From an uncultured virus (IMG/VR IMGVR_UViG_3300025706_000025) (taxonomy: Duplodnaviria; Heunggongvirae; Uroviricota; Caudoviricetes): a DNA stretch of 20,000 nucleotides. Below the pieces are notes generated by a model. That model saw only the letters and a program-made list of their open reading frames with translations, did no database searches and was not told where the DNA came from. A program made the position numbers and the translations under genes. Location: the IMG/VR virus record IMGVR_UViG_3300025706_000025. One strand, written 5' to 3'. Below are positions 1 through 20,000 of this stretch, one piece after another (the stretch's first letter is position 1; every line of letters starts with the position of its first letter).

Positions 1-1622
1 GCCTGCTCGAACTGGCTGTCTTCCAACGTGGCGCGGTACGGCGTGCTGGTGATCACGATGTTGTACTCGCCGACCGTCAGGTCGTTGGTGATCTCACCGG
101 TGCTCTCATTGTACTGATTGACCGGAACTTCTTCGGCCGCCATGAGCAGATCGTCGTGGGTGATGTTGATCAGGCGTTCCTCGGTGTAATACTCCTGAAT
201 CATGTCGATCAGGTTCCGGGCAATCAGGAAGTCGGTGCGCTCCAGATTGTCCATCACCTTCGTGGTGTTGGTGCTGCCAGCCTGTTGCTTGGCCTGAATC
301 GCCTTGGCGGCCACGTCCTCGCGGTCGAAGCCCTGCATCGAGTCCGAGATGTTGCTGATCGTCTTGATGTGCTCTTCGGCCTTGTAGCTGATCCGGTCGA
401 GACCCTGCGGCGTGGCATTCGGGGTGATCTTCTCCGCGCCGGCGACGTCATCCAGCTCCAGCACGAGGCCGGTCGAGGCGCCCTTCTGCTCCAGTTCCTC
501 GATCGACATGTTCTTCAGGGCACCGGTTTTGATCTTCCAGCCGCTGTTCGCCGTGGTGTTCACGACGTGCAGCTCTTGGCTGGAAACCTTGTTCAGGAGT
601 TCCTGCGGCCCCAAGAGGTTTTCCACCAGCCCGATGGTGCGGCCGTAGCGGAAGTACGGGAAGTACGGAATGACCGTGAAGTGCTTGTACGGCGACCAAT
701 CGTCATGGAGAACGATGTTGTCGGCCGTGACAGTCCAGCGTATGCGTTTAACCAGCTTCTTGGTGGTCGATACTCGGCCGCCTGCTTTTTCGATGACGGA
801 GGCGATGCGATTTCGATCCCAGCTTGTCGGAATTGGTCGCATATCTCCTGTCTCAATATCGACGAAATGCAATTGCTTGTCGAGTTTTCGATATTGTCGA
901 TCGAGTACGCGAATGTTTCGGCGGACGTCGCTCGGATCAGTGACACCGTAATATCCTGCAAGCGGTAATACACCGCCGAATCGATCACGGACGCGTTCAA
1001 TGGAGTCGTAACCGTAGGGGAAAGAGGAACCATCTTTGAGCTTCAGGAGTTCTGCGTCATCTTCGGAATACAGGACAGCGATGTCCTGCGGCGTGGCCCA
1101 CTTGGTCGTGAAGACGTCGTTCCACTTGTCCGGGTCGTATTCCTCGGCATCCGGGTCAATCACGACGTTCTTGGAGTTGAGGTTCTCGATGCGCGCCTCA
1201 CCGATCATGCTGTCGGTGAAGTCGAGGCGGAGGTCAATGAAGCCTCGGCTGCGGATGACGCCGTCGGCGAACAGCTCAGAGCGCACCCATGGCAACTGGT
1301 TGTTCTGGGCGATCTGCTTGAAGACCTTCGTCATCGCGTCGGCAGTATCGGTGTTGGCGCCGGTGGACGGCCGCAGGATTGTCTCGCTGCGGTTGTAAAT
1401 CTGCTGGCCGAACAACGTGCCGAGCGTGCTGATGATCTTGTTGATCGTGATGGCGGGCCGGCGCTGGAGCGCCAGCGTGTTCAGGTCACTCTGTAACCAC
1501 TGATCGCCGGCGAAGAACTTGTCGCACTTGTCTGCCTTGTTGACGAATTCCAAATGGCCACGATCGCGGCAATACTGAAAGCGCATCCATTGCTCGCTGG
1601 CGATGTGGTTATTGACTGGCAT
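1..1622 (-). CDS. Portal protein, P22-like family (3' end runs off the window)
   Basis: Manual translation from ATG at 1622 (MPVNNHIASEQWMRFQYCRDRGH...FFAGDQW...RRPAITINKI...IDPDAEEYDPDKWNDVFTTKW...HFTVIPYFPYFRYGRTIGLVENLLGPQELLNK...) is open to position 1. The GDQW, RPxxTINKI and PQxxxNK motifs match P22-like portals, and the gene lies downstream of terL. It is missing from the ORF track because it has no stop in the window. Confidence 0.92.
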   Translation of the reverse strand, partial: MPVNNHIASEQWMRFQYCRDRGHLEFVNKADKCDKFFAGDQWLQSDLNTLALQRRPAITINKIISTLGTLFGQQIYNRSETILRPSTGANTDTADAMTKVFKQIAQNNQLPWVRSELFADGVIRSRGFIDLRLDFTDSMIGEARIENLNSKNVVIDPDAEEYDPDKWNDVFTTKWATPQDIAVLYSEDDAELLKLKDGSSFPYGYDSIERVRDRFGGVLPLAGYYGVTDPSDVRRNIRVLDRQYRKLDKQLHFVDIETGDMRPIPTSWDRNRIASVIEKAGGRVSTTKKLVKRIRWTVTADNIVLHDDWSPYKHFTVIPYFPYFRYGRTIGLVENLLGPQELLNKVSSQELHVVNTTANSGWKIKTGALKNMSIEELEQKGASTGLVLELDDVAGAEKITPNATPQGLDRISYKAEEHIKTISNISDSMQGFDREDVAAKAIQAKQQAGSTNTTKVMDNLERTDFLIARNLIDMIQEYYTEERLINITHDDLLMAAEEVPVNQYNESTGEITNDLTVGEYNIVITSTPYRATLEDSQFEQ

Positions 1623-1803
1623 AGATGTCCTTGATCTTGGTGTAAAGCTCGCGTAGTTCGTCTTCCGACATTTGCTGCAAGTCCGGTTTCTTCCACACGT
1701 TATGATTGCCCCATGCTTCGGCTATCAATGCGGCGTAGTCGCCTCGGGTTAATTCACGCGGTACGCCGGCCCCCCGAACGGCGTCCACGAGCATTTCTTT
1801 CAT
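1609..1803 (-). CDS. Small hypothetical protein (64 aa)
   Basis: ATGA overlap with the upstream gene at 1800-1803. Its 3' end overlaps the portal start, so it fits the operon. Confidence 0.7.
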   Translation of the reverse strand: MKEMLVDAVRGAGVPRELTRGDYAALIAEAWGNHNVWKKPDLQQMSEDELRELYTKIKDIYASQ

Positions 1804-2153
1804 CGCAAGAAGCGCAACTTGTATGCGGTGCTGGCGATCAGATCGCGGATTTCATCGAGGGTGTTGAGCAAGTTGCTGTCGGATGCATCGAGGCCTTTGG
1901 CGCACTCGTCGACGCATTCACGCAAGTCGTCCATGAGCAAGATCGGGTCGGAATACGGAGAGTATTTCGCCGGGTAGCTGTCAATCAGCGCATGCTCGCC
2001 TTGGTATGCTTCGGCGAGGCCGTCGACCAAATCGATGATTCCTTCATAGAATCCTTGGAGAGCGACGTGCTGTGCGTACGACCGGCTCTTCAGGTGAAGG
2101 ACATGCGCCGTGGTGCGCGCATGGAAAAGCTCCATTACCAGTTTCCCGATCAT
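1800..2153 (-). CDS. Ferritin/Dps-like four-helix protein (DUF5856-like), 117 aa
   Basis: MIGKLVMELFHARTTAHVLHLKSRSYAQHVALQGFYEGIIDLVDGLAEAYQG carries the H-x6-Y-x2-H-x-AL-x2-FY...D-x3-E pattern of Dps-like proteins and ends in YKLRFL. Start set at ATG 2153 (GGAG RBS, ATGA overlap with upstream gene). Confidence 0.78.
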   Translation of the reverse strand: MIGKLVMELFHARTTAHVLHLKSRSYAQHVALQGFYEGIIDLVDGLAEAYQGEHALIDSYPAKYSPYSDPILLMDDLRECVDECAKGLDASDSNLLNTLDEIRDLIASTAYKLRFLR

Positions 2154-2476
2154 TTCGGCTCCACGATTTCCCAAGCGACGACAGAAGTATCCGTGGCGTC
2201 TGCGGAAGTGATGGTGAACGAAGTGCCGACGACGCGAGCGGTCACGGCCATGGCCTTGGCAGCGGTCACGGTGCCGAGGGCTTGTTGTTGCAAGAAGATT
2301 CGGGAGTTGGCCGTCACGATGGAGGAGTTGATGGTAGCGGTGCCGGCCACCAGCGTGGCCACGCCCATGGCGGAATCCGCGTCGCCTTCCTTGATCTTGT
2401 CGCCGTCGCCGTTACGCGAGGCGGGCGGGTCGTAGTTGTCGTTTCCGATGTAAGGGCTGGAGTTCGTTTTGCTCAT
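2150..2476 (-). CDS. Putative small virion protein (Thr/Ala/Val-rich beta-strand domain), 108 aa
   Basis: ATG at 2476 preceded by GAAAGGA. GVATLVAGTATINSSIVTANSRIFL...GTSFTITS...DTSVVAWEIVEP resembles beta-rich domains of phage fiber/decoration proteins. Confidence 0.65.
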   Translation of the reverse strand: MSKTNSSPYIGNDNYDPPASRNGDGDKIKEGDADSAMGVATLVAGTATINSSIVTANSRIFLQQQALGTVTAAKAMAVTARVVGTSFTITSADATDTSVVAWEIVEPK

Positions 2477-2503
2477 GGTGTTCCTTTCGTCAGATTGCGC
2501 GAG

Positions 2504-2512
2504 ATTGTAGCA
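2504..2512 (-). promoter_or_regulatory. Possible extended -10 promoter (TGC-TACAAT) between terL and the 108-aa gene
   Basis: The minus strand reads TGCTACAAT about 28 nt upstream of the ATG at 2476. No good -35 element. Confidence 0.3.
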
Positions 2513-2516
2513 GAGA

Positions 2517-5222
2517 TTATGCCGCCATGTGTGAGGTCTCGCCGGCCCCCTCAGTGAAAGCGCCGAGCTTATCACGCCAGCTCTTCGTTTTCGGTGGCGG
2601 CTTCGGTCGGGGTGCTGAGCGGGTAAGCGTCAGGCGCACGCACCACGCCGCCGCATCGACTTGGTCGTCGTGCTTGCCGGCCGGGAATGTCATCAGCTCA
2701 CGTACGAACGCGCCGGTCCACGCCTCGTCCTTCTTGATGAACACCTTGTGCAGCTGCATCCGGCCCTTGAGCGGGTTTGCCCGCACCAGTTTGTCCGTCA
2801 GCGGCTGGAGAATCTCGAAGGTGGTGTAGTGCTGGCGCTCAAGGCAGCGCTTCTCGTACTGCGCCCTGATCGACTTGAAAATCTGCCCGTCCTCGAAGCC
2901 CAGCAAGTCTGCGCCCCAGTTGATGCTCTGGTCAATCATGTGCTCGACGATCGCATTACCGTCGTCGGAGCGGAAGCGCAGGACGTGCAGCACGTAGAGG
3001 TTGTCGAACTCATCCTGCCCGATCGTGCAGCAGACCGTGTAGTCGTTGTGGGTGGCCTCGGTGATCGCGAAGTCCCATGCCTGATAGATGAACATGTTCC
3101 GGCGCTGCGGAGCATGCACGTAGTAGTGGATCATCTCCTTGCTGAAGTAGATACCGTCGTCAGGCGTCGGGTTCTGCTGGTACAGCGCCTGCCACACCCG
3201 CTTCTGGCCGCTGGCCACGAGGTTGCGCTTGATCCGCAGCATCGCCTCGGTGTCGTAGCGCGCCGGGTGGATCGCCGTGCCGCGCGGCCGGGTGAGCTTC
3301 GCGCCTTCCGGGATTGTGGATTCCGGGGCGTACTGCACGATGCTGTCGTCGAGCAGCAGATACTCGTCGCCCTCGTCGTTGATCGCCGGGTACTTGATCA
3401 CCTCGAAGACGTCGCCGTCGCCGCTGGCCATCACCTGCTGAATCTTCCCGGCCCAGTCATCTTCGTTCCACCACGTATTCGAAACGCATAAACCGTTCGC
3501 GATGAAATTCGTCGTTCTATCAACCTGAATATCGAAAACCTCCTCCACGCCGTCCGGCTCTATAGACAGAATTTCACTTAGCGTGAAGTCCGAGGTATCG
3601 TGCAGCGGCTCGTGCGACGGGCTCAGTTCTAATATGTCCGATTCCGGCGTTGCAGTCGTTGCAGAGTAGGCCCCTGACTTTGCCAGTGTCGTGGCAGTGG
3701 TCGACTGCGAGGGCGTAGTTCCACACGCTTGGGTTGCGTCGTCCGTCCCCCTTACAAATGGCGCAGACACCTCCTTGCTGTTCGAGAAGCGCGTCGTAAT
3801 CTGCGAGAGTAATCCCGTAGCGATGCTTGAGCCGCGCTTCACGGCGCTTCTCCCAATCGACAGCGCTCGGGCTACGGTGCCCGTCCGCCCAGCGTTTCTT
3901 CCCATAGTGCGAGTCGCATAACCCCCTGCATTTAGCCGGTTTGTCGCACCCTTCAACAGAACAGGATGTTCCCTTCCACTTTCCCCACTGCCCTTTAAGG
4001 TTACGATTCTGTTCGCCGTACTCAAGCTTCTCGCCCTGATCCATTTTAGTTCTCCGGTCGCGGTTGTCGCCAAAAACGGGTGTCTTCCGTTTGCCCGCAC
4101 CACTTTACCAGAAATCATCGTGATTTTCAGCACGGAATCAGGCCCGACGCTCTTTTGCTTGTCCACTCTGGTCGTCGTCAGCTTACCGTTCTCGTAGGTA
4201 GCGATCATGTCGTCTCCACGGATGAGCGCAAGTGGTTTTTCCGTGCCGTCCGCCATCATCACCGGTGTATCGCCAGTCATGCACATGATACCCAGCACAC
4301 CGCCGCCGGGGGCGAGGCGGGTGTATGCCGTCGAGCCATACCACTCCCACGTGTTTTCCCGGATCGTCGGGCTGTCCGCGGCCTCGATGTCCTTTACGAG
4401 GTCATCAAGCAGAAGGATGTGGGCGCCGCGGCCGGTAATACCGGTGCCGACGCCGGCCGCCATGTAGCCACCGCCAGACAGCGTGTTCCAGTTTTCAACG
4501 CTCTGGCTAGTCGGGTCAAGGCGCATGTCTGGAAAGAGGGCTTGGAAGCTCGGGTCACGGGTGAGATCACGGATATACCTCGAAAAGGACAGGGTCAGGG
4601 ACGATGTGTGGCTGGCAGCGATGATTTCCCACTCTGGGTGCTGCCCGAGCACCCACGGCGGGAAGTGCCTTGATCCTAGCTCGCTCTTTCCAGAGCGCGG
4701 GGGCATCATCAGGAGCAGGCGCGGGGACTGGCCCGCCTCAACCTGCTGCATGAACCGCTCCAGCCGGCGGCATATGTCCTCATGCACCCACCCGGCCATG
4801 TATTTCGGGCGGTAACGCTGCACGAACGGCAAGAAGCGCCGGCGGCACAGCGCCCGGTGGGCCATTTCCTTCTCCGGGTCTGCCTCTGCTTCCTTCAGAT
4901 CGAAGGCCGGGGCGGCGTAGGGCAGCTCGAAGGCCTCGTCAAGCGCCTGCTGAAGGGCGGGATTCGACGCCTTGGGTATCTTCGGGGTGGCTGGCTCTGT
5001 CTGGGGTGCCTTCTTGGCTGCGCGAGCGGCGGCGAATGAGTCCGTACCGAGCGGCCGAACGATGATTTCCGGGTATTTCGAGACTTTGGCCGGTGGTTCA
5101 GCGGGTGCCGGGGGCGGTACGCCGGCGTCGACACAGAATGGGCACTGTCCATTGGCATCCAGCGTCGAGGTTTCGCGCTCTGTCTCACAGGTAGAGCAGG
5201 GAGTGAAATCATTCGTCGACAC
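2517..5222 (-). CDS. terL: Terminase large subunit precursor, intein-containing (901 aa; ~632 aa after splicing)
   Basis: Walker A MPPRSGKS, Walker B ILLLDD preceded by GITGRGAH, QALYQQNP, RNase H-like nuclease motifs AWDFA, DKLVRA and FPAGKHDDQVDA. Removing the intein rejoins GGGVLGIM|TWWNEDDWAG, the usual terminase coupling-motif region. Confidence 0.97.
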   Translation of the reverse strand: MSTNDFTPCSTCETERETSTLDANGQCPFCVDAGVPPPAPAEPPAKVSKYPEIIVRPLGTDSFAAARAAKKAPQTEPATPKIPKASNPALQQALDEAFELPYAAPAFDLKEAEADPEKEMAHRALCRRRFLPFVQRYRPKYMAGWVHEDICRRLERFMQQVEAGQSPRLLLMMPPRSGKSELGSRHFPPWVLGQHPEWEIIAASHTSSLTLSFSRYIRDLTRDPSFQALFPDMRLDPTSQSVENWNTLSGGGYMAAGVGTGITGRGAHILLLDDLVKDIEAADSPTIRENTWEWYGSTAYTRLAPGGGVLGIMCMTGDTPVMMADGTEKPLALIRGDDMIATYENGKLTTTRVDKQKSVGPDSVLKITMISGKVVRANGRHPFLATTATGELKWIRARSLSTANRIVTLKGSGESGREHPVLLKGATNRLNAGGYATRTMGRNAGRTGTVARALSIGRSAVKRGSSIATGLLSQITTRFSNSKEVSAPFVRGTDDATQACGTTPSQSTTATTLAKSGAYSATTATPESDILELSPSHEPLHDTSDFTLSEILSIEPDGVEEVFDIQVDRTTNFIANGLCVSNTWWNEDDWAGKIQQVMASGDGDVFEVIKYPAINDEGDEYLLLDDSIVQYAPESTIPEGAKLTRPRGTAIHPARYDTEAMLRIKRNLVASGQKRVWQALYQQNPTPDDGIYFSKEMIHYYVHAPQRRNMFIYQAWDFAITEATHNDYTVCCTIGQDEFDNLYVLHVLRFRSDDGNAIVEHMIDQSINWGADLLGFEDGQIFKSIRAQYEKRCLERQHYTTFEILQPLTDKLVRANPLKGRMQLHKVFIKKDEAWTGAFVRELMTFPAGKHDDQVDAAAWCVRLTLTRSAPRPKPPPKTKSWRDKLGAFTEGAGETSHMAA
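3477..4283 (-). mobile_element. Intein (Hint domain, 269 aa) in TerL
   Basis: Block A CMTGDTPVMMADG starts at Cys314, block B is VRANGRHPFL, block F is EEVFDIQV, block G is NFIANGLCVSN, followed by +1 Thr. The element is in frame with both exteins. Confidence 0.94.
3574..4044 (-). CDS. Endonuclease VII-family HNH (putative homing) endonuclease nested out of frame within the intein, 156 aa
   Basis: YGITLADYDALLEQQGGVCAIC...LAVDHCHDTGKVRGLLCNDCNAGIG is the recombination endonuclease VII signature. It has an N-terminal CSVEGCDKPAKCRGLCDSHY Zn-finger-like motif and its own RBS (CCGGAGAACTAAA-ATG). Confidence 0.93.
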   Translation of the reverse strand: MDQGEKLEYGEQNRNLKGQWGKWKGTSCSVEGCDKPAKCRGLCDSHYGKKRWADGHRSPSAVDWEKRREARLKHRYGITLADYDALLEQQGGVCAICKGDGRRNPSVWNYALAVDHCHDTGKVRGLLCNDCNAGIGHIRTEPVARAAARYLGLHAK

Positions 5223-5718
5223 GGGTGCTCTCTCCCTCTATGGCTGTGACACGCCCAGCGATGATGTCGAACAGCTCGGCATCCGTCATGGACTCGTATT
5301 TCGATTGCAGACGCTTCTGGCTGCCAGAGATTTCCAGTTTCTTGACCTCCGGTGCATACAAGCCCAGCACTTTCGCCGTCTCGGACCAGCCCTTGATCAT
5401 GCTGGCCGGGTCTGCTGCCAGCTTGGCCATGTTGATGGCCTCCATGAACCCATCGATGACGTCCGCCCGTGTGATCTGAGAGGCGCTGGACAACTCGTCT
5501 CGCGCCGCCGTCAGTGCCCGCTGCACGGCGACCGTCTTTTCGACTGCATTTCCCTGCGCTATCGGTCTTGCATACCCGGCCGCGCGGGCGGCAGCGATAT
5601 TGTCTTTCCCCAGCATCTTGGCATCCACGAAGGCGGCCTGCTGCTCGGTGAGAAGAATCGACTTTGGACGTTCCGCCGTGATCGGTTTCTCCTTGGACTT
5701 CGGTTTCGCTCTCGCCAC
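5209..5718 (-). CDS. terS: Terminase small subunit
   Basis: LTEQQAAFV...NIAAARAAGYA HTH-type motif and ITRADVIDGF...AKVLGLY, typical of small terminases. It lies directly upstream of terL and overlaps it. Confidence 0.87.
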   Translation of the reverse strand: MARAKPKSKEKPITAERPKSILLTEQQAAFVDAKMLGKDNIAAARAAGYARPIAQGNAVEKTVAVQRALTAARDELSSASQITRADVIDGFMEAINMAKLAADPASMIKGWSETAKVLGLYAPEVKKLEISGSQKRLQSKYESMTDAELFDIIAGRVTAIEGESTRVDE

Positions 5719-5746
5719 TCGATTACTTCCTGAAAAAATTTCAAAA

Positions 5747-5752
5747 ATTATA
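5747..5752 (-). promoter_or_regulatory. Perfect sigma70 -10 box (TATAAT) upstream of terS
   Basis: Minus-strand TATAAT ~29 nt upstream of the terS start, in AT-rich DNA. The -35 element is poor. Confidence 0.4.
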
Positions 5753-5843
5753 CGAGAGAGTCATTCTAAAAGATAGGGTATGCCACTTGGGTAAAGAATC
5801 CACGGGAAAATTTTCAAAAAATATAGCGGTTTGAAAAAAAAAA

Positions 5844-5902
5844 TGAAAAATATTGAAACGGCGTGGATTTCGAATTGAAAAATATTGAAACGGCGTGGAT
5901 TT
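5844..5902. repeat. 27-bp perfect direct repeat, 2 copies
   Basis: TGAAAAATATTGAAACGGCGTGGATTT at 5844-5870 and 5876-5902. Confidence 0.95.
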
Positions 5903-5995
5903 ATCCGCGGTAGTGCCCTCCCCCTCCGTCCCAAAACCCGTACCCCACTTCGGATTCGGTTTCGGGTTTCTGGGAAAGGAGTCTCTTGACTGGCA

Positions 5996-6038
5996 GTCCG
6001 CTCGTCCCTCGCGGACGTCGTGCGTTGTGGTGTGCAGA
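5996..6038 (+). promoter_or_regulatory. Conserved hairpin element, copy 1 (putative phage early promoter or leader)
   Basis: GTCCGC-TCGTCCCTC-GCGGAC hairpin followed by GTCGT-N6-TGGTGTGCAGA. It is repeated at 7318-7360 and precedes the first + strand gene. Confidence 0.6.
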
Positions 6039-6075
6039 GGAAGATTGGCTTCCTCGTCCATCAAGGAGAAACACC

Positions 6076-6336
6076 ATGACCCGCATCACGAAGAATGAAT
6101 TGGTTGCCATCAATGCACGTCTGTCCGCCGAGGTTGCCGAGCTGCGTGCGCAACTGTCTGCCGCCAAGGTGCAGCGCCACGTCGAGAGCAACGTGCGCCC
6201 CACCAAAGAGCACGAGTATGCGACCCGTGAAGAGGCGATCGCCGCGTGCAAGCGCTTGGCTTCGACCGAGCTGATCAGCCGCGCGAGCATCAGCGTGGTT
6301 GGCAACACGGTGATCGTCCGCGCACGCGCACATTGA
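6076..6336 (+). CDS. Hypothetical protein (86 aa, N-terminal coiled coil)
   Basis: AAGGAG RBS, then ATG 6076 (MTRITKNELVAINARLSAEVAELRAQL...). Confidence 0.8.
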   Translation: MTRITKNELVAINARLSAEVAELRAQLSAAKVQRHVESNVRPTKEHEYATREEAIAACKRLASTELISRASISVVGNTVIVRARAH

Positions 6337-6390
6337 TTAACCAGCAGGAGGGACATCTGTCCTTCCTGAACTACTGTCACGGAGAATTAC

Positions 6391-6537
6391 ATGACAAATC
6401 TTCTCAGGGAAATCCAGTGGGAACAGAGCGGACGCTTCTGCGACCTTGACGACACGTTCTGCTTGCGCATTCACCATGGTGATTGGTGCGAGTGCCAAGC
6501 GAACATCACGTTCCTCGCCGGTCTCGGCTACGTCTAG
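6391..6537 (+). CDS. Hypothetical protein (48 aa)
   Basis: GGAGAATTAC-ATG start. Translates as MTNLLREIQWEQSGRFCDLDDTFCLRIHHGDWCECQANITFLAGLGYV*; below the ORF-track cutoff. Confidence 0.7.
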   Translation: MTNLLREIQWEQSGRFCDLDDTFCLRIHHGDWCECQANITFLAGLGYV

Positions 6538-6546
6538 GAGAATCAC

Positions 6547-6774
6547 ATGTCAGGCATTATCGACAACAACGGTGTGCAATGGGAACACTGCACGGTATGC
6601 GGCACCATGGTGCGGCTAGACGATCTCGGTTACGAGCCACCGAGCGAGCAACACAAGCACGGGCGTGACATCTGTCTTTCGTGCACCAATCAGCACGACG
6701 ACATAGAGTCAATCGTTCCTGCTCACAGGTGGGTCGCTCAATACGAAGGAGAATCACATGACACGGCGTTCTGA
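6547..6774 (+). CDS. Putative Zn-finger protein (75 aa)
   Basis: TAGGAGAATCAC-ATG start; CTVC...CLSC pair. Confidence 0.75.
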   Translation: MSGIIDNNGVQWEHCTVCGTMVRLDDLGYEPPSEQHKHGRDICLSCTNQHDDIESIVPAHRWVAQYEGESHDTAF

Positions 6775-6904
6775 TTTCTCGCCTTACTCCAAACTGATGT
6801 TCCAGTTGTTTGGCAGTCCGCTTGGCGTCGCTGCCGAACTCAACGTCTTCGTCGATGACTACGGCGACTACGTTGTTACTTCGCACACCACATGGTGGTA
6901 TTGA
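6758..6904 (+). CDS. Hypothetical protein (48 aa)
   Basis: AAGGAGAATCAC-ATG start. Translates as MTRRSDFSPYSKLMFQLFGSPLGVAAELNVFVDDYGDYVVTSHTTWWY*. Confidence 0.65.
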   Translation: MTRRSDFSPYSKLMFQLFGSPLGVAAELNVFVDDYGDYVVTSHTTWWY

Positions 6905-6906
6905 GC

Positions 6907-6981
6907 ACATGACGCTGACATGTGTCCGTCGATGATTTTGTGCATCGCGAAACATGACGCTGACATGCATGTCGGCGTCAT
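6907..6981. repeat. 16-bp direct repeat plus 28-bp near-perfect palindrome
   Basis: ACATGACGCTGACATG at 6907-6922 and 6952-6967. ATGACGCTGACATG|CATGTCGGCGTCAT (6954-6981) is palindromic with one mismatch and no loop. Confidence 0.9.
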
Positions 6982-7250
6982 TTTCATGCTATGACAGATT
7001 CATTATGACAAACAAATATGGAACAATGTTCCGAGTTTCAAAACTTCAGCGGCAGAACAATATTTACTTATTCTCTACCTTTCTTTTATTATTTTATGTA
7101 ATTGAAAGTAGTAGTAGTAGTTATAAATAATAAAGAGAGTAATAAATACAAGCACTTAGCGTGTCTTTTGTTCCGTATCTTAGTCACTTTTCGACCCTCA
7201 AAAACGGCTCGGAGACTGCCTATTATTTAAGCACACCTCGGCCGTCGCAA

Positions 7251-7295
7251 TGTTAGTGGTCACTAACAAGTGGAACAAGGTTAGTGGTCACTAAC
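7251..7295. promoter_or_regulatory. Tandem operator-like palindromes GTTAGTG-GT-CACTAAC
   Basis: Identical 16-bp palindromes at 7252-7267 and 7280-7295 (28-bp period), just upstream of hairpin element copy 2. Confidence 0.7.
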
Positions 7296-7317
7296 TTGAG
7301 AATTATTACATCGTCAT

Positions 7318-7360
7318 GCACGCTCGTCCCTCGCGTGCGTCGTATTTATTGGTGTGCAGA
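7318..7360 (+). promoter_or_regulatory. Conserved hairpin element, copy 2
   Basis: GCACGC-TCGTCCCTC-GCGTGC hairpin followed by GTCGT-N6-TGGTGTGCAGA, with the same spacing as 5996-6038. Confidence 0.6.
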
Positions 7361-7389
7361 TAATACGTCTGCATATCTAGGAGAATCAC

Positions 7390-7659
7390 ATGCCTGTCCT
7401 TAAATCCATTCTTTCCCCTGTGTTGGGTGTTGCTGTTATCTCTGGCCGTGGCCTCAAGAGCACGCTTGCTAGTACGCCAGCCAAGTTGAAATACCGTGTG
7501 CCACGCGCTGCTCGTTTTGTGACACGTGGTGTTGCTATGGTTGCGGGCGGCGTGGTTGGTATCACCGTTGCACCTTTGATTGAAGTTGTCATTGGCGCTA
7601 CCGTCGGTATGCGTCTCGCTGAAATCACCGTTGATCATTTTCTTCCTGTTGGAGAATAA
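7390..7659 (+). CDS. Hypothetical membrane protein (89 aa)
   Basis: TAGGAGAATCAC-ATG start; hydrophobic Gly/Val/Ala-rich C-terminal half. Confidence 0.75.
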   Translation: MPVLKSILSPVLGVAVISGRGLKSTLASTPAKLKYRVPRAARFVTRGVAMVAGGVVGITVAPLIEVVIGATVGMRLAEITVDHFLPVGE

Positions 7660-7661
7660 CC

Positions 7662-7949
7662 ATGTCCGTCATGCTTAGTTCGGTACTCGTCTTTGGCTTG
7701 CTCACAGCGGCTGTTGAATTCATGCTGCTGTATAAGTTCATGCCGCTTCGTTGGCTTACCAAAAAGCCTGTTCAAGCTGTGCTGCACATCGGTGTAGCTG
7801 CTCTCAATTTGGCCATCCATTGGGGAACGATCGTCGGCACGATGACAGCAATCACAGCTTTGTTCGTCAGCTTCGTTACCGTGCCTGCTGTCATTGCTTC
7901 ATTGACTTTCGTCTATACGTGGAAGCATTCGAATGAAACCACATCTTGA
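7662..7949 (+). CDS. Hypothetical multi-TM membrane protein (95 aa)
   Basis: GGAG RBS; about three hydrophobic segments. Confidence 0.75.
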   Translation: MSVMLSSVLVFGLLTAAVEFMLLYKFMPLRWLTKKPVQAVLHIGVAALNLAIHWGTIVGTMTAITALFVSFVTVPAVIASLTFVYTWKHSNETTS

Positions 7950-8007
7950 AGACGCTGTTATATATCTCGTCATCTTGATTGGCATCATTTACCTGCTTTC
8001 TACTTAG
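7933..8007 (+). CDS. Possible 24-aa single-TM peptide
   Basis: MKPHLEDAVIYLVILIGIIYLLST* fills the gap between two genes, and its stop overlaps the next RBS (TAGGAG). Confidence 0.5.
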   Translation: MKPHLEDAVIYLVILIGIIYLLST

Positions 8008-8015
8008 GAGTTGAA

Positions 8016-8207
8016 ATGGCACGTCCAGTTGATTTCGAACGATCTGTCGACGCTGTTCCCTTTGAATGGCTTGGCAGTACAGAGTACGACCCGTTGCATA
8101 TTCTCTTGCAGCGGGAGCTAGACCGGAGTGATGACCCGGAGCAAGACAACGTCATCTATTTCTTGGGCAATTCGCCCGTAACCAAGCGTCATCAATCTTC
8201 AAACTGA
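8016..8207 (+). CDS. Hypothetical protein (63 aa)
   Basis: AGGAG RBS; operon context. Confidence 0.7.
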   Translation: MARPVDFERSVDAVPFEWLGSTEYDPLHILLQRELDRSDDPEQDNVIYFLGNSPVTKRHQSSN

Positions 8208-8222
8208 ACTAGGAGTAATACC

Positions 8223-9131
8223 ATGAACCTCAAGCACATCGTCAGCCAACTCGGTTTTCTCAATGAAGCCGCCATTCGTCGCGTGATCAATAGCTGCATC
8301 TATCCGTTGCGCCGTTACACACTGATCGAAATCACCAAAGAAGAGCCGAACATCGCCGCCATCAAGACGTGCCGTACGTTGGAAGCAATCATCGCAGAGC
8401 ACGACCCGGCACACGTGCATACGCTGGATTCCACCGCTCTCTTTGTGTTCAATGCACAAGAAGATGAACGGCCGGAAGCAGAGCGCAAGCAACGTGCTCG
8501 TCAAGCGTTGATCCGTGAAGTTGCTGACGGCCGCGCACAACCGCCTCGGTCAAAAGCCGAGCTGGACAAGCGGATTGAAGCTGTCATGCACAAGCAGATG
8601 GAGGATATCACCGTCAATTTCGGCAAGGCAGCAAAGGCCGTCGGCGATCTCGAGTCTTTGGGTTATGCCCATACGCACGAAGAGATCGACAACGAGAATG
8701 GAATGGGTACTCGTCTCGAGTTTGAACTCACTAACGAATACGACCAGCATGAAATCCCTGAATACGTGCAGGATGCCGTGATCAGTAAAATCGTTGATGC
8801 CGCTATCCGTGTGTATTCGGACGGCGTGCGGCAAATGGCCCGTGCACGTGTTGGTTTTCAAGAAGCCGAAGCAGCTGCAATGAAACAATCTGCGGTACTG
8901 CTCGCCGGTGCATTAGGCGTTAGCGAGGAAGAACTCGAGCTGGCAGTAACCAAGCAGACAACGCGCGTTGAAAACCTCTTTGCCAGTCTGGAAGGCGAGG
9001 CAGAAACGACGCTTGACAATCCGCCGGGCGAAGCAACTCCGGCAGAGAAAGCCAAACGGTATCGCGTAGCCAAGTCGATGGAGCAAGGTATCAGCTCTGC
9101 GGATATGGCTGCAGCCGGCGGCGTCAAGTAA
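8223..9131 (+). CDS. Hypothetical protein (302 aa, helical, Glu/Ala-rich)
   Basis: AGGAG RBS, long ORF with natural composition, followed by a terminator. Confidence 0.85.
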   Translation: MNLKHIVSQLGFLNEAAIRRVINSCIYPLRRYTLIEITKEEPNIAAIKTCRTLEAIIAEHDPAHVHTLDSTALFVFNAQEDERPEAERKQRARQALIREVADGRAQPPRSKAELDKRIEAVMHKQMEDITVNFGKAAKAVGDLESLGYAHTHEEIDNENGMGTRLEFELTNEYDQHEIPEYVQDAVISKIVDAAIRVYSDGVRQMARARVGFQEAEAAAMKQSAVLLAGALGVSEEELELAVTKQTTRVENLFASLEGEAETTLDNPPGEATPAEKAKRYRVAKSMEQGISSADMAAAGGVK

Positions 9132-9141
9132 CAAGCAGTTG

Positions 9142-9178
9142 AACCAGTGGCGAGTGATCGTCACTGGTTTATCTTTTC
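9142..9178 (+). terminator. Rho-independent terminator
   Basis: AACCAGTGGCGA-GTGA-TCGTCACTGGTT hairpin followed by TATCTTTT. Confidence 0.7.
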
Positions 9179-9214
9179 AAAGCCGGAATTTCATGGCACT
9201 ACAAAGGAGTAAGC

Positions 9215-9412
9215 ATGGCCACAGTTGATAAAGAAATTGCCGATCGTATTGTCGCCGGGGAATTCCCGGAAGACGACGCTCGCAAGATCGTCGAGTACGA
9301 CAATGCTTTCGGCGGTGTCGGGTACGGTGTGATCTTCGGCGACGACGATCCGGACCGGTACCGTGAAACGATGTTCGTTCGTAATCCCCGGTTGTACTGG
9401 GAGAAAAAGTAA
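9215..9412 (+). CDS. Hypothetical protein (65 aa)
   Basis: AAGGAG RBS; MATVDKEIADRIVAG... Confidence 0.8.
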   Translation: MATVDKEIADRIVAGEFPEDDARKIVEYDNAFGGVGYGVIFGDDDPDRYRETMFVRNPRLYWEKK

Positions 9413-9800
9413 GCTCCAGCGTGGCCTCGTGTGCTTAATCACGAGACTGGTTAGCCCGTTCTTGGGGGCAGATCAATGCCTGCTAATATGCACTTCGAAA
9501 GGAGAACGATGAACCGATTATGAACGGGAGCTGATGGCTCCCCATCTCACATCATCAAAAATAAATTCTCACTCCGCTGCTTCTTCTTGCCTCTAGCCTT
9601 GCTCCAATACGCGAGCACTGATGTGCGCAGAAGGCGGCATAGCGTTTTTACGCAGAGAGTTTCCGACGAGCATAGTCGTCGGTAAGCGTAGCCTCGTGCG
9701 CTTAATCACGAGGCATACGCAAGGACGCAGCAACACTTTGATCGGTGGTTCTGGAAAACATTTGGTTTTTTCCTTAACGCTGCGTCCTTCCGTATTTCAA
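9413..9800 (+). ncRNA. Candidate structured non-coding RNA or leader
   Basis: At least seven hairpins, including a duplicated GCCTCGTGYGCTTAATCACGAG stem-loop (9424-9445 and 9691-9712). No family recognised. Confidence 0.4.
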
Positions 9801-9824
9801 TCTTTTTACCCAAAGGAGCATCAC

Positions 9825-10511
9825 ATGAAACAGAAAGAACTGCTGCGTCCGTTCGACCACGCTCTTGCTGACGCCGGCGAGCCGATTTGCTGGAGTCATC
9901 TCGATACTCCGGTTGAATATGTCGGCATTCTGGTTAACGGTCTTGTCGCTGTGAAGACGCACTTGTTTCCCATCATTGAAATGCCGTCGGCTTCTGCTTT
10001 GCGCATGCTGCCGTTGTTCTGGCTCGAAGACAAACCAGTTTACAAAGGCGACAGACTTTGGCACACCTTGGTAAACGGTTACATCGTTGTTACTGGTTTG
10101 CAAAACACGTTGGACGCTGCTGAAAAAGGCTGGTTCACTACTTCCAATGCATTCTATGCAGCTTCGCTTTGCAAGTGGGAAAAGCCCGAACCGACTCCGC
10201 TTTTCATGCTCGATGACAAGCCCGTGTTCCCCGGCACTCGCGTGTGGCACGTTCTTGAAAACGGTTTCATCACGCTCAAAGAAAGAGCCAGCAATGGTGA
10301 TTTCCTCGATACCAACAACGTTGGCCGGTCGCCAGCTTTCATGCGTTGGGAAGGCAAGCAGAAACACGTGAAGTTCGCGAACGTGTATTCCGATGGCAGT
10401 GGTGTCTGTTTCGGCTACGGATATGATATGGAGCAAATCGCCCATGAAAATCGATCGCGCAACACACTCGCTATTGCTCGTGTCGAATGGGAAACTCCCA
10501 TCAAGGCGTAA
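9825..10511 (+). CDS. Hypothetical protein with two tandem homologous domains (228 aa)
   Basis: AAGGAG RBS before ATG 9825. PLFWLEDKPVYKGDRLWHTLVNGYI is repeated as PLFMLDDKPVFPGTRVWHVLENGFI. Confidence 0.85.
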   Translation: MKQKELLRPFDHALADAGEPICWSHLDTPVEYVGILVNGLVAVKTHLFPIIEMPSASALRMLPLFWLEDKPVYKGDRLWHTLVNGYIVVTGLQNTLDAAEKGWFTTSNAFYAASLCKWEKPEPTPLFMLDDKPVFPGTRVWHVLENGFITLKERASNGDFLDTNNVGRSPAFMRWEGKQKHVKFANVYSDGSGVCFGYGYDMEQIAHENRSRNTLAIARVEWETPIKA

Positions 10512-10513
10512 TC

Positions 10514-10684
10514 ATGGGCGAAGCCAAGCGACGCGGCTCTTTTGAAGAGCGACGGGCGCAGGCTGAGCAACAAGCCGTAGCTCCGCCCCTTCGCCCCAGA
10601 CAACCGGGCAAGTCACGCCTATCTGCGTTGCTGCTCGCAGCGTTGGCAGCAGGCGCTGGCATGTCTTCTACTTCCAAGAAATAA
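10514..10684 (+). CDS. Small protein with MGEAKRR N-terminus and hydrophobic tail (56 aa)
   Basis: MGEAKRRGSFEERRAQA is an N-terminus typical of small phage proteins; C-terminal LSALLLAALAAGAG. Confidence 0.7.
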   Translation: MGEAKRRGSFEERRAQAEQQAVAPPLRPRQPGKSRLSALLLAALAAGAGMSSTSKK

Positions 10685-10695
10685 GGAGCAATACC

Positions 10696-12696
10696 ATGGA
10701 CTTCACGAAGTTCAAGCAAGCCGTCGCGACCCAGTTCGGGAAGATGACGAAGGGTAATCCGGAGCTTTTCCGAACGGCGATTTCCAAAGAAGACGTGTGG
10801 AACACGTACCTCAATAGTTTCCCGGAGGGTACCAACAACGTCTACCGCGAGCGTCGCGAATACGACTGCAACTGCTGCAAGCAATTCATTCGTGCCGTCG
10901 GCAACGTGGTTGCCATCAATGACGGCAAGCTGGTCAGTATCTGGGATGTGATCACCGGCGAGCCTGCTTACGACATTGTCGCGGCCGCCATGTCCAAAGC
11001 CGTTAAGGCGCATGCGATTCAAAACGTGTTTCGTCACTACGAGAACCGAGCCGGTACGGACAAGAACTTTGAAGCGCTTACTGACGGTGTAGGTGCCAAG
11101 GCGTGGAGTCATTTCTATATCGACATCCCGGCCGCGTATGTCGCCAAGAAAGCGGCTCTTGCTACGCTTCTCGGCGAACATCGCTCAACCTTCGACGTCA
11201 TGCGTCGTGGGCTGATCGAAATCACCGATGAAGCTATCAGCACTGTGCAAGAGCTGATCGCACAGAATTCGCTGTACCGCGGCGCCGAGCACAAGCTGGC
11301 TGTCGATGCTTTTGCGAAGCTCAAGGCCGCGTACAAGAAGATGCCCACGGACGAGTTCGTCTGGGCTTCGCTCAAGAACTCTGCTCGCATTCGTAATACG
11401 GCCATCGGCACGTTGCTGGTCGATTTGTCCGACGGCAAAGAACTGGACGCAGCCGTTGCCTCTTTTGAAGCCAAGGTAGCCCCGACCAACTACAAGCGCC
11501 CGACGGCGCTTGTGACAAAGGCCATGATCGACAACGCCAAGAAGACGATCGAAGGACTCGGTCTGACTTCGGCACTCGAACGTCGCTTTGCGCGTATCGA
11601 CGACATCACGATCAACAACGTGTTGTTTGCCGATCGTTCGACGACGGCCGCAATGGAGGGCAGCGTCTTCGACTCTTTGCCAACCAAGACCGGGAAGGCA
11701 CCCAACCTCGACAAGATCGAGGAAGTCACTATCGATCAGTTCCTCAACCATATTTTGCCCAAAGCAAAATCCATCGAAGTGATGATGGATAATTCGCACA
11801 TCGGCAATTTGGTCAGCCTTGTCGCCCCAGTCAATCCGACGGCTCGTCTCATGTTCAAGTGGGCAAACAAGTTCAGCTGGTCGTACAACGGCGAATTCGC
11901 CGACTCGATCAAGGAACGTGTCAAGGCCGCCGGTGGTAACGTCACCGGCGAGCTGTGCTGCCGCTTGGCATGGGACTACAAGGACGATCTGGATTTCCAC
12001 ATGCGAGAACCCGACGGCGGCCATATTTACTACGGCACGCGACGCGGTCGCTCACGCTGTGGCGGTACGCTTGATGTCGATGCCAACGGCGCCGATGGTC
12101 AGCGTGAAAATCCGGTCGAGAACATCTTCTACGAACGTGTCGCGTCGATGCCCTCCGGAACGTACCAGCTGAAGGTGAATAATTACAATCGGCGTTCAAC
12201 AGGGATCGGCTTTGAGGTCGAGATCGACCTGTTGGGTACCATCCATCGTTTTGCCTACGACAAGGTGCTTCGTGACGGCGATACCGTCGATGTGGCCGAC
12301 ATCCGCGTTTCCAAAGAGGGCGTCGTGATCAATTCCAAGCTGCCTTCGACTACCTCGCAGAAGGAAGTCTGGGGCATCAAGACTAACAACTTCCAGAAGG
12401 TCAACGCCGTGATGCTGTCGCCCAATTTCTGGGACGATCGGCAAGTCGGCAACAAGCATTTCTTCTTCATGCTCGACGGTTGTCTGAACGATGGCAAGGC
12501 CCGCGGCTTCTTCAACGAGTTTCTCGTCGAAGACCTGACACCACACCGTAAGGTGATCGAAATGGTCGGCAGCAAGATGAAGACCGATGAGTCAGAGCAT
12601 CAGCTCAGCGGTCTCGGTTTCTCTAGCACCCAGCGGAACAGCTTGCTGTGCCGTGTCAAGGGTAGCTTTTCCCGCGTAGTAAAAATCCTTTTCTGA
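10696..12696 (+). CDS. Conserved phage protein (666 aa) with a YfaP/DUF2135-like domain
   Basis: AAGGAG RBS and N-terminal YDCNCCKQFIR. LAWDYKDDLDFHMREPDGGHIYY...GGTLDVDAN...PVENIF...GTYQLKVNNY matches the YfaP/DUF2135-like pattern. Confidence 0.85.
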   Translation: MDFTKFKQAVATQFGKMTKGNPELFRTAISKEDVWNTYLNSFPEGTNNVYRERREYDCNCCKQFIRAVGNVVAINDGKLVSIWDVITGEPAYDIVAAAMSKAVKAHAIQNVFRHYENRAGTDKNFEALTDGVGAKAWSHFYIDIPAAYVAKKAALATLLGEHRSTFDVMRRGLIEITDEAISTVQELIAQNSLYRGAEHKLAVDAFAKLKAAYKKMPTDEFVWASLKNSARIRNTAIGTLLVDLSDGKELDAAVASFEAKVAPTNYKRPTALVTKAMIDNAKKTIEGLGLTSALERRFARIDDITINNVLFADRSTTAAMEGSVFDSLPTKTGKAPNLDKIEEVTIDQFLNHILPKAKSIEVMMDNSHIGNLVSLVAPVNPTARLMFKWANKFSWSYNGEFADSIKERVKAAGGNVTGELCCRLAWDYKDDLDFHMREPDGGHIYYGTRRGRSRCGGTLDVDANGADGQRENPVENIFYERVASMPSGTYQLKVNNYNRRSTGIGFEVEIDLLGTIHRFAYDKVLRDGDTVDVADIRVSKEGVVINSKLPSTTSQKEVWGIKTNNFQKVNAVMLSPNFWDDRQVGNKHFFFMLDGCLNDGKARGFFNEFLVEDLTPHRKVIEMVGSKMKTDESEHQLSGLGFSSTQRNSLLCRVKGSFSRVVKILF

Positions 12697-12707
12697 GGAG
12701 CAACATC

Positions 12708-13097
12708 ATGTTTGAAAAGGCATCACGCTTGCGTTTGCGCTTCGAAACGCCGAAGGGCTTATTGTCTGTCGAGGACATCTGGCATCTTCCGCTGACCAGT
12801 ACCACTGGCAAAGCCAATCTCGACGATATCGCCAAGGACTTGAACGGGTTGATTCAACACCAGAATATCGGCTCGTTCGTGCAGGGAACGGCAGCGGTCG
12901 ACACCCTTGTGCAACTGAGATTTGCCATCGTGTTGCATGTGATCAAGGCACGTCTGGCGGAAAACGAAGCTATACGCATGTCTGCAGCCAAAGCCGAACA
13001 GAAGCAGAAGCTTCTCGGCCTGATCGCCCAGAAGCAGGACGAAGCTCTCGGTAATAAGTCGCTGGAAGAACTGACCGCGATGGTCAATTCGTTGTAA
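12708..13097 (+). CDS. Conserved phage hypothetical protein (129 aa)
   Basis: GAGGAG RBS; MFEKASRLRLRFETPKGLLSVEDIWHLPL start and coiled-coil C-terminus ending SLEELTAMVNSL. Confidence 0.85.
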   Translation: MFEKASRLRLRFETPKGLLSVEDIWHLPLTSTTGKANLDDIAKDLNGLIQHQNIGSFVQGTAAVDTLVQLRFAIVLHVIKARLAENEAIRMSAAKAEQKQKLLGLIAQKQDEALGNKSLEELTAMVNSL

Positions 13098-13103
13098 ACA
13101 AAG

Positions 13104-13146
13104 GGCCGGAGGGAGAGTAAGCACTCCCTTCGACCGTTTCCTGTTT
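13104..13146 (+). terminator. Putative terminator hairpin
   Basis: GGCCGGAGGGAGAGTAAGCACTCCCTTCGACC imperfect stem followed by GTTTCCTGTTT. Confidence 0.5.
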
Positions 13147-13213
13147 GCGTAGTCTGGCGTATTCTGTCAGACTCAATCGCCTCGACCCCCTGTAATATCC
13201 TTCGAGGAATCCT

Positions 13214-15583
13214 ATGTCATTCAAGCTTACTTTTCTCAGCGCATCATTGCCGCTGACGAAAACCATTGAGAAACTCGCCAACGGCGAAATCTTCAAATCA
13301 CCATATCCATTGGTGTCCAATTTCACCACCGAGACAGTTGAAGTCGACAACATCGCGCAATTTCACAAGGAACTTCTGGCCCGCGCAGCCAGCGCCAAAA
13401 AGCCCTGTTTGCTCAAGGGCACCATTGCCAAAGAACTGAAGAACGAGTCTCGCAAAGGCACCACGAGCACCAACGATAACACTGCGTGGGTGTGCCTTGA
13501 TATCGACAATGCCAAGTTCTCTTCTCCGGAAGAAGTCATGCGCGCGGTCGGTCTCGAACAGCTCTCGTACATCGTGCAGTATTCCAGCTCATACAAGCTG
13601 GGCGGCAACAAGAACCTGTCATGCCATATCTTCTTCCTGCTGACCAAGGCAGTGGCCGCCCCGCAATTGAAGGCGTGGTTGATGCACTTGAACCAGAGCG
13701 TGGCCAGCCTCGAAAGCAACATTGAGTTGAGCAAGTCCAATGCGGCGTTGCACTGGCCACTGGATATTACGGCGTGCCAGAACGACAAGCTCTTGTACGT
13801 GGCGATGCCAGTGTTCAAAGGCATGGTCGCCCCGATCAAGGAATCCGACCGTATTCAGCTAGTGACCAAGAAGTCACACAAGTTCGACGTAACGAAGATG
13901 GAATTCAAACCCATCGAGTCGCTCAAGAAGATTGCTCGTGACAAGCTCAATGATCTCCGTGTGCGCGCCGGCATCAGCACACTTAAAATCAAAACCAAGA
14001 TGGTCGGCGAATACGAGGTACAGCCGGGGGTCGGCGAGATCGCCTCGTATGAAGTGATTGATTGCGGCGAGTTCAATCGCCTAAACCTCAATAACGGCGA
14101 TTCACAGGCGTACTGGCATGTGAAGTCTGATCCGACGTACTTGCATAATTTCAAAGGCGAGCCGTCGCTTCTCCTCAAAGAGGTGCTGCCGCATTATTAT
14201 GCAGACCTCGTTCGAAACAAGGCAACCAATGACTCCACTCCAAGCATTACGGGCGATGTGCTGTTGGCCTTTCGCGAAAAGAAAACGGCCACGTACTACA
14301 AAGGGACGTGGAACCCCGGCTCTTCTGTTCTCGATATTGACGTGGTCAAATCAGAGCTTCAGCTTGACCACTTCTTGCAAGGACATGGAAAAAGCCTCGG
14401 CGCTTTTATTCCCGAATGGCAAATGGTTTTCGATCCACAAAATCCTATCATTTACGACGAGGCAAGCAAAGTCATCAACACCTTCATCCCGACCGAATTC
14501 ATGCGTAAGGGTAAGAAAAACAAGAAAGGTGAATTTCCAATCCTTCAGCGAGTGCTTGACTCAGCGGTTGGCACCGGCGATATCCAAGAGCATTTCCTCA
14601 ATTGGCTCGCCGTGGTCTGGCAACAACGTCGTAAGCCGCTCACTGCATGGGTGTTCCACGGGACTGAAGGCACTGGCAAGGGCATTCTGTTTCACAACGT
14701 ACTTCGCCCTTTATTCGGTAAAGCTCACGCAGTTCAGAAGCGTGCCACTGAGCTGGGTAGCCAGTTCAATGGTTGGCTCGAACCAGCGCTCATCGTCTTC
14801 ATTGACGAAATCGACGCAGACATGTTCGTCAATGCAAAAGCGGTGGAGGCGGACCTTCGTACGCTCATCACCGAGCCGACAGTATCTATACGGAGAATGA
14901 GGACAGACAGCTATGAGGTTCAGAATTACTCCGCGTTTATCTTTTCGTCAAACAAGAAACGACCCGTGGCACTTCCTCCCGGAGATCGCCGTTTCAATGT
15001 CGGTGTCTTTCAGTACGAAAAGCTTGTCATTTCACAAAGCGAAGTCGACGCTATCGAGGACGAGATCGAAGCCTTTGCAGCTTATTTGAGCACTCGTGTC
15101 GCAGACTTTCAGCAAGCCAAGACGGTACTGCAAACCGAGGATCGGTTGGCGGTGCAACGCATGTCGGTGACGTCCATCGACATGCTGACCAACGACATTC
15201 TGCAAGGCAACTTGATTGGTTTGTGGGAATCGATGCCCGATGAATCCCTGATGAACGAGCACGGCTTGATCGGCGTGACTGCCACGGCGTACGCGCACTT
15301 GATTCGCAAATACAGCCGAGAGACGAAGAGCAAGATTACCAAGGACGAACTTGGCGTCATTTTCAAGCATTGCGTCGGTACGAAGCCCGAGGATATGGGT
15401 GCCCACAAGTTCTCCGCTTTCTTGAGGCATCGCGGCATCGACATCAAGAAGCTGCGCTTCGGTAATCAGTTCATGCCCGGTATCGAAGTCACGTGGGTCG
15501 TCAGCAAAGACGACAAGGAAGCCATTCTCAACGAGATGAAGCCGAAGGAAGAAACGCCAAAGGCCATACGGAGAGTCAAATGA
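13214..15583 (+). CDS. Primase-helicase (AEP-like N-terminus + SF3/D5-like helicase, DUF5906-type), 789 aa
   Basis: AEP-like motifs WVCLDID, SSS...SCHIFF and DITAC. Helicase Walker A GTEGTGKG, Walker B IVFIDEI, motif C FSSN and arginine finger GDRRF. Confidence 0.88.
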   Translation: MSFKLTFLSASLPLTKTIEKLANGEIFKSPYPLVSNFTTETVEVDNIAQFHKELLARAASAKKPCLLKGTIAKELKNESRKGTTSTNDNTAWVCLDIDNAKFSSPEEVMRAVGLEQLSYIVQYSSSYKLGGNKNLSCHIFFLLTKAVAAPQLKAWLMHLNQSVASLESNIELSKSNAALHWPLDITACQNDKLLYVAMPVFKGMVAPIKESDRIQLVTKKSHKFDVTKMEFKPIESLKKIARDKLNDLRVRAGISTLKIKTKMVGEYEVQPGVGEIASYEVIDCGEFNRLNLNNGDSQAYWHVKSDPTYLHNFKGEPSLLLKEVLPHYYADLVRNKATNDSTPSITGDVLLAFREKKTATYYKGTWNPGSSVLDIDVVKSELQLDHFLQGHGKSLGAFIPEWQMVFDPQNPIIYDEASKVINTFIPTEFMRKGKKNKKGEFPILQRVLDSAVGTGDIQEHFLNWLAVVWQQRRKPLTAWVFHGTEGTGKGILFHNVLRPLFGKAHAVQKRATELGSQFNGWLEPALIVFIDEIDADMFVNAKAVEADLRTLITEPTVSIRRMRTDSYEVQNYSAFIFSSNKKRPVALPPGDRRFNVGVFQYEKLVISQSEVDAIEDEIEAFAAYLSTRVADFQQAKTVLQTEDRLAVQRMSVTSIDMLTNDILQGNLIGLWESMPDESLMNEHGLIGVTATAYAHLIRKYSRETKSKITKDELGVIFKHCVGTKPEDMGAHKFSAFLRHRGIDIKKLRFGNQFMPGIEVTWVVSKDDKEAILNEMKPKEETPKAIRRVK

Positions 15584-15933
15584 CCACACGCGAACAGAGC
15601 ATCGCTGCGGCGAAAGAGTGCTTTGATTGTCTTGCAGATGGTAGAGGTCGTACAGATTATTCAGCAGATGAACATGGCATTGAAAAGTTTTACGCCATCG
15701 CCTTCGAGGCTGGTCGCAAGAGCGTTGATACTCCTGTCGCACTCGCTGAGGCGTACCGATGCGGCGAAGAGGCTGGTCGTGTCGCAGAACGGGAGGAATG
15801 CGCGAAGGTGTGCGAAAACAATTATTGGTCAGAAGAAATCGACTGGTGGTTACGCGCAACAAAGAAAGACGTTTCCGCAAAAGCAGCACGTAAATGTGCC
15901 GAAGCTATCCGCGCAAGAGGAGCTACGAAATGA
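15580..15933 (+). CDS. Small hypothetical protein (117 aa), paralog of 18178-18420
   Basis: ATGA overlap with the primase stop; MTTREQSIAAAK...AEREECAKVCE...AEAIRARG. Confidence 0.8.
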   Translation: MTTREQSIAAAKECFDCLADGRGRTDYSADEHGIEKFYAIAFEAGRKSVDTPVALAEAYRCGEEAGRVAEREECAKVCENNYWSEEIDWWLRATKKDVSAKAARKCAEAIRARGATK

Positions 15934-16472
15934 AAGAACTATCTGACCCAGAAAAGCACGTTCTGGCCTTTCAAGCAGGCGCAGCAAGCCGCGATGCCGA
16001 AATCGAATACATGCGCCTGCAACTCACCGCAGCACAGGACGCCCTTGAAAACGAACAAGCCAAGGGCATCCATTCCTGCCATGCAGACTGCACGATGGAG
16101 GGGTGCGTCAATCGTAAGCTGCGCCAGCAACTCTCCGCAGCACAGGAAACAGTTACCCGCTTGGAAAAAGTTTCTATATTCAAAGAAGAATGCAGACAGT
16201 CCATTGAACAGCAACTCGCCGACAGCCAGAAGCGAGAAGTGATGCTGCGGCATGCGCTGCGCTTTTACAAGTCAGCACTCACGGCAGACGATGTTGCTGG
16301 AGTAGCACTCGCCGCCACCGCTGACCTAAAGGACGTGATCCTGTGCCATGCGGAACTTTGTCGTAACGACGGTCGCTGTCAGTACGCAATAGACCACGGT
16401 GCGGAAGGGTTGGGTCATTGCCCAGATGGTAAATGCTGTATGCCACTATACCGCGCATGGGAGCCGAAATGA
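15930..16472 (+). CDS. Modular coiled-coil hypothetical protein (180 aa) with Cys/His clusters
   Basis: ATGA overlap; LRQQL-type repeats; HSCHADC...C and CRNDGRCQY...HCPDGKCC clusters. Confidence 0.8.
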   Translation: MKELSDPEKHVLAFQAGAASRDAEIEYMRLQLTAAQDALENEQAKGIHSCHADCTMEGCVNRKLRQQLSAAQETVTRLEKVSIFKEECRQSIEQQLADSQKREVMLRHALRFYKSALTADDVAGVALAATADLKDVILCHAELCRNDGRCQYAIDHGAEGLGHCPDGKCCMPLYRAWEPK

Positions 16473-16850
16473 GCAAAGGTCTTATAGAACGACTGCTTGA
16501 CAATCGTGTTACTGGTTTCAATCTAACTGTTGCAGCCGTCGAAGCCGCTGATCTGATCGAAGCCCAAGCAGCGCAGATCAAGTTGCTACGGGATGCGCTT
16601 GAATCTATGTCTGCACTTGGGGGTAATGGCTGTGTACAACGGCTCACCACATTGGATTTTTCCGATAAAGGTTATGCACCGTTCTAATGAAGCGCTCGCC
16701 GCCACCGCTGACTTTAGCAAGTATGTGTTGTGCCATGCGGAGCCTGCCTGTCATGTTGCAGACCTTGCATCTAATGTAAGGGGGCGCTTTATAGAATATG
16801 GCGTGTCGGCACTTACATCCCTCTACCGCGCATGGGAGCTGAAGATATGA
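16469..16850 (+). pseudogene. Modular gene split by a +1 frameshift
   Basis: MSKGLIERLL... stops at 16687. The +1 frame continues with EALAATADFSKYVLCHAEP...LYRAWELKI, homologous to the end of the preceding gene, and it carries the ATGA junction to the next gene. Confidence 0.6.
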
Positions 16851-17284
16851 CCAGACTAGCTATAGAAGCCGCATACTTTGGTGCGGTACAGGACGGAGTA
16901 GAAAGTCAGCAGGAGCTGATCGAATCCCTGCGCCAGCAACTCGCCGATGCCCTCGCTATCAACGAACACAATTTCACGGTGTATCAAACGGCGGCCTCCA
17001 AACTACGCCAGCAACTCGCTGCTGAAATTATGAGGTTGGAAATTGCGCTACGCATTAAAACAGAAGAGCACAAATGCTGTTCTGAGGATTTAATGAAGTT
17101 GCGTGAGAGCGAGCAATCTGGGTGGAAAGAGGCAGCGATTGCGTGGGAGGTGTGTGGTTCGATCCACGAGGCATTTGCAAAAAAGAAAGACGCCCTGTAC
17201 TCGACACGACATTCGGATTTTGAGCGACATGCGGAGGACGCACGGAGGATGTTATCTACAGAGTCAAAGGAGAAAGTAGAATGA
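16847..17284 (+). CDS. Modular coiled-coil hypothetical protein (145 aa)
   Basis: ATGA overlap and GGAG RBS; two LRQQLA modules. Confidence 0.8.
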   Translation: MTRLAIEAAYFGAVQDGVESQQELIESLRQQLADALAINEHNFTVYQTAASKLRQQLAAEIMRLEIALRIKTEEHKCCSEDLMKLRESEQSGWKEAAIAWEVCGSIHEAFAKKKDALYSTRHSDFERHAEDARRMLSTESKEKVE

Positions 17285-17664
17285 GCCACGATTATAGCCA
17301 GAACCACTACGGACCAAATGCTTCGTTTGATGGATATGATTCAGACCTTGCCTCTGCCGGGATACTAATCGACTCTCTACAACAGCAACTCGCCGCTGCC
17401 CTCGCCGCGATCAAGAGTAAAGACGCGGCGCTTCAGTCCGCAATATCCGCCCACAAGTATGAGTCTGGGGACTTGCATGACGCACTCGCCATTCAGCCTG
17501 ACGACTCTGCGCTCAAGGTGTGGCTAGGGGAGCCTAGGTCGTATCTATACAAGTTCAATTCAGAATTTGGTGATGGTACTTTCTGGAGTCATCGCCCAAC
17601 GCATAATGGAAATACCGCGCTTGAGGCTATTCCACTCTACGCACCGAAATGGAGGACGAAATGA
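17281..17664 (+). CDS. Modular hypothetical protein (127 aa)
   Basis: ATGA overlap and AAGGAG RBS; LQQQLAAA module; ends PLYAPK. Confidence 0.8.
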   Translation: MSHDYSQNHYGPNASFDGYDSDLASAGILIDSLQQQLAAALAAIKSKDAALQSAISAHKYESGDLHDALAIQPDDSALKVWLGEPRSYLYKFNSEFGDGTFWSHRPTHNGNTALEAIPLYAPKWRTK

Positions 17665-17990
17665 GCAAGGAACTGATTAACAAAATCCGCGCCAAGAAGC
17701 GCAATGCAACAGACGAAGAAGATGAATCTGCTGACCTGATCGAACGCCAAGCAACGCAGATTGAGATGATGAAAGATACTCTGTCAAGAATCATGGGTGG
17801 CGTGTCAAACATGGGGTATTACGAACGTGCTCGAAAGGCACTTTCCACCACCCCCAACGAAGCCCTGCAAGCCTTCGCTGAAAGGGTGCGGGATCAATGC
17901 GCTCTTGTCATCGAAGCACAGGATGTTGATCCATCGTTCAAACACAGGATGGCGAGTGCTATTCGCAACTTGAAGGAGCTACCGAAATGA
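17661..17990 (+). CDS. Modular hypothetical protein (109 aa)
   Basis: ATGA overlap and GGAGG RBS; ADLIERQATQI module shared with the gene at 16469. Confidence 0.8.
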   Translation: MSKELINKIRAKKRNATDEEDESADLIERQATQIEMMKDTLSRIMGGVSNMGYYERARKALSTTPNEALQAFAERVRDQCALVIEAQDVDPSFKHRMASAIRNLKELPK

Positions 17991-18181
17991 CCTATCCAAA
18001 GAAATCACGCGCAGTATCCACTGTTGGTGGGCTTATTAAGCAACTTGAAAAACTACCAAAAACCATGCCGCTTCTAGGAAGTTTTGATAGTCCTGTGCTT
18101 GTTCAAGTCTATAACTATAGTGATAGCGCCAGGGAGTTAGGATTACGACTGCACTGTGAAATTATTGAGGCTGACCGATGA
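17987..18181 (+). CDS. Hypothetical protein (64 aa)
   Basis: ATGA overlap; TVGGLIKQLEKLPKTMP motif typical of small phage proteins. Confidence 0.75.
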   Translation: MTYPKKSRAVSTVGGLIKQLEKLPKTMPLLGSFDSPVLVQVYNYSDSARELGLRLHCEIIEADR

Positions 18182-18420
18182 CCACACGCGAACAGATCAT
18201 CGCTGCGGCGAAACTGTCTGAAATAGTCAGTGCCAATTATCGCTACGACAGCACAGACGAAGCTGACTGGATAGACATAGAACGCTTCTACACCATCGCC
18301 TTCGAGGCGGGTCGTATAGCTGAACGGGAGGAGTGTGCTTTGACTGTTGAAACTGAATCGCAAGATTCTACAAGATATGATTTTGCACAAGCTATCCGCG
18401 CAAGAGGAGATACGAAATGA
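18178..18420 (+). CDS. Small hypothetical protein (80 aa), paralog of 15580-15933
   Basis: First 36 nt and last 32 nt each differ by one base from those of 15580-15933. Confidence 0.8.
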   Translation: MTTREQIIAAAKLSEIVSANYRYDSTDEADWIDIERFYTIAFEAGRIAEREECALTVETESQDSTRYDFAQAIRARGDTK

Positions 18421-18740
18421 GTAGTGAAAATTCACTTGTTGAGAGACTACGCGAAGGGGTATTTGGTAGTAATGAAGCTAAAACAGATACCGTACTTCAC
18501 GCACTCATGATTCAAGCTGCTAACGAGATCGAATCCCTGCGCCAGCAACTCGCAAGCCGCGATGCGGAGGTTGCTCTGCTTAAAGCTGACAACGAATATC
18601 TTTATATTGCAGCAATTGAGCGCGACCAACTCCGCGAGCAGGTGACGTTGCTACGGGATGCAATCTTAAACCGCATGTCGTCTGAAAATCACTGGCCTGA
18701 ATACATCATAGAAGCACTCGCCGACACGGAGCCGAAATGA
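18417..18740 (+). CDS. Modular coiled-coil hypothetical protein (107 aa)
   Basis: ATGA overlap; IESLRQQLASRDAE and LLRDA modules shared with upstream genes. Confidence 0.8.
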   Translation: MSSENSLVERLREGVFGSNEAKTDTVLHALMIQAANEIESLRQQLASRDAEVALLKADNEYLYIAAIERDQLREQVTLLRDAILNRMSSENHWPEYIIEALADTEPK

Positions 18741-18741
18741 T

Positions 18742-18951
18742 CTATTTTGGAAAATATATATCCGCCAATGCCTGCATGATCGGTATAATCAGCTTCTATC
18801 CCTTCCACATCGCAACAAGCTCATCAAGTGCCGGACGCATGTTGTCTGACTCTATAAGATGTGCATTGATCTTGTCGCGGATTTCCATCAACATCTGGTC
18901 TTGTCGATCAAGCCGGTGATTAAGGTTATGTATTATTTCGTGATCGGTCAC
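18742..18951 (-). pseudogene. Small coiled-coil gene with internal TAG (possible truncated lysis-region membrane protein)
   Basis: GGAGAAGGGA RBS and GTG at 18951 give MTDHEIIHNLNHRLDRQDQMLMEIRDKINAHLIESDNMRPALDELVAMWKG*(18796-18798)KLIIPIMQALADIYFPK*. Confidence 0.55.
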
Positions 18952-18993
18952 TATTTATTCCCTTCTCCGGTCTTTGCCGTCGATGATTAAAAA

Positions 18994-19641
18994 TCAGGTG
19001 TCTGCCGTCACTCGCACGACATTGGTTCCGTCGGCGTAGATAATCGCCCGCTTCGTCGCCGCCACGGTGACGCCAGTGCCGGTCGCGCCGATGAATTGCA
19101 GGCTTTGGCCGGTGCCGTTATAGACAATCCATTCCTTCGGCGACAGCGGCACAACGATATTCCGCGTCGCCGTCAGGGTGCCGGAAAAATCCATTATCCG
19201 CGCACGTGCTTCGGCATAGGAAAGCGTCGTATTGGCATCGGTCAATGATTTGGCAAGTCGTTCCGAAAAATCCATTTGCCAGATACGATGATCAGTCCAG
19301 TCGGTAGGCGCGGAGGAACCACAGACAACGGTATAAAGCGGGATTTTCCCTGCAGTGAATGCCGATGCATTTACAGTGACCGCGCCTGTAGTCCTATCCG
19401 CTTCCAGATAATTCGTCGCCGAAAGCGTCATCGTTACCGTGCCGTGATTGACCGAAGTAACCACACCGCCGATCAGTACCTTGGCCCCGTAATATCCCCA
19501 CGTATTGCCGGAACTTGTCGAAGCCCTGCGCCCGTAATAGGCCGCCGGACTCATGGCATCGAGCGCCTGATTGACCGTCGTTTCCTTGCCCGCCTGGCCG
19601 ACGCTCAGGGTATCCAATAGATTTGTACTGTAATCGCTCAT
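18994..19641 (-). CDS. Putative tail or tail-fiber-associated protein (215 aa)
   Basis: AGGA RBS. The LDTLSVGQAGKETTVNQALDAMSPAAYYGRRASTSSGNTWGYYG N-terminus and FSGTLTATRNIVVP...IYADGTNVV C-terminus are typical of phage tail proteins. Confidence 0.75.
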   Translation of the reverse strand: MSDYSTNLLDTLSVGQAGKETTVNQALDAMSPAAYYGRRASTSSGNTWGYYGAKVLIGGVVTSVNHGTVTMTLSATNYLEADRTTGAVTVNASAFTAGKIPLYTVVCGSSAPTDWTDHRIWQMDFSERLAKSLTDANTTLSYAEARARIMDFSGTLTATRNIVVPLSPKEWIVYNGTGQSLQFIGATGTGVTVAATKRAIIYADGTNVVRVTADT

Positions 19642-19650
19642 GTCTTTTCC

Positions 19651-20000
19651 TTACGAGTCCGGGAATGCTGCGGCAATGGGCGAATACGCCCCTGAATATC
19701 GCCCGGTTTTTGTTACTCTGAATTCTTCTGCATAGAATACTGCGGTTGATGACCCGTCTCCGTTGCCAAACTCAACTTGCGACGTGCCTGCAAAGATCGT
19801 CGACGTGAAGGCAACCGACTTTTTGACGACTCCATCCACCGTGAAATAGAGCGTATTTCCAGACCGGAATATCGCCCATTTTGTCCATGTATTTGCTGGT
19901 ATTGCCCACGAGTCCGCGATCGAGTTGGAACTTAATGCGGTTACAGTATCCGACCCGGTTGTTGATACACTAAAGCGGAATTCCGTATTTCCTACGCCCG
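19651..20000 (-). CDS. C-terminal LamG/concanavalin A-like domain of a tail protein (5' end off the window)
   Basis: The frame is open to the window edge: ...IPANTWTKWAIFRSGNTLYFTVDG...FYAEEFRVTKTGRYSGAYSPIAAAFPDS*, a LamG-like pattern. Confidence 0.8.
   Translation of the reverse strand, partial: GVGNTEFRFSVSTTGSDTVTALSSNSIADSWAIPANTWTKWAIFRSGNTLYFTVDGVVKKSVAFTSTIFAGTSQVEFGNGDGSSTAVFYAEEFRVTKTGRYSGAYSPIAAAFPDS

Follow-up and report, generated by a model that had tools for sequence, protein, structure and literature searches.

An endonuclease VII-type nuclease gene overprinted in the -1 frame of a phage terminase intein

How can one stretch of DNA be read through as part of a terminase and at the same time hold an intact nuclease gene in another frame? 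The question is posed by the window analyzed here, a stretch of 20,000 nucleotides from an uncultured virus, in which the ORF listing gives a single minus-strand ORF of 901 aa (2517-5222) for the large terminase subunit (TerL). A preliminary description had proposed that this ORF contains an intein overprinted by an endonuclease VII gene, and its coordinates all held on re-reading of the sequence. The TerL protein matched Terminase_6N (E 3.8e-11) and Terminase_6C (E 6.9e-6) in Pfam, and phrog_38, terminase large subunit, in PHROGs (E 7.5e-104). The GC content of the window lies between 0.45 and 0.61, and the weak DNA matches of the extein are to Pseudomonas phages. As part of the overall explanation set out below, we consider it probable that the window is a piece of a tailed-phage genome in which a composite selfish element has lodged in the gene for the large terminase. 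The intein accounts for 269 of the 901 residues, so that spliced TerL would comprise 632 aa. The host gene and its parts are:

2517..5222, minus strand: TerL precursor ORF, terminase_6 type, intein included (ORF, Pfam, phrog_38)
4284..5222, minus strand: N-extein, 313 aa, ending ...GGGVLGIM (sequence and junction comparison)
2517..3476, minus strand: C-extein, 319 aa plus stop, starting TWWNEDDW (sequence and junction comparison)
3477..4283, minus strand: class-1 intein, 269 aa, Cys1...Ser-Asn followed by Thr+1 (PF14890; mini-intein matches in Foldseek)
3984..4283, minus strand: N-terminal splicing half, residues 1-100, with invariant His68 (pLDDT 90-97, beta strands; conserved columns)
3477..3611, minus strand: C-terminal splicing half, blocks F and G, ...EEVFDIQV...NFIANGLCVSN (pLDDT 92-98; homologues)

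With Cys (TGC, 4283-4281) as its first residue and Asn (AAT, 3479-3477) as its last, the intein has 269 codons (807 nt); the next residue is Thr. That a Hint-type intein resides inside TerL, as first proposed, was borne out by a match to Intein_splicing (PF14890; 42.3-46.6 bits against a cut-off of 35.8, E 8.7e-11 to 4.1e-12), by two confidently modeled Hint halves and by the Foldseek search with the intein model, for which the top 54 PDB matches had E <=0.001, with DnaB, DnaE and RecA mini-inteins ranking first (best E 2e-9). The class-1 residues are all present, namely the N-terminal Cys1, block B His68, the C-terminal Asn269 and Thr+1, and the intein alignment (A2) revealed C1, G4, T6, N65, H68, P69, F70, L71, W81 and L87 to be invariant. 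The C-terminal splicing half was 48-76% identical to that of 88 other loci, the IMG/VR part of which represents the best 80 of 290 matches. The penultimate His of block G is absent from the window intein, which ends in ...GLCVSN as compared to ...GLVSHN in 66 of 68 relatives. This His is usual in inteins, though not obligatory. Judged from the sequence, the Ser-Asn end in place of His-Asn could slow Asn cyclization in the window intein. Inteins of the type found in Gordonia phage Nordenberg, which occur in plaque-forming phages, likewise end in Ser-Asn and lack the penultimate His.

Between the splicing blocks, the same strand holds a second ORF, offset by +2 (equal to -1) relative to the TerL frame, which runs from ATG 4044-4042 to TAA 3576-3574 and encodes 156 aa:

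3574..4044, minus strand: nested -1-frame gene for a 156-aa endonuclease VII-type (His-Me finger) nuclease, stop included (PF02945, structure, dN/dS)
3592..3837, minus strand: endonuclease VII catalytic core, residues 70-151, with C94, C97, D115, H116, H118, C128, N129, C131 and N132 (Pfam, T4 alignment, conserved columns)
3907..3963, minus strand: N-terminal Cys3-His zinc-finger-like module, C28, C33, C43 and H46 (near-invariant columns in A1; weak PF24906 match)

Profile searches of both frames placed PF14890 in the TerL frame and Endonuclease_7 (PF02945) in the nested frame, the latter at E 8.2e-22 with 77.3 bits against a cut-off of 23.6 over residues 70-151. Together with the purifying selection reported below, this match confirms the claim of an intact endonuclease VII in the -1 frame. 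PHROGs assigned the ORF to endonuclease VII as well (phrog_2914, E 1.7e-29), and alignment with T4 endonuclease VII (1e7d, E 5.8e-5) paired CAIC with CLIC, VDHCH with LDHDH and CNDCN with CNLCN. T4 endonuclease VII also took structural ranks 1-3 in Foldseek (probability 0.99) when searching with the nuclease model, which had a pLDDT of 88.3; these matches had E values of 0.04-0.07 and a TM score of about 0.30 over 77 columns, and only about 77 residues superpose. The two proteins thus align in the His-Me finger core and the Cys4 zinc site, but the T4 enzyme (gp49; PDB 1e7d, 1en7, 2qnf) is a free-standing, structure-specific resolvase, and the nested protein has the Cys3-His module as an N-terminal extra. 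We take the Cys4 zinc site and the D-H-x-H...N residues to have the same roles as in T4 endonuclease VII. The corresponding core columns, CxxC, DHxH and CNxCN, were invariant or nearly so in 54 nuclease sequences (alignment A1). For the N-terminal module, the match to the PF24906 zinc finger was weak (E 0.002, under the cut-off), and the module may bind zinc or DNA. As had been suspected, standard annotation overlooks the nested gene, with a CDS annotated in none of five phage records, and the nuclease is an example of a gene invisible to standard annotation.

Could the offset be a sequencing or assembly artefact, in which two compensating indels conceal an intein with an in-frame nuclease? 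Indels do occur in such data, as seen from extra frameshifts in the related contigs L064 and L120. To this possibility we assign a negligible probability, given how widely the arrangement recurs. In a locus set combining phage records with IMG/VR, the same +2 offset with both frames open was seen in 88 of the 89 loci having all three pieces (the IMG/VR part being the best 80 of 290 matches). Intein-nested copies also occur in prokaryotes of several phyla (22 of 67 genome contigs, 21 of them with the usual arrangement), and the offset is common to five independently sequenced cultured phages, Angelicage, Nordenberg, Phlyer, Vincenzo and Chandler. Among 30 longer endonuclease VII proteins (274-2000 aa), none had a Hint or terminase Pfam domain that would mark an in-frame fused form, which is weak evidence in the same direction. 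L064 and L120 themselves were considered as in-frame intein-nuclease fusions and rejected, since the C-terminal intein half and the C-extein lie in other frames, as does the N-extein of L064. These contigs thus have the usual architecture plus one or two extra frameshifts, reflecting decay or indel errors, that break TerL and restore no clean in-frame intein. The out-of-frame arrangement is real and not an artefact.

Frame-resolved selection was analyzed in 70 distinct loci, with dN/dS computed over 75 pairs. Entropy at nuclease codon positions 1, 2 and 3 was 0.92, 0.80 and 1.48 bits, and mean pairwise amino-acid identity for the nuclease, intein and third (unused) frames was 0.54, 0.32 and 0.30, respectively. 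In the same order, dN/dS was 0.15, 1.37 and 1.72, values to be read with the bias of dN/dS in overlapping frames and the phylogenetic non-independence of the loci in mind. These comparisons indicate that selection acts on the nuclease protein across the family. The complementary part of the overlap is formed by the following features:

3660..3980, minus strand: intein-frame 'linker', residues 102-208, off-frame text of the nuclease gene without stops (pLDDT, entropy, dN/dS)
4000..4044, minus strand: dually constrained overlap, nuclease codons 1-15 over intein residues WIRARSLSTANRIVT (entropy)

In the AlphaFold model, linker residues 102-208 had pLDDT values below 50 and no secondary structure, flanked by the two confident Hint halves. 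Variability in the linker region was highest at intein codon position 2 (70 distinct loci), and the dN/dS of the intein frame is near that of the untranslated third frame, in agreement with the initial suggestion that the stretch between the splicing blocks is off-frame text. The entropy over 4000..4044 is flat across the three codon positions, unlike in the remainder of the ORF. Synonymous shuffling of codons in the window's nuclease ORF left the intein frame without stops in only 14% of 500 trials. Across the family it was open in 70 of 70 distinct loci versus a mean of 20% in shuffles, with zero intein-frame stops in every locus against 1.47 expected on average, while the third frame contained 11 stops in the window and 3-25 across loci. 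These data show that openness of the intein frame exceeds chance and that this frame is under stop avoidance only.

The same data bear on the idea that the window's nuclease, or the entire element, is a decaying relic, inactive or immobile, and retained only because TerL does not tolerate a stop in the intein frame. The loss of the penultimate His would fit such a state, and so would the fact that the closest sampled intein and nuclease, among the matches listed, are only 64-69% identical to those of the window, for which reason recent transfer of the window element is not demonstrable. Moreover, a dN/dS value specific to the window cannot be computed, because every pair including it falls short of 72% nucleotide identity in the nuclease ORF. 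Nevertheless, the ORF is intact and retains C28, C33, C43, Y76, G77, C94, C97, D115, H116, C131 and Y150, every invariant column of the 54-sequence alignment, along with its ATG and GGAG. A neutral ORF of 156 codons would soon gain stops, and family-wide the nuclease frame is strongly purified. We therefore view decay as quite unlikely.

How the nested gene might be translated is suggested by its start region:

4052..4055, minus strand: GGAG Shine-Dalgarno of the nested gene, formed by intein Gly-Glu codons (sequence; conservation in relatives)

The GGAG (4055-4052) lies 7 nt 5' of the nested ATG. A Shine-Dalgarno-like tetramer was present 4-11 nt 5' of the start in 56 of 70 distinct loci, and where the intein has a Gly codon at -11..-9, this was GGA or GGG in 56 of 60 cases, compared to a background of 39%. 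The proposal that the gene has its own Shine-Dalgarno and start is hence supported by conservation of both in relatives. An alternative route would be programmed -1 ribosomal frameshifting from the TerL/intein frame, yielding the nuclease as a fusion. The nuclease frame is indeed the -1 frame, and its window copy has 20 stop-free codons 5' of the ATG, such that no stop codon there would block a frameshift fusion. In many relatives, however, a nuclease-frame stop occurs 0-6 codons 5' of the start, making a fusion impossible there; in L040, L043, L065, L073 and L075 it directly precedes the start. ATG or GTG and the Shine-Dalgarno are conserved at a fixed 7-nt spacing, and the 60 nt before the ATG, read by eye, lack a canonical X XXY YYZ heptamer. 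Folding of the start region (4005-4095, minus strand) gave no sign of a regulatory hairpin, with an MFE of -15 kcal/mol and a z of +1.17, 177 of 200 shuffles folding equally well or better. Frameshifting thus appears very improbable, and internal initiation is the route suggested by the conserved start and Shine-Dalgarno together with the stops directly upstream in relatives.

We next turn to mobility. The closest TerL alleles among the matches listed, 81-97% identical, lack both intein and nuclease. Intein-less alleles have the predicted empty insertion site and read GGA ATC ATG|ACG TGG TGG. In an extein tree of 28 rows, the window and four intein-less alleles form one group (SH-aLRT 99); across this tree, the presence of the intein needs 7 changes, at least 5 of them forced by well-supported branches, a number not lower than in label shuffles. 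L041, L046 and L048 have an intein and nuclease that are 76-84% identical within exteins of only 33-35% identity. GC content was 0.631 in the extein (GC3 0.815) versus 0.554 in the intein (GC3 about 0.63). The intein-less closest alleles and the lower GC of the insert fit a mobile element, and the sporadic distribution, unit-wise transfer and GC contrast suggest that the nested nuclease may be a homing endonuclease. Since free-standing nuclease relatives with the same domains exist, it is plausible that the element arose when a free-standing nuclease gene invaded a mini-intein. The location within a packaging gene raises a different possibility, that the endonuclease VII serves the phage by trimming branched DNA before packaging or as an HNH partner of the terminase. 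T4 endonuclease VII (gp49) acts in packaging, and HNH proteins are said, in 2014 work by Kala and colleagues, to be components of phage packaging machines. Such a service is unlikely, given that the nested nuclease appears dispensable, its closest TerL alleles carrying neither intein nor nuclease, that it invariably accompanies the intein, the pair moving as a unit between TerL genes 33-35% identical, and that Phlyer, Vincenzo and Chandler each have a distinct gene for a RuvC-like resolvase in the vicinity.

Taken as a composite homing element, an intein plus a -1-frame nuclease at the TerL ATPase C-motif, the locus can be explained in four steps, and we consider this account likely to be correct. 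TerL would be made as a 901-aa precursor, in which the Hint halves fold around a disordered linker of ~107 residues and the intein splices itself out, leaving active 632-aa TerL. In the -1 frame, the linker DNA would provide the 156-aa nuclease, with its zinc-finger-like module and endonuclease VII core, by internal initiation on the TerL message and independently of splicing. Upon co-infection, the nuclease should cut an intein-less TerL gene at or near GGN ATC ATG|ACG TGG TGG, and repair should copy intein and nuclease into the cut allele; this homing step is suggested by the patchy occurrence of the element, its transfer as a unit from one divergent TerL gene to another and lower insert GC. 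Finally, selection would preserve the nuclease protein, with the intein frame requiring only freedom from stops. The out-of-frame state would be evolutionarily locked, because any single indel that fuses the frames breaks the essential TerL gene.

For the window copy, the splicing step draws on a homologue. According to the accessible part of Kelley et al., 2016 (mBio, PMC5050341), the TerL6-f intein of Mycobacterium phage Chandler gp6 spliced quickly in a reporter, and the TerL6-f site corresponds to the ATPase C-motif of terminase_6 TerL; the nuclease is not described in that part of the paper. The window intein sits at the TerL6-f site, as seen from the Terminase_6N/6C matches and a junction homologous to that of Chandler gp6 (...Q|CMTGDT...SHN|TRW). 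Both inteins are homologous, share the insertion point and contain the same nested -1 ORF, but the Chandler intein has 254 aa and ends in His-Asn, as opposed to 269 aa and Ser-Asn in the window. By analogy, the window intein probably splices as well.

The architecture is not new, and the initial caution regarding novelty was justified: as far as the accessible text of Gosselin et al., 2025 (bioRxiv 10.1101/2025.01.02.630785) goes, out-of-frame endonuclease VII in TerL inteins of the same family was first described there, for Gordonia and Mycobacterium phages within the scope of PhagesDB. The window shows the arrangement of that report: its nuclease ORF is flanked by the splicing blocks, shares their strand and is read in 'frame 3' relative to an intein frame that contains no stop, and the insertion site and CMTGDT...N|T(R/W)W junctions are the same. 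Identity to that family was 51-54% for the nuclease, 57-63% for the N-terminal and 64-72% for the C-terminal intein half; in tblastn, the terminase genes of Angelicage, Affeca, Keitabear and Sedona matched the nuclease at 51-52% identity over 97% (E 2e-40 to 3e-40). It differs in its Ser-Asn C-terminus and in host gene lineage, the extein being only 26-34% identical to Gordonia and Mycobacterium phage TerL. Within the limits of the portion available, the window is thus an additional, non-actinophage-like member of the element family of Gosselin et al. The present data widen the 2025 actinobacteriophage description by IMG/VR matches (the best 80 of 290 examined), by prophage copies in several bacterial phyla and by frame-resolved selection.

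We somewhat favor a broader reading, in which the arrangement is no rare or short-lived curiosity of actinobacteriophages and all copies descend from one ancient, 'frame-locked' overprinted mobile element; this would be the most widely distributed known example of a homing nuclease translated separately inside an intein. On this reading, the offset, the junctions and the dual-use Gly-Glu/Shine-Dalgarno start would have been kept despite divergence to below 50% identity, while the element spread through phages and prophages of many phyla, among them Pseudomonadota, Bacillota, Chloroflexota, Verrucomicrobiota, Actinomycetota and candidate phyla radiation lineages, and the out-of-frame state would persist since no single indel can fuse the frames without killing the essential terminase. 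A nuclease gene that is probably still translated separately, rather than as an intein domain, lends support to a 'splicing domain first, nuclease later' origin of inteins. Phages of Gordonia or M. smegmatis could offer a tractable system for internal initiation within a translated ORF, and a small nuclease with a conserved target in the terminase ATPase C-motif could yield useful site-specific nucleases.

Several known systems resemble parts of this arrangement. In the fractured genes reportedly described by Dassa and colleagues in 2009, a free-standing nuclease gene lies between split intein halves, as in the window, but the host gene is said to be split into two ORFs, while the window's host frame continues uninterrupted through the nuclease gene. 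The dnaX intein with an overprinted nuclease shares an overlapping frame between splicing blocks, a sporadic distribution and the dN/dS contrast, with low values for the nuclease frame and high ones for the intein frame; it differs in its LAGLIDADG nuclease, its cellular host gene and an intein unrelated to that of the window. Two further papers treat inteins just generally or for dCTP deaminase (PMC5418858, PMC6293099). Lastly, Arsenault et al., 2025 (Genes, PMC11855218) describe ShiLan, an insertion into phage DNA methylases that conceals an out-of-frame HNH. There too, the host frame is stop-free through an insert that really encodes a nuclease in another frame. Lacking a splicing domain, the ShiLan insert stays in the host protein, whereas in the window a Hint domain would remove it.

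A phage packaging module lies on the window's minus strand, with an intein in its terminase large subunit (TerL) gene and an endonuclease VII-type ORF nested within that intein.

Packaging module of the window
5209-5718, minus strand: small-terminase-like ORF
2517-5222, minus strand: 901-aa TerL ORF with Terminase_6N, Intein_splicing (PF14890) and Terminase_6C; phrog_38 terminase large subunit, E 7.5e-104
TGC 4283-4281 to AAT 3479-3477, minus strand: intein of 269 codons, followed by Thr
7 nt upstream of the nested-ORF ATG, minus strand: GGAG
ATG 4044 to TAA 3574, minus strand: nested 156-aa ORF in frame +2 (= -1); Pfam Endonuclease_7, E 8.2e-22
Within the module, minus strand: two small ORFs
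3-1622, minus strand: portal gene; phrog_156, E 1.8e-91

The intein, from TGC to AAT, coincides exactly with the coordinates of the preliminary description. The profile check proposed there, with Hint/intein models and PF02945, assigned PF14890 to the 901-aa ORF and Endonuclease_7 to the nested ORF (77.3 bits; cut-off, 23.6). Together with matches to PHROG endonuclease VII families (E down to 1.7e-29), this bears out the reading of an intact 156-aa nuclease gene in the other frame. Between TerL and the portal gene, a 124-aa ORF (1800-2174, minus strand) matches phrog_858 'starvation-inducible transcriptional regulator' (E 8.8e-23), an unusual passenger for a packaging module. The stretch separating the module from the plus-strand replication genes (5741-8200), a possible divergent promoter or regulatory region, holds only short ORFs that lack a PHROG match; GC falls to 0.449 at 7001-8000.

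When the nested protein was searched by tblastn against 50,697 phage records, the best matches came from Gordonia and Mycobacterium/Mycolicibacterium phages, within their terminase genes (rows H26-H64, 51-54% identity), including an older Pipefish record with the gene labelled 'hypothetical protein'. The first free-standing nuclease, from a Synechococcus phage, had only 40% identity. Five cultured phages (Angelicage, Nordenberg, Phlyer, Vincenzo, Chandler) likewise have the nuclease match offset by +2 from the annotated TerL start, and none of their records has a CDS for the nested ORF, so standard annotation does miss it, as had been anticipated. The Vincenzo TerL annotation bears the note 'homing endonuclease in intein' with no separate CDS; its annotators suspected a nuclease, which is actually out of frame. 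Within IMG/VR, 290 stretches encode a relative, the best 80 of which were retained. N-extein, N-intein half, nuclease, C-intein half and C-extein were placed by tblastn in every locus, yielding 89 loci, the window included, in which the nuclease and the two intein halves are all present. For this set, with its IMG/VR share drawn from the best 80 of 290, 88 of the 89 loci combined a +2 offset with an uninterrupted intein frame and no stop in either frame, and the same-strand frame used by neither protein (the third frame) contained 3-25 stops. Prokaryote genome contigs contributed 67 relatives. Among these, 22 were nested copies in TerL inteins, 21 having the clean +2 architecture, on contigs labelled Sulfuritalea, Oleiphilaceae, Kistimonas, Endozoicomonas, Bradyrhizobium, Caulobacteraceae, Geobacteraceae, Oribacterium, Dysosmobacter, Clostridiaceae, Anaerolineae, Opitutaceae, Mycolicibacterium, Microbacteriaceae, Saccharimonadales, Berkelbacteria and others; the remaining 45 were free-standing and had the catalytic core alone in common. 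Judged from these sequences, the out-of-frame architecture is conserved and not an artefact. One complete TerL with intein and nested nuclease (L112) sits on a 3.9-kb contig labelled as part of a Candidatus Iainarchaeum archaeon MAG (DPANN), which may mean either an archaeal virus or a binning error.

Two loci looked like exceptions to this architecture. In L064 (1326-3403) and L120 (2220-3462), the N-intein half is joined in frame to the nuclease, and the C-intein half and C-extein occupy a different frame, as does the N-extein of L064. Both turned out to have the usual layout with one or two extra frameshifts that break TerL and reflect decay or else errors in sequencing. Loss of TerL through a single indel, as these two loci illustrate, would keep the nuclease locked in its frame.

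To see which frame is under selection, 70 distinct nuclease ORFs were aligned by codon. For the first, second and third positions of the nuclease codons, entropy averaged 0.92, 0.80 and 1.48 bits, and therefore the second position of the intein codons is the most variable. Translated in the nuclease frame, the intein frame and the otherwise untranslated third frame, the loci had mean pairwise amino-acid identities of 0.54, 0.32 and 0.30. Median dN/dS (Nei-Gojobori; 75 pairs at 72-98.5% nucleotide identity, the window in none of them) was 0.15, 1.37 and 1.72, respectively, values that are biased in overlapping frames and come from loci related to one another. Sliding-window entropy was flat across the first ~15 nuclease codons, which overlie the conserved W-x-R...L...IV residues of the intein and form a short, truly dual-coded stretch; downstream, the nuclease phase dominates. 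The intein frame was open in 70/70 loci, as compared to a mean of 1.47 stops and 20% open frames after synonymous-codon shuffling (14% for the window's own shuffles). No stop avoidance was seen in the third frame, with 13.7 stops observed vs 12.8 in the shuffles. Purifying selection on the nuclease and stop avoidance in the intein frame are what had been predicted for the per-frame comparison.

The Shine-Dalgarno motif reported within the intein codons, GGAG in the window, recurs among the relatives: 56/70 loci have an SD-like tetramer whose end is 4-11 nt upstream of the first start codon, the spacing peaking sharply at 7 nt. It rests on the conserved Gly-Glu of the intein, whose Gly codon at -11 to -9 is GGA in 41 loci, GGG in 15, GGC in 3 and GGT in 1; across these TerL ORFs, 39% of Gly codons are GGA or GGG. 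Alternatively, the nuclease could be produced as a frameshift fusion. Such a fusion is excluded in the many loci where a nuclease-frame stop lies 0-6 codons upstream of the start. No unusual RNA structure was found at the nuclease start region of the window. Taken together, these observations best support internal initiation as the probable way in which the nuclease is made.

A nuclease model built on a 54-sequence alignment (pLDDT 88.3) had T4 endonuclease VII as its top three PDB matches (probability 0.99; E 0.04-0.07, TM ~0.30 over 77 columns), and sequence alignment to the T4 enzyme (E 5.8e-5) matched up CxxC, DHxH and CNxCN. Conservation is complete or nearly so in these columns and in an N-terminal Cys3-His module, previously described as Zn-finger-like. 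A subgroup of ~190-236 aa (e.g. L071:2240-2947, L068:254-823) carries one or two additional N-terminal zinc-finger-like modules (C-x4-C...C-x2-C/H), in correspondingly longer inteins of 300-341 aa.

The intein model, built on the intein alignment, reached pLDDT 90-97 for residues 1-100 and 92-98 for the last ~40 residues. Its PDB matches (54 at E <=0.001) are mini-inteins, the best being Ssp DnaB (E 2e-9). Residues 102-208 were modelled below pLDDT 50 and devoid of secondary structure; therefore, the intein-frame translation of the nuclease gene is predicted to behave as a disordered tether. Kelley et al. (2016, PMC5050341) placed the insertion site in the ATPase C-motif, named it TerL6-f and reported rapid splicing of the Chandler gp6 intein in a reporter. 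Chandler has the same nested ORF as the window. Junctions are conserved, with Cys1 in 67/68 loci and His-Asn followed by Thr in 66/68. The main oddity of the window's copy is its end (3477-3494, minus strand), GLCVSN before Thr as compared to GLVSHN in the 66 relatives, in which Ser replaces the penultimate His and an extra codon lies two positions upstream. Nordenberg, a plaque-forming Gordonia phage, likewise ends in Ser-Asn before Thr (GLEVSN), and by this analogy we take the ending to be tolerated in the window's intein. As Nordenberg-type phages are not especially close relatives of the window, the Ser-Asn ending may have arisen more than once.

Out-of-frame nucleases in phage inteins, mentioned in the preliminary description, are indeed in print for this very family. 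Gosselin et al. (bioRxiv 10.1101/2025.01.02.630785) name a cluster that includes Angelicage (printed 'Angelicase'), Affeca, Keitabear and Sedona, exactly the best nuclease matches of the window among phage records, and propose that a free-standing nuclease gene invaded an intein. From the same authors' group come reports of an HNH hidden out of frame in a phage methylase (PMC11855218) and of a cyanobacterial dnaX intein with an out-of-frame nuclease and frame-specific dN/dS, the latter crediting Gorbalenya 1998 with the first proposal (bioRxiv 10.64898/2026.09.14.751524). From these three descriptions, both the concept and the TerL-intein endonuclease VII family are therefore already published. 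Their main text was not found to cover a range wider than actinobacteriophages, the conservation of a dual-use SD and start, figures on selection and stop avoidance in this family, or the frame-lock argument. Our data confirm the out-of-frame nuclease and support the composite-element interpretation, the window adding a member of a recently described kind hosted by a non-actinophage-like TerL.

Among the loci examined, the closest TerL relatives of the window (L005, L006, L008 and L010; 81-97% amino-acid identity) have no intein, reading GGA/GGG ATC/ATT ATG and ACG TGG TGG on either side of the insertion point. An extein tree of 28 rows grouped the window with these four (SH-aLRT 99) and needed 7 changes in intein presence, at least 5 being forced by well-supported branches; intein labels on this tree clustered no more than shuffled ones (155/500 shuffles as low). 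Three loci (L041, L046, L048) share 76-82% identity in the splicing parts and 78-84% in the nuclease, and only 33-35% in the exteins. Nuclease identity exceeded extein identity by >0.30 in 58/1711 pairs. Intein and nuclease thus travel together. GC of the insert is 0.554 (GC3 ~0.63) vs 0.631 (GC3 0.815) for the extein, and the intein-less kin, repeated changes in intein presence, joint transfer and GC contrast would all fit homing. For an intein-containing allele (L009/L028), identity to the window is 86% in the N-extein and only 65% in the C-extein, a possible sign of recombination at the intein or close to it, e.g. a co-conversion tract.
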